Shown: one piece after another, positions 1 to 64,000 of the stretch
How positions within the stretch are numbered: the first letter of the stretch is position 1
Layout: the number at the start of each line of letters is the position of its first letter
DNA from: a virus
Taxonomy: Duplodnaviria; Caudoviricetes
Strand: one strand, 5' to 3'
Length of the DNA stretch: 64,000 bases
Virus record (IMG/VR): IMGVR_UViG_3300020577_001702
Location: 5,656 to 69,655 of that record
Made by a program: the position numbers and the translations under genes
The notes under the pieces: model-generated
The model's database searches: none
What the model was told of the DNA's origin: nothing
Seen by the model: only the letters and a program-made list of their open reading frames with translations

Positions 1-1981
1 GAGCCACGTGGTCGATGCTGCTCATGGACAAGTCCATGATCGCGTCGCGGTCCTCGGTTTGAATCACCTGGGCGGCGAGCTGCTTGTCTGCCGGCCGGCT
101 GTTCAGATAGTCCGCGAACGCTTGCAGCTCCTGCGGAATCAGCGTCTCCAGCTCGTACAGGTCCGTCGAGAGCTTTTTAGTCTGAAACCGACCGACGTTG
201 AAGCGCCGGTCGTCCTTCGGGATACGCACCGGCAGGTTCTTGTTCGAGCTGAACACGAGGTTCACGAAACTGCGCGCGTTGTAACTGTCGGTACGCATCT
301 TCCGGATGGGCACCGTCAGGTCTGCGATGTAATTCTTCAGCTTCGAGTCGATCACACCACCTTCCTTGAGCGCGTCGACCTCGATCTCGCGGATGTGCGC
401 TACCAGGGCGTACTCCAGCCAGCCTGTAAAATCGGCCCGCAGCTCGTTCTGGTTTCGAGACTCGACGAACTGCGGACCCAAGACCGGGGAGATGATCCGG
501 TCAACCAAAGTGTCCTTGCCAGTACCCTGAACGCCGTGCAGCACCCAGCAGGTAGTGGTCTTGATGCGATACTGGAAGATCACAGCCATCCAGTTGAGGA
601 AGTGCTCAAACACAGGGCCGGTGCCCACAGCGTGCTCGACGATACGCAAGATCGTCGGGCAGGCAGCCATGCTGGGCTGCTTGATCTTCGCGGCGGACTT
701 CATGAACGGCGACGGCGCGAACAGGTTCACTGTGCGTGCCTCCGGGTCCACGATGGTCTCGCTGGTCGGGTCGAAAATCTTCTCCCAGATTGGGATGAAG
801 TCGCCCGAAGGCTGGTCGTGCGAGCGCAGGAAGTGATCCACCTGCGTCTCGTTGCGGGACTGGAACAAGTCCAGCTTCCGCTCGGCAGGATTCCACGTGC
901 CGGTCCAGTAGGTGCTGGTGCGCTTGTCGCGGAATGCCAGCACCATGTCGCCTTCCTCGGACACGGACTGGTTCGCCGTGGCGCGCTGAGCCTGCTGCTC
1001 ACGGTAGTAGTCCGGCAGCGCGTCCTTTATACGGACGCTCGGCTCACCCTTGAAGTTGTGCAGCAGCTCGTAGTTCCCCACCGGGTGGTAATAGGACCAG
1101 TTCTTGCCACCGTTGATGTTGAAGTAGACGAACTCACGCTCGACCTTCGGTCCACCCGTGATCGTCATCACACCGGGTTGGTTCTGTACCTCGTACTCGC
1201 CGACGATGACTGTCTTCGCACGGAGCGGCGGGAGCTGCGCAGCGGTGCGCTTCTCGTTGAGGATGTCCCGAGCGATCTTCTTCAGTGCCTCGGGCGCATG
1301 CAGCGCGATCTTCTCGACGTTCAACACGTCGTTCTCGCGCTTGATGAACTCGACCCGGCCGTTCAGGTACGGGTCTTTCATCTTCTTGAAGGTGGGTGCA
1401 CAGACGAACAAGAGCTTGTCGTTCTGGCACGTGGTGATGTCCAGCGGGTAGGAGAGGGTGATGGCCGTGTTCGACAGGCGCAAGCCGTCACGCAGCTCCT
1501 TGACGTTGATGTTCAGGTACATCAGCCAGTTCTTGAGCTGCGGCGCAGGCAGCTTCCGGCTGAGGAACACGAAGATGTGGCAGTTCAAGCCAACGTGGCC
1601 TTCCAGGCCGTGGCTGGCGCTGTACTGCACCGTGTAGCTCACGTCGTCGAGCTTCACTGCCTCCATGAACGCCTGGGGCGTATCGAATGGGGCGCTGTCC
1701 AGGTCAAAGCACACCCAGTCCGTGGGTGCGTCGGTAGTGGTTGAGCCAGCGCGGCGCTCGTTCTTGAGCGGCTTCTTAATCGTGCCCTTGAGCAAGCACC
1801 AGCCGGTCTTTTGTTTCGCGCTCAGCTCCTTGGCAAAGTCGCTGATCGTCTTGATGTCCACCTCATGCGAGGTGAAGTTCGCTACGTTCTGTGGATATGG
1901 CGTGACAATCACGCCAGTGGGTGTTTGCTCGAAGGTTTTCACGAGCGGCACCGCAGCCTCCAGCCAGAAAATCTTGGGCAT
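1..1981 (-). CDS. Primase-helicase (AEP primase-polymerase N-terminus + SF3/DUF5906-type helicase), 3' end runs off the window
   Basis: Hand translation from ATG at 1981 (SD GGAG upstream): MPKIFWLEAAVPLVK...WVCFDLDS...YSASHG...WVLHGVQGTGKDTL...FSSNK...DDRRF. AEP DxD and SxH motifs, Walker A, motif C and arginine finger are present. Absent from the ORF track because it has no stop in the window. Confidence 0.85.
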   Translation of the reverse strand, partial: MPKIFWLEAAVPLVKTFEQTPTGVIVTPYPQNVANFTSHEVDIKTISDFAKELSAKQKTGWCLLKGTIKKPLKNERRAGSTTTDAPTDWVCFDLDSAPFDTPQAFMEAVKLDDVSYTVQYSASHGLEGHVGLNCHIFVFLSRKLPAPQLKNWLMYLNINVKELRDGLRLSNTAITLSYPLDITTCQNDKLLFVCAPTFKKMKDPYLNGRVEFIKRENDVLNVEKIALHAPEALKKIARDILNEKRTAAQLPPLRAKTVIVGEYEVQNQPGVMTITGGPKVEREFVYFNINGGKNWSYYHPVGNYELLHNFKGEPSVRIKDALPDYYREQQAQRATANQSVSEEGDMVLAFRDKRTSTYWTGTWNPAERKLDLFQSRNETQVDHFLRSHDQPSGDFIPIWEKIFDPTSETIVDPEARTVNLFAPSPFMKSAAKIKQPSMAACPTILRIVEHAVGTGPVFEHFLNWMAVIFQYRIKTTTCWVLHGVQGTGKDTLVDRIISPVLGPQFVESRNQNELRADFTGWLEYALVAHIREIEVDALKEGGVIDSKLKNYIADLTVPIRKMRTDSYNARSFVNLVFSSNKNLPVRIPKDDRRFNVGRFQTKKLSTDLYELETLIPQELQAFADYLNSRPADKQLAAQVIQTEDRDAIMDLSMSSIDHVA

Positions 1982-2068
1982 GGCTACTCCGTGGGAATCT
2001 AAGTGGGATGCAATCAGTCTGACAGACTGCGCCAGAGCCGTAAAGGCCCTGGCGCAAGTGCTTGTTTC

Positions 2069-2302
2069 CTAACGCAGTAGACGCGGCAGGATAAAGCCAG
2101 CGAGCAGCGCTGCTATCGTAGCGGCGAAGCCGCCCGCCATGGACCCACCATGGAGTTTGAAAACGAGGATGAACACCGTGAGTTCGATGGCGAACGCCCC
2201 GATCCGGAAGTGCATCAGCTTGATGAACATGCTGAGGATTCCGATGAAGATCACCACACCGTAGAACAACGGTGCGATGTCGAAGTGGGCTAGCCCGAAC
2301 AT
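2069..2302 (-). CDS. Small hypothetical membrane protein (77 aa, 2-3 hydrophobic segments)
   Basis: SD GGGGGAG before ATG; hydrophobic; packs tightly with neighbours. Confidence 0.6.
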   Translation of the reverse strand: MFGLAHFDIAPLFYGVVIFIGILSMFIKLMHFRIGAFAIELTVFILVFKLHGGSMAGGFAATIAALLAGFILPRLLR

Positions 2303-2303
2303 G

Positions 2304-2540
2304 TTACTCCCCCTTAATCAGGCCCTTGCCGAAGCTGAACAGGCCAGTCGCCACAGCGGCGACGGTAACGACAGCAGCCTTGACGCCGGTCTCGACGGTG
2401 GTGTGCACGGTCTTGCCCGCGTTGTAGGCTGCCTGATCCAGGGAGCTGAGCGTCGGCTGGGTGGCTTGGTTGGCCTGGGTGTTGGTCTTGGTGGCGCTCT
2501 TATGGTTGCGCCGATTCATCGTGGTCGTTGTCATGATCAT
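2304..2540 (-). CDS. Hypothetical early protein (MIMTTTT..., 78 aa)
   Basis: SD AAGGAG before ATG 2540; start trimmed from the track ORF. Confidence 0.6.
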   Translation of the reverse strand: MIMTTTTMNRRNHKSATKTNTQANQATQPTLSSLDQAAYNAGKTVHTTVETGVKAAVVTVAAVATGLFSFGKGLIKGE

Positions 2541-2556
2541 CTCCTTGCTTGAGTGG

Positions 2557-2769
2557 TTAGTAAACTTCCTCTTCGTCCTGCTCGTGCTCGTGCTTGTACT
2601 CCATGTTGTGCGCGAGGCGCACCTGCTCGGCACCACCCAGGAAGCGACTCTGGGTCTGTGCCACATCCTCTTCGGTGAGCGTGCCCTCGCGGGCCATCAA
2701 GATCATCTCAGGGTCGAGGCAATCCACTTGGTTCTGGCTCTCAAGCCAGTCAGGCAGCGTGTGCACCAT
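2557..2769 (-). CDS. Hypothetical acidic protein (70 aa)
   Basis: SD AAGGAG; phage-like codon use. Confidence 0.55.
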   Translation of the reverse strand: MVHTLPDWLESQNQVDCLDPEMILMAREGTLTEEDVAQTQSRFLGGAEQVRLAHNMEYKHEHEQDEEEVY

Positions 2770-2898
2770 TCTGCTTCTCCTTCTTGGGTTGACGGTTCGG
2801 CTTCACCGTACCAGGAGGCACACGGTGGGTCTTAGGGGTGGGCTGCTCCGCATAGGCGCGGAACAGAGCATCACGCATCTGAGTGTTGACTCGCATTT

Positions 2899-3381
2899 TC
2901 AGAACCTCACTTCGTCAGTTATGGAAGGGTCGACCGTGGTCGGATCGACCTTATACCCAGTGCCGCATCGCTCTAGTTTCGCACCCACCTGATCCAGGTA
3001 GCGTTGCACAGCTCCGACGAGCATGTGGGAGGCGTAGCGGAAACCATGCTTGCTGTCCACATACGTGACCTCGATGCTGTCCGGGAAGAACTTGTTCATG
3101 GCGGAACTGTTACTGGACCATGGTCCTTTTATGGTGCGTGTGGTGCCGTCCTGCATATGCAGCTTGTACGTGCTACCCCCAAAGCCGGTCTCGTTGTGGG
3201 GGGTGTGATAGAAGAAGCTCACGAAGCCCGTACGGGGGCAGAACGCCCAGTAGAGCGTAGCGTCGCCGATGGAGGCGCACGAATACCGATACTCCTCAAT
3301 CTTCGGCGCATCTTCGCCGGCATGTTCAGCTTCCAGCACGACGTGGTGGTAGCCGTTGTAGTAGTCGAACGTAACTTTCAT
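2899..3381 (-). CDS. Hypothetical protein (MKVTFDYYNG..., 160 aa)
   Basis: ATG 3381 overlaps the TGA of the upstream mini-gene (ATGA). Confidence 0.6.
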   Translation of the reverse strand: MKVTFDYYNGYHHVVLEAEHAGEDAPKIEEYRYSCASIGDATLYWAFCPRTGFVSFFYHTPHNETGFGGSTYKLHMQDGTTRTIKGPWSSNSSAMNKFFPDSIEVTYVDSKHGFRYASHMLVGAVQRYLDQVGAKLERCGTGYKVDPTTVDPSITDEVRF

Positions 3382-3503
3382 AGCAGCGCTCCTATCAAGA
3401 CGCAGATCATCGTGCCGACGAACACGCACAGGTCCGCATGGCAGAACACACAGCGCTTCAAACCAGCCCTGTTCACAGCGCCACACTTGTCGCAATAACT
3501 CAT
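3378..3503 (-). CDS. Mini zinc-ribbon membrane protein (41 aa, MSYCDKCGAVNRAGLKRCVFCHADL + hydrophobic tail)
   Basis: Hand translation; CxxC-x10-CxxC; SD GGAG; ATGA coupling to the next gene; below the track length cutoff. Confidence 0.55.
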   Translation of the reverse strand: MSYCDKCGAVNRAGLKRCVFCHADLCVFVGTMICVLIGALL

Positions 3504-3569
3504 CTTGGTTCTCCAAAGAAACAGACCGGAGCTGAACTAGCCTCCGGTCTACGGCGTTGAGCTACTGGA

Positions 3570-4790
3570 TTAGGAAGCAGCGCGACGACTATTGATCGTG
3601 CGCGGCATCAAACTCTTAGCAGCGGGCTTGATGACTTCCTTGGTCTGCTCGGGCACCGTGGGTGCCTTGGCGTTGCTGGCCTTCTTGGGCGGATGCATCA
3701 TGGCTTCCAGCTCAGCTTCGAGCTGGGCCTGACGCTCCAACGAGCGCTTGAGATTCATGCGAGCTTGAAACAGGACCATGTTCGCCTCGGTCTCGGTGGC
3801 AAGCGCATCCGCTTCAGCAGCGGCTGCCTTCGCCTCCATGGCCTTGATGTTGGCCTGTTGCGCACGCACCAGCGCTGACTGGGCACGCCACTCGGGGTGG
3901 TTCGTCAACCACATGGGAGTGCCCGTGATGCACAACGTATCCCAGCGCTTCGTCAGCGTCTCATACCACCAGTGGCAGCTACGCTGCGCAGCGCGGTAAA
4001 GACCACCGGCCTTGATAAAGGCTTGCCGCTGCGCTTCAGTGGGCTGCTCGCCCAGCGCGTTATAAACTTGCTGAGCCTTGTTGTACTCGGCCTCGGCCAT
4101 GCCGAAAGCCTCGAACTTGCTCAGCAAGAAATCCCAGGAGCGCTCGGACGAGCGCACCAAGGTCTCAGGCTGAAAGTACTCAGCCGCCTCATCCTTGGCA
4201 GTCTGGGCGTCGACATGCTTGAAGCTGCCAATCAGCTCACTGGCACGCTCCAGGCGGATGTGCCAAGGCGTGCCCGCCTCAACACTAGCGCGCTGCTTGA
4301 CGAGCCACTCATTGAACGGCTCGACGCTGCCCTTGAAACCTTGGGCGTCGTGACGGTTGAGCCTGAAGCGACCGCCATCGGTGGTCTTCTTACCGGCTTC
4401 CTCACGCTCTTCACGAGCACCCTTCATCAGGGACTCGCAGCGACGTTCGAGAATACTGTGCGCCCACATAGCCTGAGTGAGCAGATCACGACGCTCGATC
4501 TCCATCTCGCTCTCGGCCATGAGCCGCTTGTTCTCGTCGTCATTCAGGCTACCCTCACGGGCACGATCCTGAAGCGGCGTGTCAGCGGCAGGCATGAGCA
4601 TCACGATGTCGCGACGCACGTTGTACAGCTCGGCACGGCACAGCCAGAAGTCAGCCTCATGGCTGGAGCCGAACTCGAACGGAGTCTTGACGACAGACGC
4701 CAAAGTGTCAGAGACACCCAGAGCAAAGATGCCCTTGATGATCGTCGAGACTTGGTTCATAGTGAACGTGCCATTGGTAGTGGCTTTCAT
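3570..4790 (-). CDS. Hypothetical helical early protein (406 aa), downstream of the hammerhead leader
   Basis: SD TAGGAG before ATG 4790; long ORF with phage codon bias. Confidence 0.75.
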   Translation of the reverse strand: MKATTNGTFTMNQVSTIIKGIFALGVSDTLASVVKTPFEFGSSHEADFWLCRAELYNVRRDIVMLMPAADTPLQDRAREGSLNDDENKRLMAESEMEIERRDLLTQAMWAHSILERRCESLMKGAREEREEAGKKTTDGGRFRLNRHDAQGFKGSVEPFNEWLVKQRASVEAGTPWHIRLERASELIGSFKHVDAQTAKDEAAEYFQPETLVRSSERSWDFLLSKFEAFGMAEAEYNKAQQVYNALGEQPTEAQRQAFIKAGGLYRAAQRSCHWWYETLTKRWDTLCITGTPMWLTNHPEWRAQSALVRAQQANIKAMEAKAAAAEADALATETEANMVLFQARMNLKRSLERQAQLEAELEAMMHPPKKASNAKAPTVPEQTKEVIKPAAKSLMPRTINSRRAAS

Positions 4791-4911
4791 TTGGTTTCTC
4801 CTAAAGACAGGAACTACAAGTGAAATAGGGGCAAGCGGTGGTGACACACCGTCTTGCCCCTTCCTATTCGAGCGTCAGATTTTGGTGGTTCGCTCAGACC
4901 ACAGATGAGTT

Positions 4912-4963
4912 GGCCTCATCAGTACACGCTTGACGTGTAGAGCACCTCACGGTGCTTTCGGCC
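4912..4963 (-). ncRNA. Hammerhead ribozyme, type II
   Basis: Minus strand reads GGCC-GAAA-GCACC(GTGA)GGTGC-TC-TACACG(TCAAG)CGTGTA-CTGATGA-GGCC: complete core, three paired stems, CUC triplet, predicted cut between 4940 and 4939. Confidence 0.85.
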
Positions 4964-5062
4964 TCTTGGAGTGTAAGCGCTGACGAATGATCGCCAGCTT
5001 GTATACCCGGTTTACATGGATTCGTAGCATGTTCGGTCCTCCACTTTCGTATGACAAGTAAA

Positions 5063-5322
5063 TTGGAACAAAATCGGAACATTGCCTCATTTTTAGGCAA
5101 CTTCAAACGGTCGTTTGAATTACCCATGTGGATTAGTAGGGTATTGGCACCGATTTATGGGATGTATACTCGGAACATTGGAACACCTAAGTCATTGATT
5201 TATTGGGTTTGTTCCGATTGTTCCGAAATTTTAAAGGTTTCAGTGAGAGAAGAGGGTGTTTGGGCTCATGCATGTATCGCCAAATCCTGACTGAACTTTT
5301 AAAAATCGGAACATTGGAACAC
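5063..5322. other. GGAACA iteron cluster with IHF-consensus site (origin-like element A)
   Basis: TCGGAACATTGGAACAC at 5170 and 5306, inverted TGTTCCGATTGTTCCGA at 5210, half sites at 5063/5074, WATCAANNNNTTR match at 5188-5200 (- strand), AT-rich. Confidence 0.55.
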
Positions 5323-5605
5323 TCGATTTTTTGCCCTCATGTCATAAATACGATGGCATTTCCACTGTCCACGCCAAAAATGCTCACTACTGTATGTTCA
5401 CACAGTATGTGCCTCATTTTTAGGCAGTCAGTACACTAACTGCCTAAAAATGAGGCAGCCTGTCATAAAGGCTGCCTCATGCTAGGTGGATACTAGAGCC
5501 CTAACGGCTCGTGGAAGACGGGAATAGGCATGGTGCCCAACTCAACGACTTCGAGTTCTTCGAGTATCATGGTCATCTCCTGTTTAACTGCCTAATTTTT
5601 AGGCA
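5083..5605. promoter_or_regulatory. Four 17-bp imperfect palindromes TGCCT-N7-AGGCA (operator-like)
   Basis: TGCCTCATTTTTAGGCA at 5083 and 5410, inverted copy at 5441, TGCCTAATTTTTAGGCA at 5589. Confidence 0.6.
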
Positions 5606-5663
5606 ACACGTGTGCTCTCTCTCGCCTTTGCTGTGTCGCCTCGTATGAGGCGACCAGCCCTCG

Positions 5664-5870
5664 CTACCAGTATCGTGCGAGGTGTACCGCAAGCTGCTGC
5701 GTCGATTCGAAATGCCCAGTGCGATAACACGCGACAGCATCAGCGGCACGCGCCTTCAAATAAGCGCGAGCCAGTGTGAGATCGCCGGCAAGCTCCACCG
5801 ATGAGGTGAAGCCGTCGAGGCACTTCGCTTCGCAGACACTCTGGTACTCATTCCATGCCATTGTGGTCAT
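5664..5870 (-). CDS. Hypothetical early protein (68 aa) flanked by 18-bp inverted repeats
   Basis: SD AAGGAG before ATG 5870. Confidence 0.6.
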   Translation of the reverse strand: MTTMAWNEYQSVCEAKCLDGFTSSVELAGDLTLARAYLKARAADAVACYRTGHFESTQQLAVHLARYW

Positions 5871-5967
5871 GGTGGTTTCTCCTTCGCTGGTTGAACACAG
5901 CAAAGGCGAGAGGACACTACACAGCCCACAGGCTGTGTGCTGCCCTCTCAGGCAGCATCTCAACCGC

Positions 5968-6198
5968 TTAGCGGTTGAGATATTTGGCGAAGGCGCTGCT
6001 CGCCTCTTGGGTAGCGCGCTCCTTGTGCAGTGCACGGAGCGGCGTCCAGGCGTTGCTCGCCTCCTTACTGATGGCCTTGCTCTCTTCGACGAGCGCTGCG
6101 GCCTTATCAGTAGCCCAAGCGACTGCGCGCATGGACAAGCTGATCTCTTCAGTATTGTTGACTTGGGTGTTGGTGTTGGTAGTGGTTGTCATGATCAT
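5968..6198 (-). CDS. Hypothetical early protein (76 aa), first leftward gene
   Basis: SD AGGAG; its stop lies in the loop of an 11-bp hairpin. Confidence 0.6.
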   Translation of the reverse strand: MIMTTTTNTNTQVNNTEEISLSMRAVAWATDKAAALVEESKAISKEASNAWTPLRALHKERATQEASSAFAKYLNR

Positions 6199-6525
6199 CT
6201 CCTGAGTAAACGAACTACGAAAAGGTCGGAATCCGAAACCGAATCCGAACCGGGTACCCCTATCTGAGGGATAGGGGATGGGATGGCGTCCTAGTAGATC
6301 GACTCAAAAATCAGAAATCACTCAGAAGTACACTTTCGAAACCACCTAGTAGATCGGCTCGAAAATCAGAATTTGTGCAGGAGATGTATACAAATCTAAA
6401 AATTTTCGTTTAGAAAATATGACAAAGTACTTGTGTACTTTCGTCCAGCAGTCATCCCGATCCGAAGTACCCACCCCGGTAGCCACAACCAGGATCAGCC
6501 CCTACAAATTCAAAATTTTTCGGGA

Positions 6526-6542
6526 CTCTGATAGACTCTGAC
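6526..6542 (+). promoter_or_regulatory. Phased CTCTG-N5-CTCTG motif upstream of terS
   Basis: CTCTGATAGACTCTGAC; the motif recurs at 10468, 15724 and on the - strand at about 2023, 57506 and 61721, always at the head of a gene block. Confidence 0.55.
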
Positions 6543-6545
6543 GCC

Positions 6546-6977
6546 ATGGCTAAGAAACTCACCAAGAAGCAAGAGGTATACATCGACGAGAAGATGCACG
6601 GTCGCGACCCGTCTGTGATCCTCGGTGACGTGCGCTCCTGTGATCGGTCTGAATCGACGCAGGTAGCCCTGCGTGAGCAGCAGGATCAGTTGGCCCAGGA
6701 GGTCAACATCACGCGGGCGGATGTCGTGCAGGGCTTCCTCGACGCGATCAACAGGGCCAAGTTGCAGGCGGAACCCGCCACGGAGATCGCCGGCTGGAAG
6801 GAAATCGGCAAGCTCCTGGGCCATTACGCACCGGAGATCAAGAAGGTGCAGCTCACGGACGGCCAGGAGACGATCCTGCGCAAGCTGGAGGGCATGTCGA
6901 CGGCAGAGCTGCTGTCCTTGGCGCAACGAAAGCGAGAGTTGGTGATCAATGGCGAAGCCCAGCGCGTCCCGGAGTAA
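6546..6977 (+). CDS. terS: Terminase small subunit
   Basis: KLTKKQEVYI start, ITRADVVQGFLDAI, WKEIGKLLGHY; immediately upstream of terL. Confidence 0.75.
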   Translation: MAKKLTKKQEVYIDEKMHGRDPSVILGDVRSCDRSESTQVALREQQDQLAQEVNITRADVVQGFLDAINRAKLQAEPATEIAGWKEIGKLLGHYAPEIKKVQLTDGQETILRKLEGMSTAELLSLAQRKRELVINGEAQRVPE

Positions 6978-8718
6978 GGCCAAGGAGCCTCGGCTCTGCT
7001 ACAACTGCGGTCAGACCCTCTCACCGGCGATGTTCGGGGCGCATGAGCACGTCTGCAACGTCTGTATGCTCAACCACCAGGGAAATCCGCCTGATTTCCT
7101 GCCTTTCGACCCTGAAAACCTGAGTAAGGAAGAGGCTGTAGACGTACTTTCGACCATCTCCGAGGTGGAACTGCTCGAAGTTGCCGAGCGAATCCTGATC
7201 CAGCGCTCGTTGTTGGCCTTCGTCCGGCGTTTCAAGCCGGATTACATGGCTGGCTGGGTCCACGAGGACATTTGCCGGCGTCTGGAGCGCTTCGTGAAGG
7301 CCGTGGAGGCGAAACAGAGGCCCAGGCTACTGCTCTGCATGCCTCCACGGCACGGGAAGTCCACCCTGACCAGTAATTTCCTGCCTGCGTGGATTCTTGG
7401 GCACCACCCGGAGTGGGAAATCATCGCCGCGAGCCACACTCAGTCCTTAGCTCTGAAGTTTTCTGGCTTCATCCGAGACCTTCTGAGAGACCCGGCGTAC
7501 CAGCAGGTGTTCCCGAACACGATCTTGAACCCGGACAGCCAGAGTAAGGAGGCGTGGGACACCACCAGCCGGGGTGGGTATCTGGCAGCCGGTGTCGGCA
7601 CGGGTATCACCGGGCGCGGCGCGCACGTCTTGATCGTGGACGACCCGGTGAAGGACATGGAGGCAGCGGACTCGGAGACGATCCGGGACAATACCTGGGA
7701 GTGGTACACATCCACGGCCTATACCCGGCTGGCTCCAGGCGGTGGTGTGCTGGGGATTCTGACCCTGTGGAACGAGGACGACTGGGGCGGGCGGATCATC
7801 GAGGTCAGTGAGACCCGCAGCGGCGACAAGTTCGAGATCGTCCGCTACCCGGCGATCAACGAGGGCTTCGCGGAGTACCTGCACTCGGACGAGCGGACGA
7901 TCCTGCGGGTGCTGCCCGACGAGACCCCGCCCGAGGACGCCACGCTGCTGCGCCCGGTAGGTACCGCGCTGCACCCGGATCGGTACGACCTGGAGGCGCT
8001 GCTCAGCATCAAGAACAACTACTTCGCCCGTGGCAACCAGCGGGTGTGGCACGCGCTGTACCAGCAGAACCCGACGCCGGAGGACGGCTTGTTCTTCACC
8101 AAGGACAAGTTCCGCTACTACTCCACGCCGCCGCAGAAGCGGTTCTGCACGGTCTACCAAGCGTGGGACTTCGCGATCACGACCGGGCAGGAGAGCGACT
8201 ACACCGTGGGGGTGACGATCCTGCAAGACCCGAACGATGCGCTCTACGTCGTGGACATCCGCCGCTTCCGCTCCGGCGACAGCATCGAGATCGTCGACGT
8301 GATCCTGGACTTCTACGTGGAGTGGGGCGCGGACATCATCGGTGTGGAAGATGGCCAGATTTGGAAGACGATGCAGGCCCAGTTCGAGAAGCGCTGCCAC
8401 GAGCGGAAGCTGTACCCCAGCTTCGAAGCGCTGAAGCCGCTGACGGACAAGAAGGTGCGGGCACACCCACTGCGCGGCCGGATGCAGCTCGGCAAGGTCT
8501 ACTTCCCCGACGACGCGCCGTGGAAGCACGAGATGCAGCAGGAGCTGCTGAGCTTCCCAGGCGGGAAGCACGACGACCAGGTGGATGCCCTGGCCTGGGC
8601 CGTGCGCCTGACCCTGACGCGCGCAGCACCCACATTACCCGAGCCGAAGAAGCTGCCTAGCTGGAAGGACAAGCTGAAGCTGATCGGCTCGACGGACGTA
8701 ACCCACATGGCGGCTTGA
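6949..8718 (+). CDS. terL: Terminase large subunit with N-terminal CxxC...CxxC extension
   Basis: Walker A MPPRHGKS, Walker B LIVDDPVKD, nuclease AWDFA...SDYT and HDDQVDALAW. Confidence 0.95.
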   Translation: MAKPSASRSKAKEPRLCYNCGQTLSPAMFGAHEHVCNVCMLNHQGNPPDFLPFDPENLSKEEAVDVLSTISEVELLEVAERILIQRSLLAFVRRFKPDYMAGWVHEDICRRLERFVKAVEAKQRPRLLLCMPPRHGKSTLTSNFLPAWILGHHPEWEIIAASHTQSLALKFSGFIRDLLRDPAYQQVFPNTILNPDSQSKEAWDTTSRGGYLAAGVGTGITGRGAHVLIVDDPVKDMEAADSETIRDNTWEWYTSTAYTRLAPGGGVLGILTLWNEDDWGGRIIEVSETRSGDKFEIVRYPAINEGFAEYLHSDERTILRVLPDETPPEDATLLRPVGTALHPDRYDLEALLSIKNNYFARGNQRVWHALYQQNPTPEDGLFFTKDKFRYYSTPPQKRFCTVYQAWDFAITTGQESDYTVGVTILQDPNDALYVVDIRRFRSGDSIEIVDVILDFYVEWGADIIGVEDGQIWKTMQAQFEKRCHERKLYPSFEALKPLTDKKVRAHPLRGRMQLGKVYFPDDAPWKHEMQQELLSFPGGKHDDQVDALAWAVRLTLTRAAPTLPEPKKLPSWKDKLKLIGSTDVTHMAA

Positions 8719-8728
8719 GGAGTACAGC

Positions 8729-10465
8729 GTGAAGATAAAGCTGGCGGTGAGCACGCCGCTGTCACAGGACGCGAAGAAGGCGGTCGCGCGGGCGAAGAAC
8801 TACCACGGGCCGCAGCCGCGCACGGAGATGCTGTTCAACCACCTCATCCGCTACCGCGACGGCACAGCTACAATCATCGAGCAGCAGGAGCCGATGTTGG
8901 TGTCTTACGGTGGGGATCGGCACTACTATCTGCGCCCTGGCGTGCAGGATACGGCATTCACCAACGCAACACAGTACACGGCTAAAGAGTTGAAGCGCGT
9001 GATCGCTGCCAGACGGAAGACGGTGTTCCCGTCAGCTATCCGCCCTCGTGTCTACGTATCGCAGTTGGTTATCGTGTCCGGGGGTGTGGTACAGAGTATG
9101 TACCCCTCTGCGTCCTTAAGTATGCTCGGCGCGACAGTCAGCAACATACTGATCTACCCGTCTGCGTCAGGCGACAAACTTGTCCCGGTTTGGGGAAACT
9201 ATGGCTGGCTCATCGAAGTCGCTTACTCCGCCATCTCCGTGGATGAGCTATCGCTGGACCCGTACACATCGGGGGGTAGGATATACACTCGCCGCGTGCC
9301 TAAGTCGCTCAGCTCAACTACATTCTCGATCAGCGGTGTAGCAGTTCCGTGGGTGTGCAAAGAGGTTGATCGGGAGTGGGTCGTAGTAGAGCTTCCCGGC
9401 CCAGAACCCGACTCACTCACACCTATCACATTCAGTGTAAGCGCTACCCTGGATGGAGACGACTATGCGGTGTCCATCGCTTGCACTTACTGGCTTGCTG
9501 AGCCGAATGAAGTTGTGGGTACGGGAACTACCACCAGCGCAGGAATCAGCGTCACAGGGAGCACGCACGCATACAAAACGGTTATTAGTGCGGATGGTGC
9601 GTTTTGGCAGATCGGGCGCGTGCTGATGGGGGAGGATGGTGTTCTCCGGATGTCTGACTGGTTCGTGTGGGGTGCGCGCGGTGCCGTCGATCTAGGGGCA
9701 CATACTACGCTCTATGCCACCAACATAAATGGTAATGATGTCCTTGTTCGTGAGTACACATGCGTCAGTTCTTTCCCCCTGCTCGCCGATTGGGCGAACA
9801 CGACAGTCACGTACGGCGAGATAACGGTGGCGTGGGACATGACTGTGAACGCGAAGTGCACGGTTAGAGGTGGGGGGTATGCGGTGCCTACCGTAGCTGT
9901 TGCACCATCAGCGGTGCCCCAAGATACGATGGGGTGGGGTTTGTTCGGTCTCTGGCAAAACGGTAGTAGCCAGTTACCAGAGTTGGAGCCGGCGAACATG
10001 CTGCCTTTCTACGACCCATACCTCAGCGCGAACGGCGTCGACGCCGGCATATCGAGCGTGCAGTCCAATACGGACGCCAGCCAGATGTTTGTCGGCCACA
10101 GGCGAGGGCCGTGGATGTGGTCGTTATGGGGAGCCGTCGAGCGTGGGCAGTTTTCGGACACCCTGGTCGCGGACCTCAAGGCTGCGGCGACCGCGCGTGC
10201 GAACGAGCCTGTGTCGGTGTCGACCGCTGACGGGCCGATAGTGCTCGACTACCTCGTGTTCTGGCGGGATGAGGCGCTTCTGTTCCTCAGCCGCGTCGAC
10301 GCCTTCGTGACGCAGTACAAGCAGTTGGTCGCAGAAGGCGCGTCTACTACGCAGTTGTTCATCGACGAGTTGTCGACGCACTACTTCTGGGTGCTGTCGA
10401 ACACGATGGGGCTTAGCATCGAGAAGGCGCTGCGCGTTCCGACGGGTAGCTTCATCCTGATCTAG
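8729..10465 (+). CDS. Hypothetical beta-rich protein (578 aa), possibly virion or receptor-binding
   Basis: GTG start with SD GAGGAG; central part has lower GC than the flanks. Confidence 0.65.
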   Translation: MKIKLAVSTPLSQDAKKAVARAKNYHGPQPRTEMLFNHLIRYRDGTATIIEQQEPMLVSYGGDRHYYLRPGVQDTAFTNATQYTAKELKRVIAARRKTVFPSAIRPRVYVSQLVIVSGGVVQSMYPSASLSMLGATVSNILIYPSASGDKLVPVWGNYGWLIEVAYSAISVDELSLDPYTSGGRIYTRRVPKSLSSTTFSISGVAVPWVCKEVDREWVVVELPGPEPDSLTPITFSVSATLDGDDYAVSIACTYWLAEPNEVVGTGTTTSAGISVTGSTHAYKTVISADGAFWQIGRVLMGEDGVLRMSDWFVWGARGAVDLGAHTTLYATNINGNDVLVREYTCVSSFPLLADWANTTVTYGEITVAWDMTVNAKCTVRGGGYAVPTVAVAPSAVPQDTMGWGLFGLWQNGSSQLPELEPANMLPFYDPYLSANGVDAGISSVQSNTDASQMFVGHRRGPWMWSLWGAVERGQFSDTLVADLKAAATARANEPVSVSTADGPIVLDYLVFWRDEALLFLSRVDAFVTQYKQLVAEGASTTQLFIDELSTHYFWVLSNTMGLSIEKALRVPTGSFILI

Positions 10466-10505
10466 TTCTCTGATACACTCTGCCATCCTCTGACGGAGTG
10501 ACCAC

Positions 10506-10874
10506 ATGGTCGGCCAATTGATTCTGCGGCTGTTCCACGCTCGGACGGTGGCACATCTGCTGCACCTCCAGACGCGTAGCTACGCCGCCCACAAAGCGCT
10601 GAACGAGTTTTACGACGGCATCGTGCCGGCTGCCGACGACATCGCCGAGGCGTACCAGGGCGACTACGGCCTCATCGAGCCGGAGGCGTACAAGGCCCCA
10701 TTCGAGGTGCCTCCGACAGACGGTGCGCTGGTCTACCTCGACGACCTGGGCGACTGGATCGCCAAGAACCGCAGCAAGTTCTGGGACGCCGACGACACCT
10801 ACCTGTCGAACCTGCTGGATGTCGTGCTGGAGCTGATTCGGTCCACCCAATACAAGCTGCGGTTTTTGCGATGA
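10506..10874 (+). CDS. Ferritin/Dps-like four-helix protein (DUF5856-like)
   Basis: AHLLHLQTRSYAAHKALNEFYDGI...DDIAEAYQG pattern. Confidence 0.75.
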   Translation: MVGQLILRLFHARTVAHLLHLQTRSYAAHKALNEFYDGIVPAADDIAEAYQGDYGLIEPEAYKAPFEVPPTDGALVYLDDLGDWIAKNRSKFWDADDTYLSNLLDVVLELIRSTQYKLRFLR

Positions 10875-11470
10875 TTGGCGTCTACCTGATAACACATATC
10901 GCATCCGGCAAGGTTTATGTCGGATCGTCGATAGATGTTGAGCGACGCCTAAAGACACACCTAAGTGCCTTGCGGAATCAGCGGCACCGCAACAAGCATC
11001 TACAACGCGCGTGGTGTAAATACGGGGAGTCAGCGTTCCGACTATCTGTGGTTGAGGAGGCTAGTGCGGAGGAACTACTGGTTGTGGAGCAACTTTGGAT
11101 CAACGCGACAAACGCGACACACGAATGTTGCGGGTATAACGCCTGCCTCGTTGCTGGTAGTGTCGGCTCACTACCTAAATCTGAGGAGCATAGAAAGAAG
11201 ATTGGGGCGGCGCACTTAGGCGCTAAACGCAGCGAAGAAGCAAGACAGCGAATGTCTGCTGCTATGCGGGGCGTCCGACGCGGACCGTTACCAGCAAGTG
11301 TAAAAGCCAAACTGTCAGCGGCGAAGAAAGGTAGGCCGATGAGCGCGGAAGCGAAACAGAAACTATCGGAGGCGCGTCGCGGGAAGCCTACCGGACCGTG
11401 CTCAGATCAACGACGAGCGGCAATATCCGCAGCGAAAAGGGCGAGAGATGCAGCTCGCATCGGTTCCTGA
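10871..11470 (+). CDS. Free-standing GIY-YIG homing endonuclease with NUMOD3-type repeats
   Basis: GVYLI...KVYVGSS, HRNKHLQRAWCKYG, SEEHRKKIG/SEEARQRMS/SAEAKQKLSEA repeats; lower GC; ATGA overlap with the upstream gene. Confidence 0.9.
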   Translation: MIGVYLITHIASGKVYVGSSIDVERRLKTHLSALRNQRHRNKHLQRAWCKYGESAFRLSVVEEASAEELLVVEQLWINATNATHECCGYNACLVAGSVGSLPKSEEHRKKIGAAHLGAKRSEEARQRMSAAMRGVRRGPLPASVKAKLSAAKKGRPMSAEAKQKLSEARRGKPTGPCSDQRRAAISAAKRARDAARIGS

Positions 11471-11708
11471 AGTGAAGTCGTTCGCAACGGAGTACGAGAA
11501 GCTGGCGCGGCGCGGTACGCAAGACCGGCTGGTGTTTTCCAACCGCAAGAGTACAGACACATCCTCGGCGATCCTGACGCCTGAGCAGCCGCACGAGAAA
11601 GAGCTGTTTGTGGACGAACTGACGCTGGACATCCGGCACAACTCGGTGAGGCCGCAGGAAGAACTCATCGAAGAACTCACCATCGAGGCCAACGACCATG
11701 CCTGTTGA
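11448..11708 (+). CDS. Small acidic hypothetical protein before the portal gene
   Basis: Fills the gap between endonuclease and portal; phage codon bias; start uncertain. Confidence 0.45.
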   Translation: MQLASVPEVKSFATEYEKLARRGTQDRLVFSNRKSTDTSSAILTPEQPHEKELFVDELTLDIRHNSVRPQEELIEELTIEANDHAC

Positions 11709-13854
11709 CGCTCAGAAAGCTACCGAACAGTGGATGCGCTACCAGTATTGCCGGGATCGCGGCCACCTCCAGTTCATCGAGAAGGCCGACACGTGCGAGA
11801 AGTTCTTCGCAGGCGAGCAGTGGTCTCCGGTGGACCTGAACACCCTGAAGCTCCAGCGCCGGCCGGCGCTGACGGTGAACAAGATCATCAGCACGCTGTC
11901 GACGGTGTTCGGCGAGCAGATTTACAACCGCTCCGAGACCCTGTTCCGCCCCGCAGCCGGCGCTCCAAATGAGACTGCCGAGGCGCTGACGAAGGTCTTC
12001 ATGCAGATCAGCCAGAACAACCAGCTCCCGTGGGTGCGCTCGGACCTGTTCGCTGACGGCGCGATCCGCAGCCGTGGTTTTGTGGACATCCGCATGGATT
12101 TCACCGACAGCCTGCGCGGCGAGGTGCGGATCACGAACCTGAACAGCAAGAACGTGGTCGTGGACCCGGATGCTGAGGAGTACGACCCGGATTCCTGGAA
12201 CGACATATTCATCACGAAGTGGATCACGCCGCAGGACGTGGCGATCCTCTACAACGAGGAGGACGCGGAGTACCTGAAGACCCGCGACACCAGCGCCTAC
12301 CCATACGGTTACGACTCCATCGAGCGCACGCGTGACCGCTTCGGCGGGAACCAGCTCCTTGCCGGCTACTACGGCATCCTGGACCCGCAGTTTGTGCGCC
12401 GGAACATCCGCATTCTGGACCGCCAATACCACATGCTCGACAAGATGCTCCACTTCGTGGATGTGGAGACTGGCGATATGCGTCAGGTACCAGCGGATTG
12501 GGACCGGAACCGGATCGCTGCACTGCTGGAGAAGGCTGGCGGGACGATCAGCACCATGAAGAAGCTGGTCAAGCGCGTCCGGTGGACGGTGACGGCGGAC
12601 CAAGTGGTGCTCCACGACGACTGGTCGCCCTATAAGCACTTCACCGTGGTGCCGTACTTCCCGCACTTCCGCTACGGCCGCACCATCGGCCTCGTCGAGA
12701 ACTTGATCGGCCCGCAGGAGCTGCTGAACAAGACCCTCAGCCAGGAGCTGCACGTGATCAACACGTCGGCGAACAGCGGCTGGAAGGTGAAGAAGGGTGC
12801 TCTGGCGAACATGAGCGTCGAAGAGTTGGAGCAGACGGGTGCCGCCACCGGCCTCGTGCTGGAGCTGGACGACATCAACAACGCCGACAAGATCAGCCCG
12901 AACCAAGTGCCTACCGGCCTGGATCGCGTCAGTTACAAGGCTGAGGAGCACATCAAGACGATCTCCGGCGTCAGCGACTCGATGCAGGGCTTCGACCGCG
13001 AGGACGTGGCGGCGAAGGCGATCAGCACCAAGCGCCAGCAGGGCAGCCAGAACCAGATGAAGGTGATGGACAACCTGGAGCGGACGGACTACCTGATCGC
13101 CCGGAACACGCTGGACCTCGTGCAGCAGTACTACACGGAGCCGCGCATCATCAACATCACCCACGACGACGTGACCCGCGAGGTGACGACGGTCAGCGTC
13201 AACGAGGTGACGCCGGAAGGCATCATCAACAACGACCTGACTATCGGCGAGTACAGCATCGTCATCACCAGCCAGCCATACCGCGCCAGCCTGGAAGACA
13301 GCCAGTTCGAGCAGGCCGTGAACCTGCGCGAGATCGGCATACCGATCCCGGACGACGTGCTGATCGAGTCCAGCCGTCTGCTGCGCAAGGCCGACATCGT
13401 GAAGAAGATGGCCGGCGACCAGGAAAGCCCCGAGGCTCAGCGGAAGGCTCAGCGCCAGGAGCGCCTGGAAGAGGCCACCGCCGCGACGGCCGAGGCCGAC
13501 GTGATGTCGAAGCAGGCCGACGCGAAGCTGAAGGCTGCGAAGGCGGATGCCGAGATCGCGCGGGTGCAGATCGAGGGTCAGCGGGCAGCCAACGAACCGG
13601 ACCCGATGGTGCAGATGCAGGCGGATTTGGCGAAGGTGCAGCAAGAGTTGGAGCTGATGCGCGAGAAGTTCGCGCTGGAAGCCCAGGCGAAGCAGCAGGA
13701 TATGGCGCTCAAGCAGCAGGACGCCGAGCTGGACCGCCAGATCAAGCAAGACAACGCGGCGCAGGATGCCGTGCTGAAGCAGCAACAGGCCGAGCTGAAC
13801 ATGCAGCAGCAAGCGAAGCAAGGCGAAAAAGAGCAGGAACCCGAGTCCTTTTAA
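11698..13854 (+). CDS. Portal protein (P22/N4-type, C-terminal coiled-coil barrel)
   Basis: FFAGEQW...RPALTVNKI, HFTVVPYF, GLVENLIGPQELLNK, SGKAI-like AAKAI; Q/A-rich tail. Confidence 0.9.
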   Translation: MPVDAQKATEQWMRYQYCRDRGHLQFIEKADTCEKFFAGEQWSPVDLNTLKLQRRPALTVNKIISTLSTVFGEQIYNRSETLFRPAAGAPNETAEALTKVFMQISQNNQLPWVRSDLFADGAIRSRGFVDIRMDFTDSLRGEVRITNLNSKNVVVDPDAEEYDPDSWNDIFITKWITPQDVAILYNEEDAEYLKTRDTSAYPYGYDSIERTRDRFGGNQLLAGYYGILDPQFVRRNIRILDRQYHMLDKMLHFVDVETGDMRQVPADWDRNRIAALLEKAGGTISTMKKLVKRVRWTVTADQVVLHDDWSPYKHFTVVPYFPHFRYGRTIGLVENLIGPQELLNKTLSQELHVINTSANSGWKVKKGALANMSVEELEQTGAATGLVLELDDINNADKISPNQVPTGLDRVSYKAEEHIKTISGVSDSMQGFDREDVAAKAISTKRQQGSQNQMKVMDNLERTDYLIARNTLDLVQQYYTEPRIINITHDDVTREVTTVSVNEVTPEGIINNDLTIGEYSIVITSQPYRASLEDSQFEQAVNLREIGIPIPDDVLIESSRLLRKADIVKKMAGDQESPEAQRKAQRQERLEEATAATAEADVMSKQADAKLKAAKADAEIARVQIEGQRAANEPDPMVQMQADLAKVQQELELMREKFALEAQAKQQDMALKQQDAELDRQIKQDNAAQDAVLKQQQAELNMQQQAKQGEKEQEPESF

Positions 13855-13866
13855 CGGAGAACCACC

Positions 13867-14895
13867 ATGCACGTAAACGCACTCATGAAGCGCTTCCTCG
13901 ATGAGAACGACGGTGACGGCAACGACCTGCCCGGCTCGTTCAAACCCTCCGATGCCGCCGCTCGCGGCGACCTCCCGGCCGAACCCACTAAGGTGGACAC
14001 CAAGTCCGAGGACGTGAAGATCGCTGCCGAGGACATCAAGACTGACGACGCGAAAGCTGACGAGGCGAAGGCCGACGAAGACAAGGCGCGCGACGACAAG
14101 GGTCGCTTCGCGAAAAAGGAAGACTCGCCGATGGTGCCGAAGGCCCGCTTCGATGAGGCCGTCGAGAAGGAACGCGCCGCCCGCATCGCCGCCGAGCAGC
14201 GGCTGGCCGAGATGGAGGCGAAGATCGGCAAGGCCGACGTGGCTGCGGACATCGAGAAGATCGAAACCGAAGTCCAGGGCCTGGAGAAGGAGTACAACAA
14301 GCTGATGCTCGAAGGAGCCAGCGACAAGGCGGCGGAAGTCATGAAGAGCATCCGCCACAAGGAGCGCGAGATCGTGCGCCTGGAGCAGAAGCAGACTGAG
14401 AGTGTGCGGGACCAGGAGCGCGCCCAGGAGCAGGCTGTCGAAGCCGAGCGTGCCCGCGTCAACGAGGTGGTGGCCGAGCTGCAAGCGGCTCACCCGGAGC
14501 TGAACGAGGAGGACACTGAGTCGTTCAACCCGAAGCTCGTGAACCTGATCCTTGCCGAGCAGAAGCGGCTGATGGCCGACGAGAAGCTGTCGCCTTCGGC
14601 AGCCCTGCGGAAGGCTGCTGACGACGTGATGGAGCTGCGCGGCAAGCCGGCTGCGTCGCTCAAGGACGCCAAGAAGGACGGCGAGGGCAAGGATGTGGAG
14701 GCAAAGCGGAAAGCCGAGGCCACGAAGAAGGCCCTGGAAGCCGCGAACAAGCAGCCTGCTTCCACCAAGGAAACCGGCATGGACAGCGACAAGCACGGTG
14801 CGAAGACGGACGGCGACGTGGACAAGATGTCGTTCGAGGAGTTCTCCGCGCTGCCGGAAGCCACGAAGTCGAAGCTGCGGGGTGATTACGTATGA
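13867..14895 (+). CDS. Capsid scaffolding protein (putative)
   Basis: Charged coiled coil, PMVPKARFDE motif, position between portal and capsid. Confidence 0.7.
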   Translation: MHVNALMKRFLDENDGDGNDLPGSFKPSDAAARGDLPAEPTKVDTKSEDVKIAAEDIKTDDAKADEAKADEDKARDDKGRFAKKEDSPMVPKARFDEAVEKERAARIAAEQRLAEMEAKIGKADVAADIEKIETEVQGLEKEYNKLMLEGASDKAAEVMKSIRHKEREIVRLEQKQTESVRDQERAQEQAVEAERARVNEVVAELQAAHPELNEEDTESFNPKLVNLILAEQKRLMADEKLSPSAALRKAADDVMELRGKPAASLKDAKKDGEGKDVEAKRKAEATKKALEAANKQPASTKETGMDSDKHGAKTDGDVDKMSFEEFSALPEATKSKLRGDYV

Positions 14896-15644
14896 CCCCC
14901 GCCGCACCGACTGTCACCACCTCCGACATCCTGGCGAAGATCAAGGAGACGACGTACACGCTCCTGCCGGACGGCCGCACCACGATCTGCCAGATCACCT
15001 TGACCAACGGGTACACGATCATCGGCAAGAGCGCCTGCGTCTGCGTCGAGAACTACAACCAAGCGCTGGGCGAGAAGTATGCCTTCGAGGACGCGACCAG
15101 CAAGATTTGGGAGCTGGAAGGCTACCTCTTGAAGGAACAACTGTACCAGGGTACGGCGCGAGGTGACGTGAATCAGTACGCGCAGGAGCAAGCTGAACAG
15201 TTGCGCGCGCATCTTGACGAACTGTACGAGGCGCTGGGTGTAGCCCCCGGCGGAAATCCCTTCGTCATGATCGACAAGCTTCGGTCGGGCAGCACCCGGC
15301 TCGACTTCATCGCGCGGCTCTGCCATGAGGTGAACCGTGCCTACTGCGAAGCGCTGGGCGACACCTCTCAGCTTTCGTGGGAGCAGGCACCTCAGTGGCA
15401 GCGCGAGTCGGCACGCGTGGGTGTGGACTTCCACCTCAGCGGCAACTTCGGCCCCGAGGCGAGCCACATGAGCTGGATGAGCAATAAGCTCTCCGAGGGC
15501 TGGAAGTACGGCCCGGTGAAGGACGCCGAGAAGAAGGAGCACCCCTGCATGGTGCCTTTCGACCAGCTCCCGAAGGAGCAACAGGCCAAGGACTACATCT
15601 TCCGGGCCGTTGTGCACAGTTTTTCAACCGCGAAAGGAGTGTGA
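14892..15644 (+). CDS. Fusion of N4 Gp49/Sf6 gp66-family domain and RyR domain
   Basis: N-terminus TTICQITLTNGYTIIGKSACV...KIWELEGYLLKE; C-terminus ARLCHEVNRAYC...HMSWM...GWKYGPVKDAEKKEHPCMVPFDQLPKEQQAKD. Confidence 0.8.
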   Translation: MTPAAPTVTTSDILAKIKETTYTLLPDGRTTICQITLTNGYTIIGKSACVCVENYNQALGEKYAFEDATSKIWELEGYLLKEQLYQGTARGDVNQYAQEQAEQLRAHLDELYEALGVAPGGNPFVMIDKLRSGSTRLDFIARLCHEVNRAYCEALGDTSQLSWEQAPQWQRESARVGVDFHLSGNFGPEASHMSWMSNKLSEGWKYGPVKDAEKKEHPCMVPFDQLPKEQQAKDYIFRAVVHSFSTAKGV

Positions 15645-15647
15645 TCC

Positions 15648-15701
15648 GTGGGTACCAAGCGTGGTGGTAAGGGCAAGGGCGGTGGCGGCAAGAAGTGCTG
15701 A
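15648..15701 (+). CDS. Micro-ORF, 17-aa Lys/Gly peptide MGTKRGGKGKGGGGKKC
   Basis: SD AAGGAG (15634-15639) 8 nt before GTG 15648. Confidence 0.5.
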   Translation: MGTKRGGKGKGGGGKKC

Positions 15702-15744
15702 CCCTCTTGTGAACTGCCTCGGACTCTGATAGAGTCTGACGCAC

Positions 15745-15929
15745 TCGGCCAGCCCTCCGGGGCTGGCCGACAACCACCTGGGGTTTGTACCAGGACTCGC
15801 AAGCCCAAGCGATAAGAGGCCGCGTCGATCCCGTAAGGACCGTACTTCGCAATTCGGCAGCGACACAGCCGGACGCAGACACCGCGAGAGCGTGTTGGAG
15901 AGCTTCGGCTCAATGCGATTTGTACGGTC
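15745..15929 (+). ncRNA. Candidate structured leader RNA of the major capsid gene
   Basis: 11-bp UNCG hairpin, possible pseudoknot, and a multibranch domain closed by GACCGTAC/GTACGGTC with UUCG and GAGA tetraloops. Confidence 0.45.
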
Positions 15930-15950
15930 ACTTACATAGGAGATTAGACC

Positions 15951-17078
15951 GTGACGTATACCAACTTTGCAGCGCTGACCACGGAACAGAAAACCGTCTG
16001 GTCAATGGACCTGTGGCGGCAAGCCCGCAACATGTCCTTCGTGAACCGCTTCCTCGGCAAGGATGCCAACTCGATGATTCAGCACATCACCGAGCTGAAG
16101 AAGTCCGAGAAGGGCGCTCGCGCCGTCATCACCCTGCTGGCTGACCTCGAAGGCGACGGCGTTGCCGGCGACCGCTCGCTGGAAGGCAACGAAGAGGCGA
16201 TGAAGTCCTACGATCAAGTGATCCGCCTGGACCAACTGCGCCACGCCAACCGCCACGAAGGCCGCATGGCCGACCAGAAGTCCGTCGTCACCTTCCGGGA
16301 AAACTCCCGCGACGTGCTGGCCTACTGGCTGTCCGACCGCATCGACCAACTGGCCTTCCTGACCCTGGCCGGTATGGCGTACACCACCAAGAACTCGGGC
16401 GGTACCCGCGTCGGCTCCGACCTCGCCAACCTGGAGTTCGCCGCCGACGTGAAGACCCCCAGCTCGAAGCGCTACTTCGTCTGGGACGCCGCCAACAAGG
16501 ACTTCGTGACCAACACCTCCAACACGCAGCTCGTTGGTGGTGCCATTGGTACTGGCGACTACCCGATGTGGGAGCTGTTCGTCCAACTCAAGGCTTACGC
16601 CAAGGACAACTACATCCGTGGCGTCCGCGAGAACGGCGGCGAAGAGGTCTACCACTGCTTCATCTCGCCGCAGGCGATGGCGAAGCTGAAGCTGGATGCG
16701 AACTACCTGCTGAACCTGCGCCACGCCCAACCGCGTGGTGACGGCAACGCGCTGTTCACCGGCTCCAGCGTCAAGATCGACGGCATCTACTTCCACGAGT
16801 TCCGCCACGTGCCGAACACCCGCACTGCCGCTGCCGGCAGCAAGTGGGGCGCTGGTGGTGCCGTGGACGGCTGCCGCATCCTGTTCTGCGGCGCGCAAGC
16901 GCTGGGTATGGCCGACATCGGTGCGCCGGAGTGGGTCGAGAAGGGCTTCGACTATGAGAACCAGCAGGGCATCAGCACCGGCAAGATTCTCGGCTTCCTG
17001 AAGCCCCAGTTCTACACGCAGTACAGCGGCAACACCGTGGAAGACTTCGGTGTGATCGCTGTCGACGTGGCTCAATAA
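15951..17078 (+). CDS. Major capsid protein (N4-gp56-like/DUF4043)
   Basis: GDGVAGDRSLEGNEEAM, IRLDQLRHA, ILFCGAQALG, DFGVIAVD; strong codon bias; SD TAGGAG. Confidence 0.9.
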   Translation: MTYTNFAALTTEQKTVWSMDLWRQARNMSFVNRFLGKDANSMIQHITELKKSEKGARAVITLLADLEGDGVAGDRSLEGNEEAMKSYDQVIRLDQLRHANRHEGRMADQKSVVTFRENSRDVLAYWLSDRIDQLAFLTLAGMAYTTKNSGGTRVGSDLANLEFAADVKTPSSKRYFVWDAANKDFVTNTSNTQLVGGAIGTGDYPMWELFVQLKAYAKDNYIRGVRENGGEEVYHCFISPQAMAKLKLDANYLLNLRHAQPRGDGNALFTGSSVKIDGIYFHEFRHVPNTRTAAAGSKWGAGGAVDGCRILFCGAQALGMADIGAPEWVEKGFDYENQQGISTGKILGFLKPQFYTQYSGNTVEDFGVIAVDVAQ

Positions 17079-17088
17079 GGAGATCGTC

Positions 17089-17541
17089 ATGGCAAAATTG
17101 ACCAAGGCCCGCTCTGCCCAGTACCCGCTGGTGGCCGAGTTCGTCTTCAACTTCAACGACACGATGCTGGACATCAACAGCGTCGAGAAGTCGTTTGGCT
17201 CCGTCTTCGGCGACGCTGGCACCTTCGAGGTGATCCCGCTGCCGCCCGGTGCCGTGATTGTTGGTGGCGAACTGATCGTCGAGACGCAGGGTGTCGGCCC
17301 CACCGTCTACACCGTGTCCATCGGCAACAGCTCCAGCGCTACTGCGTACCTCGCGGCCACCGACCTGAAGGCTGCGTCCGGCACCCGCACCGCCCTGACT
17401 GGCCTCGGCCTCGGCTCCAACGACGGTAAGAACGTCCGGATCGCTATCGCGTCCACCGTCGCCAACGCCTCGGCCGGCAAGGCCCGCGTCCGTGTGATGT
17501 ACACCATCGACGGTCGCGCCAACGAAGTCGCGACGACCTAA
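17089..17541 (+). CDS. Capsid decoration/cement protein (putative)
   Basis: Follows the capsid gene, same high-expression codon bias, beta-rich. Confidence 0.65.
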   Translation: MAKLTKARSAQYPLVAEFVFNFNDTMLDINSVEKSFGSVFGDAGTFEVIPLPPGAVIVGGELIVETQGVGPTVYTVSIGNSSSATAYLAATDLKAASGTRTALTGLGLGSNDGKNVRIAIASTVANASAGKARVRVMYTIDGRANEVATT

Positions 17542-17550
17542 GTCGCTTCC

Positions 17551-17578
17551 GAGCAACGGGGCTTCGGCCCCGTTGCTC
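17551..17578 (+). terminator. 12-bp UUCG hairpin after the capsid operon
   Basis: GAGCAACGGGGC-TTCG-GCCCCGTTGCTC; no clear U-tract. Confidence 0.6.
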
Positions 17579-17599
17579 AATCTACTCTAGGAGAAACGC

Positions 17600-17980
17600 A
17601 TGGCTGAATACGTACTGAACCGGACCTACGTGCTGCGTAGCCTCTCCGGCCACTCCGTCGCCTTCGAGAAGGGCGTCCCGACTTTCGTGCCGAACGCTTG
17701 CATCCGCGAGGTCGAGGCCATTGGTGGTGAGCGCATCGACGCCAAGAACGGCGAGGGCCTGGACGAGCCGGCTCAGAAGCAGGAACCGCAAGGCGAAGAG
17801 CGGGAGCAACTGATCCTCGAAGCATTCAAGGAGATCGTGGCGAAGAACGCCCGCGATGAGTTCACCGCCCAAGGCGCCCCGCACGTCCGCGCCCTGAAGA
17901 CCCTGTTGGGCTTCGAGGTGGACAACAAGGAGCGCGATAAGGTCTGGAAGAAGTATCAGGCCGAGGAAGGTTCGAAGTAA
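17600..17980 (+). CDS. Hypothetical virion-assembly protein (126 aa)
   Basis: SD TAGGAG; position in the head-completion region. Confidence 0.7.
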   Translation: MAEYVLNRTYVLRSLSGHSVAFEKGVPTFVPNACIREVEAIGGERIDAKNGEGLDEPAQKQEPQGEEREQLILEAFKEIVAKNARDEFTAQGAPHVRALKTLLGFEVDNKERDKVWKKYQAEEGSK

Positions 17981-18660
17981 TGGACTCGACCGGCCTGTAC
18001 GAGGCGTTCCGTGAGGATGTCGTCGACACCGCGAAGCCGTACCTGTGGACGGAAGACGAGGTGTGGCGCTACATGGACTACGCGTACAGGCTGTTCGTCC
18101 GCCTGACGGGTGGCGTCCACGACTTTCTGTCGGACGTTACCCGCATCAATGTGGTGGCCGGCGAGGCTACTGCCGAGATGCACGAAAGCATCATCAAGAC
18201 CGAGCAGGCATTCAAGATGTCTGACGGCAAAGAGATCGAGATCGTTAACTGGTCTGACCAGAAGAAGATGGCGACCGCCGACTACGGAATCGTCCGTCAG
18301 ATTTACCTCGACGACCGTCCTGGTCCGGTTCAGTACATGGTCATCGGCAACCAGCGCGGCGTCGTGAAGTGGGTCCGCGTCCCGGAATACGACGACACGG
18401 TGCAGCTCCAGGTCTACCGGCTGCCTATCGACCACATCATCGGCGACGACCAGGAGTTTGTCGACGTTGCCGAAGATCACCACAACCAGTTCCTCCTGGG
18501 CATGAAGTCGCAGGCGTACCTGAAGCAGGACGCCGAGACGTTCAACCGTGCCAAGGCGGACGAGAACGACCAGAAGTTCAGAGCCTACTGCGCCTTCGTG
18601 AAGTCGGAGTGGGAGCGCTACAAACACAAGCCGAGGGTGGTGACGTATGGCGGCATCTAA
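17980..18660 (+). CDS. Head-tail adaptor / tail tubular protein A-like
   Basis: YLWTEDEV..YMDYA, HHNQFLLGMKSQAYLKQDAET pattern; position. Confidence 0.65.
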   Translation: MDSTGLYEAFREDVVDTAKPYLWTEDEVWRYMDYAYRLFVRLTGGVHDFLSDVTRINVVAGEATAEMHESIIKTEQAFKMSDGKEIEIVNWSDQKKMATADYGIVRQIYLDDRPGPVQYMVIGNQRGVVKWVRVPEYDDTVQLQVYRLPIDHIIGDDQEFVDVAEDHHNQFLLGMKSQAYLKQDAETFNRAKADENDQKFRAYCAFVKSEWERYKHKPRVVTYGGI

Positions 18661-19246
18661 CGACCTCTCTATCAAGCAGGGCAAGACCTACTCGCAGATT
18701 CTGCGGTGGGAATCGGCCCCACACATCTACAAGGCGATCACCGCGATCACCCAGGCGGCTCCGGCGCGCATTACGTGCCCGACCCACGGCATACCCAACG
18801 GATGGCGCGTGGCGGTGGTCTCGGTGAAGGGCATGACCCAGATCAACGCCGAGAACAGCCCGCCGAAGGATCGCGACTATCACCCGGCTACCGTCATCGA
18901 CGTGAACACGGTCGAGCTGAACGACGTGAACAGCGCCGGCTTCAAGGCGTACACCAGCGGCGGCTACCTCCAGTTCTACACCCCGGTGGACCTGACCGGT
19001 CACACCGCTCGCATGAGCATCAAGGACAAGAAGGGTGGCACCGAGCTGCTGAGCCTCACCACTGTCAACGGTCGCCTGGAGATCGACACGGTGGACAAGT
19101 CCATCGGCATCTCCCTGAGCGCGGCCGACACGGCGGCACTCACGTGGAAGAAGGGTGTGTACGACCTCGAAATGGTTTCCGGCGCGGGCGTTGTCACCGA
19201 GCTGCTGTCCGGTTCCGTCACGGTGACGACAGAAGTGACAACGTAA
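18647..19246 (+). CDS. Virion structural protein (FCCH-like beta insert + BppU-like domain)
   Basis: ITAITQAAPARITCPTHG, PVDLTGHTARMSIK, KGVYDLEM. Confidence 0.65.
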   Translation: MAASNDLSIKQGKTYSQILRWESAPHIYKAITAITQAAPARITCPTHGIPNGWRVAVVSVKGMTQINAENSPPKDRDYHPATVIDVNTVELNDVNSAGFKAYTSGGYLQFYTPVDLTGHTARMSIKDKKGGTELLSLTTVNGRLEIDTVDKSIGISLSAADTAALTWKKGVYDLEMVSGAGVVTELLSGSVTVTTEVTT

Positions 19247-19256
19247 GGAGAACACC

Positions 19257-19688
19257 ATGTCCAAGGGTAATACTTTTGAAAATGATTGGCTCAAGCTGGT
19301 CTTCAACGCCACGGCCATCGCCAACATGGCCGACAACGCCGCCGCGTCGCCGCTGACCAACTTGTACGTGTCACTGCACACAGCCGACCCCGGTGAAGCC
19401 GGCGACCAGACCACCAGTGAAATCTCCTACACCGGCTATGCCCGAGTGGCTGTGGCCCGCACCAGCGGTGGGTGGACGGTGACGGCGAACAGCGTCAGCC
19501 CGGTGGCGAACATCGACTTCGGCGCGATGACTGCCGGCGCGGGCGGCACCGCTTCGTTCTTCGCTGTCGGCACCGCTTCATCCGGGGCGGGCAAGATTCT
19601 CTACAGCGGCGGTATCAGCCCGACGATTAGCGTCGTCAACGGCGTGATCCCGCGTCTGACCACGGCAAGCACCATCACCGAGGACTAA
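19257..19688 (+). CDS. Virion structural / fibre-associated protein
   Basis: LYVSLHTADPGEAG...EISYTGYARVAVAR pattern common in phage fibre modules. Confidence 0.75.
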   Translation: MSKGNTFENDWLKLVFNATAIANMADNAAASPLTNLYVSLHTADPGEAGDQTTSEISYTGYARVAVARTSGGWTVTANSVSPVANIDFGAMTAGAGGTASFFAVGTASSGAGKILYSGGISPTISVVNGVIPRLTTASTITED

Positions 19689-19691
19689 GCT

Positions 19692-20879
19692 GTGCTCAAC
19701 CTAGCGTCGACGAGCGACAAAATCCAGGTCGTCACGGGGGTGGCCGCAACCACCATTGAGGTTCATACGTCTTGGGTTGACCTCAACGGAACAACCGTGA
19801 CCCCTGGCCGTACCAACAGCCGTATCACCACGGCTGCGACCACGGACATCGTGCCTTCGCCGTCTGCGGGAACGGTTCGCAACGTCAAGGGTATCTACAT
19901 CAACAACAACAGCGCCGGCACCAACTGCCCGATCTCTGTTGTTCATACGGATGGTGCCAGCGCCATCGAGTTGATGAGCTTTGTCCTGCTGCCGGGTGAG
20001 TTCCTGACGTTTAACGAAGAGGGTGGCTGGCGGCACCGGGACAACCAGGGTGCTGAGTACCCGTCCTCCGGGATGGGCAACTACAACGGCAAACTCGTGC
20101 CTTTCATGAAGACCAGCACCGCAGCGAAGGCTGCGGGTAACTGGTACTGCACGTCGAAAGATGCCGGCTACCCTGGCGCGTGGGCTGTCGGTACGCCTGG
20201 CGTCAACGGGCGCGTCACGGACGGCACTACTAGCGCTGACTATGGTTGCATCCCGATCACCAACGCGGTGTCCGGCTCCAACTTCCTGACCGCGCTGGAC
20301 ATGCAGGCCAGCGTGAACCACACGCACGACTTCTTCGATTGCCTGTGGGTGAATAGTGGCATCGCCGTGACCACCACGACGGCCCAAACCATAGCCTCCC
20401 CGACCTTGCCGGCACGGGATGTCAATGGTGCAACCAGCGGTGAAGGCTGCGGGATCGCTTTGCTCTTTACTGCCGCATCGACCAACGGCGCGGCGATCAG
20501 CAACACGACGGTCAGCTACACCAACAGCAAAGGCGTTTCCGGTCGCACGGCAACCCTGACGACGGCCACCGGCTCGGCTATCCCGGCATCGCCGGTCATC
20601 GGCACGATGATCTGGTTTGCGCTGCAAGCGGGTGACACGGGCGTCCAGTCCATCCAGGGCATCACCCTTGGCACGTCGCTTGTCACCGGCTCTGTGTCCC
20701 TGATGATCACCCGCGACATCTGCACCATAGGTACGACCATGGTAAACGTGGCGTCTGCTAAGAACATCGGCTCTCCTGGCATCAAGATGTTCAACGGCAC
20801 TTGCCTACTGCACAACATCATGGCGAGCGCCACAACGGCGACCTTCATGTCTGGATCACTGACTGTGATGGAGAAGTAA
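19692..20879 (+). CDS. Virion structural protein, Thr/Ser/Gly-rich beta protein
   Basis: 395-aa ORF in the fibre cluster. Confidence 0.7.
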   Translation: MLNLASTSDKIQVVTGVAATTIEVHTSWVDLNGTTVTPGRTNSRITTAATTDIVPSPSAGTVRNVKGIYINNNSAGTNCPISVVHTDGASAIELMSFVLLPGEFLTFNEEGGWRHRDNQGAEYPSSGMGNYNGKLVPFMKTSTAAKAAGNWYCTSKDAGYPGAWAVGTPGVNGRVTDGTTSADYGCIPITNAVSGSNFLTALDMQASVNHTHDFFDCLWVNSGIAVTTTTAQTIASPTLPARDVNGATSGEGCGIALLFTAASTNGAAISNTTVSYTNSKGVSGRTATLTTATGSAIPASPVIGTMIWFALQAGDTGVQSIQGITLGTSLVTGSVSLMITRDICTIGTTMVNVASAKNIGSPGIKMFNGTCLLHNIMASATTATFMSGSLTVMEK

Positions 20880-20880
20880 C

Positions 20881-21336
20881 ATGGCCCTCATCGACGACAT
20901 CCGCGCTTTACCGGCTGAATTGCTGGCGCTACGGAGCACACAGGCTATCGCTGATGCGCTACCGAAAAGAAAGGTTGTGCAGAAGGCCGAGGTGGGTGAT
21001 GGGGCTATCTCCATAGCTCTCGGCTTCCCCACTGGACCGGTTTTCTTGTACCAACTGGAATCCATCGCAGGCGCTCCGCTTGCTGCTGATGCCAGTGTCG
21101 AGCAGGTCGCTCAGTATGCGATGGTTCGGCAGGCTTGGCGCTCCATCAGTAAAGGCGCTTTCGACGCTGGAGACCCTTCGGTACGAGCGTCCTTGGATTT
21201 GTTCGTCGGCCTCCTTCCTGGTTTTGGTGCCGAGCAGGCAGCGGCGATTAAGCGACTGGCTGAGGTGGACGTACCCGTCAGCGAATACGAAGTGAGGGTG
21301 GTTTGCTGGTCTGACATCGGGGAGTGGCTTGTATGA
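20881..21336 (+). CDS. Hypothetical protein (151 aa)
   Basis: Tightly packed ORF in the fibre cluster. Confidence 0.6.
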   Translation: MALIDDIRALPAELLALRSTQAIADALPKRKVVQKAEVGDGAISIALGFPTGPVFLYQLESIAGAPLAADASVEQVAQYAMVRQAWRSISKGAFDAGDPSVRASLDLFVGLLPGFGAEQAAAIKRLAEVDVPVSEYEVRVVCWSDIGEWLV

Positions 21337-21737
21337 CGACTACTACTGCAACTAAGACGCCGCGCTCGCTGGTTGCTGCCGGCACCACTAACGCCGCTGC
21401 CGGGACAACGCGTGCTGTGCTCGACTTGCGCACCACGTTCGGGGGCATCCTGACCGTCCGTATGACTAACGGGGGAACAGGTCCGAGCGTTCAGTGTCTC
21501 TGTAACGTGTTGGTGGCTCATAACTCTGGGTCAACTCCCGCTGCGGCGAGTAAAGGAACCGACTGGAAGACCATTGCGTCTGTCGGGAACGGTATCACCG
21601 CCAGCACAGATAACGAGTGGAGCTTCATCATTGATCAATCGGTGATGCACCTTGAGGTCGAGTTCGCAGGTAACACTGTGCAGCCTGTCACGGTCGAGGC
21701 GCAGTTCTCTGAGTTGACCAACATCGTTAACGCGTAG
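21333..21737 (+). CDS. Hypothetical structural protein (134 aa)
   Basis: ATG overlaps the upstream TGA. Confidence 0.6.
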   Translation: MTTTTATKTPRSLVAAGTTNAAAGTTRAVLDLRTTFGGILTVRMTNGGTGPSVQCLCNVLVAHNSGSTPAAASKGTDWKTIASVGNGITASTDNEWSFIIDQSVMHLEVEFAGNTVQPVTVEAQFSELTNIVNA

Positions 21738-21741
21738 CGCC

Positions 21742-22467
21742 ATGCTGTCGCGGCGCATCCCTTGGGACAAGGCCGATCAGCGGCCGGCAGCACTGGACCG
21801 CACATCGCAGTACGCCAAGGGCTTGCTCTACGCGGCAAAGGTCAACGAGCGATACCCATTGGATGTTGTGACAGGTGCCCGCTGCACCTGGAACAACACG
21901 ATGGTCCCAACTACCACCCCGATGGGCAAGGGCATCGCTAGTGACGGGAACTACTCTTGGCTGATTGACACGCACCCGAGTCCGCCCACTGCCAGCAACC
22001 TATTGGACATGGCGGCCTTCGCGCTCGTGCATCAAAGAGCGGCGACTGTGGGTATGGCCCGCTATATCTCGACAATGCGGATTTCGGCAGGGAACTACGT
22101 AAGCTCCGTTGGGTTCAATGCCTCCGGGCAATTTACCTACGGAATAGTCGGAGCCGACAGTATTGAGCGCACCATCACCGGGACTACGGTCGCAACGGCC
22201 GGCAACACCTACGTCGTCTATGGTCGGCGCGTCAAGGGGGTCGCCATGGAGTTGTACGTCAATGGGGTATTGGAGGCCACCGGCCCTGACTACACGACCC
22301 CTAACGGTGGCACATGGAACGCGGTGTATAGCAGTCAGGGACTTGGCTCCCCATACCCGGCCGAAACCTGTGTGCTGCACACCTACGCCCACTGGGTCGG
22401 CGTGGTGCATACCCCGTTTCAGATCGCCGAGCTTGCGGCCAATCCTAGCGTGATCTTCGCCCCATGA
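21742..22467 (+). CDS. LamG/concanavalin-A-like domain protein
   Basis: TYVVYGRR..VAMELYVNGVLEA; LamG-type C-terminus. Confidence 0.6.
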   Translation: MLSRRIPWDKADQRPAALDRTSQYAKGLLYAAKVNERYPLDVVTGARCTWNNTMVPTTTPMGKGIASDGNYSWLIDTHPSPPTASNLLDMAAFALVHQRAATVGMARYISTMRISAGNYVSSVGFNASGQFTYGIVGADSIERTITGTTVATAGNTYVVYGRRVKGVAMELYVNGVLEATGPDYTTPNGGTWNAVYSSQGLGSPYPAETCVLHTYAHWVGVVHTPFQIAELAANPSVIFAP

Positions 22468-25064
22468 CTGTCCGCCGCCTCATCATCCCTTACGGCCCGA
22501 ATACGGGGGTGTCTTCCTCCCCGGCCACCACTGTGTTGTCTCGTCGCTCCCCAATGGGGGCGAGGGTGCACCTCAACGGCAAGCTTGACCGCACGAACCC
22601 CTTGACACGGGGTTTGTCGCTTGCGATGGACTTGCGTGACCTTAAAGATGCGGTAAGCAACACCTACAGCACATCTGTGGGAACAAAACCCGCTGTCGGC
22701 GGGAAAGGGGTAGGTCGGGGATTCGGCAGTACTTCGGGGGTGGGTTCCTCAGACACAGTAACCAGCTCGCTGGTCAGCCATAACAGCAGTCGAACCTACT
22801 TCGCTTTGCTGAAGCGGAGCGGAGATGGTGGTGGGGCACTCGGGCGGGTTTTCGACAAGCGCACAGTCGGGGTACAGACAGAAGTTCTGTTCATGTCGGC
22901 AGGTGTCCTTGAGTATGACCGAAGTTTCAGCGACGGCTTGTTGTGGGGGCAGTGGACGTGGACACCGCCCGTTCTAGACAAAGACGTGGCGGTCTGCCTC
23001 ACTTATGACAGCAGTTCTGTAAGCAACACGCCTGAGTTGTATTACGACGGGGTATCGCAGACCAGAACCGTCATGACAGCCCCTACAGGTGTCACGACCG
23101 CTAACAGCGACCCCTATGTCATAGGCAACCGAGGGAACGACAACGCTCGGAGCTGGGACGGCCTGATCTACTGTTTCTACGTGTGGGACAGGCTGCTTAG
23201 TGCTGCGGAAATTGCGTCTATCTCCAGTAATCCGCTACAAATCTTTGAGCCGGTAACTCAACGACTGTTGTTGCCTACCGTCAAACTGACGGCGCATCCG
23301 GGTGCGAACACCCACACGAATCCAGGAACATTCGATGCTGAATCGAACCCCACAGCGTGGTTTAGCTCATTGGTGCCTAGTGGGGGTTGGTTTACGGATG
23401 AGCTTATTCCGTTTGTCAGTTCCAGTGATATCGTCTCGGCAGCGGGTACGTCTGCTGGTGTAGGCTCGGCAGCAGCAACTGGGGTCAAGACTGCAACAAC
23501 CACTGGCTCGTCGACTGGTACGAGTACGGTTTCCGGTGTGGGTGTCTCCGCAACCCAGTCCTCTGGCTCGTCCACAGGCACAGGCGCGGCAACGGGCGCG
23601 GGCGCAACCGTACTAGCCGCCGTAGGCTCATCCGCAGGTACGGGCGCTGCCGCCGCCACAGCCCTCGCGGTCGATGCTGCATCAGGCTCAGCTACCGGCA
23701 CAGGCGCAGCCAACGCGACAGGTGTTGCTCTGGCACCTGCCAGCGGGTCAACCGCTGGTGTCGGCGCGGCCTCGGCCACTGGAGTCACGCTCGCCACGAG
23801 CACCGCGTCTTCCACTGGCGTCGGTGCTGCGTCGGCGACATCTGGTGTCGTCCTGGCGAGCATCGGCACGGCGGCAGGCACAGGTGCAGCGTCAAGCACA
23901 GGCACTACGCTGGCTACGTCTGTCGGTTCCGCAGCGGGTACGGGCACAGCCTCTGCGGGCGGCGCGAACGCATCCTCCGGCGTCACGTCGGGCACTGGCT
24001 CCACAGCGGGCACGGGTACAGCGGCGGCTACCGGCACCACCCTGGCGACGACCGCTGGCTCGTCCGATGGCACCGGGGCAGCAGCGGCAGCGGGAGAGGC
24101 TATTGCGCCCAGCTCGGCTACGTCCACCGGTACGGGTGCAGCGACTGGTGCCAGCGCCGCCGTTGCTGTGTCTTTCGGCAGCTCGGCGGGGGCTGGCGCA
24201 GCGGCAGCTACCAGCACAGCGTTGGCCGTCAGTGCTGGTTCTACCTCTGGTACGAGTGCCGTCAACGCGACCGGTGTCACCCTCGCAGCCTCTACCGGCT
24301 CGTCATCTGGCATTGGTGCTGCCTCGGGTGTCACCCTGAAGCTGGTAGGTGGCACCGGCTCTACGGCAGGTACAGGCGCGGCGGCAGCAGCTACCGGCGT
24401 CACCCTAGCTGCGTCTACCGGCTCGTCCACAGGCACCAGCTCTGCCGCAGCGGTGGGTACCGACGCAGCGAGTGCGTTCTCCCCCTCTGTGGCGTCCTCG
24501 GTAGGCTCCGGGGCGGCGGCAGCTACGGGTATCGCTATCGCTCGGACGACGGCTTCGTCGGGCGGTACAGGCGCGGCGACGGCGAGTGGTGTTGCCCTGG
24601 TGGTGGCCGCAGGCTCGTCCTCCGGCACCAGCGCGGTCTCGGCTGGCTCGGCGAAGATCATTCCCTTCTCGGGTAGCTCGGCGGGCACCAGTACGGTAAC
24701 GGGCGCAACGGCGAAGGTTCTGCCCTTCACGGCTTCGTCTACCGGAACGAGTACGGCGGGTGCGGCTGGCGTCACTCAAGCGGAGTCTACCGGCACGGTC
24801 ACTGGGGTAGGGAACGCATCGGCCGTAGCTGTTGCGCTGGCTATCTCTCAAGGCTCGGCAGCGGGTACGTCTACTGCGGTCGCCTATTACCACACTCCGT
24901 ACGCGATCACGGTGGACGACCTGGGCCGACAGCAGTACGTCCAGGTGGGCACGCCGCAGGTATTCGTGCGACTGATCGAGACACCTTGGTACGTCACCCT
25001 CTCGGCGGAAGACGAGCGTGTGATGCTTAGCAAACCGGACATTTTCATCAAAGAGGCTGCGTAA
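22464..25064 (+). CDS. Fibre-like protein: LamG domain + about 20-aa Ala/Gly/Ser/Thr repeats
   Basis: PELYYDGV, YVIGNRG..WDGLIY..YVWDRLLSAAEI; GSSxGTGAAxAxG repeats at about 23440-24890. Confidence 0.75.
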   Translation: MTVRRLIIPYGPNTGVSSSPATTVLSRRSPMGARVHLNGKLDRTNPLTRGLSLAMDLRDLKDAVSNTYSTSVGTKPAVGGKGVGRGFGSTSGVGSSDTVTSSLVSHNSSRTYFALLKRSGDGGGALGRVFDKRTVGVQTEVLFMSAGVLEYDRSFSDGLLWGQWTWTPPVLDKDVAVCLTYDSSSVSNTPELYYDGVSQTRTVMTAPTGVTTANSDPYVIGNRGNDNARSWDGLIYCFYVWDRLLSAAEIASISSNPLQIFEPVTQRLLLPTVKLTAHPGANTHTNPGTFDAESNPTAWFSSLVPSGGWFTDELIPFVSSSDIVSAAGTSAGVGSAAATGVKTATTTGSSTGTSTVSGVGVSATQSSGSSTGTGAATGAGATVLAAVGSSAGTGAAAATALAVDAASGSATGTGAANATGVALAPASGSTAGVGAASATGVTLATSTASSTGVGAASATSGVVLASIGTAAGTGAASSTGTTLATSVGSAAGTGTASAGGANASSGVTSGTGSTAGTGTAAATGTTLATTAGSSDGTGAAAAAGEAIAPSSATSTGTGAATGASAAVAVSFGSSAGAGAAAATSTALAVSAGSTSGTSAVNATGVTLAASTGSSSGIGAASGVTLKLVGGTGSTAGTGAAAAATGVTLAASTGSSTGTSSAAAVGTDAASAFSPSVASSVGSGAAAATGIAIARTTASSGGTGAATASGVALVVAAGSSSGTSAVSAGSAKIIPFSGSSAGTSTVTGATAKVLPFTASSTGTSTAGAAGVTQAESTGTVTGVGNASAVAVALAISQGSAAGTSTAVAYYHTPYAITVDDLGRQQYVQVGTPQVFVRLIETPWYVTLSAEDERVMLSKPDIFIKEAA

Positions 25065-25065
25065 C

Positions 25066-25647
25066 ATGGACCTTTCCACGCGTGACCAAGACATCGCCGA
25101 ATCCCAGCGGCTCCTGGCTGATCGACTGCCGAACATGCTGGCGATCATCTTCCTGACCCCCATCGCCATGCTGTTCGCCCCGGAGTCAGGCTACTGGCCG
25201 GAGGGCAGCATGTGGCGCTACTTCGCTGAATGGAAGTGGGGTCTCGACGGCGACCCCTACTGGAAGGCTAAGTACGGCTCAGGGGTGAAGGACTGGTGGA
25301 CTCGCTGCTTGTGGGTGTGGCGCAACGCCAACATCTGGGAGAGCGAACACGGCGTCAACGCGAACAACATCGTCAAGCTGGAGTACGAGGGTGAGCCGAT
25401 GGTTGGTAATCACCCGCTGGTGGAAGGCTCTCTCGCCATCCACGCTTGGGACAAAGACGGCAAGCGCTTCTGGGCCTACTACGACGTGAAGAAGCTGAGC
25501 GACACCCGCTGTCACCGCAGCTACATCGGGTGGAAGCTGCAAGAGGTGCTGCACAACTTCATGAAGACCGGCAGCTACGTGGGTACAGGCGACCCGATCA
25601 TGCCTGCGGTCTACTCCGTTTCATCCACCATGGGGTACACACTGTGA
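25066..25647 (+). CDS. Hypothetical Trp-rich protein (193 aa)
   Basis: WVWRN motif; precedes the lysis cassette. Confidence 0.65.
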   Translation: MDLSTRDQDIAESQRLLADRLPNMLAIIFLTPIAMLFAPESGYWPEGSMWRYFAEWKWGLDGDPYWKAKYGSGVKDWWTRCLWVWRNANIWESEHGVNANNIVKLEYEGEPMVGNHPLVEGSLAIHAWDKDGKRFWAYYDVKKLSDTRCHRSYIGWKLQEVLHNFMKTGSYVGTGDPIMPAVYSVSSTMGYTL

Positions 25648-26084
25648 CAGGCGAGTTCATAGAACGGCGGGAGCACCCCGGCGTGGAGGGTGAAATCTAC
25701 GCCCTGCGTCGTGACGTGCATGACGTGAAGGACGCAATGCAGAAGATCGCAGAAGCGGTCACGCGTTTGGCCGTGTTGGAAGAGAAGCACACCGCTCAGT
25801 CCGGGGCGATAAACCGTGCATTCAGTTCGCTGAAGGCCGTCGAAGAGTCTGTGGCTAAGCATGAGAAAGCCGACGACGAGAAGCACGCGTCTCTGGAGCG
25901 CACGATGGCTTTCGTAAAGGGCATCCTCATCACGGTGTCCGTGCTCTGGACCGTGTTCGGCGTGTTCATCTCCGACACAGTACGCGAGACCGTCAAAGCT
26001 GTTGAGGTCATCAAGGTCCACGTCAACGAGGACAAGGTGAAGTCTCCCGAGGATGTGAAGAAGCTCATGGAGTCGTCGAAGTGA
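25644..26084 (+). CDS. Coiled-coil membrane protein (holin/antiholin-like)
   Basis: GTG overlaps the upstream TGA; coiled coil plus one TM segment. Confidence 0.55.
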   Translation: MTGEFIERREHPGVEGEIYALRRDVHDVKDAMQKIAEAVTRLAVLEEKHTAQSGAINRAFSSLKAVEESVAKHEKADDEKHASLERTMAFVKGILITVSVLWTVFGVFISDTVRETVKAVEVIKVHVNEDKVKSPEDVKKLMESSK

Positions 26085-26257
26085 GCGTCCTCGTCTGCAA
26101 GCACACTCGTGCCCAGTGTGACCGCGCCGAGTTCTGCGTGATGCGCCGCCCCGCGCCCGAAGACGCACTCCACGTTATGTACTTCATGCCTGACACCCCA
26201 GGCGACCGCTGCCCGCACTTCATCATGAACCCGAGGGACCGCAATGAAACCTCTTGA
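26081..26257 (+). CDS. Small Cys/His-containing hypothetical protein (58 aa)
   Basis: Hand translation from GTG overlapping the upstream TGA: MSVLVCKHTRAQCDRAEFC...DRCPHF. Confidence 0.4.
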   Translation: MSVLVCKHTRAQCDRAEFCVMRRPAPEDALHVMYFMPDTPGDRCPHFIMNPRDRNETS

Positions 26258-26663
26258 GCTGCTTCTACAACGCGACGAGTTCGGCGCGGATTACACCCTC
26301 GGGAAGCTCTTCGCCGACGGCCGGTACTTCGGCGAAATCTGCGAGGACAAGGACCGCTACCTGGAGAACGGCGGGCAGAAGGTCTACGGCGAGACCGCCA
26401 TCCCGCGTGGACGCTACCGGGTCGTGCTTAGCTTTAGCCAGCGCTTCGGTCGCGTCATGCCGGAGGTGCTGGGTGTGCCCCAGTTCAAAGGTATCCGCTT
26501 CCACGGCGGCAACAGCCCGCAGGACACCGAGGGTTGTTTGCTGCTGGGCCGCAACCGCAAGGCAGGCGGCGTGTTCGACTGCCACGAGCGCAACGAGACG
26601 CTGATCCTCCTGATTGAGAACGCCGAGGAGGACTGGCGCGAGTGCTGGCTGGAGGTGGTGTGA
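26244..26663 (+). CDS. Endolysin candidate (DUF5675 family)
   Basis: TLGKL, ETAIPRGRY, IRFHGGN...DTEGCLLLG. Confidence 0.8.
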   Translation: MKPLELLLQRDEFGADYTLGKLFADGRYFGEICEDKDRYLENGGQKVYGETAIPRGRYRVVLSFSQRFGRVMPEVLGVPQFKGIRFHGGNSPQDTEGCLLLGRNRKAGGVFDCHERNETLILLIENAEEDWRECWLEVV

Positions 26664-26959
26664 TGGAATCGCAAATCGTCTTGGGAGTGATGGTGCTGCT
26701 GGGTCTGCTGGTGCTCCTGCACTGGCAGCGGTGTCCCGATCAGTTCGACCTTCGCTGGATTCTTGTGGACACCGAGACGCAGAAGGTGAGCCTGTTCAAG
26801 GCAGGTCAGCTTGTCGCCCTGATCGTCAGCACCTACGCCTTCGTGATCCTGGTCCAGCGCGACAAGCTCACTGAGTGGTTCTTCGCTGGCTACATGCTGA
26901 CATGGGCTGGAGCGAATCTGGCAAACAAGTGGATCACTTCTACGAAAGGACAACCGTGA
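26663..26959 (+). CDS. Holin (3 TM segments)
   Basis: Three hydrophobic helices in 98 aa, next to the endolysin. Confidence 0.65.
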   Translation: MESQIVLGVMVLLGLLVLLHWQRCPDQFDLRWILVDTETQKVSLFKAGQLVALIVSTYAFVILVQRDKLTEWFFAGYMLTWAGANLANKWITSTKGQP

Positions 26960-26960
26960 C

Positions 26961-27494
26961 ATGCTCGACAAACTTCTCGGATTCATCGGCCTTCCCTCTC
27001 CCGCTGTTCTGGTGGGTGTCCTTCTGGCTCTGGGTGCCGTGGCAGGTTGGTCGTACAGCATGGGAGACAGCTCTGGTTTCAACCGAGCCGAAGCTGCCCG
27101 CGCCAAGGCTCAGGACGGGGCTTTTGACGTACTCCGTCAGGAGCTGGCGTCTACACGAGCAGAAGCCATGGCTGAGGCAAGAGCAAGAGCTGAGGCAACG
27201 GCTGAGGCTGACCGGCAGAAAACCAACGCTGCGTTTACTTTGAAGGAGCTGCGCAATGAGAAAAGTCGTCCTCGCCCTGATTGCGTGCCTGAGCCTTATC
27301 GGGTGCGCCTCAACACCGCAATCGACGCCGTTAACAAACCCCTCGCCGGTTCCCGTGATACCGGAATCCTGCCTATCAGCCTGCCAGCCGCTCCCGCTGC
27401 TCGGATCGGATTTGGGCCGGTGGATGGAGGACACAGTGGAGGTAGCGGGGGAGTGCCTGCGCCTGCACTCAACATGTCGACGAATACTCAGTAA
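26961..27494 (+). CDS. rz: Inner-membrane spanin
   Basis: N-terminal TM, coiled coil, Pro/Cys region. Confidence 0.7.
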   Translation: MLDKLLGFIGLPSPAVLVGVLLALGAVAGWSYSMGDSSGFNRAEAARAKAQDGAFDVLRQELASTRAEAMAEARARAEATAEADRQKTNAAFTLKELRNEKSRPRPDCVPEPYRVRLNTAIDAVNKPLAGSRDTGILPISLPAAPAARIGFGPVDGGHSGGSGGVPAPALNMSTNTQ

Positions 27495-27498
27495 GTGA
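27256..27498 (+). CDS. rz1: Outer-membrane lipoprotein spanin, overlapping rz in another frame
   Basis: SD AAGGAG; signal peptide with lipobox LSLIG-C; Pro-rich with Cys. Confidence 0.8.
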   Translation: MRKVVLALIACLSLIGCASTPQSTPLTNPSPVPVIPESCLSACQPLPLLGSDLGRWMEDTVEVAGECLRLHSTCRRILSK

Positions 27499-27614
27499 AC
27501 AAGCGTGTGCCCCAGCCGAAGGTGGGTGCTTGTGGGGCATACGTGCGGCCCCGAAACATCGGCAGACCGAGGCGTAGAAAGCTCCTTACGCCTCGGTCAC
27601 TTTAGGAGATCACC

Positions 27615-28793
27615 ATGAAGAAGATCAGCGCCGCCAGCGGCGTGCGCAACGACCTCTCCCCGGAGCGGTTCGCTGAGACAGACCTTACAGCCGGGACGAA
27701 CATCGAGCTGGACGAGACAGGCAAGACCTACCGCCGCCTCGGTGTCACCTCGGTGGCTCCTGGCAACATGCACAGTCTGTTCTCGGCTGGGCAGTTCAGC
27801 TACGTCGTCAAAGACGGCTGGCTCTGCCTCGTCGACGTGAACACCCCGTCGTTCACCCAGATCATCCAAGTGAAGGGTGAGCGCGTTGCCTACACCCCAG
27901 TCAACGACCGGGTGTTCTGGTCGGACGGTCTCCAGTCTGGCGAACTTCTCGGCGCGATGAACCGCCGCTGGGGTATCCAGCCGCCTCCGGCCGTCGTGGC
28001 GACGGAAGGCTACGGCAACCTGGAGTCCGGCACGTACGTCTACACCATGACTTACGTGCGCGCTGACGGCACTGAGAGCGGCCCTGCACCCTGGATGTCC
28101 ACGAGGCTGGGCACAGGCAAAGGGTTGTTGTTCACCGGCCTGCCGATCTCTACCGACATCACGGTGGTGGGTAAGCGGCTGTATGTCAGCCACTGCAACG
28201 GGGAGGTGCCTCTGCTAGCCGCCACTCTGGCGAACTCTGACACATCCTGCACCTACTCAGGGGCAGGGCTGCTGTCGATCCCGGTGCGCGGGAAAGCCTG
28301 CGGCGCGGCACCGGCTGGGCGGGTCGTCGGCCACTACAAGGGGCGTACTTTTGTCGCTGAAAACAACTACCTATGGTATAGTTTGCCGTACGAATACGGG
28401 CTGTTTGACTTGTTGCGCGGGTACCTCGGATTCTCTGCCCCAGTGACGACCTTCGCCGCAGTCTCTGATGGAGTCTACGTCGGTACTGAGAGCGAGATAG
28501 TCTTCCTGAGTGGTGACGATCCCGCCGCGTTCGAGCTGCGGCCGGTGGCGGACTACGGGTCGATTCTGGGCACCGAAGAGTACGTCCCGAACTACTACGT
28601 AACGAAGGAAGGGCTGCCTGAGATGGTACCGATGTGGATGTCAAAACACGGCGTCGTCGTCGGTCTACGTGGCGGCGAATTCAAGAATCTGACTGGTGGG
28701 CATTTCATCCTGCCGGAAGGTGTGTCCGCAGGCGCGAGCTTGCTCAAGGTACGCGGCGGCACGCCGCAACTCATCACTTCTCTCTTCGATTAA
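27615..28793 (+). CDS. Tail nozzle / tubular protein B-like
   Basis: Beta-propeller-like repeats, GRTFVA, GVYVGT, PMWMSKHG. Confidence 0.6.
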   Translation: MKKISAASGVRNDLSPERFAETDLTAGTNIELDETGKTYRRLGVTSVAPGNMHSLFSAGQFSYVVKDGWLCLVDVNTPSFTQIIQVKGERVAYTPVNDRVFWSDGLQSGELLGAMNRRWGIQPPPAVVATEGYGNLESGTYVYTMTYVRADGTESGPAPWMSTRLGTGKGLLFTGLPISTDITVVGKRLYVSHCNGEVPLLAATLANSDTSCTYSGAGLLSIPVRGKACGAAPAGRVVGHYKGRTFVAENNYLWYSLPYEYGLFDLLRGYLGFSAPVTTFAAVSDGVYVGTESEIVFLSGDDPAAFELRPVADYGSILGTEEYVPNYYVTKEGLPEMVPMWMSKHGVVVGLRGGEFKNLTGGHFILPEGVSAGASLLKVRGGTPQLITSLFD

Positions 28794-28805
28794 GGAGAAA
28801 ACACT

Positions 28806-29282
28806 ATGGCTACTCGTTTGTCCACCGGCCTCGTCAACGCCCTCATGGCGACTGGCAGCTTCAAATCCCTCTTCGAGAACTCCGGCGCTGGTGCCAACGC
28901 TGGCTTCCTCATCGACGTGTACACCGGCACCCAGCCGGCTGCTGCCGATGACGCAGCCTCCGGCACCCTGCTCGTCACCATCAGCGCGGGCGGTGCCGGT
29001 ACCGGCTGCACCTTCGAGGCCAGCGCCGGCTCGCCGAATGCCGGTGAGTTGGAGAAGAACGGCTCCGAGTCCTGGAGTGGTACGGCTGGTAACAGCGGTA
29101 CGGCTGGCTGGTTCCGCCTGCGGCGCAAGGCTGATGCCGGCACTGCATCCAGCACCAGCGAGATGCGGATGGACGGCGCGATCTCCACCAGCGGCGCTCA
29201 GATGAACCTGGGCAACCTGACGGTGACGGCCGGTGCCCCGTTTGTCCTGTCCGCTGCCGCGTTCACCCTGCCGAAGGCGTAA
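28806..29282 (+). CDS. Virion structural protein (158 aa)
   Basis: SD AAGGAG; IDVYTGTQPAAADDAASGTLL...GTAGWFRL pattern. Confidence 0.75.
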   Translation: MATRLSTGLVNALMATGSFKSLFENSGAGANAGFLIDVYTGTQPAAADDAASGTLLVTISAGGAGTGCTFEASAGSPNAGELEKNGSESWSGTAGNSGTAGWFRLRRKADAGTASSTSEMRMDGAISTSGAQMNLGNLTVTAGAPFVLSAAAFTLPKA

Positions 29283-29285
29283 GCC

Positions 29286-29696
29286 ATGACTCTCGTCGTC
29301 CCTAACGCGAGCGAGGTGTCCCTGGTCGAGTTCATGCTCGGCAAGAGCACACCCAACAACCAGGAGCTGCGGCTCTTCGTCAACAACAAGACGCCGGGTG
29401 ACACGGACGTAGCCGCTGACTACACCCAGATGTCCACGCAGGGCTATGCGGCCAAGACCCTCACGAAGGGGAGTTGGACCGTAGCCTCATCGTCGAACGT
29501 CGGCACCGCCACGTACGCCGCGCAGACGTGGAACTTCAACGGTTCTGGCGGCGCGACGACGGTGTACGGCTACTACGTGGTCGACTCGGTGTCCGGGCTG
29601 CTGCTCTGGGCTGAGGCGTTCAACAGCCCGAAGCTGGTGCAGTACTCCGGTGACCAGATCACCGTCACCCCGACGTTCACCGGCTCGAAGGCGTAA
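29286..29696 (+). CDS. Virion structural protein (136 aa)
   Basis: LRLFVNN.TP, TVYGYYVV, WAEAF pattern. Confidence 0.75.
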   Translation: MTLVVPNASEVSLVEFMLGKSTPNNQELRLFVNNKTPGDTDVAADYTQMSTQGYAAKTLTKGSWTVASSSNVGTATYAAQTWNFNGSGGATTVYGYYVVDSVSGLLLWAEAFNSPKLVQYSGDQITVTPTFTGSKA

Positions 29697-29699
29697 ACC

Positions 29700-30482
29700 A
29701 TGGCAGCGTTGACATTCACCACGGGTGCGAAGAACTACCTGCTCGACGGCCTTACCGGCAAGGGCACCAACCTGTACTGCGCGCTGACGCAGTTGCGTCT
29801 GTTCAACGCTGCCAACGCCGCCTTGTGCGCGAACCTCGCCGTGACCTGGGGCACTCCAGTGCAAGGGACTGCCTCGCTGATCACCAACAGCGTGACGCCG
29901 ACCGCGACCGATACGTGCACGAAGATGGAATGGTGGAACGCAGCGAACGCGTCGCAGGCAGCGCTCGGCGCTGCTTCCGTGTCTGGTGGTGGCGGGAACA
30001 TCATCCTGGGTACCACCAGCTTCGTCACCAGCACGCCGGTCTCCATCGCCGCGACGCTCCGCGTACCGCTGAACAACGGCGGCACCATGCGCCTGAACCA
30101 AGCGCTGGCAAACCAGCTCGCTATCGCCATGACGACTGCCACAGGCGCTCCGTCGATGGCGAACGGCGGCACGATGTACTTCTACGACGGCACCCAGCCG
30201 GCGACGGCCGACACGGCGCTCTCTGGTAACAACCAGCTCGGCACGTTGACGCTCGCCCTAGCTGACTACGCAGCCGCCGCTGCCGGCTCTGCTGCGCTGG
30301 CTGCCAGCAAGTCCGTCACGCCGAGCGCCACTGGCACTGTGTCGTGGTGTCGATGGGTGAAGGGCAGCTACATCCTCGATCTATCGGTGGGTACGGTGGG
30401 CACCGACATCATCGTGGACAACACCGCGTGGGTCAGTGGTACCCCGCGCAGCATGACTGGCGCTACCTTGGTGATGCCGTAA
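29700..30482 (+). CDS. Virion structural protein (260 aa); C-terminal half resembles 28806-29282
   Basis: YFYDGTQPATAD...GTVSWCRW. Confidence 0.7.
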   Translation: MAALTFTTGAKNYLLDGLTGKGTNLYCALTQLRLFNAANAALCANLAVTWGTPVQGTASLITNSVTPTATDTCTKMEWWNAANASQAALGAASVSGGGGNIILGTTSFVTSTPVSIAATLRVPLNNGGTMRLNQALANQLAIAMTTATGAPSMANGGTMYFYDGTQPATADTALSGNNQLGTLTLALADYAAAAAGSAALAASKSVTPSATGTVSWCRWVKGSYILDLSVGTVGTDIIVDNTAWVSGTPRSMTGATLVMP

Positions 30483-31982
30483 ATGTCGAACATCCCCACC
30501 TTCGACACCGGCGAGTACACCGTCGAGTCGACGGGCGTAGGGACCACACCCAAGTTTGACACCGGCACCTACAGCCGGATCACGACCGGCCTAAACGTAC
30601 TACCCGGCGTCGACACTGGAGACGTGAACATCACGTTCTCCATGTCGATGAGCGGCGGCATGCTCTTCGCTGGTTCAGCTCCGCGCTCGTTCTTCCTGAA
30701 CGGCACGGCCGTCAACGATCCGTTCACGTTCTCCACGGCGATGAGCGGTGGTGTGGTCTTCGCCGGCTCTGCTCCGGTATCGAGCCTCAGCGTGCTGCAC
30801 GACGAGGTGGTGGCGCACGGCGGCGTGCTGCTCGGCGGCTCTGCCCCGGTGACGTTCGACTGGGTACAGATGACGCCCTCGGGCGGTCTGCTCCTCAGCG
30901 GTGCTGCCACCGTCACGTTCACCCCGGCGAACACCGTCAGCGCCACACTGCCTGCCGTCAGTGCTCTGCTGGCGGTGAACAACATCTCGGCGGACTTGCC
31001 GGTGTTCACGATGACCAGCACCGCCGTCCAGGCGAACGGTGCTCCCGTCGACGCCACCCTGCCGACGCTCAGCGCCAGCATCACCGGCAGCCCCGCAGTA
31101 GCCGGCACCATCGACGCCCAGTTCCAGCCGATCACGGTTGAGCTGGCGGGCGGCATGACGTACCTGTCGGCGACGCTACCGGTGATGGGTGTGGCGCTGA
31201 CCGGCAAGGCTGGTATCGGCGGCACCCTGAGCGCCACGCTGTCGGCACCAGCCCAGACCATCACCGCCAGCGTGGCGATGTTCGGCACCCTCACGCCGAG
31301 CCTGCCTGCGCTCAGCGCGGCGTCCACGGCGCTCTCCGGTCTGCTTGGTTCCGTCAGCGCGAGCCTGCCCGCAGCCGGTGTGGCAGCTACCGCACTGACT
31401 GGCACCAAGGGCAGCGTCAGCGCTGCACTGCCCACCCTGTACGCGGACGCAGGCGCGGCTACGGCGGTCTACGCGACGCTGGCGGTGACGCTGCCGAGCA
31501 CCAGGGCAGAGCTGCTGCGTCAGTACGTGCGCAGCCAGCTTCTGGTCCACGTGATGAACACTGTCACCAGCGCCGTCACGACATTCGACACGTACCCCTA
31601 CAACAGCTTCGCCAAGATCGGTGAGAAGTACTACGCCGCAGGCCCTGACGGATTGGTGCAGATCGACACGCCTATTGCCGAGCTGCCCTGGAAGATGACC
31701 ACGGGCTTGTTGTCGATGGGCACCGAGGCGCAGAAGCGCGCGAGCGACTTCTACATCGCCATGCGCTCTGCTGGCGAGGTCACGCTGCGCGTGAGCACGG
31801 ATGAGAACGAGCCGTACGAGTACACACTGAACCCGCGCGACATCGAGACCATGAAGCAGCGCCGCTGCCTGATCGGTAAAGGTCTGCGCGGTGTGTACTG
31901 GCAGTTCGAGCTGGAAGGCGCCAGCGACTTCGACTTCGACGCATACAACGTCGCCGTGGTGGCGACGGAGAGGAGATTGTAA
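30483..31982 (+). CDS. Virion structural protein with about 20-aa xSATLPx repeats
   Basis: 499-aa ORF, repeats VSATLPAVSA/LSATLP. Confidence 0.7.
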   Translation: MSNIPTFDTGEYTVESTGVGTTPKFDTGTYSRITTGLNVLPGVDTGDVNITFSMSMSGGMLFAGSAPRSFFLNGTAVNDPFTFSTAMSGGVVFAGSAPVSSLSVLHDEVVAHGGVLLGGSAPVTFDWVQMTPSGGLLLSGAATVTFTPANTVSATLPAVSALLAVNNISADLPVFTMTSTAVQANGAPVDATLPTLSASITGSPAVAGTIDAQFQPITVELAGGMTYLSATLPVMGVALTGKAGIGGTLSATLSAPAQTITASVAMFGTLTPSLPALSAASTALSGLLGSVSASLPAAGVAATALTGTKGSVSAALPTLYADAGAATAVYATLAVTLPSTRAELLRQYVRSQLLVHVMNTVTSAVTTFDTYPYNSFAKIGEKYYAAGPDGLVQIDTPIAELPWKMTTGLLSMGTEAQKRASDFYIAMRSAGEVTLRVSTDENEPYEYTLNPRDIETMKQRRCLIGKGLRGVYWQFELEGASDFDFDAYNVAVVATERRL

Positions 31983-33766
31983 TGGCTCTGGTAGACAGCA
32001 TCCACACTGACGCTCTGTCTCGCGCCGATTCCTACGCGAGCACCATGAACAGCCTCAGCGACATGTCCATGGTGCAGGCTTGGGAGCCGGTTAACTGGTT
32101 CGCTGAGTGGTCCGCTCCGGCTTACATAGACGGGCCGACGAGCTTCGCCTCGTTCTGGACCGGCTATGCCGCCCCAGCGACCGAGATTCACGCGACGCTG
32201 CCGAACGCGCCGACGATTTCCGAGATCACGGTGCCGAGCTTCGGCAACGCGCCGGAGTTCCTGATGGCCGAGCCGGTGATCAACATCCCGGACGCGCCCA
32301 GCGCAGCTCTGCCCTCAGCTCCTGGCAACGCGCCGGACTTCACTGCGCCGACGCTGCCGGCTACGCCCACAATCTCGCTGCCGGCCGTACCGAGCTTCAG
32401 CAACGTGGTCGTGCCGGACCTTCCGGCTGTGGAGTACCCGACGTTCACTTCCTCGCTGCCGGTGGAGGACATCGCCGCGCCCAGCGAAGTGTTCAGCTAT
32501 GCTGAGGAGCCGTACGAGTCGGCGCTGCTGGACGAGCTGAAGGCGAAGCTGATGAACGACCTCATCAACGGCGGCTACGGCCTGGACACCGGCGACGAGA
32601 GCCGGCTCTGGGAGCGTGCAGCCGAGCGTGAGCTGGTCAACACGGAGGTGGCGATCCAGGAAGCCACCCGACAGCATGCTGCACGCGGCTTCGCGCTGCC
32701 TCCTGGCGCACTGAACGCCTCCATCGAGCAGGCGCGCAACACTGCGCTGGAGAAGAACAGCTCGCTGTCCCGCGACATCATGGTGAAGAAGGCGGACCTC
32801 TACGCTGAGCACCGGAAGTTCACCATCGACCAAGTGCGCCAGGTCGAGCAGATGATGATCACCTACTTTGGCTACGCCGCCGAGCGGGCGCTGAACGCCG
32901 CGAAGAGTCTGGTGGAGCTGAGCATCGCCGTGTTCAACGCGCGGGTGGCGAAGTACAACGTGAAGCTGGAGACCTACAAGGCCGCTGCCCAGGTCTACAG
33001 CGAGCTGATCCGCGCCGCCACCCTGAAGCTCGAAGCCTACAAGGCTCAGGTGGAAGGTGCGAAGCTGACCATGGAAGCCCAGCGTATCCACGCCGAGGTC
33101 TACAAGACGCAGCTCGACGGCGTGCAGGCCCTGATCAACGTGTACGCCACCCAGGTGCAGGCGGCTCGCACCGTGGCCGACATCGAGAAGCTGAAGCTCG
33201 ACGCGTTCCGCTCGAAGGTGGATGCCTACGCCGCCCAGGTGGGCGCAAAGACGGCCGAGTTCGGTATGTTCGAGAGCCGCATCAAGGGCGAGACCGCGAA
33301 GCTGGGTGTCTACCAAGCCTCGGCGCAGACCTACGCCACGAAGGTTGAGGCGTACCGCACCAAGGCCCAGGCGGCTGAAGTCGTGACCCGCGCCCAGGTG
33401 TCGGCGAACCAAGTGCAGCTCGACAAATACCGCACCGACATCCAGCGGTACTCGACGGACATCCAGAAGGCTCAGGCGCTGCTCCAGGCTCAGGTGCAGA
33501 CCTTCGAGGCGAACGTCCGCAGCTACGCGGCGCACGGCGACATCGAGACCCGCAAGTCGCAGCAGACCATCGAGGCTGCGAAGGCGAACGCGGACGTGGC
33601 TGTCTCCTACGCGAACGTGATCATGTCGAACACGGTTCACGGTGCGCAAGTGCTAGCCACCAAAGCCTCGGCCGGCGCGAACACGCTGGCTTCTCTCACC
33701 CACGCGTACGGAACGGCTGCTGCTTCTGCACTGAGCGCCGCTACCGGCCTCGTCACTGCTAGCTAA
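31982..33766 (+). CDS. Internal virion protein (Pro-rich + long coiled coil)
   Basis: ARGFALPPGAL motif; extensive heptad region. Confidence 0.75.
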   Translation: MALVDSIHTDALSRADSYASTMNSLSDMSMVQAWEPVNWFAEWSAPAYIDGPTSFASFWTGYAAPATEIHATLPNAPTISEITVPSFGNAPEFLMAEPVINIPDAPSAALPSAPGNAPDFTAPTLPATPTISLPAVPSFSNVVVPDLPAVEYPTFTSSLPVEDIAAPSEVFSYAEEPYESALLDELKAKLMNDLINGGYGLDTGDESRLWERAAERELVNTEVAIQEATRQHAARGFALPPGALNASIEQARNTALEKNSSLSRDIMVKKADLYAEHRKFTIDQVRQVEQMMITYFGYAAERALNAAKSLVELSIAVFNARVAKYNVKLETYKAAAQVYSELIRAATLKLEAYKAQVEGAKLTMEAQRIHAEVYKTQLDGVQALINVYATQVQAARTVADIEKLKLDAFRSKVDAYAAQVGAKTAEFGMFESRIKGETAKLGVYQASAQTYATKVEAYRTKAQAAEVVTRAQVSANQVQLDKYRTDIQRYSTDIQKAQALLQAQVQTFEANVRSYAAHGDIETRKSQQTIEAAKANADVAVSYANVIMSNTVHGAQVLATKASAGANTLASLTHAYGTAAASALSAATGLVTAS

Positions 33767-33777
33767 CAGGTGCCTAT

Positions 33778-36342
33778 ATGAAAAGTCTACGACACGCTGC
33801 TGACAACATCCCGGTCCATATCGGTGCGGGTGAAGCCGTGCTGCCGGCTCAGACGGTGAAGACCCTCGGCGGCGCAGCCGGGATCGACCAGCTCATCCGG
33901 CACACCACCGGCAAGGCTCCGCGCACCATCAAGAAGGGCGGCAAGTACGCAGTGGGTGGACTTCCTGTTCGTCAGGTACCTGACGAGATCGACCTAGCCC
34001 GAGGGCGTATGGAGACAGCTAACGCGAACCTTGCTGATCAACGCACACGGTTCGCAGCGAAGGCTGACACCCTCGCAAGTGCAGCGCTTGATAGCTACAA
34101 AACCAACAGCGCTGACATGCAGGCGAAACTCGCTGAACCTCCCAGCCGGCCGGCCCCGCCTCGATACAACCCCGCTGGCCCCTCTGCGCTGGAGACACCC
34201 TACGGGCGTAACCCGGCTGCGTCCGCGCACATCCCGCCGAACGTCGCCACGCTGAACAACCCTGTCGGCGCAACGCCGGATCGCTTCGGCCCGCGCACGT
34301 TCACTCCGCAGCCTTTGCCTCCCGCGCAGACTGTCGGCAACAACGCCTCGGCGCTGATGCGCGCCCAGGAGCAGTTCCTGGCGCGCGGCGGCTCGACGGC
34401 TGACCTCGTACGGCCCGCCGCTCCTGCGGCTGCTGCACCCACTCCTGCACCTACCGCCGCCCCGGCGCTTCAGCCTCTGGCTGCGAACGGCCCTGTCGCG
34501 CCTGAGCCTACGGCTCCGAAGCTGGGTTGGGCCGAACGTGCGAAGAACGCAGCCGGCACCCTGGTGGATAAGGCGAAGGGTATGGTCGGCGCAGGACAGC
34601 CTGCCGCTCCGACGGTGGAAGCACCCAAGCTGTCCACCGCGCAGCGTGTGGCGGATGTGACCAACAAGGCGTACACCATGAAGGACATCCAGGCTGGTGT
34701 CGCGAACGCTGTTGACGCCGTGAAGACTGGCACGGTCAACGCTGCGACGGGCGCTGGCAACAAACTGGGCAATCTCTTCATCGCCGCTCAGACCGGTAAG
34801 GTGCTACCCAACATCGCGCGTGCAGGCGGTTTAGTGGCAGGCGCTGTCGATGTCAATCGTGCGGTTGACAATCCGACTGCCGGAAACATCGGTCAGGTCG
34901 GTGTGGATGCCGCAGCGATGCTGGGACCGCAAGCCATGTTGACGGGTGTGGCTGATATCGGCTCGCGCGCTACGACTACTGGTATCGGGGCAAAACCCAT
35001 GGGTCTCGGACAAGTGGCTGGTGACGCGTTCACTCCGGACGGCAGCATCGCCACCACGAAGGCTGTGCGGAACCTCAACGACACCGGCTTCAACCTGTGG
35101 AACAAGGTTGTAGACGCGATGACAGACACCCCGTACGCCAACTGGGGTAAGAACAAGCCGGCTACTGCGACTACGGTCGCCACGCCTGCTCCGGCAGCCG
35201 TAGGTGTCGGTACTGCGACCACTCCTGCCGCCGCTACTCCTGCTGCCGCCACGCCGGCTACCCCTGCGACGCCAGCTCTCGACCCTGCGGCGATGCTGAA
35301 CAACGCCAAGTATGAAATCCCCAGCGGCACCGGGGCGTTCCAGCGCAGCGGCGGACAACCGATGCTGGTTGACTCCCGCCCGTCACTGAAGTCTGCTGCC
35401 GCCACGCCGGCTACGGACTACCAGCACCGTAAAGTGACTATCCTGCCTGACGGTACTGTGTTGCAGCCGAAAGACGCGGCTAAGCTGGCTGCCAGGGCGA
35501 ATATGTCGCAGGGTGACGCCGCACCGGCTGCTACCGCCAGTTCGAACGAGCCGGATAACGTCAAGCTGATGCGCTCTATCACCGAGCAGATGCGTGGTGC
35601 GAAGACGCTTGACGACCTCCGCGCTGCGCAGACTCTGGCTCGCGCCATCCCGCAGCTCGACTCGACGAACGCCTCTCGGTACTCAGCCGACCAGCACTTG
35701 AATGCCGCGAAGATGCAGAACGAGCTGGCCCAGCAGAAGTTCAAGATCGAGCGCGACGACAAAATGCACGAGGACTTGGACAAAACCACTCAGGTCTACA
35801 CGACTGAGAAAAAGAACAAGGATGGCTCCGTCGAGCAGGTGCCGGATGCTGCGAAGAACAAGCGCTTCCAGCAGTTCCTGGCGTCCTCGCTGGGTGAGGG
35901 CTACACGAAGTTTGGGCTTGCCGGCCGTGCTGCGCAGCAAGGTGCCATCGAGCACGCACGCCGTCTGTTCGACGCCAGCGAAGCCGGTAACGAGTACGCT
36001 CGCACGACTGGTACGACGGGCCTGACCTCCAACGACATCAGTGGTGTCGAGATGAACGGTTCTGCGGCGAGTCTTGCTGACCGCGCTATTGGGCCGGGTT
36101 CCGCAACCTGGGCCGATGCAGCACTATCTAGCCTGCCCAACGTAGGCTCACGTAACCGTGAACTCGTCGGTCTGCACCGTGGCGTGGACAAGAACGGCAA
36201 CCCCATCGTGCAGCACGTGCCGGCTTACATCCTGATGGAGGCAGCCGGTGGCGGCGCTCAGAACGCCGACGCCGTGAACGCACTGAAGGCGTCGCAGCAG
36301 TACATGAAGAACCTCCGCGAGCAACTGGCTGCACAGAAATAA
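33778..36342 (+). CDS. Internal virion / ejection protein (854 aa, Ala/Pro-rich)
   Basis: DNIPVHIGAGEAVLP N-terminal motif; position before the giant gene. Confidence 0.7.
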   Translation: MKSLRHAADNIPVHIGAGEAVLPAQTVKTLGGAAGIDQLIRHTTGKAPRTIKKGGKYAVGGLPVRQVPDEIDLARGRMETANANLADQRTRFAAKADTLASAALDSYKTNSADMQAKLAEPPSRPAPPRYNPAGPSALETPYGRNPAASAHIPPNVATLNNPVGATPDRFGPRTFTPQPLPPAQTVGNNASALMRAQEQFLARGGSTADLVRPAAPAAAAPTPAPTAAPALQPLAANGPVAPEPTAPKLGWAERAKNAAGTLVDKAKGMVGAGQPAAPTVEAPKLSTAQRVADVTNKAYTMKDIQAGVANAVDAVKTGTVNAATGAGNKLGNLFIAAQTGKVLPNIARAGGLVAGAVDVNRAVDNPTAGNIGQVGVDAAAMLGPQAMLTGVADIGSRATTTGIGAKPMGLGQVAGDAFTPDGSIATTKAVRNLNDTGFNLWNKVVDAMTDTPYANWGKNKPATATTVATPAPAAVGVGTATTPAAATPAAATPATPATPALDPAAMLNNAKYEIPSGTGAFQRSGGQPMLVDSRPSLKSAAATPATDYQHRKVTILPDGTVLQPKDAAKLAARANMSQGDAAPAATASSNEPDNVKLMRSITEQMRGAKTLDDLRAAQTLARAIPQLDSTNASRYSADQHLNAAKMQNELAQQKFKIERDDKMHEDLDKTTQVYTTEKKNKDGSVEQVPDAAKNKRFQQFLASSLGEGYTKFGLAGRAAQQGAIEHARRLFDASEAGNEYARTTGTTGLTSNDISGVEMNGSAASLADRAIGPGSATWADAALSSLPNVGSRNRELVGLHRGVDKNGNPIVQHVPAYILMEAAGGGAQNADAVNALKASQQYMKNLREQLAAQK

Positions 36343-36355
36343 GGAGCAATAGGTA

Positions 36356-39300
36356 ATGGGAGCTTTCGACCGTGCTGCACCCGTTCTAGTCCAGAACAAC
36401 CCGCTTGACTCGTTTGGTCAACCGGGTGAACTGGTCAAGGGTCTACGCCGTGGTATCACCGGCACTACCGCTGGCCTGCAAGCGGCTGCTGGTCAGGTGG
36501 TGCAGCCGATGTCGCCCGAGCTGGGCACCGCCATCATCCAGGACGCCATCGCCGCCGAGCATGCGTCACAACAGCGCAACGCCCCTCGCGTCGGCACGTG
36601 GAAGGACGCGCAACTCAGTGGTGCGAACTTCGCAGACTATCTGCTCGCCAAGGGCAGCGAGGCTGTACCGGCGCTGCCGGTCGCCATGGTGGGTGGTGTC
36701 GCCGGCAAGCTGGCGGGCCTCGGCGGCGCTGTAGGCGGCGCGGCTGCGTTCCAGCCAGTGATGATGGGTAGCGAGGCTATGCGCCTCCAGAACGATCCCG
36801 CAGCCGCTGATCTGACGCCTGGGCAGAAGCTCCTGCACGCGGGTGGCTTCGGTGCTGCGGAAGCTGCGGCGATGGGTGCGGTACCGGGCATGATGGGTTC
36901 GCGCCTGCTGTCCCGCGCGCCTGTGACCTCGTTCGGTGGCGCAGCCTCGAAGGCGCTGCTCGACACTGGCGTGAACAGTGTCGGCATGGGTGCGGGCATG
37001 GCTGCTGGCGACGTGATCGGTCAGCTCGGTCAGCGCACGTACAACCCGAACGCGGTGTACGACCCGGAGGCGACGAAGGAAGCCTTCGTCGGTGGTGTGG
37101 CTGCTGGCCTGCCGCTGGCTGGACCGCACGCCGCCCTGGCTCGTGGTCTGGACGTGGCGAAGGCTGGCGCTGTGGACGCGCCGCTGGAAGCTACCCGCTC
37201 GGCGCTGACACGCGTGCGCGAGCGCCTGCCTGACGCGGTGCGCCCCTTCGCTGACGCGATCATCGGCGGTGGCGAGGTGACGACGGACGCTGTGAACGCG
37301 CTGGCTCCCTACGCCGACATCCTCGGTATCGGCGCGAAGACCGTGTTCAACCGGGTCAGCGAGGCGGCGAAGAACGCCGGCCAGAACATCGCCGACGCCC
37401 ACAACGCGAGCCTGTTGACGCCCTCCGATGTGGTGGCTGGCGCGACGGATGTCGGTGCTGCGCTGGTGGGTGGTATCGAAGGCACGGCCCCGGACATGAT
37501 CAAGGCACTGAAGGCCCAAGCAGCGGCTGACGGTGTAAAGCTGGACTTCTCCGCTGACAAGAGCGACGCCGAGAACCTGAATGCCTTGTCGGACTACATG
37601 AAGAAGTATCACCCCAGCGCTGCGAAGCCGCTGGCTCGTCCTGGTACTGGTTTCCAGCAGCAGATGGCCGGTATGGTGCGAAAGAGCCTGGGTAACGATC
37701 TGAGCCTCGATGAGACCGGCCAGCTCAAGAGCCTGCTCGACAAGGTGGACGCCGGTCAAGAGCTGTCGCCGGCTGAGTCGACCCAACTCTGGAGCGCCAC
37801 CAGCACGCTGTCTGGCAAGGTGGCGAACCGCGAGCGCTTCAGCAAGGACTTGGCCGAGCTGGCTGACTGGCAGGAGAAGACCGGCAAGACCGCGCCTACT
37901 GCGGAAGACACCGGCCTCAAGTTCAGCAAGCAGAAGGTGAAGGATCAAGCACGGGAGAGCGCAAGGGATGTGTTCGGCTCGGCACAGATGCGCGAGGCTC
38001 TGGCGGAGCTACAGGTCGCGCCGGAAGTCATCGACGGCGTGCTGGACCGGATTCAGGCCAAGGATATCAAGGAGCGCGGCGTCGAGCTTGTGATTCGCCG
38101 TGCAGTCACGTCGGCGTTGACGAAGCGCGGCATGAAGGACTTCGCCCGCCGGGGTGCTCCGGTGTACGACCTCATGACCACTGCGCTTCGCGAGAAGCTG
38201 GCTGAGAAGTTCCCCCGGAAGCAGAAGGAGAACGCGCCCGCTGAGTGGGAGCAATCCCCTGAGTTCGAGCGTGGCGTGGACAACATCGTCGGCGAGCTGA
38301 TCACTGCCTCGGATAAACCCGAGCTGAAGAACCCCGAAAACATGCTGGATGCCTCATACGGTATCGCGGACTTCATCAACAAGCTGTCGTCCGGCAAGGC
38401 GGATTATGCCCGCCGCGCCGATCAGTTCCGTTCGTTCCTGACCCGGAACTTCGGCGACAACGCGAGCTGGGCGGCTGACCGGATCATCAAGCTGGCCGAG
38501 ACCGAGTACGCCGGCCAGCCGGAGCGCGTCGAACGCCTGAAGGCCCTGCGCGAGTCCCAGGACACGCTGGATGCCGTGACTGCCGAGCTGAAGAAGACTG
38601 CCGGCTACGGCGGTGCGAAGATGGCCGACCACATGATCAGCGAGTACCGCAAGGCGCGGGCGGTGGACGAGCAGGCCAAGGACTTCAGCAAGTACTACAA
38701 CGGCGCGAAGCGCCTGCGCGAGGTGGCGGCTCAGCTTGAGGAGCACTCCATCAACGCGGTGAACCCGGAGCGTGCCCAATCTGCCCTGGAGAAGGCTGAC
38801 AAGCTGCGCACCCGCGCCGACGAGCTGGAGGCGCAGGCCGGCGAGGCGTCGAAGGGCGGCAGCGCCCTGGCCCAGCTTCGTGCTCGTTGGATCGGCTCGG
38901 AGCTGATCAAGGCGAAGAACGACGAGGGTCAGCGCGGTGACGTGTTCGACCGCGTGGCGAAGCTAGTCGAGAAGTACGAGCGGGCGAACAACGCGCGTAC
39001 CGACCGGGAGAAGGCGCAGCGTGAACAGCGCTCTGGCAGCATGGAGCTGGCAGACGACATGGACCTGGAGTCCTACATCCGCAAGATCACCCGCGACGAA
39101 GACGGGAACTCGAACGGAGTGGACAACGAGACCGGCCGGCAGGGCGAGGAGGGTGGTGCGAAGTGGTACGGCACTGACATCCTCCACACCGAGGCGCGCG
39201 GCAAGCTGACGAAGAACGGCCGGTCGGCCTCGGTGAACAAGACCGAGACTGGCGCGTTCCTGTCGTCGCACCCGAGCATGGTCTACGCCGACGAGCACGG

Positions 39301-42300
39301 GAACCCGCGCAGCCCGCTGGCGATGGCTCGTGATCTGCTCTACGAGAACGAGGTGGGTCATCGTGTGGCTACCGTCCGCACCAAGACCCCGGAGCAGTGG
39401 GTCAACGAGGTTGGTGGGAACCCGCACGAGATGTTGAAGCAGGCCATGGCGGATGTGGTGGCGCACGACAAGCGGATGCTGAAGGACTACGCCGGCAAGC
39501 TGGGTGCGAAAGAAGCCGAGGCGATGAAGAAGCGCATCGAGCTGTTCGAGTCCGGTGCGACTGGTGTGGAGTTCTTCAATAGCCCGTGGGCAAAGAAGAT
39601 GCGGATGCTGAAGGTCGAACAGAACGCTGGCGACACGATGGCGCTGGACGAGCAGGAGATCGTGTCGTCCTCAGTGCGGAACTTCAACACCCACGAGACT
39701 GGCGAATCCGCTGCGGCCTACGCTGCTCGGATGCAGCGCCAGGAAGGCTCATTCAAGACCACGGCTCCGTACGAGAAGGCCCTGTTCCCAGTCGAGCTGA
39801 TGGACAAGGGCAAGCCGATGCTGAACCCGGAAGGCAAGCCGGTGGTGATGCAGCTCGACTTCGCCAAGCTGGTGCAGCGCGTGCTGCGTGAGCACCAGAG
39901 CGGCGACACGGCTGGTGTCAGCCCCGAGAGCTTCATGGAGAAGCTGAAGAACACAGTGCATGAGGTAGTCGGTGCGCTGCTGGCGTCGGATAGCGTCAAC
40001 GCCGAAGCCTTCAAGAAGGCCATGCGGAAGACCAACGAGGGTGAGCTGCTGCCGCTCGATCTGGTTGCCTACCGCAGCAAGGGTGAAGGCGCTCGCTCGT
40101 TCACCTACGGGCAGGTGGCCGGCATCAAGGAGATCACGAAGGCCGGCGACGTGGTGCGGAAGAACATCGAGCTGGTCGAGACTCCTCGCAGCGGTAAGGA
40201 GCGTGCTGCCAAGGGCTCGAACGAGATGGTGACGAACGAGGCCGTGAAGGGTATCCCGTTCACCGACCGCAAGGCTGTGACCGACATCCCTGACCAGCGC
40301 ACTGTGGACTCCTACGTCACGCGCTCGACGCCGGCTGCGAAGTCCGCCTCTACCGCTCGGGCTGTCGCTGAGAAGGGTGGCGTCACCTACGACATCAACC
40401 TGAACCGGCTGCTGGTCGAGACGCTGCACGCCAACGAGATCGACGGCCAGAAGCACGTCCAGGAAGGCGACCTACCGACGAAGCTGGCGGCGAAGATGCT
40501 CCAAGAAGGGTTGGCGAACCTGGAGCACCTGGGCTACAAGATCGACCGCTCCAAGCTGGCGGACGTGGAGGTCTACCGCAAGCAGTATGGCGACAAGACC
40601 GAGCCGGTGTTGCAGAAGAAACTCAACGCCGAGGTGGGCGACGTGCCACGTGACATCGAGGGTGCGAAGGCCCAGGAGACCCGCGACCTGATCGAGTCGT
40701 ACCGTGGCAAGATCGAGAAGACCCTCGGTGATCTCGACCTCGCGAATGAACAACTCGGTAGCAAGCTGGGTGGACGTGACGAGCTGCTGGAGAAGCAGGA
40801 TGCCCTGCTGGAAGCGCAGGTGAAGGAAGCGCGGCAGATGCTGGCCGACATGAAGCGGCAAGGTTTTGTGGACCTGAGCGTTGGTGATCACCTTTCGCTG
40901 GACCGAGGTGTGCGCGTCAATGAGGGTCGGAAGACTGCGGACGAGGCCGGCGTCGGTGAGATGGAAGCGCTGCGGATCAAGGAGAACTTCAAGGAGTTCG
41001 GCGGCAAGCAGAACGCTCCGGTGTTCGATGTAGCTGAGGCGTACGGCTCGAAGCGGCAGGGCAGCACTGAGCCGCCCAAGCGCGACATCCCTGAGACCGT
41101 GGAGACGCTGAAGCAACGTGTCGAGGAAACTCGTGCTGCGATGGAGGAGGCGCTGAGGCAGATCGAAGCCGGCGTCGAGCCGAAGGTGCCTGCCACCGAC
41201 GACATCAACGCCGCCAAGAACCGCGCAGCCGAGGCTGAGCTGAAGGAAGCGCCGGTTGTGGCTGCGAAGACGAAGGTCGCCCGCGAGCAGAAGAGTGAGC
41301 ACGCCGAGCGCAAGGCCCAGGCGCGGCTGCTCAACGACGAGCGCAACGCCCGCAAGATCAATGCCGACCTGGACCGCCGCATGAGTGCGAACGAGTCCGA
41401 CGCGGTGACGGACCTTGTGATGGAGCTGGATGGCGCTGAGAAGCCCATGGCTCCGCGAGTGCTGGCTGACAAGCTGGCAGGCATGACGCCGGAGCAGCGC
41501 TCCACGCTGCGCGCCACACTGGAGAACTCCGAGTCCGTCGCGGCGAAGGCAGCTACGAAAATGATCGACGCGAAGTACCCGGTGGGTGCTCGCGGCGAAG
41601 ATACCCCGTTCAGCAAGCAGACTCCGCAAGGTGTACGCGAGGCTGCTGACGCGATGCAGGCTGAGCACGGGCGGCTGGTCGGCGCTATGAAGGCGGTGGT
41701 TGAGACGGTCGAAGGGCTGAAGCTCGGCGACAAGGAGATCACCGGCCAGTACTCGAAGGCGACCAAGGAAGCTGTGGCGAAGATCGTGATGAACGCTGCG
41801 GCCGGCATGGAAGGCGTGCACCACGAGACGTGGCACCACATCGAGGCGCTGCTCGACGGCATGGGTGAGCACGGCAAGCACATCAAGGACATCGTGTACA
41901 AGGCGATGGAAGCCGAGCATGTGAAGCAGTGGCTGGCCGAGAAATTTGCCGGCGACGAGGGTGCGCTCAGCCAGTTGGAGTCTCCCAGCGAGCGGGCTGC
42001 GTTCGCGTTCCAGCGCTTCATGGCCGGTGACAAGCTGCCGCTGGCTCCGAAGGCGCGCAGCGTGTGGCAGAAGCTCGCCGACTGGGTACGAAACCTCGTC
42101 GGGTTGACCAGCTCCGAGGACAAGGCCCGGAACTTCTTCGAGTACATCAAGGAAGAGGGCTTCGCTCGGGACGTAGAGAACCCCGAGGCGCTGATTCGCG
42201 GGATCAAAGAGACCCGCATGGACAATATGCTCAAGGGTGCGAAGAAGACACTGAAGCCGTTCGGCGAGGTGCTGGACAAGCTGATCGAGCATGGTGACAA

Positions 42301-44017
42301 CCGCGTGCGCAAGCACGGGGTGAAGTCGTACGAAGCGTTGATGAACAAGTACGTCGGCGAGACCGGCAAGGGCGGCTACCAGTCTGCGAAGCACCAGCAG
42401 TACTACAAGTGGGGCAACCAGTTCGCCCAGTTCTTCGATAAGCACCAGGGCGCGGACTACACCCACCCTGGCTGGGACGCCATGCAGACCAGCTTCGAGA
42501 ACTACATGCGCAGCGCCGGTGTGTCGGACGCTCAGATCAAGAGCCTGCGCAACAACCTGGACGGCTACAACAAGATCGAGGCGGACAGCCGCTTCGAGGA
42601 GCTGGTAGCGGACATCGCGAACCACGGTGGGTTGCCCAAGACTCGCGGCATCTCGGCGCGGGATGTGGCGACGCAGATTGTGGACCGTGGCTACTTCTAC
42701 GACCCGGACTTCAAACTCTTCGACGGCGCACCGAGAGTCGCTGCGAAGTGGATGGCGAAGAACCCGGTGGACAAAGCCATCGCCTACGCCACGAAGGGCA
42801 CGGAACTGGCCGAACGTACACGAGCCTTCGGCGAGGTCACGAAGGAGACCCCGTACGGCAAGGAGTTCCACGAGCTGCTGAAGAAAGGCGACACCGAGGC
42901 CACCAAGGAAGCCCAGCAGGACATGCAGGAGTTCATCAAGGGGTGGGAGCACACCTACGAGAACTCCATGTCGCCTGGGCTGAAGAAGGTTATCGGCTCG
43001 ATCCAGCTCTTCGAGAACGCTCGCCTGTTGCCGCTGGCCGTGTTCTCCCAGGCGCTGGAGCCGATGCAGCTCGCCCTGCGCCGGAACAGCTTCGAGGGTA
43101 TCGGCGGTTCGCTGTGGCGCGGGATCAAGAACCTGCCGCGTGCCTTCGACACCCTGGACGCGAAGTACACTCCCGACTATTGGGAGAAGTTCGCCATGAA
43201 CCTCGGTACCGCCCAGCACCGCATCCTGGACGGCGCTGTCGGCCGCATGGTCAACGGTATGCGCCTGCCTGGGTGGGTCGGGGAGATCAACGACAAGTTC
43301 TTCCAGTACAACTTCATGAACACCTGGAATCGCTCGATGCACATCGAGGCGACCAAGCACGCCGTGGAGTTCCTGAAGGAGCACGCTCGGGGCGTCAACA
43401 AGGTACACTCCGACCGTTTCCTGAATGAGCTGCACATTGGGCGCGACGAGGTGTTGAAGAACATCATCCGCGAGGGTGATATCGAGTCGCTGAAACTGAC
43501 CCCGAACATCGAGCGGGCGATCTGCCAGTGGGTGAACGAGGCCATGGCTCACGCTGACGCCGGTAGCAACCCGTTCTGGATGAACGACCCTCGGTTCGCA
43601 CTGATCTCCCAGATGAAGCGGTTCACGTTCTCCCATAGCAAGTACATGTTGGATCGTGGCATCCGCGAGTGGCAGCTCGGCAACACGTGGGTGGCAGCGC
43701 CTGCTGTCCTGGCGATGCCGTGGATGCTGGCGTCAGACGCTGTGCGGGATACCCTGACCGGCAAGGACATGGCCTACCGGGCGAACTGGGGTGTCTCGGA
43801 CTACGCCATGCACGCCTACGAGCGTGCCGGTCACACCGGGATCAGCCAGTTCGGTGCGGACGCTTGGCGGGACGTGAAGGTGGGCGGCAGTGGCCTGGGT
43901 TCGCTCCTGGGGCCGGCTGCGCAGAGCTTCGGCGACACCCTCCGGGGTGCCAACACAGGGCACATGATCGACGCCCTGATCGGTAACAGCCCGTCCGGAC
44001 GCCTCCTCGGTGTCTAG
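36356..44017 (+). CDS. Giant internal virion/ejection protein (2553 aa) with HExxH metallopeptidase-like motif
   Basis: Gly/Ala hydrophobic N-terminus; HETWH encoded at 41822-41836; last gene of the structural block. Confidence 0.85.
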   Translation: MGAFDRAAPVLVQNNPLDSFGQPGELVKGLRRGITGTTAGLQAAAGQVVQPMSPELGTAIIQDAIAAEHASQQRNAPRVGTWKDAQLSGANFADYLLAKGSEAVPALPVAMVGGVAGKLAGLGGAVGGAAAFQPVMMGSEAMRLQNDPAAADLTPGQKLLHAGGFGAAEAAAMGAVPGMMGSRLLSRAPVTSFGGAASKALLDTGVNSVGMGAGMAAGDVIGQLGQRTYNPNAVYDPEATKEAFVGGVAAGLPLAGPHAALARGLDVAKAGAVDAPLEATRSALTRVRERLPDAVRPFADAIIGGGEVTTDAVNALAPYADILGIGAKTVFNRVSEAAKNAGQNIADAHNASLLTPSDVVAGATDVGAALVGGIEGTAPDMIKALKAQAAADGVKLDFSADKSDAENLNALSDYMKKYHPSAAKPLARPGTGFQQQMAGMVRKSLGNDLSLDETGQLKSLLDKVDAGQELSPAESTQLWSATSTLSGKVANRERFSKDLAELADWQEKTGKTAPTAEDTGLKFSKQKVKDQARESARDVFGSAQMREALAELQVAPEVIDGVLDRIQAKDIKERGVELVIRRAVTSALTKRGMKDFARRGAPVYDLMTTALREKLAEKFPRKQKENAPAEWEQSPEFERGVDNIVGELITASDKPELKNPENMLDASYGIADFINKLSSGKADYARRADQFRSFLTRNFGDNASWAADRIIKLAETEYAGQPERVERLKALRESQDTLDAVTAELKKTAGYGGAKMADHMISEYRKARAVDEQAKDFSKYYNGAKRLREVAAQLEEHSINAVNPERAQSALEKADKLRTRADELEAQAGEASKGGSALAQLRARWIGSELIKAKNDEGQRGDVFDRVAKLVEKYERANNARTDREKAQREQRSGSMELADDMDLESYIRKITRDEDGNSNGVDNETGRQGEEGGAKWYGTDILHTEARGKLTKNGRSASVNKTETGAFLSSHPSMVYADEHGNPRSPLAMARDLLYENEVGHRVATVRTKTPEQWVNEVGGNPHEMLKQAMADVVAHDKRMLKDYAGKLGAKEAEAMKKRIELFESGATGVEFFNSPWAKKMRMLKVEQNAGDTMALDEQEIVSSSVRNFNTHETGESAAAYAARMQRQEGSFKTTAPYEKALFPVELMDKGKPMLNPEGKPVVMQLDFAKLVQRVLREHQSGDTAGVSPESFMEKLKNTVHEVVGALLASDSVNAEAFKKAMRKTNEGELLPLDLVAYRSKGEGARSFTYGQVAGIKEITKAGDVVRKNIELVETPRSGKERAAKGSNEMVTNEAVKGIPFTDRKAVTDIPDQRTVDSYVTRSTPAAKSASTARAVAEKGGVTYDINLNRLLVETLHANEIDGQKHVQEGDLPTKLAAKMLQEGLANLEHLGYKIDRSKLADVEVYRKQYGDKTEPVLQKKLNAEVGDVPRDIEGAKAQETRDLIESYRGKIEKTLGDLDLANEQLGSKLGGRDELLEKQDALLEAQVKEARQMLADMKRQGFVDLSVGDHLSLDRGVRVNEGRKTADEAGVGEMEALRIKENFKEFGGKQNAPVFDVAEAYGSKRQGSTEPPKRDIPETVETLKQRVEETRAAMEEALRQIEAGVEPKVPATDDINAAKNRAAEAELKEAPVVAAKTKVAREQKSEHAERKAQARLLNDERNARKINADLDRRMSANESDAVTDLVMELDGAEKPMAPRVLADKLAGMTPEQRSTLRATLENSESVAAKAATKMIDAKYPVGARGEDTPFSKQTPQGVREAADAMQAEHGRLVGAMKAVVETVEGLKLGDKEITGQYSKATKEAVAKIVMNAAAGMEGVHHETWHHIEALLDGMGEHGKHIKDIVYKAMEAEHVKQWLAEKFAGDEGALSQLESPSERAAFAFQRFMAGDKLPLAPKARSVWQKLADWVRNLVGLTSSEDKARNFFEYIKEEGFARDVENPEALIRGIKETRMDNMLKGAKKTLKPFGEVLDKLIEHGDNRVRKHGVKSYEALMNKYVGETGKGGYQSAKHQQYYKWGNQFAQFFDKHQGADYTHPGWDAMQTSFENYMRSAGVSDAQIKSLRNNLDGYNKIEADSRFEELVADIANHGGLPKTRGISARDVATQIVDRGYFYDPDFKLFDGAPRVAAKWMAKNPVDKAIAYATKGTELAERTRAFGEVTKETPYGKEFHELLKKGDTEATKEAQQDMQEFIKGWEHTYENSMSPGLKKVIGSIQLFENARLLPLAVFSQALEPMQLALRRNSFEGIGGSLWRGIKNLPRAFDTLDAKYTPDYWEKFAMNLGTAQHRILDGAVGRMVNGMRLPGWVGEINDKFFQYNFMNTWNRSMHIEATKHAVEFLKEHARGVNKVHSDRFLNELHIGRDEVLKNIIREGDIESLKLTPNIERAICQWVNEAMAHADAGSNPFWMNDPRFALISQMKRFTFSHSKYMLDRGIREWQLGNTWVAAPAVLAMPWMLASDAVRDTLTGKDMAYRANWGVSDYAMHAYERAGHTGISQFGADAWRDVKVGGSGLGSLLGPAAQSFGDTLRGANTGHMIDALIGNSPSGRLLGV

Positions 44018-44024
44018 CGTGTAA

Positions 44025-44065
44025 TGGTTTCTACTACAAAACGACCTGTCTTGTAGTAAAAACCA
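44025..44065. terminator. Long AT-rich hairpin where the two transcription blocks converge
   Basis: TGGTTTCTACTACAA / TTGTAGTAAAAACCA, 14 of 15 bp paired. Confidence 0.5.
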
Positions 44066-44144
44066 CTACAAGACTTGTAGTAAAAACTGGGTATACATGC
44101 TGAGGCTCACTCCATGAGCCTGGTTGTATACGCGAGTTTGTGAA

Positions 44145-44345
44145 GTATACTCGGAACATTGGAACACCTTACCCTTTGATTCTTTTGGTTTGTTCCGATT
44201 GTTCCGAAATTTAGAGATATTCACGCAGGAAAGAAGAAGGAGACCCGACCCATGTATGTGCTCTATGTGGATGAAGCGCCAAAGATCGGAACGTTTTTGA
44301 CCTGTTCTGTTTGAAATCAATGGGTTGCGTGTTCCGATGTTCCAA
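44145..44345. other. Second GGAACA iteron cluster with IHF-consensus site (origin-like element B)
   Basis: 44145-44212 matches 5164-5231 with identical arms and spacing; AATCAATGGGTTG at 44315-44327; GTGTTCCGATGTTCCAA at 44329. Confidence 0.55.
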
Positions 44346-44532
44346 AGTGGTCTTTATTTTATGCGCAACGTCATAGGTTCTTGTCATAATTAGGCACCGG
44401 ACCTGACTGATCGGCAGACTTCTGCGGCTCAGGAGTTTTGGAAGATGTCCGGAGTTTTGGAAATTCAGATTCTGTTGGAGCCTGAAGAACCGCACTGGGA
44501 GCGGGTTTCCGGGTGGTGCCCTAGAGCGAACG

Positions 44533-44575
44533 ACGGATTAACAGTCCGGCGCTCTACCGACTGAGCTATCGGGGA
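44533..44575 (-). pseudogene. 5' half of tRNA-Asn(GTT), positions 1-43 only
   Basis: TCCCCGATAGCTCAGTCGGTAGAGCGCCGGACTGTTAATCCGT: acceptor 5' strand, D arm and anticodon arm with GTT; no T arm and no matching acceptor 3' strand. Confidence 0.85.
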
Positions 44576-44643
44576 ATGATGCGGGTTTCCGGGCGATTGA
44601 GCTTCCAAAACTTTCGCTCTCTTTGGCTCTCTTTCGCTCGACA

Positions 44644-44680
44644 GGGCGCGAACTCTAACAAGAGTTTTGGAAGAAGTAAA
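44644..44680 (-). promoter_or_regulatory. Sigma70-type stable-RNA-like promoter pointing at the tRNA 5' half
   Basis: -35 TTTACT (44680-44675), 17-bp spacer, extended -10 TGtTAGAGT (hexamer 44657-44652), GC-rich discriminator TCGCGCCC. Confidence 0.5.
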
Positions 44681-44692
44681 CTGGAACAATCG

Positions 44693-44741
44693 CGTGAAAC
44701 AATTCCGTGAAACACTCCGTGAAACACTCCGTGAAACAATA
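44693..44741. repeat. Four tandem 12-13-bp repeats CGTGAAACA(C/A)T; fifth copy at 44799
   Basis: Starts at 44693, 44706, 44718, 44730; a perfect DnaA box TGTGGATAA lies at 44766-44774. Confidence 0.8.
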
Positions 44742-44807
44742 GGGTAGGCCGGGACACCAGGAGCCTGTGGATAACTCAGCCACAGCCCGTGGAACAGTCG
44801 TGAAACA

Positions 44808-45011
44808 CTATGTTCTGGAGCAGGAGAAGCAGGTGAAAGCGTCGCCGGATTCGTCCGTGTAGCCGCCAGCCAGGGCCTGCACCTTCCGGCACCGGCAGCA
44901 GCGCCCGGTATGCACCCAGACGAACTGGCTTGGGTGGCGCTCGCGGTGCTGGATTACCCTGGTCACGGCTGCCTTGGCCTTCCGCAGCTCCTCGTCGGTC
45001 ATCTTAGGCAT
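44808..45011 (-). CDS. Small Cys-rich hypothetical protein (67 aa)
   Basis: CCRC...CFSC; last leftward gene before the att region. Confidence 0.5.
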   Translation of the reverse strand: MPKMTDEELRKAKAAVTRVIQHRERHPSQFVWVHTGRCCRCRKVQALAGGYTDESGDAFTCFSCSRT

Positions 45012-45204
45012 GCCACACCCACTTCAGGCCGAACACGTTGGGGTAGTACAGGCCGCCACTCTCGACAGCCACCTTGCCAGTGGATGAAGGCTTGTGCGGC
45101 GGGTAGCCATCGGTGAGCACCATGGGTTCACCACGGAAGCTCTTGCGTTCCACCGGGAGTGTCACTTCCTCGTCGGTGTCCTCGTCGATCAGTTTCCACG
45201 TCAT
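45004..45204 (-). CDS. Hypothetical protein (66 aa)
   Basis: Overlap-coupled ORF; PPHKPSSTGKV motif. Confidence 0.6.
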   Translation of the reverse strand: MTWKLIDEDTDEEVTLPVERKSFRGEPMVLTDGYPPHKPSSTGKVAVESGGLYYPNVFGLKWVWHA

Positions 45205-45524
45205 CAGTCTCTCCTCATATGCGACACAGCGTCGCCTCGTTTTGTGATTCGGAACCCCATCTTCTGGTAGAAGCCGATGGAGTCGTTTTCGCTGAGCAGG
45301 GTGATCGGTCTACCGTCAGCAGCCTGGATCACCATGTTCATGAGCTTCGCACCCGTACCTCGCCGCTTCGAGCCGATGTAGTGGATGCGGACCTCGCGTT
45401 TACGCACCTTGAAGGAGACAGAGCCACGGGTCAGTCCGAACTGATCGCGTATGGCGATGACGGTGGCGTCAGCGTCTCGTTCAGCAAGGTCGGTGTAGTA
45501 GTGGCGAGTCTCCTCTTCGGTCAC
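45204..45524 (-). CDS. GNAT-like acetyltransferase
   Basis: IHYIGSKRRGTGAKLM (motif A) and SIGFYQKMGF (motif B). Confidence 0.65.
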   Translation of the reverse strand: MTEEETRHYYTDLAERDADATVIAIRDQFGLTRGSVSFKVRKREVRIHYIGSKRRGTGAKLMNMVIQAADGRPITLLSENDSIGFYQKMGFRITKRGDAVSHMRRD

Positions 45525-46150
45525 GCTCGCGCTCCTTCTTCTGTGAATTCATAAGCGTTACCGATGAGCATCTCGTCAACCACTTCGTTGCTGCACTGGT
45601 AGTCGTATTCGCACTTCAACTGCTCGTAAATCCAGTCGGCGAACTCGCGCAGAAGCTGCACTACGTCGTCTTCATCGACAACCGGCTGGTCATCCGAACG
45701 CCCCACCTCCACCGTCATGCAGCCGCTGTGACAGTAGTGACCGCGATACTTGGTGCGTGCGTGTACACGGTAGAAGTTCTTGCGCTGAATTTCCTGAAGC
45801 TGCTCGACGATCTTGTGCAGCTCAGTATCTCGCGGTGCGTAGCTCTTCACCGTTTTCAGCGCACCCTTCATGTACTCGTAGTTGCCCTCGTAGCAGGCAC
45901 CATCACCCTGGTTGGAGAAGCCGGAGAAGTAGATGCACGGGTCGTAGTGGTATCCGCCATCCTTCTGGTTGACACGCCGGGTGCGTAGGTCGAGGCCGAA
46001 CTGTTCGGCGACGTTAGCGGCATCTTCGTAGACGAACTCCCAGTCGTTGGAGTCCGAGAACACATACCTGCGCCACCAGTCGCGGGCGTTCTCCTTGGCG
46101 TCGTCGCTCAGCTCGGTGAAGGTGTAGACCTTGGTCTCTAGGACGCGCAT
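45521..46150 (-). CDS. Conserved phage/plasmid hypothetical protein (209 aa)
   Basis: VYTFTELSDDAKENARDW...YFSGFSNQGDGA...EYDYQCS pattern. Confidence 0.7.
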   Translation of the reverse strand: MRVLETKVYTFTELSDDAKENARDWWRRYVFSDSNDWEFVYEDAANVAEQFGLDLRTRRVNQKDGGYHYDPCIYFSGFSNQGDGACYEGNYEYMKGALKTVKSYAPRDTELHKIVEQLQEIQRKNFYRVHARTKYRGHYCHSGCMTVEVGRSDDQPVVDEDDVVQLLREFADWIYEQLKCEYDYQCSNEVVDEMLIGNAYEFTEEGARA

Positions 46151-46407
46151 GCCTCTTCTCCTAGTTGTACGAACTTCATTCGGAAACCGGCGAGCGGAGA
46201 GCCGCAGCAGTCACACGTTCTGCGCGAAAACTCTTCCTCTTCATCGGTAGGGCAGATGTACCCGAGAGCTTCAAGACCGGTGTCGATGTCTTCAGCCCGT
46301 ATGGCTGCGGCTTCTTCACCCAGGTAGTAATCCAGACCGGTGTAGTCGGCGTTGACGGAGACCATCGTGCAGTCTTCGCAGAGCCAGTACTCATTGATAA
46401 CTTTCAT
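46138..46407 (-). CDS. Small CxxC...CxxC hypothetical protein (89 aa)
   Basis: WLCEDC, TCDCCGSPLAG. Confidence 0.6.
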   Translation of the reverse strand: MKVINEYWLCEDCTMVSVNADYTGLDYYLGEEAAAIRAEDIDTGLEALGYICPTDEEEEFSRRTCDCCGSPLAGFRMKFVQLGEEACAS

Positions 46408-46742
46408 GAGAACATCTCGTTGTAGAGTTCGTCGAGCTTCAACATTGCGCTCTCGTACTTGCGCTCGTGCATCGCCGTGTTGATCTCGATGATCTTGGGA
46501 CGGAATTCACCGAAGACTGCTTCGATGATGGCTCGTTTGCAGTGGTCTTTGGCGCGAGCGAGAGCGGGACTGTTCTCAGGCACAACAGCGTGCATCTGAA
46601 GCACCACGCCGAGGCGATACTCATACTGTCGGTAGGCAGAGCGGTAGTCGCCTGTCTCTTCAGTGCGCAGAAGTCCGGTCTCAGGCGATACTTGCACGCG
46701 CCCGGTTTGGCGTGCCTCGATGGCGTCACAGAGCTTACTCAT
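46404..46742 (-). CDS. Hypothetical protein (112 aa)
   Basis: ATGA-coupled ORF. Confidence 0.6.
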   Translation of the reverse strand: MSKLCDAIEARQTGRVQVSPETGLLRTEETGDYRSAYRQYEYRLGVVLQMHAVVPENSPALARAKDHCKRAIIEAVFGEFRPKIIEINTAMHERKYESAMLKLDELYNEMFS

Positions 46743-46947
46743 GACCCACCGTGACTTTCATCTTCGCTGTGACTCCCTCCAGGTTGAGGATGTCGCCGGC
46801 ACGCCAGAAGCTGTTCATCGTCGCTTCTGCGACGACGACACCTTTTCGGAGGTACTGGAACTTGTTGCCGTCTACGCGGAGACCGTCGAACTTGATGTAG
46901 GTCTTGATGTACTTCAGACCGAGCGGGGTGAGAGAAGGCGTGCTCAT
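46735..46947 (-). CDS. Hypothetical basic protein (70 aa)
   Basis: ATG overlaps the ligase stop. Confidence 0.5.
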   Translation of the reverse strand: MSTPSLTPLGLKYIKTYIKFDGLRVDGNKFQYLRKGVVVAEATMNSFWRAGDILNLEGVTAKMKVTVGHE

Positions 46948-47822
46948 GACATGTCTACCGGGTCGCGCCAACCAAGAAATACTGGGTGGCGAGGTGCCGT
47001 CTTAACCCCAACAGCGAAGTACTTGTACTTGGCAGTTTTGCCGAGATATTGATCTCGACTGTCCCATACCCGTTGTCTCTCAGCATCATCAAACCCAGTT
47101 CCAATGTTGAATTCGACGCCTTCTGGAGTTCGGACAACAAGGGCGCCAAGATCGCCGCGTCCAGACTTTCCAGCTTGATGCGAAGATCGTTTTGTCCTTC
47201 CCAACTCATTTGTAGTTGCTTCGTTTCCATTGTGCATCCTCTCTTCGAAACCGATGACGACAGCCTCGGCGTCGCTGAACCGCTTGAGCTTCAGTAGGTA
47301 GCCTTCCTTGACCGTGCTGCGGCCGAACTTGTAGGGCGCATCCGGGTCGCGCAGGATCAGACCCTCGTAGCCCTGGTCGAGTAGCTTCTGCTCCAAGGTC
47401 AGCAATGTGTCGAGACAGGTCACGACGTGCTGCGGGTGGGTGATGGTTGAAGTGTTGTTGAGTACAGGTCGGCTACGGCGGTTCACCTGCACGAGGCGGT
47501 TCTGGTAGCGCTCGCTCGGGTTCTGCACATGGTCGAACACATAGAAGCGCAGATCGAAGCCGGTCTTGTCGTGAGCCATGACGTGACTCACCGTGTCGCG
47601 GTACACAGTCTTGCTGCACGGGTCACCAACGATCAGCTCACCATCGAGATGTTCGAGATGGCAGAAGGCGTCCTGCACGAACTTGTTCGGGATCGGTTTC
47701 AGAGAGCGTGAGAGTACGACGCCGTTCTGCACGATGGCACGGATGCCGTCGAGCTTGGCCGAAGCCAGGAGTGGGAAGCGGAGTTTGTTGAGGTCCGCTT
47801 CGGCAGCGAGCATGGGTTTCAC
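46944..47822 (-). CDS. ATP-dependent DNA ligase
   Basis: KPMLA, KLDGIR, DGEL, FYVFD, EGLILRDP, LLKLK; GTG start overlaps the upstream TGA. Confidence 0.93.
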   Translation of the reverse strand: MKPMLAAEADLNKLRFPLLASAKLDGIRAIVQNGVVLSRSLKPIPNKFVQDAFCHLEHLDGELIVGDPCSKTVYRDTVSHVMAHDKTGFDLRFYVFDHVQNPSERYQNRLVQVNRRSRPVLNNTSTITHPQHVVTCLDTLLTLEQKLLDQGYEGLILRDPDAPYKFGRSTVKEGYLLKLKRFSDAEAVVIGFEERMHNGNEATTNELGRTKRSSHQAGKSGRGDLGALVVRTPEGVEFNIGTGFDDAERQRVWDSRDQYLGKTAKYKYFAVGVKTAPRHPVFLGWRDPVDMS

Positions 47823-47971
47823 GACGGCAGCCTTTCGATCTTGATGATGCTGTACATAAACATGCCGGCAGGCGTTCCTTGGATCGCGCTCATCAAGTTC
47901 CACGGATCAGAACTGACGACTACGCAGCGGAGATTGCTGCCGTCCCAGTAAGAGATTTGCCACGGTGTCAT
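47819..47971 (-). CDS. Small hypothetical protein (50 aa, MTPWQISYWDG...)
   Basis: Hand translation; exactly fills the thyX-ligase gap with GTGA coupling. Confidence 0.5.
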   Translation of the reverse strand: MTPWQISYWDGSNLRCVVVSSDPWNLMSAIQGTPAGMFMYSIIKIERLPS

Positions 47972-47973
47972 GA

Positions 47974-48588
47974 TTAGTCTCCAAAGATCGCCGGCCAGCG
48001 CTGGGCAAACTCCTGCTGGAGCGGCACCATGACTTCGCGGGCTTGGGGGTGAGCAGCTTTGTCACAGCGCATCTTGAAGATGTGCAGCCACTCGCGCGGG
48101 TTGGCCGTGATGACGATCTCCGTCTTCAGGCTGTTGGGAAGCACGGAGCGGGCCATCTGCGGCGGCATACCGAACTGAATTGCCTCAGCATAGTATTCGT
48201 CGGCGTTCTGCATTGCGTCGCACCACAGGGTGAACTGCTTTTCATCCATCGACGGAAACGCTGGACGCGGATCAATCACCGTGATCTCCTTGCCGAACTG
48301 GTCCTTGCTGTAGTTGCAGTAGCGCGTGGATTCCTGACTGAAGCTGGCGATGCGGTGACGTACCAGCTCGTGACTGACACCCCGGTCGCAGATCACCTTC
48401 ACACTGATGCTGCCGTGCTCCAGCACGGACTCGTGCTTGCTGTCGCGCAGGCGCTTGATGAACGCCGCCGCACTGTCGTCGGTGATGCGGTCTTCACTCT
48501 TGTAGCAGACGCGGCCGGCAAGCTCGATGGTCTGTTCCAGGTTCGGAGTGAATGCGATGATACGGGCACTAGCGTTGACGATCTTCAA
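47974..48588 (-). CDS. thyX: Flavin-dependent thymidylate synthase
   Basis: HESVLEH, RGVSHELVRHRIASFSQESTRY, ARSVLPN, R...AHPQ. Confidence 0.95.
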   Translation of the reverse strand: MKIVNASARIIAFTPNLEQTIELAGRVCYKSEDRITDDSAAAFIKRLRDSKHESVLEHGSISVKVICDRGVSHELVRHRIASFSQESTRYCNYSKDQFGKEITVIDPRPAFPSMDEKQFTLWCDAMQNADEYYAEAIQFGMPPQMARSVLPNSLKTEIVITANPREWLHIFKMRCDKAAHPQAREVMVPLQQEFAQRWPAIFGD

Positions 48589-48886
48589 GATCAGCCTCCT
48601 TCACAAAAATTCCGTTGATCATGCGGCCCTTGCGATCCTTGATCTCGTTCCAGGCCGCTTCGATGCACTCTTCGATGCTCAGGCCGTGCTGCTCGGCCAG
48701 CAGCGTCAGGACCACCACGGCGTCGCCGATGCCGTCAGAGATTTCGGCGATGCGGCCCTTCGCCATGCCGTGGGCCAGCTCGCCCAGCTCTTCCATCAGC
48801 TTGACGAACTGCTTCTCCGGCGTGGAGCCTTCGATGAGGTTGCGGGCCTTACCCCAATGGCGGATGTCTTCAAAACGATTGGTCAT
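48569..48886 (-). CDS. MazG-like NTP pyrophosphohydrolase
   Basis: KLMEELGEL...DGIGD...EAAWNEIKDRKG. Confidence 0.85.
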   Translation of the reverse strand: MTNRFEDIRHWGKARNLIEGSTPEKQFVKLMEELGELAHGMAKGRIAEISDGIGDAVVVLTLLAEQHGLSIEECIEAAWNEIKDRKGRMINGIFVKEADLEDRQR

Positions 48887-49209
48887 CGAAACGTCACCTC
48901 GCACGTAGTGCCGTTGAGCGCTTCGGACAGGCTCATGTTGTTCACCACGTTCTGCACGTCGTCGTCGAAGTCCTTGTTGCTCGACAGGTCGGCTTCGTCG
49001 AGAACGTTTTGGAAGTCGTCGGTGCGGAGGTAATCACCGAAACGCTCGTCAATGCGTTCTTCCAGGTCGCGGACCAACTCGTTGATCATTCCCTCGGTGC
49101 GCTTAGCCAGGACATCCGGCAACGTCAGCGGTCGTGACAGGAGCTGCTCCAGCACCTTCTTCGTCACTTCCTCCACCAGAGTCTGAAACAGGGTTTCCAC
49201 AGAGTTCAT
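48883..49209 (-). CDS. Hypothetical acidic protein (108 aa)
   Basis: SD AAGGAG; ATGA coupling to the next gene. Confidence 0.55.
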   Translation of the reverse strand: MNSVETLFQTLVEEVTKKVLEQLLSRPLTLPDVLAKRTEGMINELVRDLEERIDERFGDYLRTDDFQNVLDEADLSSNKDFDDDVQNVVNNMSLSEALNGTTCEVTFR

Positions 49210-50080
49210 CAGAGTACTCCTTGTAGTTAAGTTGCTTGGCGATGAGCACAAGCTCATCGAAGGGGATGTGGTGACAGCCGATGTGCAGCGAGCCGTCGTT
49301 GTCCACCTTATCCAGGTTGTACGGGCCGACCGACAAAGCTGTGCCGAAAGTGGTCTCGACGTTGGTACTACGGCACTGACACGCCATAGTCCACAACCAG
49401 GGCGCTACGCTGGTCGGTACGCGTGCGCCACGGCTGGTCTCGATCTCCTTGCCGTCCTCGCTGAGACGCAGTGCGGTCTGCTCGAAGTAGACTGTCCCAA
49501 CAAGCTCGTGGGTGCGCCACAGCGCCAGCTTCTCAGCCTGCTCCAGAGCACGCTGCTTGCGGATCAGCTCGGCTGTCGCAGCAGCTTCCGCCACGCGCAG
49601 CTCGTACTCCCGACGATCTTGCGCCATCCGCTCCTTCAACGCGCCCGCGTCGAGGTCAGACCAATCGAGGCCGAAGGCTTCACGGTAGGCGTTATAGCGG
49701 TATTCGATGCTCGCCAACTCTCTACCAAGACGCACCTTACGGCGAGGATGGCGCTCCAGCCATTCCAGCGTGTTCGTAAACTGCGCCTCCCAGGCACGAC
49801 GTGCGCCGTTGTGGGAGTTCATCTCAGGAGAGACGATCACTCGCCAGCTCGAAGGTATAGCGCTGCGGGCGAGAGACTTGTGCCGGGTGGTGGTGTTGCT
49901 GAAGTTGTTCTCATGCATCACCACCACGTTGTGCTCGGGGTGGAACTCGGCGATCACCGTAGAGTAGCTGTAGAGCTTGTCACCCCTGAACCTGATGTTG
50001 TTGCCGGAGTTCCGCCCTTCAAGCTGGCTGCGCGAGGCCCAGATGTGGAAGACCTCGTGGTTGCTGAATACTCGTTTCAT
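49103..50080 (-). CDS. Conserved phage hypothetical protein (325 aa)
   Basis: SD AAGGAG; LYSYSTVIA...SNTTTRH; IETSRGARVP. Confidence 0.7.
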   Translation of the reverse strand: MKRVFSNHEVFHIWASRSQLEGRNSGNNIRFRGDKLYSYSTVIAEFHPEHNVVVMHENNFSNTTTRHKSLARSAIPSSWRVIVSPEMNSHNGARRAWEAQFTNTLEWLERHPRRKVRLGRELASIEYRYNAYREAFGLDWSDLDAGALKERMAQDRREYELRVAEAAATAELIRKQRALEQAEKLALWRTHELVGTVYFEQTALRLSEDGKEIETSRGARVPTSVAPWLWTMACQCRSTNVETTFGTALSVGPYNLDKVDNDGSLHIGCHHIPFDELVLIAKQLNYKEYSDELCGNPVSDSGGGSDEEGAGAAPVTTADVAGCPG

Positions 50081-50454
50081 GTGTAGTACTCCTTGCCGTC
50101 GTACTTCACCTCACCGCGCGACCACAGCAGCTTCAGGTGCTCGGCGTACTTCGCCGACGGCTGCTTGCCTTCGTCCAGCTCGGACATGAGCAAGTCCTTC
50201 GTGCTGCCGCCGATTTTACTAATGCTGGGTTTGCCGGGGGAGACGTTCGGGCGTTCGGCGTGCTGTGCCGTAGTAGGTTTGGTGTCTTCGTCAGGGACGC
50301 CGCCACCCGGCTCAGCCCACGGCTTCACCGTGTCCGGTCGAGCCTCCTTCGGTGCCATGAGGAATTTCCCAGCACCATCGACCTTCTTCATTGCCTCGAT
50401 GATCAGTTCAGCCTCAGTGGCTGAATCTGCGTACACCGTGATTGAGATTTTCAT
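50077..50454 (-). CDS. Hypothetical protein (125 aa)
   Basis: ATGA coupling on both sides. Confidence 0.55.
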   Translation of the reverse strand: MKISITVYADSATEAELIIEAMKKVDGAGKFLMAPKEARPDTVKPWAEPGGGVPDEDTKPTTAQHAERPNVSPGKPSISKIGGSTKDLLMSELDEGKQPSAKYAEHLKLLWSRGEVKYDGKEYYT

Positions 50455-50894
50455 AGCCACATGTAATCCACGCCGCACTCGGCGAAAAGTTTAGTGGACC
50501 GCTCGATGTGCTCTTCCCACCGCTGAATGAACTCGGACTCCGGTCGTTGACACCAGACGGTCTTTATTCCGGCTTGAACGATTGCGCGAGCGCAATCCAT
50601 GCAGGGTGGGTGGGTGACGATGATGTCGCTTCCGTCGAGCGGGGTACCGACCCTGGCAGCGTTTGTAATAGCGTTGAGTTCGGCGTGTGAAAACCAGAAG
50701 TATTTCTCAGGTCTCGTTGTGCCGCGTTCATCCTCGTCGGCGCGGCACCCACGAGGCGCACCGTTATACCCAAGGGACCGAACCTCACCACTCGGGCCGA
50801 GGACAATTGCCCCGACCTTTGTACTTTGATCTTTACTGAGGTTTGCGGTTGCACGCGCGATCTCCAGGTACTTCCGAGCCTTCTCGGGGGTCAT
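50451..50894 (-). CDS. dCMP deaminase
   Basis: LGYNGAPRG, HAELNAI, THPPCMDC. Confidence 0.93.
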   Translation of the reverse strand: MTPEKARKYLEIARATANLSKDQSTKVGAIVLGPSGEVRSLGYNGAPRGCRADEDERGTTRPEKYFWFSHAELNAITNAARVGTPLDGSDIIVTHPPCMDCARAIVQAGIKTVWCQRPESEFIQRWEEHIERSTKLFAECGVDYMWL

Positions 50895-51103
50895 GAGTGG
50901 AACTCGACAAGATCATCGGGCGTCTTGCGCTGTATGGCACCGACGGTGATACCGCCACCATCGACCCACTGGTACTGGATGATCCACTCCAGCCAGCCGT
51001 CGGCGAGCCGTGTGGTAGGGTGCACCGTCACCGATGACACCTTACCTTCGGCACTCATACGGGCGATATGTCGGCCAACGGCTTCACCCATCTTGACTTC
51101 CAT
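50891..51103 (-). CDS. Hypothetical protein (70 aa)
   Basis: Overlap-coupled. Confidence 0.55.
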   Translation of the reverse strand: MEVKMGEAVGRHIARMSAEGKVSSVTVHPTTRLADGWLEWIIQYQWVDGGGITVGAIQRKTPDDLVEFHS

Positions 51104-51363
51104 CAGCCGTACGCCTTCACCAGGGCGTCGCGAGCGACCTTGGCGTGGGTCACGCCGTCCTTCGTCGCCTTGGCCTTGATCTTGTCGATCACGCTCGGCT
51201 GGAGTCGAATCGTGTACAGGATCATGCCGGCTTCTTCAGCCTTGGCTTTGGCCTTGGCCGGCGCAGTTTTGGCGGGCGCAGTTTTGGCGGGCGCAGCAGC
51301 CTTCTTCGGCGCGGCGGCAGCGGGCTTCTTGGTGGGTGCAGCAGGGGTCTTCTTGGCAGTCAT
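51103..51363 (-). CDS. Histone-H1-like Lys/Ala/Pro tail fused to a ribbon-helix-helix domain
   Basis: AKKTPAAP/PAKTA repeats then ILYTIRLQPSVIDKIKAKATKDGVTHAKVARDAL. Confidence 0.65.
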   Translation of the reverse strand: MTAKKTPAAPTKKPAAAAPKKAAAPAKTAPAKTAPAKAKAKAEEAGMILYTIRLQPSVIDKIKAKATKDGVTHAKVARDALVKAYG

Positions 51364-51365
51364 GG

Positions 51366-51815
51366 TTACTTCTCCTTGTGGTTGATCCGCCATTCAGGCG
51401 GTACGTCGTAGCAAACCTCTCCGTTGGAGTCGAGGTTGTCCAGGTCGCCGCAGTTGGGAACGCACGGCGAGCAAAGTTTTGCAGTGGTTGTGTGGGGCGA
51501 CTCAAAGACCCAGATCATCAGGGCACCACCGAGGTAGGTGGTGTGGCCTTTCACACCATCAATGTCGAACGCGTGGATAGGCTCGTCGCAGTACCAGTTA
51601 TCGCTGAGAGATTCGAGTCGATGCTCGAACTCTTCTTCCAACTCGTCGCCAGCGAACCCTTCTGCGTTAAGCGACTCACGCAGATCGGCCTCGGCTTCCT
51701 CCCAGAAGATGTCAGTACCTGTCTGGATGATCTCTTCGTACACCCAGTCGTTGAGGTTGTTGTTTGCAATGATCCCGAACCGGATGCCGGTGTCAGGGTT
51801 TACGTTCACACTCAT
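51366..51815 (-). CDS. Acidic hypothetical protein with C-terminal Cys motif (149 aa)
   Basis: SD AAGGAG before ATG 51815; CSPCVPNCGDL. Confidence 0.7.
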   Translation of the reverse strand: MSVNVNPDTGIRFGIIANNNLNDWVYEEIIQTGTDIFWEEAEADLRESLNAEGFAGDELEEEFEHRLESLSDNWYCDEPIHAFDIDGVKGHTTYLGGALMIWVFESPHTTTAKLCSPCVPNCGDLDNLDSNGEVCYDVPPEWRINHKEK

Positions 51816-51959
51816 GTAAAGCTCCTTGTTGTAGGTGCCCCGGTCTAACGCGCACCGGGGCAAGGCGGTCGGCTCACACAGGGGAAAGGAAGTACAGGAG
51901 GAACCCTGGCACCGACTGCCGGTGTTACTACCGCCACTACCGGCTTGGCGGGGTCTACC

Positions 51960-52136
51960 TCACCTTCGGTACCAGCCGTAGCCCGGCATGTGATAGAACT
52001 GGTCTTCCTTGACTTTGGCTCGCGCAGTGATCCAGTTGGGTGCCTCGATGGTGTCGATCAGCGTGCCGGACTTCTTCGTGTAGACCGAGTTCAGGACCAC
52101 ACGACCGTCCGGTTGCTCATAGAGGAAGTAGCTCAT
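51960..52136 (-). CDS. Small hypothetical protein (58 aa, MSYFLYEQPDG...)
   Basis: Hand translation; ATGA overlap with the DUF932 stop. Confidence 0.55.
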   Translation of the reverse strand: MSYFLYEQPDGRVVLNSVYTKKSGTLIDTIEAPNWITARAKVKEDQFYHMPGYGWYRR

Positions 52137-53083
52137 GCTGCCAGCTTCAGCACACCATCGAAGACGCGCTGCTTGACGTTGAAGCCTTCACCGAACCACG
52201 CGCTGTCGAGCCGGTTGCCCTGGTTGCGGGCACGCTTCACATGGTCGACGTACTCGGTGGTGGCGTTGACCAGACCCCAGCCGGTGTTGGCAGCCAGATC
52301 AGCACCGATGTACTTGCGGTACCGGAACATGTCGACCACGTTATTCGCGTGGATGTGATCACTGAAACGTTGGGCTTCCAGCTCGTCCTGCGGCACCTTG
52401 AAGGCGTCGTTGACGATCTCCTGGGCCTTCTTCACATCGACGACGATCTTGGCGATAGAGTCCAGGGCCTTCGTGAACGCTTCCCACTGCGCCTGACCCA
52501 GGCCGAGCTGTTCGTGCACGGCGTCGATCTTGAACTCGCGGAAGTGCGGGATGACGATACGACCGTGCTGGTCGCCGAAGCTCTGCTGAAGCGTGTTGTT
52601 GCACACCACTCTGACAGAGGTGAAGTACGCCTGGGTAGAGAACGTCAGATCGTAGGACGTGGCGATGTTCAGGTAGCCGCGCACCTCGTCGGCGCCAAGC
52701 ACCTTGTGGGCGTCGCCGGTCGTTGCCAGCGCCCAGATGCGCTGTCCACCCTTGAGGGAGCCGGCCGTCTCGATCTTCATGTTGTGGCGGGAGAGCAGGG
52801 CGCGGAAGAACTCCAGCACCTCTTTCGGCTGCACTGGCTTGTAGCGGCCGGAGACCACCGAGAACGGGGTGTGGTCCGTGTCGCGAGCAAGTACGAACTT
52901 GTCCTTGAAGTTGTACTCGCCGCCGGCCTCCTCGCGGTACATGACCGGGCGCTTGCTCACGCTCCAGTCAAGACCAGCCTTACGCTGGATGTCCTCGATG
53001 GTGTCGTCGTCACCAATCGTATTGCCCAGGCCGTGCCAGGGCACCGCACCTCGGTAGGCCATCTGTTCAATCATGTGGGCCAT
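52133..53083 (-). CDS. DUF932/DUF945 phage-plasmid family protein
   Basis: MAYRGAVPWHGLG, AGLDWSV, VVSGRYKPVQ, ETAGSLKGG, RVVCNNTL, WGLVNATTEYVDH. Confidence 0.88.
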   Translation of the reverse strand: MAHMIEQMAYRGAVPWHGLGNTIGDDDTIEDIQRKAGLDWSVSKRPVMYREEAGGEYNFKDKFVLARDTDHTPFSVVSGRYKPVQPKEVLEFFRALLSRHNMKIETAGSLKGGQRIWALATTGDAHKVLGADEVRGYLNIATSYDLTFSTQAYFTSVRVVCNNTLQQSFGDQHGRIVIPHFREFKIDAVHEQLGLGQAQWEAFTKALDSIAKIVVDVKKAQEIVNDAFKVPQDELEAQRFSDHIHANNVVDMFRYRKYIGADLAANTGWGLVNATTEYVDHVKRARNQGNRLDSAWFGEGFNVKQRVFDGVLKLAA

Positions 53084-53891
53084 GCTTCGTTCTCCTTGAG
53101 TGAGGTTGTACAACGTCTGCCTGACGCTGTTTGATGTATTCCTCGGTCATACGTACGTTCTTGTGGCCGAGGAGTTTCTGCGCGGCGTATGGATCACCGA
53201 TGTCAGTGGCCGTTTTTCCGCGTATATCGTGTTCGTGAAAACGGGTGGTCCCAGACGACGCAAACTTCGTCATCACCCGCCTCCAGATCGAGCTGAATCC
53301 GCTTGACGCGTACTGTCGCCCCGAACGTGTCGCGAAGACCGTTTTCGACGAACGCGGCAATTTGTCGAGCAGGGTTTGAATCTCCGGCGTCAGCTTGATC
53401 ACGATGCGCTTGCCGGTGCTGTTTTTTGTCTTTAGGGGGCATACGGATATTCCTTCCTCTGTGATGTCCACCCACTTGAGTGCGAGCAGGTCTTGTTGCC
53501 GAAGGCCGGTGAGGACTTTGAGATCGACGTAGACTCGGAGCCAATCAGGGCAAAGCATCTTGAACTGTTCAAGTTCCGAGTCCGTGACGTACCTGTCCCG
53601 CGCCTTAAGGCTGTTGCGTAGCCCTGGCGTAGAACAGGGATTCGCTGTAGCCACTCCCCAAAGGATTCCTTGGTTGAAGGCGTGCGAGAGTAGTGCAATC
53701 TCGCGGTTGCCACGCGTCTTAGCGCGCCGCGTGCGAACATATTCAAGCACGTGCCGTGGTTCAACCTGCGTACAAACCATGTCACCGAAGAATGCGCGGA
53801 GAAAGCGAATCTCCTGGCGGTTATCCTTCTGAGTGCGTTCTGCCTTGCTTGGTACGACATCAAGGAGGTAGCGGTTGAGTAGGTCGGACAC
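53067..53891 (-). CDS. int: Tyrosine integrase, core-binding + catalytic domains only (start uncertain)
   Basis: TVSDLLNRY, LTGLRQQDL (R), KTKNSTGK (K), HDIR (H,R), LLGH...EEY (H,Y). The track's 88 N-terminal residues are the shadow frame of the upstream gene. Confidence 0.85.
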   Translation of the reverse strand: MSDLLNRYLLDVVPSKAERTQKDNRQEIRFLRAFFGDMVCTQVEPRHVLEYVRTRRAKTRGNREIALLSHAFNQGILWGVATANPCSTPGLRNSLKARDRYVTDSELEQFKMLCPDWLRVYVDLKVLTGLRQQDLLALKWVDITEEGISVCPLKTKNSTGKRIVIKLTPEIQTLLDKLPRSSKTVFATRSGRQYASSGFSSIWRRVMTKFASSGTTRFHEHDIRGKTATDIGDPYAAQKLLGHKNVRMTEEYIKQRQADVVQPHSRRTKHGPHD

Positions 53892-54229
53892 AGTTGGATG
53901 TTGTGCTTCCCTGAAAGACGAGAGGGTGACGGCAGCGGGCTTATGGGTTTGGCGTCTTCCTTCCGGTCCCAGATGTAGCTGTACCGGGCGAAAGATGTGG
54001 ACTCCTTGGGTGCCGGGAACCGCGTAACCAGTCCTCGCCGCCACATGAAGCCCAGGGCATCCGACAGTTTGTTGGTTGCGAGTCGAACGTCTTGTTGACC
54101 AAATTCGGCTAAAGCCGCCTTGCGAATCTCCTGGATGTCCATGAGGTCTACGCACGTGACTGGTTCTTCCGTCGCTCGTAAGTGTTTCTCCAGCAAGCTA
54201 TAGATCGTCTTCTCAGACTTTATACCCAT
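53432..54229 (-). CDS. Winged-helix DNA-binding protein (about first 110 aa); C-terminus is an alternate frame of int
   Basis: SD GGGAGG; helix-strand-helix-helix-wing pattern IYSLLEKHL..PVTCVDLM..LSDALGFMWRRGLVTR..RYSYIW. Confidence 0.6.
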   Translation of the reverse strand: MGIKSEKTIYSLLEKHLRATEEPVTCVDLMDIQEIRKAALAEFGQQDVRLATNKLSDALGFMWRRGLVTRFPAPKESTSFARYSYIWDRKEDAKPISPLPSPSRLSGKHNIQLCPTYSTATSLMSYQARQNALRRITARRFAFSAHSSVTWFVRRLNHGTCLNMFARGALRRVATARLHYSRTPSTKESFGEWLQRIPVLRQGYATALRRGTGTSRTRNLNSSRCFALIGSESTSISKSSPAFGNKTCSHSSGWTSQRKEYPYAP

Positions 54230-54263
54230 CGTGCCTCCCGTTCGCTAACTGTCGTCACCCTAC

Positions 54264-54392
54264 TCAATCAGCTTTCTTCCCACGCGCAGCGCGAACGAGG
54301 CCAACGGCTAAGGCCCCAATAAGCACGGTTGTGGTCATGAGCTGATACGTAAGCCCTGCGGCTTTCGTCGCAGTGAGTAGGAACCTCATCAT
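54264..54392 (-). CDS. Small membrane peptide (42 aa)
   Basis: Hand translation MMRFLLTATKAAGL...VLIGALAVGLV... Confidence 0.4.
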   Translation of the reverse strand: MMRFLLTATKAAGLTYQLMTTTVLIGALAVGLVRAARGKKAD

Positions 54393-54395
54393 GAC

Positions 54396-54800
54396 TTACC
54401 CTTCAGTTTGTTGTCTGATCCATCCTGCCAGATCAGTGCGCTCCCTCAAGCGGGCACGGAACTCCGCGAGACTGAGGTTTTCCTGCTCCCACTCTAGGTC
54501 ACGCAAGACGATACCGCCAGCCGGACAGCCGATGATTGCTGCGACGTTCCGACCTTCGCGGTGCCGACCGGACAGCCACTGGTGCTGGAGCACCGAGAAC
54601 AGCTTTGCGATCTGCACCGAACCCCGCTGCGGTACGCGCGGGATGTACTTGTACTCCACCCACAAATCGTTGAGCCTGCCTGAATACCAGTCGTCAGCCG
54701 TACCGGAGCTGTACGGGTTGTTCATTTTCTCATGATGAATGGTTTTCGGGAGCAAACGGTTGACGCCTGCCCGAAAATTATTTTCTGGCTTGCGAGCCAT
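54396..54800 (-). CDS. PD-(D/E)xK nuclease, VRR-NUC/Holliday-junction-resolvase-like
   Basis: GTADDWY...LWVEYK...HQWL. Confidence 0.75.
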   Translation of the reverse strand: MARKPENNFRAGVNRLLPKTIHHEKMNNPYSSGTADDWYSGRLNDLWVEYKYIPRVPQRGSVQIAKLFSVLQHQWLSGRHREGRNVAAIIGCPAGGIVLRDLEWEQENLSLAEFRARLRERTDLAGWIRQQTEG

Positions 54801-55113
54801 GCCGGTCGTCAAGCTCAGGGTGGGTTTTAGTGTACTCTATTACGAAAGCCAGATTGCAGCGAGCGTGCGCAAGATGCGACAACCCGGTCTCCGGGTCAAC
54901 ATCTTCTCCCTCCAAGAAGGCGAAGATATGCCGCAGGCCGGCATCGAGTACACGTGTCCAGGACAAACCCTTGCGCCAGTTGTTCCGGCCGTACTTATTG
55001 CCACCGAACGCCAGGACTCGGGCCTCGGCTTCCAGAGCCGAGACCGGAATCCATGAGAGCGGCGGCTTACCGGCGTCGTGTTTGACGCCGGCAGTCAGAG
55101 CAGGTTTCTTCAC
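54778..55113 (-). CDS. dATP/dGTP diphosphohydrolase (DUF5664)
   Basis: KHDAGKP, GGNKYGRNNW, RH, DPETGLSHLAHARCN; GTG overlaps the upstream TGA. Confidence 0.88.
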   Translation of the reverse strand: MKKPALTAGVKHDAGKPPLSWIPVSALEAEARVLAFGGNKYGRNNWRKGLSWTRVLDAGLRHIFAFLEGEDVDPETGLSHLAHARCNLAFVIEYTKTHPELDDRHGSQARK

Positions 55114-55658
55114 GCCGCCCACTGGAACTGGCCCTCCTTGATCGACATCCACACGCGCTGGAGCGTCTGCGCTTGCGCCTTGGCGTCTTCCAGGGCGTTG
55201 TGCGCCACGGTCGGCTCGACCTTCAGCCCGCCCCAAGTCTGCCGGCTGAACATACCCTTGATGGTGCGGAAGTCGCGGCAGTCGTAATAGCGCCACGGGG
55301 AGGGCATACCTAGGTTGCGGTAGGCCGTGTCCAGGATCGGGATGTCGAAGTTCAGGCCGTTGCACCAGACGTTCGTGCCGGTCCAGTCGAACGCCACCGA
55401 CAGCTCGCGCAACGCTGAGCGAAGGTCGATGCCATCCTCGGAGAACATGAGGCGGGAGGGTTCGGACTGCTCCATCCACCAGCGGATGGTGCGCCCTTCA
55501 GGCTTCAGGCCGGCGCGGAAACAACTGTCCAAGTCCACCACGGCGTAGAACTCAGCGCCGAGTGAAGTGTCATCGAACGCAACAGCGCCGATGGAAGCGA
55601 TAGCGCTGTCAGCGCCAGTACCCAGAGTTTCGATGTCGATCATTACGTGCTGAGACAT
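55110..55658 (-). CDS. DEDD 3'-5' exonuclease (DUF5051-like)
   Basis: HVMIDIETLG, WCNG..FDIPIL, HNALEDA. Confidence 0.9.
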   Translation of the reverse strand: MSQHVMIDIETLGTGADSAIASIGAVAFDDTSLGAEFYAVVDLDSCFRAGLKPEGRTIRWWMEQSEPSRLMFSEDGIDLRSALRELSVAFDWTGTNVWCNGLNFDIPILDTAYRNLGMPSPWRYYDCRDFRTIKGMFSRQTWGGLKVEPTVAHNALEDAKAQAQTLQRVWMSIKEGQFQWAA

Positions 55659-55711
55659 ATGCATTTCCTTCTTGTAAGAGCTTTGTGTTGACCACCTGAG
55701 TAGGTAGCCCA

Positions 55712-55740
55712 CACGAAGCCCCGACGAGCGGGGCTTCGTG
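55712..55740 (-). terminator. 12-bp GC-rich hairpin
   Basis: CACGAAGCCCCG-ACGAG-CGGGGCTTCGTG. Confidence 0.55.
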
Positions 55741-55745
55741 CGGCG

Positions 55746-55976
55746 TTACGCCGTAACGCTGGCGAGCGACGCTTCCAGGCCGGCGAGGGCCTTGGCGGCA
55801 GCGGCGGCAGCCTTGTCGTTGGTCTTGACGAAGGTGTTGAAGGTCTTCTCAGCGGCCTTGCGGTCGTTGGAGATGGTCTTCACTTCATCCTTCGCAGCCT
55901 TGATCTTGGCCTTCAGATCGACGACGACGGCCTTCTTTTCGGCCTTGGACAGAACAACACTCTTGGCACGTGCCAT
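55746..55976 (-). CDS. Small Lys/Ala-rich coiled-coil protein (76 aa)
   Basis: SD AAGGAG; strong codon bias. Confidence 0.7.
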   Translation of the reverse strand: MARAKSVVLSKAEKKAVVVDLKAKIKAAKDEVKTISNDRKAAEKTFNTFVKTNDKAAAAAAKALAGLEASLASVTA

Positions 55977-56184
55977 ACAGCTTCTCCTTCAGGTTGGTGA
56001 TGAATGAAAGTCGATTAAGGTCGACGGCCTTTGAGAACAGACGGTTTACAACTACAGGGCGACGTTGTGTGTCGACTTCGAGTTTGAGGCAGTGCTGAAC
56101 CTCCTCCTCGGTCAACTCGTCGATGATGCCGACGAGCGACCGATAGGAGGCTAGCGCTTTGCGTACGTGCCAATCACGCAGCAC
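55885..56184 (-). CDS. Hypothetical protein
   Basis: GTG start near the SSB stop; boundaries uncertain. Confidence 0.45.
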   Translation of the reverse strand: MLRDWHVRKALASYRSLVGIIDELTEEEVQHCLKLEVDTQRRPVVVNRLFSKAVDLNRLSFITNLKEKLYGTCQECCSVQGRKEGRRRRSEGQDQGCEG

Positions 56185-57013
56185 GACGCCCCTTCGCCGG
56201 AGCAGCCTTGCCCTTCGGCTTGTTACGCTTCGCGACAACCTTGGCCTCAAACTCGGACACGTCCGGTTCGGTGGTCAGCATGGCGTGCGCGTCATCTCGC
56301 ATGAAGAGGGCAGCAGCGAGCTGTTCCTCGTTGAGCGGCGCGACGCAGGCGCAACGTACGGAGCTGAAGTCGAAGTCAGTATCGAAGCTGAACTCCGTCA
56401 TCACCCCGTAGGTGCTGACGCCGTACGCCTGCACCACATCCCGCACGTAAGTGCCGAAGCTCTTCAGTGCGGTGGGCGAGAACGTCAGCGGGCGAACCTC
56501 GCCGTCCTCGCATAGGACAGCCGCCTTGATGCTGTTCTTGCACGCCTTGCCCTTGCCGTTGGCACCGGACTTCCAGGCGTTGGCCCAGCAGTCCTTGCAC
56601 TGGTTGTCGCCCTCGGCGTTCTGAGGGTCGGGCGAGTTGTTGCTGGCCTTCAGGTCGTCGTTCTTCACGACGCCGATGGCGAAGCAGTTGGGCGGGACCA
56701 TCTCGTCCGGATTGAAGACATTCTCGTAGTACGAGTTCACCGATACGAAGTCGACGATCACACCACGGAAGTCCGTCACCTTGGAGCCGTCCGGGAACCG
56801 GAATTCCTTGGACTGCGTGACCTGGATGGTCTTGCCGGTAGGAGCAGCGAGCTGTTGGGACAGCTTGGCCACATCGGCCTTGATCATGTCGTCGACGTTC
56901 GTCGGCAGGGCAACCTTCGCCCGCGCGACGGCGGTGGTCTTGGACGGAGCAGTGGCCTTGGTGGTCTTGGCCGTGGTCTTGGCCGGAGTCTTGCTGGTAG
57001 TGGCTTTAGTCAT
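56174..57013 (-). CDS. ssDNA-binding/annealing protein (putative)
   Basis: NSYYE..F...PPNCFA, CKDCWANAWKS...GKACKN; position next to the polymerase. Confidence 0.6.
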   Translation of the reverse strand: MTKATTSKTPAKTTAKTTKATAPSKTTAVARAKVALPTNVDDMIKADVAKLSQQLAAPTGKTIQVTQSKEFRFPDGSKVTDFRGVIVDFVSVNSYYENVFNPDEMVPPNCFAIGVVKNDDLKASNNSPDPQNAEGDNQCKDCWANAWKSGANGKGKACKNSIKAAVLCEDGEVRPLTFSPTALKSFGTYVRDVVQAYGVSTYGVMTEFSFDTDFDFSSVRCACVAPLNEEQLAAALFMRDDAHAMLTTEPDVSEFEAKVVAKRNKPKGKAAPAKGRRAA

Positions 57014-57035
57014 GTGAGTTCCTTGCTTTGTAGAT

Positions 57036-57449
57036 TTAGGAAGAAGAGTGCTTGAGGTCACGCTTCATGAACGACTCCGTTCCCGGCAAATCAGAGCCTT
57101 TCAGACCCTTTGCCTCACGCCAGGAGGGAGTCGACAACGGTTGCGCGAGGAACAGATGGAACAAGTCCTCGCGAACGATGTACTTGATGAGCGCTTTCGC
57201 GTCCTTCACAACCGGCACGTCGGTCTCGCTGATGGAGACGGTGACGCCGGCCCAGGCAGCCTTGGTCTGCTTGGTCTTGTCGAGTTGTTCGATGACCTTG
57301 CGCTTCAGGTCGTCGTACTCTTCCTTCAGGGGTGCGTCCTTCGCGGCCAGCTCACGCCGCTGAATGCGCAGAGTTTCCATGCGTTCGATCATGTCGCCGA
57401 TGGTTTGCTCCTTCGGCACTTCGACAACATTGAGTTTGGCTTTCGCCAT
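57036..57449 (-). CDS. Hypothetical replication-module protein (137 aa)
   Basis: SD AGGAG; coiled coil plus VTVSISET..PVVKD. Confidence 0.65.
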   Translation of the reverse strand: MAKAKLNVVEVPKEQTIGDMIERMETLRIQRRELAAKDAPLKEEYDDLKRKVIEQLDKTKQTKAAWAGVTVSISETDVPVVKDAKALIKYIVREDLFHLFLAQPLSTPSWREAKGLKGSDLPGTESFMKRDLKHSSS

Positions 57450-57542
57450 GTAGGTCTCCTGTTCGTTAGTGGTGAACACTATGTTGCGCTCTGACGAACG
57501 ATGTGTAGAGTCTATCAGAGCGTCTGACAGAGCGCAACAGAG

Positions 57543-59447
57543 TTATTTCGAGTAGCGAACGTCGTGCCCGCCCTCGGCGTCCAGTGGTACACCATTGGCC
57601 CAGCCGCACGGTTGGCGCATCAGGCGAATCTTCTCCTTCAGCGCCTTGTCGGCTAGCCGGTCAGGGATCACCGAGACGATTTCGTCGTGCGTCATCAGGA
57701 CTACCTGAAGCACTTCGTTCTTGCGCAGCTTCTGCGTCTTGTAGAACGCCGCCACGTCGAGCATCTGCTCAGCGACGAGGATGCGCGCCAACGCCTGGAC
57801 GATGTTCTCGACCAGCAGCCCGCCGTAAATCTTCTTGCGCTTGCCGTTGGCCTTGTAGGAGAAGCCACCGCCGATGCTGTACTTCAGGTCGGGGTAGTGC
57901 AGACCCATGCCGTTCGGCAACCAGACAGAGCCGTCTTCCCAGGTCAGCACCACCTCACCGTCGACCAGCATCTCGCCGGCACGGCCAGCCACAAGGTCTT
58001 CCAGAATCTTCTCGGCCTTGCTCCAGAGCCGAACGATGTGGAAGTTCGCGCGGCGGAACGCGTTGACGATGCGCTTACACTCGGTGAGTGACAGGTCCAC
58101 AGGCGGACCCATGATGCCGAGTGCCAGGGTGGTCTGGAACTTCTGAGCACCCATGCCGTAGCCGAGGCCCAGCACGGCGATCTTGCCGATGAAGCGTTCG
58201 AGCTTGTCCTTCTTCGTGATCGTCCGGCCGTAGATAATCGAGGCCATGTGGCAGTACACGTCCTCGCCTCGGGCGAACAGCTCCACGATGTCGGCTTGGC
58301 CGGCGAGCCATGCAATGGTCCGGGCTTCGATCTGTGCCGAGTCCGCGACGCCGATACGGTGTCCAGGCGGGGCGATGACAGAGAGCCGGAGCATGCCCGT
58401 GCCCTTCTCGATGATCACGCCAGCCTCGTCACGTTCCAGGCGTGGCAGGTTCTGCATGTTCATCTTGTCGCCACCGGACCAGCGGCCTGTCTTCGCGCCG
58501 AAGTAGTTCAGCAGCACAGGCAGGCGCTTGCCGTCCGAGCCGGCGTCGATCATGCGCTTGGCACGGGTCTCGAAGATGGTGCTCTTCGCGGCCATGCGAC
58601 CGGCGACGAGGCGAACCACGCGACGGTCTTCGTGTTCCAGCAGATCGAGGAATTCCTCGTCCGACAACGAGAAGGCAAACGTCTCCTCGCCAGTCGTCTT
58701 GCTGACCTTCAACGGCAGGTTCTCTTCGCCGATCAACTCGGCCAGCGCAGCGGCGAACTTCGGGTTGCTGGTTAGCGTCTTCTCGGGCACGCCGGCAGCC
58801 AGGATCATGAACTGCCGCTCCTGCATCTCCTCGGCGAGCGCCCGCTCGGCCACCTCGATGTTCACCATGAGCTGCGGCTGGACGAACATGCGCAGCGTCA
58901 GGTCGATCAGCGCCAGCTCGTTATCGGGATAGATGCCGATCTGCTTCTCGAACACGGCGTAGCAGAGGTCGTTGTCCTGCACGCAGTACTCACCGAGGCG
59001 AGCGTCTTCGTCCTTCGTCAGGTTGCGCTTGCCGCGCGTGTTCTCCAACGCGCCTTCGATCTTCCGGCCGACGCCATAGAGCTGCGCGATGGTGTCGAGC
59101 TTCGCACGCGACACCTCGTTATGCAGCCCACGCGTCATGCTCAGCGTGTCGTAGTAGAACGCCGGCACAATGCCGTAGTGCCACGCCAGGATCGCGCCGT
59201 CGAAGGCCGTGTTGTGGCAGAGCAGGGAAGTCTTCGACCAGTCGATGCTGTCGAGCTTCGCCTTCAGCTTCGCGCCGGAGTACCAGACAGACTTCCCCTT
59301 GCCGATCTTGATGGCTGCGCCGTGGACCTTGAACTGCGGGTCGCGGATGTAGGAGCTGGTGTTGTATTTCTTGAGGCTCAGGCTGTAATCACCTGAGTAG
59401 TACGTCTCGAAGTCAATCGTGACTAGGCTGCGCGGCGCTTGTCCCAA
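57543..59447 (-). CDS. Family A DNA polymerase with 3'-5' exonuclease
   Basis: TIDFET, CHNTAFD, TGRWSG, DSAQIEAR, RFIGKIAVLGLGYG, THDEI. Confidence 0.95.
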   Translation of the reverse strand: MGQAPRSLVTIDFETYYSGDYSLSLKKYNTSSYIRDPQFKVHGAAIKIGKGKSVWYSGAKLKAKLDSIDWSKTSLLCHNTAFDGAILAWHYGIVPAFYYDTLSMTRGLHNEVSRAKLDTIAQLYGVGRKIEGALENTRGKRNLTKDEDARLGEYCVQDNDLCYAVFEKQIGIYPDNELALIDLTLRMFVQPQLMVNIEVAERALAEEMQERQFMILAAGVPEKTLTSNPKFAAALAELIGEENLPLKVSKTTGEETFAFSLSDEEFLDLLEHEDRRVVRLVAGRMAAKSTIFETRAKRMIDAGSDGKRLPVLLNYFGAKTGRWSGGDKMNMQNLPRLERDEAGVIIEKGTGMLRLSVIAPPGHRIGVADSAQIEARTIAWLAGQADIVELFARGEDVYCHMASIIYGRTITKKDKLERFIGKIAVLGLGYGMGAQKFQTTLALGIMGPPVDLSLTECKRIVNAFRRANFHIVRLWSKAEKILEDLVAGRAGEMLVDGEVVLTWEDGSVWLPNGMGLHYPDLKYSIGGGFSYKANGKRKKIYGGLLVENIVQALARILVAEQMLDVAAFYKTQKLRKNEVLQVVLMTHDEIVSVIPDRLADKALKEKIRLMRQPCGWANGVPLDAEGGHDVRYSK

Positions 59448-60823
59448 TTCTTTCTTCCTTCCATGTATTCGAGGAGGTCATACTGCTTGGCGTCCTTCTG
59501 TTGGCACGAAGCCCATGCCTGTTCGTCGATGGTGTCCTTCGCCACAACGACGATGGTCTCGGTCTTCTCGGTCTGGCTGATACGGTAGATGCGCTTCAAC
59601 CCCTGGAGATAGAACTCCAGGTTCGCCGTGGGGCTGGCGAAGATCGTGGTCGTACCACGCGTCAGCGTCAGGCCGTGACCGGCAGACTGCGGGTGCGCGA
59701 ACAGCACCTTGTAGCGGCCAGCTTGATAGTCCGCAACGATCTGCTCGCGGGCACCCTTCTTGGTGACGGTACCGTCGATCAGCGCGTACGGCCACTTCTC
59801 GGCCTGGGCGATCTTGATCATCTCGTCGCGTTGGTGCGACCAGTTGAAGAAGACCACGCTGTGCCGGCGCTCTTCCAGCAGCGCGCCGACCAGCTCGTAC
59901 CGGCCGGTGTCCAGCAGCGTGTAGTCCTCGCCACTATCGTCGTAGGACGCACCGGAAGCACACTGAAGGAGTTTGCCGTAGAGCACTGCCGCATTGATGG
60001 CTGTGACGGTCTTGCGATTCTTCATCGCCAGGAAGCTGTCACGCTCCATCGTGTCGTAGTACTTGCGGTGCTTCGCCGGCAGCTCATACTCGACGGCGTG
60101 CTTGTAGTTCGGTGGGATGTCCACGCAGTCCTCGAACTTGTGGCGGATGGTGATGTCCTGAAGCAGGGCACCTACCACCACCTCGATGCCGGGTTTGTCA
60201 TTCCAGCGGATCGCGTGTGCGTTCTGGCCTACCTGCTCTGGTGTGCACGTGGCTGCGCGGAACTTGAAGAATGAGTCACCCAGGCGCTTACCGTCATCAC
60301 ACACGTAGGCTTGATGCCACAGGTTCGTGATGCCGTTGGTTGCTGGCGTGCCGGACAGCAGACGCCGGTAGGTGAAGTACTTCCTGATCTTCGCGATAGC
60401 CTTCGAGCGCTGGCTGGTCGGATGCTTGATGCTGGTGGACTCGTCGATGATTAGGTAGTCGAAGTCCTTGAAGAACGACGGCGGCTTCTTGGCGAGCCAC
60501 ACCAGGGCGTCGATGTTCGTCACATAAACGTCCGCGTCCACAGCGAACGCCTCGTCGCGGTTGTCCGCGTAGGCGAGACTGACCTTGAGGTGCGGGGCAA
60601 ACCGAGCAAAGTCGTTGCCCCAGGCAGACTTGATCAGACTCTTCGGGCAGAGTACCAGAGCCTTGCCCGAGCCGCGCTTCTTGCGGTACTTGGCGAAGGC
60701 CGTAACGTGAACGGGTGTCTTGCCGGTGCCGGCATCACTCCAGTCAAGAACCCTGGACTGTCGGTCCAGGAAACTCACCGATTGATTTTGGTGCGTCAAC
60801 AGTGGGGGGATTGATTTCGTCAT
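59423..60823 (-). CDS. SNF2-family helicase
   Basis: DAGTGKT, IIDES, LLSGTP, HPQSAGHGLTL, QGLKRIYR. Confidence 0.9.
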   Translation of the reverse strand: MTKSIPPLLTHQNQSVSFLDRQSRVLDWSDAGTGKTPVHVTAFAKYRKKRGSGKALVLCPKSLIKSAWGNDFARFAPHLKVSLAYADNRDEAFAVDADVYVTNIDALVWLAKKPPSFFKDFDYLIIDESTSIKHPTSQRSKAIAKIRKYFTYRRLLSGTPATNGITNLWHQAYVCDDGKRLGDSFFKFRAATCTPEQVGQNAHAIRWNDKPGIEVVVGALLQDITIRHKFEDCVDIPPNYKHAVEYELPAKHRKYYDTMERDSFLAMKNRKTVTAINAAVLYGKLLQCASGASYDDSGEDYTLLDTGRYELVGALLEERRHSVVFFNWSHQRDEMIKIAQAEKWPYALIDGTVTKKGAREQIVADYQAGRYKVLFAHPQSAGHGLTLTRGTTTIFASPTANLEFYLQGLKRIYRISQTEKTETIVVVAKDTIDEQAWASCQQKDAKQYDLLEYMEGRKNWDKRRAA

Positions 60824-61031
60824 ATGGGCTTCCGTCGAACTGCTTTGCCAGAGGGATGAACTCGATGATGCCGTTGCTGTGCTTGTTGATCGCGCAGATG
60901 ACGGCTATCGGCTCGCCTGTGTCCGCCTTCGAGCACTGGACGAGGCACAGGTCGCTGTTACTGGCAGCGAGCAGCAGGGTGTTGAAGTTCTTCCTAGCGC
61001 CCTGGCTTATAGGCGTATTCACAGATTCCAT
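60744..61031 (-). CDS. Hypothetical protein (95 aa)
   Basis: ORF between nuclease and helicase, overlapping both. Confidence 0.5.
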   Translation of the reverse strand: MESVNTPISQGARKNFNTLLLAASNSDLCLVQCSKADTGEPIAVICAINKHSNGIIEFIPLAKQFDGSPYDEINPPTVDAPKSIGEFPGPTVQGS

Positions 61032-61695
61032 CCTTGTAGGGGCAGTACTGGCAGGAGTACTTGTTGGGGTTCGGCGGGAACGCTTTCGCGGAAGTCATGC
61101 GGTGTCCACGCGCTTCCCAGGACTTGCGGTGCCGCGCCCACGCCTGAGTGTCCTTCTGGTCATGGTGCAGATCGTCCAGGTCGAGATACCACAGCTCGGT
61201 GTCGATGGTGGTCAGCTCGGGCACCTTGATGGACAGGCCCAGCGCGTAGAGCTGCGTCTGCTCGCCGTGCTTGATCTCGTTGCCGTAGCGCTTGCCGGTC
61301 TTGTAGTCGATCACGACCGCGCGGGTGCGGGATAGGAAGACCACGGCGTCGCACTTGATGCGCGTCCAGACTTCCTTGCCGTAGTAGTCACAGGGTGCCC
61401 AGTTCCGGTCGAAGCCCCACTCACCTTCTAGCGAGACCTTGCCACCAGCGAAGAGCCGGCTCAGAGCCTCGAACTCGTCGCGAAATTTCTCAGCCTCGGC
61501 TGGTAGCGGGCCTTGCCCGCGCACATACAGCTCGCAGGCTTCGTGGATGCGAGTGCCACGGTCATTGGCGTGCTCGGTCTTGCCGGGTGGCAGCGGGCGC
61601 TCAGGCTCGGGAATTTTGTCGACGATCTTCAGCTTGCTGCGATAGGCGCAGGACTCGAACTCGACGAGACGGGAATGGCTCCAGGTCTTGATCAT
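60994..61695 (-). CDS. Cas4/RecB-like PD-(D/E)xK exonuclease with split Cys cluster
   Basis: WSHSRL..FESC, RGTRIHE, KCD..VIDYKTGK, QTQLY, CQYCPY...C. Confidence 0.88.
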   Translation of the reverse strand: MIKTWSHSRLVEFESCAYRSKLKIVDKIPEPERPLPPGKTEHANDRGTRIHEACELYVRGQGPLPAEAEKFRDEFEALSRLFAGGKVSLEGEWGFDRNWAPCDYYGKEVWTRIKCDAVVFLSRTRAVVIDYKTGKRYGNEIKHGEQTQLYALGLSIKVPELTTIDTELWYLDLDDLHHDQKDTQAWARHRKSWEARGHRMTSAKAFPPNPNKYSCQYCPYKDGICEYAYKPGR

Positions 61696-61735
61696 GACGT
61701 GCCTCTCTGTTGGAAAGTGTCAGAGTGTAGCAGAG

Positions 61736-62137
61736 TCACTTCTTCAGTTCCCTTTCAGTCGGTCGGCGGCAAAAGCTCCACTCTACGCACAAGTTGGTAC
61801 TCCAACTGGTACCACGATCCGACCACGTAAGCGGTCTGCCGCGCTCATCGGCCCCAGCGAAGTGCCGGGGTTGCCAGTGGTCGTCTGTGGTATCCCTCAC
61901 CATCACCGGCTCGTCGATCTTGAAGTCCTCGTAGGGGCTGATCTCGATGAGGTCGAGGTTTGCTGGCTCACGCGATTTGTGTAAGTACTTCCCGTCAGCG
62001 TCGAACACTAGAACACTCTCATCCCCATCTGCGCACATGATCAGAGCCACGACAGGCTGCTCACCTTTCAGGTCCACGCACAACACGCGGACGGGCCTGC
62101 CATCGCGGGTGCGGTACTTCTTTGTTATGTCGATCAT
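61736..62137 (-). CDS. Hypothetical protein (133 aa)
   Basis: KKYRTRDGRPVRVLCVD; PVMVRD...W.PRHFAG. Confidence 0.7.
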   Translation of the reverse strand: MIDITKKYRTRDGRPVRVLCVDLKGEQPVVALIMCADGDESVLVFDADGKYLHKSREPANLDLIEISPYEDFKIDEPVMVRDTTDDHWQPRHFAGADERGRPLTWSDRGTSWSTNLCVEWSFCRRPTERELKK

Positions 62138-62195
62138 TTCATACTCCTTCCAATTTCAGCCGCCTTCGCGGCGAGTTCAAGCAGTTCGCGGGCGC

Positions 62196-62435
62196 TCATT
62201 TCTCGATCTCCTCTCGAATCTTCCTAGCCATTTCTGCCGAGTACCTAGCAAAACGCTCATGCCCCAGTTCGACAGCAAAGTCGCTTTCTTCTTCGCACAC
62301 CTTCGCCGCGTGTTCCAGGGCGGCGTTCCAGGCTTGTTGGGCAACACCCTTCCAACGGCCCTGGTCACAGGCGTCCATATCGTCGTACTCGCCGGGCAGG
62401 CAGAAGGTAGGCCATGCTTTCTCGAATGCGCTCAT
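62196..62435 (-). CDS. Hypothetical protein (79 aa)
   Basis: AWNAALEHAAKVC pattern; ATGA coupling. Confidence 0.6.
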   Translation of the reverse strand: MSAFEKAWPTFCLPGEYDDMDACDQGRWKGVAQQAWNAALEHAAKVCEEESDFAVELGHERFARYSAEMARKIREEIEK

Positions 62436-62872
62436 GGCTTCACCTCCCCGGCCATGCGGCGCAGTTCTGCTGCTATGAACCGTGCTGCGCGTGGCTCACC
62501 AGATGCTGCGTTACTTAGCCCCACATCGCCATTTAGCATGGCCGTATCTTTGTAAGCAGAGTAGTGCGACTCAAGTTCATCGCACACTGTTGCCGCCTCC
62601 ATTAGCGCCTCGCGCCGGGCCTGTGACTTGACCGCTTCGAGAGCGGAGAGGTCGTCGGGCTTGTCGCAACGCCTATCTGATTCCGCGTAAGTTGAGCCGT
62701 GCTCATCCGATATTCCGTCGTAGTGCCACGCTTGCAGTGTGTAATGAAGTGCCTCCCGCAGTTCCGCGATGCGGGCCTGCTGCGCTGCTACCTGTTGCTC
62801 CAAACGCTGCACCATGCCTTCCAGCGCGATGATCTGGCTGGATGCTGGTGTTGCTTGCGATCTGGTCATCAC
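62432..62872 (-). CDS. Hypothetical coiled-coil protein
   Basis: GTG/ATG overlapping the upstream stop; REALMEAATVC. Confidence 0.6.
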   Translation of the reverse strand: MMTRSQATPASSQIIALEGMVQRLEQQVAAQQARIAELREALHYTLQAWHYDGISDEHGSTYAESDRRCDKPDDLSALEAVKSQARREALMEAATVCDELESHYSAYKDTAMLNGDVGLSNAASGEPRAARFIAAELRRMAGEVKP

Positions 62873-63207
62873 TTCATCTCCTCCATCCGTTTGTTCAGCT
62901 TGTCCCAATCGAGGTAGTACGCGCCTTCCTTCTCGGTGGCGAAGCCTGCCTGCATAAGCACTTCGATTGCCTGCTCTTCGGCAGACATAAATGCGTGCGT
63001 CAGCGGACCTTCCATGTCCTCGCCGTAGAAGAATTGACCGACCATGCCCATTAGTGCGGAGATGAGTATGGTGTTGCCGTTGCGGAGGGCCTGCACTTGC
63101 TGCTCCAGGTCGGCGATCTGTTCGCCCATCGTGGGTATATCTGCGTACCGTTCCTCCCCGCATGAGCAGGGACTTAGCAAGCAGTAGCTGCAACGTAATG
63201 ACATCAC
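62869..63207 (-). CDS. Hypothetical protein (112 aa)
   Basis: Overlap-coupled. Confidence 0.5.
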   Translation of the reverse strand: MMSLRCSYCLLSPCSCGEERYADIPTMGEQIADLEQQVQALRNGNTILISALMGMVGQFFYGEDMEGPLTHAFMSAEEQAIEVLMQAGFATEKEGAYYLDWDKLNKRMEEMK

Positions 63208-63413
63208 ATCCTCCTAACTCGGCGTGGGTTGGCATTGATAGTGCCGTCGCCGTCGCCGTAGCCGTAGCCGTTGCCGTCGCCGTCGTCGTAGCCGTCGCCG
63301 TAGCCGTAGCCGTAGCCGTTGCCGTCGCCGTCGCCGTAGCCGTAGCCGTAGCCGTCGCCGTAGCCGTCGCCGTCGCCGTAGCTGTAGCCGTAGCCGACCG
63401 GTCGGAACATCAC
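63204..63413 (-). CDS. Gly-Tyr/Gly-Asp repeat protein (69 aa)
   Basis: GYGYGYGDGDG repeats from a 6-bp tandem repeat at about 63244-63395; overlap-coupled on both sides. Confidence 0.6.
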   Translation of the reverse strand: MMFRPVGYGYSYGDGDGYGDGYGYGYGDGDGNGYGYGYGDGYDDGDGNGYGYGDGDGTINANPRRVRRM

Positions 63414-63703
63414 AGCCCCCAGGTGTCAGGCACCGGCACGCAGAAGATTTCTGCGCCTTCGGGGATGTCCACGTCTGCAATTGGGCGCAGATCGGCCTTG
63501 CTGGTGTTCTCGATGATTCCTGCGAACCCGACCGACTCCCACTTGAACACATGCAGGGCACGGGACAGTCGAATGCGTCCGTTCTCGCGGGTCACGTCAC
63601 CGGCAAAAATCCAGCCACGATCTACGACAACAATAGCTCGGGTTCCGGTTTTGGGTTGATTCTTGACGTATTCGACGCCGTTCACAACTATGGTGTTTTC
63701 CAT
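63410..63703 (-). CDS. Sm-like small protein (DUF6948-like)
   Basis: AIVVVDRGWIFAGDV...IRLSRALHVFKW; SD AAGGAG. Confidence 0.7.
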   Translation of the reverse strand: MENTIVVNGVEYVKNQPKTGTRAIVVVDRGWIFAGDVTRENGRIRLSRALHVFKWESVGFAGIIENTSKADLRPIADVDIPEGAEIFCVPVPDTWGL

Positions 63704-63726
63704 TTGAATCTCCTTAGATGGGTTCA

Positions 63727-63993
63727 TTACTTCCTCCTTGCCGCGTCACAGTACGCATCAATCGTCTCTAGTTCGTCCGGTTCGCAACGAATCCCACGAC
63801 CCAACAGTATCGGAAAGTCTTTGGCGGACAGGTACAGTCGAATAAACCGATACCGCTCCGCATCGTCCCGCAGCGCCTCGATCTCCTTCGCCTGCGCCTC
63901 CAGGGCGTCGGCTTTAACGCGACTTGCAAACCTCTCTAGGCTGTCGCGTGCGCTGCCGTGGTCGGCATATGCGCCATCGCTGTATTCAGCCAT
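63727..63993 (-). CDS. Hypothetical protein (88 aa)
   Basis: ALRDDAERYRFIR...ETIDAYCDAARRK pattern. Confidence 0.6.
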   Translation of the reverse strand: MAEYSDGAYADHGSARDSLERFASRVKADALEAQAKEIEALRDDAERYRFIRLYLSAKDFPILLGRGIRCEPDELETIDAYCDAARRK

Positions 63994-64000
63994 TTCAGCG

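Follow-up and report, generated by a model that had tools for sequence, protein, structure and literature searches.

Genomic context of the element

The stretch of DNA analysed here (the window, 64,000 nucleotides) covers bases 5656-69655 of an IMG/VR phage genome that is complete at 69,655 bp and carries direct terminal repeats. From about position 6200 of the window down to position 1, all credible genes lie on the minus strand, in the same orientation as the ribozyme described below. Read along that strand, the order is two small genes, a short ORF, the intrinsic terminator of these preceding genes (5480-5446; by direct reading, an 11-bp stem and UUUUU), a low-GC regulatory stretch with repeats, a candidate 27-codon ORF (5030-4948), the ribozyme (4963-4912), a strong hairpin (4860-4828) that begins 52 nt past the ribozyme, and finally the SD and ATG of a 406-aa gene (4790-3570). 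A scan of 4500-6200 for sigma-70-like promoters found none; barring read-through, the promoter of a ribozyme-bearing transcript should lie between the terminator at 5480-5446 and about 5040.

The near-palindrome TGCCTAAAAATGAGGCA occurs in four copies (5083-5099, 5410-5426, 5441-5457 and 5589-5605), where 0.02 would be expected by chance. All four belong to the regulatory stretch that precedes the ribozyme, and the terminator at 5480-5446 includes one of them; the repeat is a likely operator or protein-binding site. Copies of a second motif, GTTCCAATGTTCCGA, which has a tandem GTTCCRAT unit, are found at 5170-5184, 5306-5320, 5074-5088 (with 3 mismatches), 44151-44165 and 44331-44345; they are confined to the genome's two low-GC intergenic regions and could be iterons or regulator sites. 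A piece of ~68 nt around GTTCCAATGTTCCGA also occurs elsewhere, since separate contigs with unrelated flanks, in the metagenome runs X6 and X8, cover 5164-5231. On the plus strand, an ORF of 2553 codons (36356-44017) closes the structural gene block.

The 406-aa gene starts at ATG 4790 and is preceded by an SD (AGGAG, 4802-4798). Its product has no family match in Pfam or PHROG, and a word-based homologue search returned only the protein itself; an exhaustive search recovered a small family of 28 representatives of ~390-440 aa, which gives the protein 27 distant relatives of similar length, and the orthologues in the phage loci L140 and L142 are 35% identical. Used as sole query in locus searches, neither this protein nor the primase yielded anything useful. 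In the predicted fold, the SD pairs with a UUCCU that precedes it to form a small hairpin (4812-4798, minus strand), a structure that could limit initiation on the 406-aa gene.

The strong hairpin between the ribozyme and this SD (GGGGCAAG...CUUGCCCC, then UAUUU) is terminator-like, both by reading and in the predicted fold, and may stop many transcripts before they reach the 406-aa gene. Hairpins with U-runs also lie just upstream of the orthologues in L140 (~3135-3175, minus strand) and L208 (~2429-2465, plus strand). That three divergent phages share a terminator-like hairpin 25-45 nt ahead of the SD of this gene family points to expression by read-through or antitermination, or else to a 5' stabiliser that has been conserved.

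On the other side of the ribozyme, the candidate 27-codon ORF has an SD (GGAGG, 5042-5038) separated by a 7-nt spacer from its ATG (5030); it overlaps the 5' third of the ribozyme and ends at a UGA (4950-4948) inside loop III. No homologues of this ORF were found. Two substitutions in a natural variant of the phage (X11), at 5024 and 5016, are synonymous in the 27-codon frame and non-synonymous in a 77-codon frame, which constitutes weak evidence. The corresponding 77-codon ORF (4894-5127), which encloses the ribozyme, was considered and rejected: it has no family match, and all five variant changes fall at codon position 1 or 2 of its frame.

A complete type II hammerhead on the minus strand

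The original prediction placed a type II hammerhead ribozyme, with a complete core, three stems and loops capping stems I and III, on the minus strand at 4963-4912, and every part of this description was borne out by direct reading, a type II descriptor, alignment to the Rfam model RF02276, a covariance model of the family (R1) and the predicted fold. Read 5' to 3', the 52-nt element opens with GGCC (4963-4960), the 3' strand of stem II (positions 11.4-11.1), which pairs with 4915-4912. The core residues G12, A13 and A14 follow (GAA, 4959-4957; invariant in the family alignment), and then the stem III hairpin (4956-4941), in which the A15.1-U16.1 pair and five further base pairs (GCACC with GGUGC) carry the GNRA loop GUGA (4950-4947). 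C17 (4940) precedes the predicted cut; it is followed by a 17-nt stem-loop I (4939-4923) of 6 bp (UACACG with CGUGUA) and the loop UCAAG, by the core residues C3, U4, G5, A6, U7, G8 and A9 (CUGAUGA, 4922-4916), and by the 5' strand of stem II (GGCC, 4915-4912, positions 10.1-10.4).

All hammerhead core bases are canonical in this arrangement, namely 4922-4916, 4959-4957, the A15.1-U16.1 pair at 4956/4941 and an H17 (not G) that is C4940. The pairs adjoining the core are all free of mispairs: G4915-C4960 (10.1-11.1), U4939-A4923 (1.1-2.1) and A4956-U4941 (15.1-16.1). Stem II has 4 bp, stem III has 6 bp including A15.1-U16.1, and stem I has 6 bp, or 7 if U4933 pairs with G4929. Stems I and III are loop-capped and stem II is open to the flanks, as in the type II topology, and the strand order is 11.x, GAA, stem III hairpin, C17, stem I hairpin, CUGAUGA, 10.x. 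Directly 5' of stem II lies an unpaired A (4964). The 3' flank (4911-4904) begins with an unpaired A4911 and includes CUCAUC (4909-4904), which is complementary to the core segment GAUGAG (4920-4915).

Hammerhead numbering puts the predicted cut 3' of C17, between 4940 and 4939, exactly where the prediction had it, and the distance from there to ATG 4790 of the 406-aa gene, given as "about 150 nt", is 149 nt. Both reading and the gene map further confirm that the element lies in the leader of this gene and is sense to the flanking minus-strand genes. Cleavage is predicted to leave a 2',3'-cyclic phosphate on the upstream piece and a 5'-OH on U4939. The minimum-energy fold of the 52-mer alone is exactly the three-way junction (-21.8 kcal/mol, z -3.1), and the 3' product (4939-4785), which starts flush with the stem I hairpin, folds far better than its shuffles (z -4.7).

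The descriptor has a single match in the window and a single match in the whole 69.7-kb genome. Among 1000 dinucleotide shuffles of the window, 4 contained a match when stem lengths were relaxed and none did at the lengths observed, from which we extrapolate a chance rate of roughly 1e-5 per window for a perfect descriptor match. Because a few perfect chance motifs are then expected across ~250,000 windows, independent evidence is needed.

A family of short-loop phage hammerheads

We scanned IMG/VR DNA with a pattern in which only stem II and the core were fixed and stems I and III were left free. Matches fall in at least 119 phage loci, and in at least 93 of these the descriptor recognizes complete hammerheads, giving at least 161 copies and at least 133 distinct sequences. 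A single locus can hold up to 10 copies (10 in L004 and 7 in L112, among the matches listed). In extra copies within loci, stem II covaries (GGUC/GACC, AGCC/GGCU, GGAC/GUCC and others); the high percentage of pairing in the family is partly by construction, since the descriptor that selects the sequences demands pairing.

Of the 133 copies among the matches listed, 130 have a stem II of exactly 4 bp and 114 a stem-loop I of 17 nt. Position -1, immediately 5' of stem II and left free by the pattern, is an unpaired A in 132 of the 133, and position +1, immediately 3' of stem II, is A in 98. In the 114 copies with a 17-nt stem-loop I, loop positions 1, 3 and 5 are occupied by U (113 copies), A (85) and G (94), and a G-C pair closes the loop (G in 103, C in 101). 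The candidate has the family traits that the pattern leaves free: A4964, A4911, a 4-bp stem II, U4933, a U-N-A-N-G loop and a closing G-C pair. Its surroundings are atypical. In ~82 of the 133 copies the ribozyme starts -1 to +4 nt from an upstream stop codon, and the following start codon lies 10-40 nt downstream of the ribozyme; at the candidate, by contrast, the stop codon of the sole upstream ORF is inside loop III, and 121 nt separate the ribozyme from the gene that follows.

Standard searches pass over the site. At the gathering score, Rfam gave no match at the ribozyme site in a search over the window, an Rfam E-value scan of 301 nt around the ribozyme returned nothing (the filters discard the match), and a whole-genome search with RF02276 did not recover the site. 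In a 61-nt scan, RF02276 (Hammerhead_II) aligned over its full length (model positions 1-66) with 24.6 bits (E 0.0012), which is below the curated gathering threshold of 37 bits and leaves the candidate outside Rfam membership. Because RF02276 at its gathering score passes only 4 of ~35 descriptor-positive family copies (from 12 phage loci, including L004 and L112), a score below the cut-off is typical of the family, and the sub-threshold score is a weakness of the Rfam model.

The covariance model R1 was built from 62 family members with the candidate left out. It scores the candidate at 63.5 bits (E 2.3e-17), much of it by construction because the search pattern had been modelled on stem II and the core of the candidate itself; by rough hand arithmetic, ~20-27 of the 63.5 bits come from features that the pattern does not fix. 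The second-best R1 match in the window, on the minus strand at 55902-55950, reaches 16.5 bits and consists of AAGGCCGAA, 25 nt and AGGCCAAG; it has the stem II halves and the flanking As without the catalytic core, and is probably a chance match, possibly a remnant.

By its sequence, 4963-4912 is a genuine type II hammerhead, an additional example of a known ribozyme type that is very common in uncultivated phages, and the known picture of the hammerhead class is unchanged by it. The commonest phage build that we see, with an open 4-bp stem II, a 5-nt loop I and no pseudoknot, is systematically under-annotated: standard annotation overlooks it because it falls mostly below the Rfam threshold, which is a practical blind spot.

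Conservation in a distant relative and in natural variants

A hammerhead holds the same map position in a distant relative, L066 (on a contig shared with L150), in which TerL is 57% and the primase 39% identical to those of the window phage. The 143-aa ORF just upstream of TerL, which is probably the small terminase, has a homologue there that is 33% identical. A further locus, L149, carries a hammerhead and a 350-aa gene identical to those of L066. The L066 hammerhead, also 52 nt, lies on the strand opposite to the terminase genes, between the terminase side and the primase, 2.6 kb before the primase (2.9 kb in the window phage) and 110 nt before the next gene, that for the 350-aa protein (121 nt before the 406-aa gene in the window). 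The 406-aa and 350-aa proteins show weak position-matched similarity (E 0.011), and their genes may be very distant positional orthologues.

The flanks of the two hammerheads are not alignable. In L066 all five inner pairs of stem III are changed yet paired, the loop of stem III is GCGA where the candidate has GUGA, and an A-U pair of stem I is replaced by G-C. The upstream ORF in L066 stops 5 nt before the hammerhead, not inside it, and the hairpin that follows the hammerhead has no U-run. Fifty nucleotides past the L066 hammerhead, on the plus strand at 6985-7005, there is a second CUGAUGAG, and a CAUCA before it can pair with it; the descriptor found no complete second hammerhead in this leader.

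Among 80 terminase-related loci, a hammerhead of any type was found only in the L149/L150 lineage. No hammerhead was found in L140, L142 or L208, in which an orthologue of the 406-aa gene is present, and a search for other Rfam ribozymes at the equivalent place in L140 and L168 found none; the latter is the closest terminase relative, and its syntenic gene weakly resembles the 350-aa gene. Because three relatives with the orthologue lack the ribozyme, it is dispensable for the 406-aa gene, and because relatives with the orthologue have the hairpin and no hammerhead, it is not a fixed part of the expression of that gene. The relatives that keep the downstream gene and lack the ribozyme provide a natural presence/absence comparison. 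No near relative among cultured phages emerged from megablast and tblastn searches. Between the primase and its counterpart in the Pseudomonas phages KPP25/phiR18 the identity is 37%, and KPP25 has no family hammerhead; a blastn search of cultured phages with the 64-nt element gave chance matches only.

The phage occurs in river, wastewater and digester habitats. Near-identical phages are present in contigs from other metagenomes, and the only changes in their ribozymes are C17 to U and, in loop I, G4929 to U. The U at position 17, found in a wastewater variant (X8), is still an allowed H17, and could also be read as relaxed constraint; G4929 to U, in X11, produces the second commonest family state. 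Core bases are undamaged in every variant compared. Beyond the ribozyme, the apical part of the 4860-4828 hairpin has variant changes at 4841 and 4845. A contig of ~320 nt spans the cut site, and its sequence does not distinguish between an RNA and a DNA origin.

Candidate loop I contacts and the 3' flank

The original prediction also suggested that AAGC of loop I could pair with a GCUU in the 5' flank. The GCUU is there, at 4978-4975, but the family lends the pseudoknot no support. Complementarity of loop I to either flank shows no enrichment among the 133 family members listed, which leaves the AAGC/GCUU pairing unsupported in this family of 5-nt loops, and the syntenic homologue in L066 lacks the pairing. 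Nor was an outer helix formed by the two flanks enriched when tested on the family.

The invariant features of the family are the unpaired A before stem II and the U that opens loop I. In type I and type III hammerheads, the tertiary contact between loop I and loop II includes a conserved reverse Hoogsteen pair, and for the type II hammerhead no structure is available, according to the same source (PMC6155905). From the conservation of these two bases, we infer that A4964 is the likely tertiary partner of U4933 in loop I, and that the family would use a split-loop version of the classical reverse Hoogsteen contact between loops I and II.

The 3' flank has a property of its own. Complementarity to the core over at least 5 nt occurs in the 3' flank of 34 of the 133 family copies listed, compared with 4.2 in shuffles, and was never found in the 5' flank of these copies. 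In the candidate, a hairpin between the core GAUGAG and the flanking CUCAUC is present in the predicted fold of the 3' product. This masking flank is weakened by U4905C in the variants X9 and X11 and is absent in L066.

A proposed role in transcript processing, and alternatives

From the observed sequence, fold, family membership and conservation with compensatory changes, we infer transcription of the element, its cleavage, the tertiary contact and an effect on stability or translation. We consider it likely that an active ribozyme cuts the minus-strand transcript between 4940 and 4939 and so parts the leader and small ORF from the 406-aa message. In this model, minus-strand RNA running from the regulatory region (~5440-5040) towards the 406-aa gene would carry the ribozyme, and 4963-4912 would fold into the three-way junction once transcribed. 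Stems I and II would probably be held parallel by contact of U4933 in loop I with the unpaired A4964 and A4911 that flank stem II, a split form of the classical loop I-loop II contact and not a pseudoknot. The RNA would then cut itself after C4940. The upstream piece would comprise the leader and the 27-codon ORF, with the stem III hairpin and a 2',3'-cyclic phosphate at its 3' end; the piece downstream of the cut would begin with the flush stem I hairpin and a 5'-OH, and continue through a highly structured 149-nt leader into the 406-aa gene.

As a likely effect, the fate of the downstream message would no longer be tied to that of its 5' leader. That stability or translation might change as a result is suggested by general bacterial mRNA decay biology and by the processing of phage transcripts proposed as the role of such ribozymes (PMC3088659, PMC6765202); for type II hammerheads of prophages, cleavage has been reported both in vitro and in vivo and transcript processing has been proposed (PMC3088659).

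A real ribozyme might serve the surrounding RNA instead, by providing a hairpin-capped 3' end for the RNA of the leader and small ORF, or by generating an RNA of ~115 nt with a 5'-OH (4939-~4822). The strong hairpin and UAUUU 52 nt past the ribozyme and the marked structure of 4939-4785 (z -4.7) both speak for such a role, and the placement of ~82 of the 133 family ribozymes at an upstream stop codon would fit a 3'-end function for the upstream message. Further, the hairpin is kept in L140 and L208, which have no hammerhead, so the 406-aa gene does not need the ribozyme. We nevertheless hold a role of this kind to be unlikely: the U-run after the hairpin is weak (UAUUU), the hairpin that follows the L066 ribozyme has none, and the 24 nt between the hairpin and the SD are insufficient for a separate promoter, for which reason expression of the gene probably relies on read-through transcripts in which the ribozyme is included.

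Alternatively, cleavage might be gated, with the ribozyme kept unfolded either by translation of the 27-codon ORF through 4963-4948 or by CUCAUC-GAUGAG pairing, such that cutting would report on translation or on folding kinetics. The small ORF has a strong SD (GGAGG with its 7-nt spacer), a stop codon in loop III and two synonymous variant changes; family copies show an excess of core complementarity in the 3' flank (34 of 133, where 4.2 would be expected) and never show it in the 5' flank, and the masking hairpin is part of the fold predicted for the 3' product. Against this, the masking hairpin is not kept in L066 and is weakened by U4905C in X9 and X11, the small ORF has no homologues and its two synonymous changes are weak evidence, and the upstream ORF of L066 stops 5 nt short of the ribozyme; gating of either kind seems to us quite improbable. 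We give similarly little credence to a more specific version, in which ribosome traffic on the 27-codon ORF would gate folding of the hammerhead, and the abutment of family ribozymes on stop codons would reflect translation-coupled cutting and not compaction. If it were true, the separation of the 406-aa message from its leader would depend on ribosome traffic.

That the element is a chance motif or a decaying, inactive relic is very improbable: although it scores below the Rfam gathering threshold, is a single copy in its genome and is absent from most relatives, and although a few perfect matches are expected by chance over ~250,000 windows (at the extrapolated rate of ~1e-5 per window), it matches conserved family positions that the descriptor does not demand (A4964, U4933 and the 17-nt stem-loop I), its syntenic site is conserved with compensatory changes across ~40-57% protein identity, and no core base is damaged in the variants compared.

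Cleavage of the leader from the 406-aa message is thus the reading that we prefer. The biological role of the thousands of phage hammerheads is still called elusive (PMC6765202, PMC6155905), and the candidate is a cleanly defined, single-copy leader hammerhead whose map position is kept in a distant relative with compensatory changes.

Comparison with known systems

The candidate resembles RF02276 and the type II hammerheads described in bacteria and phages (PMC3088659) in its core, its permutation and its intergenic habitat in a phage. In the published type II consensus, loop I is ~10 nt long and pairs with the 3' tail in a pseudoknot of at least 4 bp, and stem II often has 2 bp (PMC3088659). 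By contrast, the candidate has a loop I of 5 nt and a stem II of 4 bp, and its pseudoknot is unsupported. With type I and III hammerheads it shares a loop I that opens with U and, next to a 4-bp stem II, an A (4964) in the place of the last base of loop II; unlike in those types, loop II is open and the partner bases sit on separate flanks, with conservation pointing to the contact.

Clustered hammerheads in prophages flank single genes, as in Agrobacterium (ardA), Clostridium scindens and Azorhizobium, and those on the sense strand between genes have been proposed to cut long transcripts into gene-length mRNAs (PMC3088659). Arrays like these are seen within the IMG/VR family (L004 and L112). 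The candidate, by contrast, is a single copy in a long leader that follows a regulatory region, and the tight gap from stop codon to ribosome-binding site that characterizes the clustered prophage arrangement is not found around it.

In the haloviruses HF1/HF2, a hammerhead variant lies 13 nt upstream of the start codon of a helicase gene, and a mapped 5' end falls at most 3 nt from the cut site (discussed in PMC3088659). Because the mapped end is so near the cut site, HF1/HF2 are the best precedent for a phage mRNA 5' end made by a ribozyme. Their ribozyme has a variant core, belongs to an archaeal virus and is close to the start codon, whereas the candidate has a canonical core and a gene 149 nt away with a hairpin between. 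What the two share is a ribozyme placed in the leader of a replication-side transcript's first sizeable gene.

Follow-up and report, generated by a model that had tools for sequence, protein, structure and literature searches.

A probable λ-type attP of reversed polarity, carrying the 5' half of tRNA-Asn, in a ~70-kb tailed phage whose integrase has lost its arm-binding part

We suggest that the truncated tRNA-Asn gene between the two convergent gene blocks of this phage genome is the core of an attachment site of the λ Int type, that the polarity of the tRNA in this site is reversed relative to conventional tRNA attP sites, and that the site has probably been orphaned in this genome; to this account as a whole we assign a probability of roughly four in five. 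That the site is a reversed-polarity attP, as a sequence-only reading had proposed, is supported by comparison with relatives and is in our view highly probable. The reversed arrangement as such is already known and is uncommon. What is added here is (i) a resolved λ-like arm architecture, (ii) a lysogen with both junctions, (iii) a single Int clade that shows both polarities, and (iv) a genome in which the integrase has lost its arm-binding part.

The IMG/VR record of 69,655 bp is a free phage genome that has a 77-bp direct terminal repeat and is rated complete. The window, i.e. the whole stretch of 64 kb that was analysed, corresponds to bases 5656-69655 of this record, and all coordinates refer to the window. 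The structural genes lie on the + strand and end with an ORF of 2553 aa (36356-44017); the early and replication genes, among them those for a ligase, ThyX, a dCMP deaminase, a DUF932 protein and other DNA-metabolism proteins, lie on the - strand in a block that ends at 44808. The site of the tRNA fragment is the 790-bp gap between these convergent blocks, and the placement is the same in all relatives. The presence of a protein with a dATP/dGTP diphosphohydrolase N-domain hints at a manipulated purine dNTP pool (Table 1). In the phage record collection the window has no close relative: the sole DNA match is the tRNA itself, and the terminase reaches no more than 43% identity with those of KPP25-like phages. 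A match to the Ralstonia "phage" YO103_6 was rejected as an attP; this unverified record contains the full host tRNA-Asn. The counterpart of the 2553-aa ORF in the relative L005 has a precomputed Pfam match to an ART-PolyVal domain.

Table 1. Features of the attachment site, the integrase region and selected early genes (window coordinates)
Feature	Coordinates	Strand	Remarks
attP core, tRNA-Asn(GTT) nt 1-43	44533..44575	-	identity block shared with host gene
Anticodon loop, predicted 7-bp overlap (crossover) region	44538..44544	-	inferred; anticodon-stem inverted repeat around it
Arm site P1	44663..44672	-	exact 10-mer, direct on int strand; 126.5 bp from loop centre; inside promoter spacer
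Arm site P2	44603..44612	+	exact 10-mer, in inverted orientation to the other three; 66.5 bp from loop centre
Arm site P'1	44453..44462	-	exact 10-mer; 83.5 bp from loop centre
Arm site P'2	44434..44443	-	exact 10-mer; 102.5 bp from loop centre
Three 10-bp-phased 9-mers (repeat family D5)	44611..44639	+	between P1 and P2
13-bp direct repeat, copy 1	44501..44513	+	20 nt past fragment end
13-bp direct repeat, copy 2	44581..44593	+	5 nt upstream of tRNA position 1
Candidate promoter toward tRNA fragment	44645..44680	-	-35 at 44680-44675, 17-nt spacer
Candidate promoter, TGn and -10	44660-44652	-	-10 at 44657-44652
Candidate promoter, GC-rich discriminator	44651-44645	-	followed by ~69-nt leader
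Tyrosine integrase (5'-truncated gene)	53067..53903	-	core-binding and catalytic domains only; PF00589, E = 1.7e-17
Deletion junction	53904..53914	-	flanks out of frame; tblastx against L089, L090, L005
5' two-thirds (first ~100 codons) of conserved 133-aa gene	53915..54229	-	
ATP-dependent ligase	46944-47903		
ThyX	47974-48588		
dCMP deaminase	50451-50894		
dATP/dGTP diphosphohydrolase N-domain protein	54778-55479		

The claim that only positions 1-43 of a tRNA-Asn are present at 44575-44533 is confirmed. The fragment is identical to the tRNA-Asn of Ralstonia solanacearum at 43/43 positions, and the likeness ends abruptly past position 43. The window contains no tRNA that ARAGORN recognizes, and the fragment scores 26.8 bits with the Rfam tRNA model, which is under the 29-bit cut-off because the T arm is missing; with neither a T arm nor a 3' acceptor strand to complete the cloverleaf, the fragment is not a functional tRNA gene. 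In every relative the 3' side of the anticodon stem marks the end of the identity block. The 13-bp direct repeats previously noted at 44501 and 44581 are likewise real: the two copies are exact, lie 80 bp apart so that they bracket the fragment, and have no other copy in the window; no counterpart was seen in the relatives.

The host is probably a member of the Burkholderiales, and the earlier hint at a betaproteobacterial host holds in that the 43-mer is present in Burkholderiales tRNA-Asn genes. An exact copy occurs in ~5% of the sampled Burkholderiales genomes; at no more than one mismatch (exact or with T at position 4) the 43-mer is found in 43 of the 401 sampled, about half of these being exact. 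In one Neisseria genome it differs at 3 positions, and in one Pseudomonas genome it was not found within 3 mismatches. For a ~70-kb phage family with genes of its own for DNA polymerase, helicase, ligase and nucleotide metabolism, these data point to a probable Burkholderiales host together with a temperate ancestry.

Three free relatives, with Int proteins 55-63% identical to that of the window, carry the 5' half of tRNA-Asn at the same convergent junction. In L005/L006/L007 (Int 63% identical) and in L089 (Int 61% identical) tRNA-Asn nt 1-41 lie on the int strand and are followed by unrelated sequence. L260 carries a 5' half with a CAT anticodon. Other members carry 3' halves, namely of tRNA-Asn (nt ~30-76) in L261, with an Int 49% identical, of tRNA-Lys in L008/L009, and of tRNA-His, on the opposite strand, in G003 (L090/L251). 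We tentatively consider that both the target tRNA and the half carried have switched repeatedly within one Int clade of fixed geometry and that polarity is easily reversible, a reading that we hold to be possible rather than probable; attP polarity would then be set only by the side of the loop that keeps tRNA homology. With the same Int clade and geometry and opposite tRNA halves, these genomes in any case form a natural series for studying the origin of reversed attP sites. The L005 record, at 98,135 bp, is ~28 kb longer than the ~70-kb relatives and yet has the free attP form; it may represent a concatemeric assembly or a larger genome. Separately, the Burkholderia phages Magia and BgManors32 contain unannotated fragments (MT701587 27110-27158; OK665842 24737-24784) with 94% identity to the 3' half of tRNA-His in G003; these are probably conventional attP cores.

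An integrated relative supplies both junctions. The 82-kb JGI contig that is the source of L172 is the IMG/VR provirus G001 (L091, L249), which recurs at 100% identity in an ENA sample as L255. At attR (L172), 9 kb downstream of int, the last early gene is followed by a promoter of the form -35/17/-10 with a GC-rich discriminator, by two arm sites, the first direct and the second inverted, and by a complete tRNA-Asn, beyond which the DNA is bacterial. At attL (L249), a host aminotransferase gene, a consensus host promoter and tRNA-Asn nt 1-41 are followed by a terminator hairpin, the two direct arm sites of the P' arm and the C-terminus of the giant gene, which is 30% identical to that of the giant ORF in the window. 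A prophage relative with junctions in tRNA-Asn and the phage on the 5' side, as the sequence-only reading had anticipated, thus exists; for the phage of the window itself no lysogen was found, and the junction evidence comes from this relative, the Int of which is 55% identical.

The junctions of G001 also reveal which partner gave which part of the gene. Position 4 of the tRNA is T in the complete tRNA-Asn at attR, as it is in the free forms L005 and L089, and is C, the host base, in the fragment at attL, which argues that the phage gave the 5' end and the promoter and that the exchange took place 3' of position 4. With the T at position 4, the pairing to the host 3' strand is G.U, and this lysogen therefore has a phage/host chimeric tRNA-Asn with a G.U pair in its acceptor stem, downstream of a phage promoter. 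At one end the provirus call for G001 takes in ~1 kb of host DNA (L249 1-1071), and at the other it breaks off ~250 bp before the rebuilt tRNA is reached; tools that set prophage boundaries on the expectation of a 3' fragment put the ends in the wrong place in such cases. Downstream of the rebuilt tRNA-Asn, L172 (20080-20631) contains a short remnant of the N-terminus of a P4-like integrase and then a 3'-half tRNA-Asn repeat. This stretch is a decayed conventional island, and elements have thus made use of this tRNA gene from either side.

These comparisons bear directly on whether the fragment could be a decayed phage tRNA-Asn pseudogene unrelated to integration. Many large phages carry tRNA-Asn genes, and the fragment gives a match to the Rfam tRNA model, though one below threshold. 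However, nt 1-43 are perfect and are followed by no likeness at all, the same truncation point recurs in three other lineages with diverged flanks, and the lysogen G001 splits the fragment exactly into attL and attR. Full tRNAs at this place in relatives had been named as the sign of simple decay; none of the free-form relatives has a full tRNA at the convergent junction, and the free relatives share the truncated 5' half, which excludes simple decay. We therefore give the pseudogene explanation almost no weight. Readings of the fragment as a prophage scar or as captured host DNA were rejected on the same grounds.

The arms of the proposed attP are likewise consistent with a recombination site. 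Four arm-like sites, three direct and one inverted, had been described on the two sides of the fragment, and this description stands: the sites are exact and are positioned as the arm-type sites of relatives. The four 10-mers are confined to a 240-bp stretch and have no further exact copy in the 64-kb window. With up to one mismatch to the 10-mer, the window contains 7 matches against 1.6 expected, and none of 100 shuffles reached 7. Each relative has a 9-11-bp repeat of its own in the pattern direct, inverted, core, direct, direct. Distances were measured from the centre of each repeat to the centre of the anticodon loop (Table 2), in a comparison that covered the relatives whose flanks extend to the site (those of L258 and L259 end before attP) and, for L008, the side other than P'. 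In addition, P1 of L260 lies at the P1 distance of the window. Across the clade the sequences of the arm sites form one family, and those of the window and L260 differ at 2 of 10 positions. Judged from the sequences, a fixed spacing combined with a varying sequence should be expected of arm-type Int sites that co-evolve with the arm-binding domain.

Table 2. Distance (bp) from repeat centre to anticodon-loop centre
Genome	P1	P2	P'1	P'2
Window	-126.5	-66.5	+83.5	+102.5
L005	-126.5	-66.5	+82.5	not seen
L089	-125.5	-66.5	+84.5	+103.5
L261	not seen	-66.5	+84.5	+103.5
G001 (lysogen)	-146.5	-87.5	+82.5	+101.5
G003	-147	-87	+84	not seen

Because the spacing is constant whatever the tRNA, the half or the strand, we infer that the crossover is placed at the anticodon loop; the anticodon stem would supply the inverted core sites, with the crossover in the loop between them. 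Between P1 and P2, an AAAGAG-rich stretch in L005, L261 and G003 is equivalent to the phased 9-mers of the window, which may be sites for bending or for an accessory protein.

A σ70 promoter with an extended -10 and a GC-rich discriminator had been proposed to point into the fragment. This proposal stood in part: the elements are present and have homologous counterparts in relatives, but the candidate matches the consensus at only 8 of 12 positions, plus the TGn, and is not listed by a consensus promoter scan with a threshold of 9/12 positions. The candidate aligns with the promoter of L005, which has a better -35 and in which P1 also lies in the 17-nt spacer, and the -10 and the GC-rich discriminator are common to the window, L089, the attR of L172 and the host tRNA-Asn promoter in L249. 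By these alignments the promoter of the window is positionally homologous to the better promoters in L005, L089 and L172. Members with a 5' half have a -10 hexamer and a GC-rich discriminator upstream, and G003, with a 3' half, has none. The link between promoter and polarity is an imperfect one, since L008, another carrier of a 3' half, does have a promoter-like site upstream. L005, L089 and L249 have a terminator hairpin directly after the half-tRNA, whereas no clear hairpin follows the fragment in the window. The arm site in the promoter spacer of 5'-half members raises the idea that Int binding could gate transcription of the rebuilt tRNA-Asn.

A promoter directed into the fragment, from which the free phage would transcribe ~69 nt of leader plus the 43 nt of tRNA, also accords with a different function, in which the 5' half is chiefly expressed as a small RNA, as a decoy or regulator in infection, and its use as attP is secondary. 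Members with identical geometry carry 3' halves or other tRNAs, a pattern to be expected of a recombination site rather than of a conserved RNA, and we regard a primary role as small RNA as very unlikely.

Combining the site, its relatives and the lysogen, we suggest the following scheme for integration by the reversed attP. The core would correspond to the 5' half of the host tRNA-Asn as far as the anticodon arm, and strands would be exchanged within the 7-nt anticodon loop. Read along the int strand, the site would consist, in this order, of (i) the P arm with the promoter, the direct site P1 and the inverted site P2, (ii) tRNA nt 1-43, and (iii) the P' arm with two direct sites. The target would be the tRNA-Asn gene of a Burkholderiales host. 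At the giant-gene end of the prophage, the host promoter and the host 5' half would be left as a dead fragment, and at the int-proximal end the host 3' half would be completed by the promoter and 5' half of the phage to give a working gene. The exact position of the crossover, the activity of the promoter and any involvement of IHF or Xis are parts of the scheme that we infer.

The whole genome encodes one tyrosine integrase and no serine recombinase. The int gene is on the same strand as the fragment and lies 8.5 kb upstream of attP rather than next to it, a separation that counts against the attP reading, although it is found throughout the clade. Int retains the catalytic residues Arg, His-x-x-Arg, His and Tyr, in alignment columns that are invariant or nearly so. 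Single-protein scans of genome and viral collections for relatives of this Int gave nothing useful, and relatives were retrieved with a profile built from metagenomic homologues; among species-representative genomes there was no close relative of Int except on one short MAG contig that resembles phage DNA. The metagenomic homologues are 320-332 aa long and 54-67% identical to the Int of the window. They begin with a conserved N-terminal domain of ~57 aa, a profile of which matches the arm-binding domain of λ Int (PDB 1KJK, E = 5e-4), and the homology of the Int in the window starts at their residue ~57.

The gene order in relatives is a 133-aa gene, a DUF4224 gene and int. In the window, the product of the truncated 133-aa gene is 56-63% identical to those of separate genes upstream of the DUF4224 gene and int in L005, L008, L089 and L090. 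Compared with relatives, ~430-650 nt are absent at the deletion junction: the 133-aa gene has lost its 3' end, the DUF4224 gene is gone entirely and Int is without its arm-binding domain. Neither DUF4224 nor an arm-binding domain was found elsewhere in the whole genome by tblastn searches with the missing parts. The product of the 133-aa gene, earlier called a wHTH protein, matches no Pfam family, and that of the DUF4224 gene is possibly an excision factor. For what remains of int, no separate start is evident. In principle, an assembly error could have produced the apparent deletion.

As this Int lacks the arm-binding domain and the DUF4224 gene is gone, attP is probably orphaned: we consider it somewhat likelier than its opposite that the phage is an integration-defective, effectively lytic derivative that has recently lost integration. 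In the case of λ Int, arm binding is required for integrative attP x attB recombination, and, on the evidence of the gene sequence, recombination of attP with attB by the Int of the window itself is doubtful. Alternatively, attP may still function in this phage, through a frameshift fusion of Int with the product of the 133-aa gene, through the truncated Int, or through an Int acting in trans; a related resident prophage, for instance, might supply an Int that acts on the intact arm sites. In favor of this, none of the four arm sites departs from the 10-mer, the core matches host tRNA genes at every position, Int has kept its catalytic residues, and the Int frame continues open upstream as far as a GTG at 54155. 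Nevertheless, the 133-aa gene and Int are in offset frames, no canonical slippery site was seen where they meet, relatives have the 133-aa gene as a gene apart, and the λ-type arm-binding domain and DUF4224 are absent genome-wide. A functional attP in this phage is thus the less favored possibility, if one to be taken seriously, and we favor an orphaned site.

Several known systems resemble the reversed attP in part. Conventional tRNA attP sites with the crossover in the anticodon loop, as Williams is said to have described in 2002, carry the 3' half. Within the clade L261 has this conventional form: it shares with the window the Int clade, the tRNA-Asn target and the arm geometry, whereas its half lies on the P' side of the loop and the nt 1-43 of the window lie on the P side, together with a promoter. 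Zhao and Williams reportedly found, also in 2002, an integrative element with a reversed orientation of the target gene that carries the 5' part of a tRNA. As in that element, the 5' tRNA part is carried, a promoter and 5' half would be supplied to the host gene, and a 5' fragment would be left at the far end. In contrast to it, the genome studied here is that of a ~70-kb tailed phage with its own replication genes and with int 8.5 kb from attP, a λ-like layout with four arm sites has been mapped, and a single Int clade includes both polarities. With λ, the system shares an Int N-terminus (in relatives) that matches the arm-binding domain in 1KJK, a PF00589 catalytic domain, and arm sites on both sides of the core with one of them inverted. 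The system departs from λ in that its core lies in a tRNA anticodon arm and not in attB(gal-bio), that it has four arm sites where λ has five, that relatives have DUF4224 in place of Xis, of which no homologue was identified, and that the Int of the window lacks the N-domain entirely. According to the relevant passage of one article (PMC6563490, which cites Zhao and Williams 2002 as its bacterial reference and as one of the few cases of the kind), recombination that involves the 5'-distal portion of tRNA genes is a good deal rarer than that involving the 3' part.

Finally, an IHF site had been assigned to the attP at 44315. The consensus is present at this position, but it is not specific to attP. 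Only two matches to the IHF consensus occur in the 64-kb window, at 44315 (+) and 5200 (-), and both lie in the middle of clusters of GGAACA repeats (5064-5315 and 44152-44344) that are built from the unit (T/C)GGAAC(A/G) in both orientations. Since both matches lie inside such clusters, we assign the one at 44315 to this twinned element and not specifically to attP. The repeat clusters are possibly sites for a regulator, an origin or partition, and similar GGAAC repeats are present past the P' arm of G003. On the other side, directly after the last early gene, the 8-mer GTGAAACA is present in five same-strand copies that, within the window, are found only at 44694-44807; G003 has conserved the beginning of this stretch (L251, about 1790-1812).

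Follow-up and report, generated by a model that had tools for sequence, protein, structure and literature searches.

Reading frames at the integrase locus

Does the integrase of this phage gain a new DNA-binding domain through ribosomal frameshifting, or is its gene damaged? The window (the whole stretch of DNA that was analysed, 64,000 nt long) contains two overlapping minus-strand ORFs, and we verified the coordinates that had been predicted for them: the integrase (Int) frame lies at -1 relative to the upstream ORF (54229-54155 = 74), which starts as a winged-helix-like (wHTH) gene. Very probably, a natural deletion of 442 nt has scarred the lysogeny cassette of this uncultured phage, which is ~70 kb long and has direct terminal repeats. 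The features of the locus are as follows.

53432..54229, minus strand: winged-helix-like ORF including read-through, 265 aa, ATG start
53067..54155, minus strand: integrase-frame ORF, 362 aa, GTG start, overlapping the 265-aa ORF
53895..54229, minus strand: native winged-helix-like coding sequence, from codon 1 to 2 nt into codon 112
53894..53895, minus strand: deletion junction, placed by blastn and base-by-base comparison with contigs L022, L023 and L024
53874..53894, minus strand: diverged stretch of 21 nt to the right of the junction, genuine int sequence encoding TVSDLLN
53432..53894, minus strand: out-of-frame int read-through, which adds 154 codons to the winged-helix ORF (stop at 53432-53434) and is a non-native coding frame
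53067..53894, minus strand: integrase remnant, equal to Int residues 58-332, core-binding and catalytic domains
53889..53891, minus strand: in-frame GTG, the sole candidate start that keeps the whole Int core (274 aa)
52133..53083, minus strand: DUF932-family gene directly downstream, its start overlapping the int stop; synteny anchor
54264-54392, minus strand: upstream 42-aa small ORF, synteny anchor (tblastn to L004, L005, L007 and L009)
54396-54812, minus strand: upstream 138-aa gene, synteny anchor (tblastn to the same four contigs)

That both frames are open over 54155-53432, which had drawn attention to the locus, is true but nothing special. In each of the four relatives examined, the +1 frame of the int 5' half stays open over 121-173 codons, and every int gene of this integrase family has a long alternative frame of this kind.

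A 442-nt deletion relative to an intact allele

Three contigs from three sequencing runs (L022, L023 and L024; runs SRR33541911, SRR33541902 and ERR8156861) carry an intact allele with three separate genes, encoding a wHTH protein of 135 aa, an excisionase (Xis) of 86 aa and an Int of 332 aa, with wHTH and Int sharing one frame. The Xis is a DUF4224 excisionase whose GTG start overlaps the stop of the winged-helix-like gene, and the Int has an N-terminal arm-binding domain (an R/K-rich start, LPERVY and aromatic beta-strands). The window is 98.95-99.8% identical to these contigs in the left flank and 96.4-97.9% in the right flank, and they belong to the same phage species. Window position 53895 corresponds to L022 5335 and 53873 to L022 5799, so that 463 nt in the three contigs face 21 nt in the window, a net loss of 442 nt if the 21 diverged nt are taken as the homologous counterpart of L022 5778-5798. 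The loss takes out the winged-helix gene from codon 112 to codon 135, the complete xis and the first 57 codons of int; since 442 equals 1 modulo 3, the Int core now lies one base out of frame with wHTH. The native winged-helix part is 100% identical to L022 5001-5335. The 21-nt stretch encodes TVSDLLN where the L022 allele has SLVGELLD; the TVSDLLNRY motif also occurs in homologue P0012, and an intact version of the TVSDLLN-encoding ancestral int allele was not found.

Could the junction be an assembly or sequencing artefact that hides an intact cassette in the real genome? Although the viral genome was assembled from a metagenome, we consider this exceedingly improbable, since 12 contigs, assembled independently, carry the 265-aa junction ORF in identical form, and the six locations listed each come from a different run (SRR10761723, SRR32380197, SRR32380193, SRR31615983, SRR31615972 and SRR8942298). 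The three of these contigs that were aligned (L025, L026 and L028) match the window at 99.98-100% identity in alignments of up to 5.8 kb, and the missing 442 nt are unique sequence, neither repeat nor homopolymer. Of the recent indel or assembly error first proposed, the indel therefore stands, as a real deletion allele, and the assembly error falls. The deletion, its endpoints, its presence in multiple samples and the intact allele are established, and the arrangement arose by deletion less than about 1-2% divergence ago.

In the model we propose, an ancestral operon piece wHTH-xis-int, still kept by other members of the same phage species, lost the segment from codon 112 of the winged-helix-like gene to int codon 57. 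This event removed the first protein's C-terminal beta-meander, all of the excisionase and, from int, the ribosome-binding site (RBS), start codon and arm-binding domain, leaving an upstream ORF that reads 154 codons into int in the wrong frame and an Int core that sits in the -1 frame, lacking a proper start. Most likely, a working Int or Xis is no longer made; the variant would consequently be unable to integrate or excise by arm-dependent recombination, and would propagate lytically. The case is one of ordinary lysogeny-module decay rather than of a frameshift-controlled fusion, and an apparent recoding candidate that is an ordinary event should be kept off lists of programmed frameshifts and novel integrase architectures. 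It also provides a base-resolved loss of xis and of the int 5' end within one uncultured phage species, both alleles of which circulate in the environment.

Neither DUF4224 (PF13986) nor a second integrase was matched anywhere in the whole 69.7-kb genome. Among relatives, the gene between wHTH and int matches DUF4224 and three PHROG excisionase families, and the DUF4224 excisionase is present in L004, L005, L013, L019, L022 and L024. The intact Int and Xis proteins have no exact entry in the collection, and DNA searches for near or distant relatives of the locus found none among cultured phages; viral contig scans returned one weak match to the Int core and none to the wHTH part.

The integrase remnant retains an intact catalytic core

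The catalytic domain (Phage_integrase, PF00589) reaches 64.2 bits over residues 191-344 of the 362-aa frame, where the cut-off is 27.1, and 66.3 bits in the whole-genome search. Polymorphism between intact and deleted alleles bears on temperate calls that rest on an integrase domain alone: by Pfam this genome would be scored temperate, and yet it is most likely unable to integrate. The remnant aligns to the lambda Int structures 1Z19 and 1P7D (E about 1e-10), and this alignment, together with the invariant columns of 52-54 homologues, bears out the prediction of a complete R-K-H-R-H-Y set: R (TGLRQQD), K (PLKTK), H-x-x-R (HDIR), H (LLGHK) and Y (EEYIK). The predicted absence of the N-terminal arm-binding domain was likewise borne out by tblastn with eight full-length homologues, whose similarity begins mostly at their residue 57-59, equivalent to window ~53894 (outliers at residues 45, 54 and 64, one each); their residues 1-56, the arm-binding domain, had no counterpart in any frame across 52-56 kb. 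The remnant also lacks a start codon and RBS of its own, the native ATG and RBS falling in the deleted 442 nt.

Within the Int core there is no stop, frameshift or lost catalytic residue. It differs from the intact allele at 18 positions, with a dN/dS of 0.24, like that of neighbouring genes, and it deviates at 3 of 75 conserved columns (range among intact homologues, 0-4), so that neither measure gives a sign of decay. The single striking change, from an invariant E to L, is found in the intact allele as well. The core probably looks intact because the deletion is young.

Alternatively, the arm-less core may still be translated, from the GTG at 53891 or another weak internal start, and act as a Cre/Xer-style arm-independent recombinase, for example in integration without directionality control or in multimer resolution. 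We consider this unlikely. Retention of the core-binding and catalytic domains with every catalytic residue, the low dN/dS, the wide spread of the allele over the 12 contigs and six runs, and an in-frame GTG placed exactly at the start of the core all speak for it, but low dN/dS is equally expected from a young deletion in a pre-existing allele, and the differences cluster in one 4%-divergent patch of ~450 nt, opened by the 21-nt stretch and reaching ~53409, that looks imported. Moreover, N-terminally truncated lambda Int binds and cleaves core sites but is incapable of arm-dependent recombination. Laboratory truncations of this kind are core-binding plus catalytic fragments expressed from engineered starts; the window remnant is the same kind of fragment, comprising everything after the arm-binding domain, but none of its possible starts is credible, and any activity would be putative.

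Translation signals do not support a start or a frameshift

The proposed GTG start at 53891, with its weak Shine-Dalgarno (SD) sequence and 274-aa product, does exist. Its anti-SD pairing is -3.8 kcal/mol, as compared with -6 to -10 kcal/mol for most genes of the genome, and the in-frame int starts left after the deletion, this one included, range from -2.3 to -3.8 kcal/mol, which argues against a translated arm-less Int. The GTG additionally lies inside the ORF that begins at ATG 54229 behind a strong RBS (GGGAGG; SD pairing, -10.3 kcal/mol), so elongating ribosomes would be expected to cover it.

The account favored by the original prediction, a programmed -1 ribosomal frameshift near 53930-53895 producing a 387-aa integrase with the winged helix as a new arm-type domain, is very improbable. 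The frame relation is indeed -1, the fusion would be of normal integrase length, and the AGTTTTGGAA repeats described below need some DNA-binding domain as their reader; in the intact allele, however, a classic arm-binding domain would read the same repeats. Across all 265 codons of the ORF there is no strict in-frame X_XXY_YYZ slippery heptamer, as had been noted before, and no homopolymer of at least 5. The recent deletion origin also counts against a frameshift, as do the three separate genes of the intact allele and the lack of any fused homologue of evident design: there is none among 157 wHTH relatives, where the two wHTH-Int joins seen, the sole ones, are further deletion scars, and none of the 120 Int matches listed (longest, 369 aa) is long enough for a fusion of ~387 aa.

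Taking the two routes together, we judge it quite unlikely that the deletion allele yields a selected, active recombinase, be it a GTG-started arm-less Int that acts with neither arm sites nor Xis, or the product of a rare non-canonical -1 shift coupling the winged helix to the Int core. If true, the locus would be a natural snapshot of a heterobivalent integrase becoming a simple recombinase or gaining a new targeting domain.

The attP-like region and the position of int

The following features mark an attP-like region in the window.

44434..44672: attP-like region with tRNA-Asn-like fragment and repeats, ~8.5 kb from int
44516-44575, minus strand: tRNA-Asn-like 5' fragment, 26.8 bits with the tRNA model, below the gathering score of 29
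44501 and 44581: 13-bp direct repeats within the attP-like region

The region holds four exact AGTTTTGGAA copies (repeat evidence, 7 matches vs 1.6 expected), which are presumed to be arm-type sites whose binding domain the Int has lost. Int was correctly predicted to lie far from this site, at ~8.5 kb, within a replication and nucleotide-metabolism operon, and this placement is conserved in relatives with an intact int; it differs from that of lambda-type systems (lambda Int/Xis, P22-like Int). The intact L022 allele resembles those systems in domain order, in the R-K-H-R-H-Y set and in the upstream overlapping xis, and the window's own genome likewise has an att-like region, in which 10-mers are repeated near a tRNA fragment. 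Unlike them, the window has no arm-binding domain, start codon, RBS or xis.

Repeated loss of int in the wider lineage

Int homologues among the 120 matches listed are mostly 320-369 aa long, and all 12 whose N-termini were read have an arm-binding domain. Two shorter proteins were rejected as natural arm-less integrases: P0017 (270 aa) starts 33 nt from a contig end, and P0021 (280 aa) is a full-length gene whose start was called wrongly. More distant relatives show three different larger 5' int deletions, one 1-nt insertion and complete absence of the gene. Only Int residues 274-332 are left in L014 and L015, where they are fused to wHTH, 192-332 in L017 and L018, and 310-332 in L016; wHTH-Int joins in relatives keep 50-140 C-terminal Int residues. 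In L019 and L020 a run of C between arm and core is one C longer, and L007-L011, which are short contigs, have no int beside the wHTH gene. Several independent int truncations have occurred in the wider lineage, and such non-functional remnants, which indicate that loss is tolerated, weigh against a working arm-less core.

Scans of genome contigs with the intact Int found no close relative (>50% identity) inside a bacterial chromosome, and identified no prophage or host of this phage group. The direct scan gave no match at all, and the profile scan returned only Int relatives of at most 41% identity in proteobacterial genomes and one 64% match on a short, probably mis-binned contig.

Phages with comparable damage have been described. 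Mycobacteriophage D29 descends by deletion from a temperate phage of the L5 type and, like the phage proposed here, goes on propagating after deletion in a lysogeny-type module. Streptococcus thermophilus phage TP-778L is a lytic derivative of a temperate phage with a truncated integrase gene, which arose when a complete int recombined with a remnant one during excision (PMC3952083). In both TP-778L and the window, a temperate-type module is damaged by deletion in a phage that still propagates, and intact and truncated versions exist among close relatives; in the window, unlike TP-778L, the deletion is internal and also clips the neighbouring gene, and its two alleles are known from metagenomes alone. 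The likeness to IS3-family OrfA/OrfB, whose DNA-binding and catalytic ORFs also overlap with a -1 offset, is superficial: there, programmed -1 frameshifting joins an upstream HTH to a downstream catalytic domain, whereas the window has no slippery heptamer, an overlap that is not conserved, and a recent deletion as its origin.

The winged-helix-like protein

The idea of a two-component system of Int plus wHTH is contradicted by relatives that keep the wHTH gene with no adjoining int at all, and by the truncation of the window protein itself. Members of the wHTH family (157 matches) are stand-alone proteins of 110-140 aa with a conserved C-terminal three-strand beta-meander of ~24 aa, which is absent from the window. 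Two relatives with long odd tails (P0147 and P0121) were rejected as wHTH/int junctions, their contigs having no int remnant. The 265-aa ORF had no significant Pfam match, and the winged-helix-like protein matched no PHROG family. An AF2 model of the L004 homologue (pLDDT 85) has helices at residues 8-19, 26-30, 33-43 and 47-63, followed by strands at 67-71 and 82-86, and its best Foldseek matches, all weak (E 0.07-0.6), were to winged-helix regulators, mostly PadR, MarR/MepR, Fur/PerR and forkhead domains.

A deletion joins an integrase core to a winged-helix-like gene

The window corresponds to bases 5656-69655 of a 69,655-bp IMG/VR record that has direct terminal repeats and is rated complete. 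Two overlapping ORFs define the locus:

54229..53432, minus strand: upstream winged-helix-like (wHTH) ORF, 265 aa, ATG start preceded by a strong GGGAGG
54155..53067, minus strand: Int-frame ORF, 362 aa, nominal GTG start, overlapping the upstream ORF

The Int-frame ORF contains a Phage_integrase catalytic domain (Pfam; 64.2 bits, cut-off 27.1), and all six catalytic residues were present when it was aligned to lambda Int structures and 52 homologues; the upstream ORF had no significant match in Pfam or PHROG. When eight full-length homologues were used as tblastn queries, similarity began at homologue residue 57-59, equivalent to window position ~53894 (save for single queries starting at residues 45, 54 and 64), and the homologues' first ~56 residues had no counterpart in any frame of 52-56 kb. 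The sequence-level details of the original prediction (overlapping ORFs, catalytic set, start of similarity and missing arm-binding domain) were all borne out.

By exact look-up, the 265-aa ORF was present in a public protein collection, where its 90% cluster includes a 135-aa protein encoded on contigs of the same phage species from three runs (L022, L023 and L024). To the left of the junction their identity to the window is 98.95-99.8%, to the right it is 96.4-97.9%, and at the junction itself they carry 463 nt as compared with 21 nt in the window. Translation of L022 revealed three genes:

L022 5001-5408: complete wHTH-like gene, 135 aa
L022 5405-5665: excisionase gene (xis), GTG start, 86 aa, overlapping the preceding stop and the following start
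L022 5607-6605: integrase with arm-binding domain, 332 aa, DUF932 next

The double overlap of xis with its neighbours (4 nt with the wHTH gene's stop, 59 nt with the int start) suggests that the three genes are translationally coupled in the intact allele. Window position 53895 aligns with L022 5335, which is base 2 of codon 112 in the wHTH gene, and 53873 with L022 5799; the deletion amounts to 442 nt if the 21 bases between them are counted as a diverged version of L022 5778-5798. Because the wHTH gene and int share one frame in L022, a loss of this length (1 mod 3) accounts exactly for the -1 offset of the Int frame in the window. The deletion took out the last 24 residues of the wHTH-like protein, the entire xis, and the 5' end of int (its ribosome-binding site and start codon along with the codons for residues 1-57), most likely inactivating both integration and excision. 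Neither a DUF4224 (excisionase) gene nor a second integrase was found elsewhere in the 69.7-kb genome. Truncated integrase genes have precedents in temperate-phage derivatives that propagate lytically, e.g., S. thermophilus TP-778L (PMC3952083).

The original prediction had also allowed for a recent indel or an assembly error. Of these, an assembly error is very unlikely, as independent assemblies carry the same ORF: the exact junction ORF occurs on 12 contigs, with a different sequencing run behind each of the six places shown, and three contigs with the deletion allele (L025, L026 and L028) match the window at 99.98-100% identity across as much as 5.8 kb. The locus is thus a real, recent, population-level deletion.

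Age of the deletion and state of the integrase core

Divergence from the intact allele jumps at the junction, from ~0.2% in the left 1.1 kb (53895-54999; two differences only) to ~4% in the first 450-490 nt on the right (53409-53894; 18 differences plus the diverged 21-mer), and is ~0.5% beyond. This sharp change is suggestive of the import of an int patch, or of a deletion arising in recombination between two related phages. The Int core differs from that of L022 by 18 nucleotides, all within 53859-53409, right after the junction, and by 8 amino acids (dN/dS 0.24; 0 to 0.44 in neighbouring genes). No decay of the core was seen in conserved columns or in comparison with intact homologues: among 75 columns conserved at ≥95%, 3 deviate in the core (intact homologues, 0-4), and the only substitution that stands out, L in place of an invariant E, also occurs in the intact allele. 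While the truncated core may still be in use, we read the locus as the product of a young deletion that hit an int allele a little different from that of L022, or that formed alongside recombination, rather than of long-term upkeep of a truncated gene. A second patch, at 51000-51499 in small genes downstream of DUF932, is also highly diverged from L022, with 33 differences over 500 nt.

Frameshifting and internal initiation

A frameshift-controlled wHTH-Int fusion, as originally proposed, was not supported: L022 encodes three separate genes, and neither an in-frame X_XXY_YYZ heptamer, in agreement with the earlier inspection, nor a homopolymer of at least 5 turned up when all 265 codons of the ORF were scanned. 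Among the 120 listed of 280 Int core relatives, mostly 320-369 aa with a few shorter ones, none was long enough to be a ~387-aa fusion, and in 12 of the 12 relatives whose N-termini were read these comprised a classic arm-binding domain (basic start, LPERVY, aromatic-rich strand, W..L). The long stretch open in both frames is real but not special, and no sign of dual coding: int genes from four relatives also have this alternative frame open, over 121-173 codons. Anti-SD pairing at the in-frame GTG 53891 was as weak as predicted (-3.8 kcal/mol; -2.3 to -3.5 at other in-frame Int starts), as compared with -6 to -10 for most genes of the genome and -10.3 for the upstream ORF. A new integrase architecture or recoding device was rejected in favor of recent deletion from the intact three-gene allele.

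The winged-helix-like family

For the upstream ORF, 157 family members were detectable. Nearly all are 80-165 aa long and align only to the first ~110 residues of the 265-aa query; typical members close with a conserved tail of ~24 residues, absent from the window's ORF. An AlphaFold model of the homologue on a more distant relative, L004 (pLDDT 85), has a helical bundle and beta-hairpin, followed by a flexible linker and, at the C terminus, a meander of three strands. Its Foldseek matches were weak (E 0.07-0.6), most of the top ones being winged-helix regulators (PadR, MarR/MepR, Fur/PerR, forkhead), so that "winged-helix-like" seems a fair fold-level label and no further. In some other relatives the wHTH-like gene is itself interrupted. 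At L005:5340-5800 it changes frame after about codon 15, with no gene called at the site; at L007:1000-1280 and in L008, from two separate runs, the conserved C-terminal tail is shifted into the -1 frame with respect to the N-terminal part.

Repeated loss of xis and int in related phages

Several Int relatives lie on 68-72 kb contigs with the window's gene order (DNA polymerase A, exonuclease, small genes, int, DUF932, dCMP deaminase, ThyX). The odd placement of int within a replication/nucleotide-metabolism operon, noted originally and confirmed here, is thus a conserved trait of the phage group. In relatives, an 84-86-aa DUF4224 protein matching three PHROG excisionase families is encoded between the wHTH gene and int.

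Other states of int in more distant relatives indicate that repeated xis-int loss is a theme of this group, with the window as its mildest version. The gene is complete in L004, L005 and L013. In L017/L018 and L014/L015, Int is reduced to residues 192-332 and 274-332, respectively, with the remnant fused to the wHTH gene; in L016 it is reduced to residues 310-332, and on the short contigs L007-L011 int is absent beside the wHTH gene. Every left breakpoint leaves the wHTH N-terminal domain whole, a pattern that selection on this domain would produce, given that xis overlaps the gene's stop. At L019:2610-3573 (and in L020), an extra C in a GGGCCCCCGCC run splits int exactly between the arm domain and the core, which lies in the +1 frame; 12 contigs carry the called fragment of 190 aa. 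This could be a simple inactivating insertion, or the site may be recoded, CCC_C being also a +1-slippage-prone context.

Relatives and the att-like region

The nearest cultured phages by DNA polymerase were Pseudomonas phage KPP25, phages related to it and some Rhizobium phages (≤37% identity), and the nearest integrases of cultured phages shared ≤34% identity. Across about 186,000 species genomes, no Int relative exceeded 50% identity, bar one on a short, probably mis-binned contig.

44434-44672 (44.4-44.7 kb): att-like region with tRNA fragment, direct repeats and repeated motif
44516-44575, minus strand: tRNA-Asn-like 5' fragment, scoring 26.8 bits, short of the Rfam threshold

The fragment, flanked by 13-bp direct repeats at 44501 and 44581, includes the acceptor 5' strand, D arm and anticodon arm with GTT and no T arm; the site appears to hold the 5' part of a tRNA, not the usual 3' part. 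The region contains four exact copies of AGTTTTGGAA (1.6 expected by chance); if these are arm-type sites, the deleted Int domain would have been their reader. Adjoining it, at 44693-44809, are five copies of CGTGAAACA(A/C)T, four in tandem with a 12-13-nt period, which are candidate iterons or sites for a regulator.
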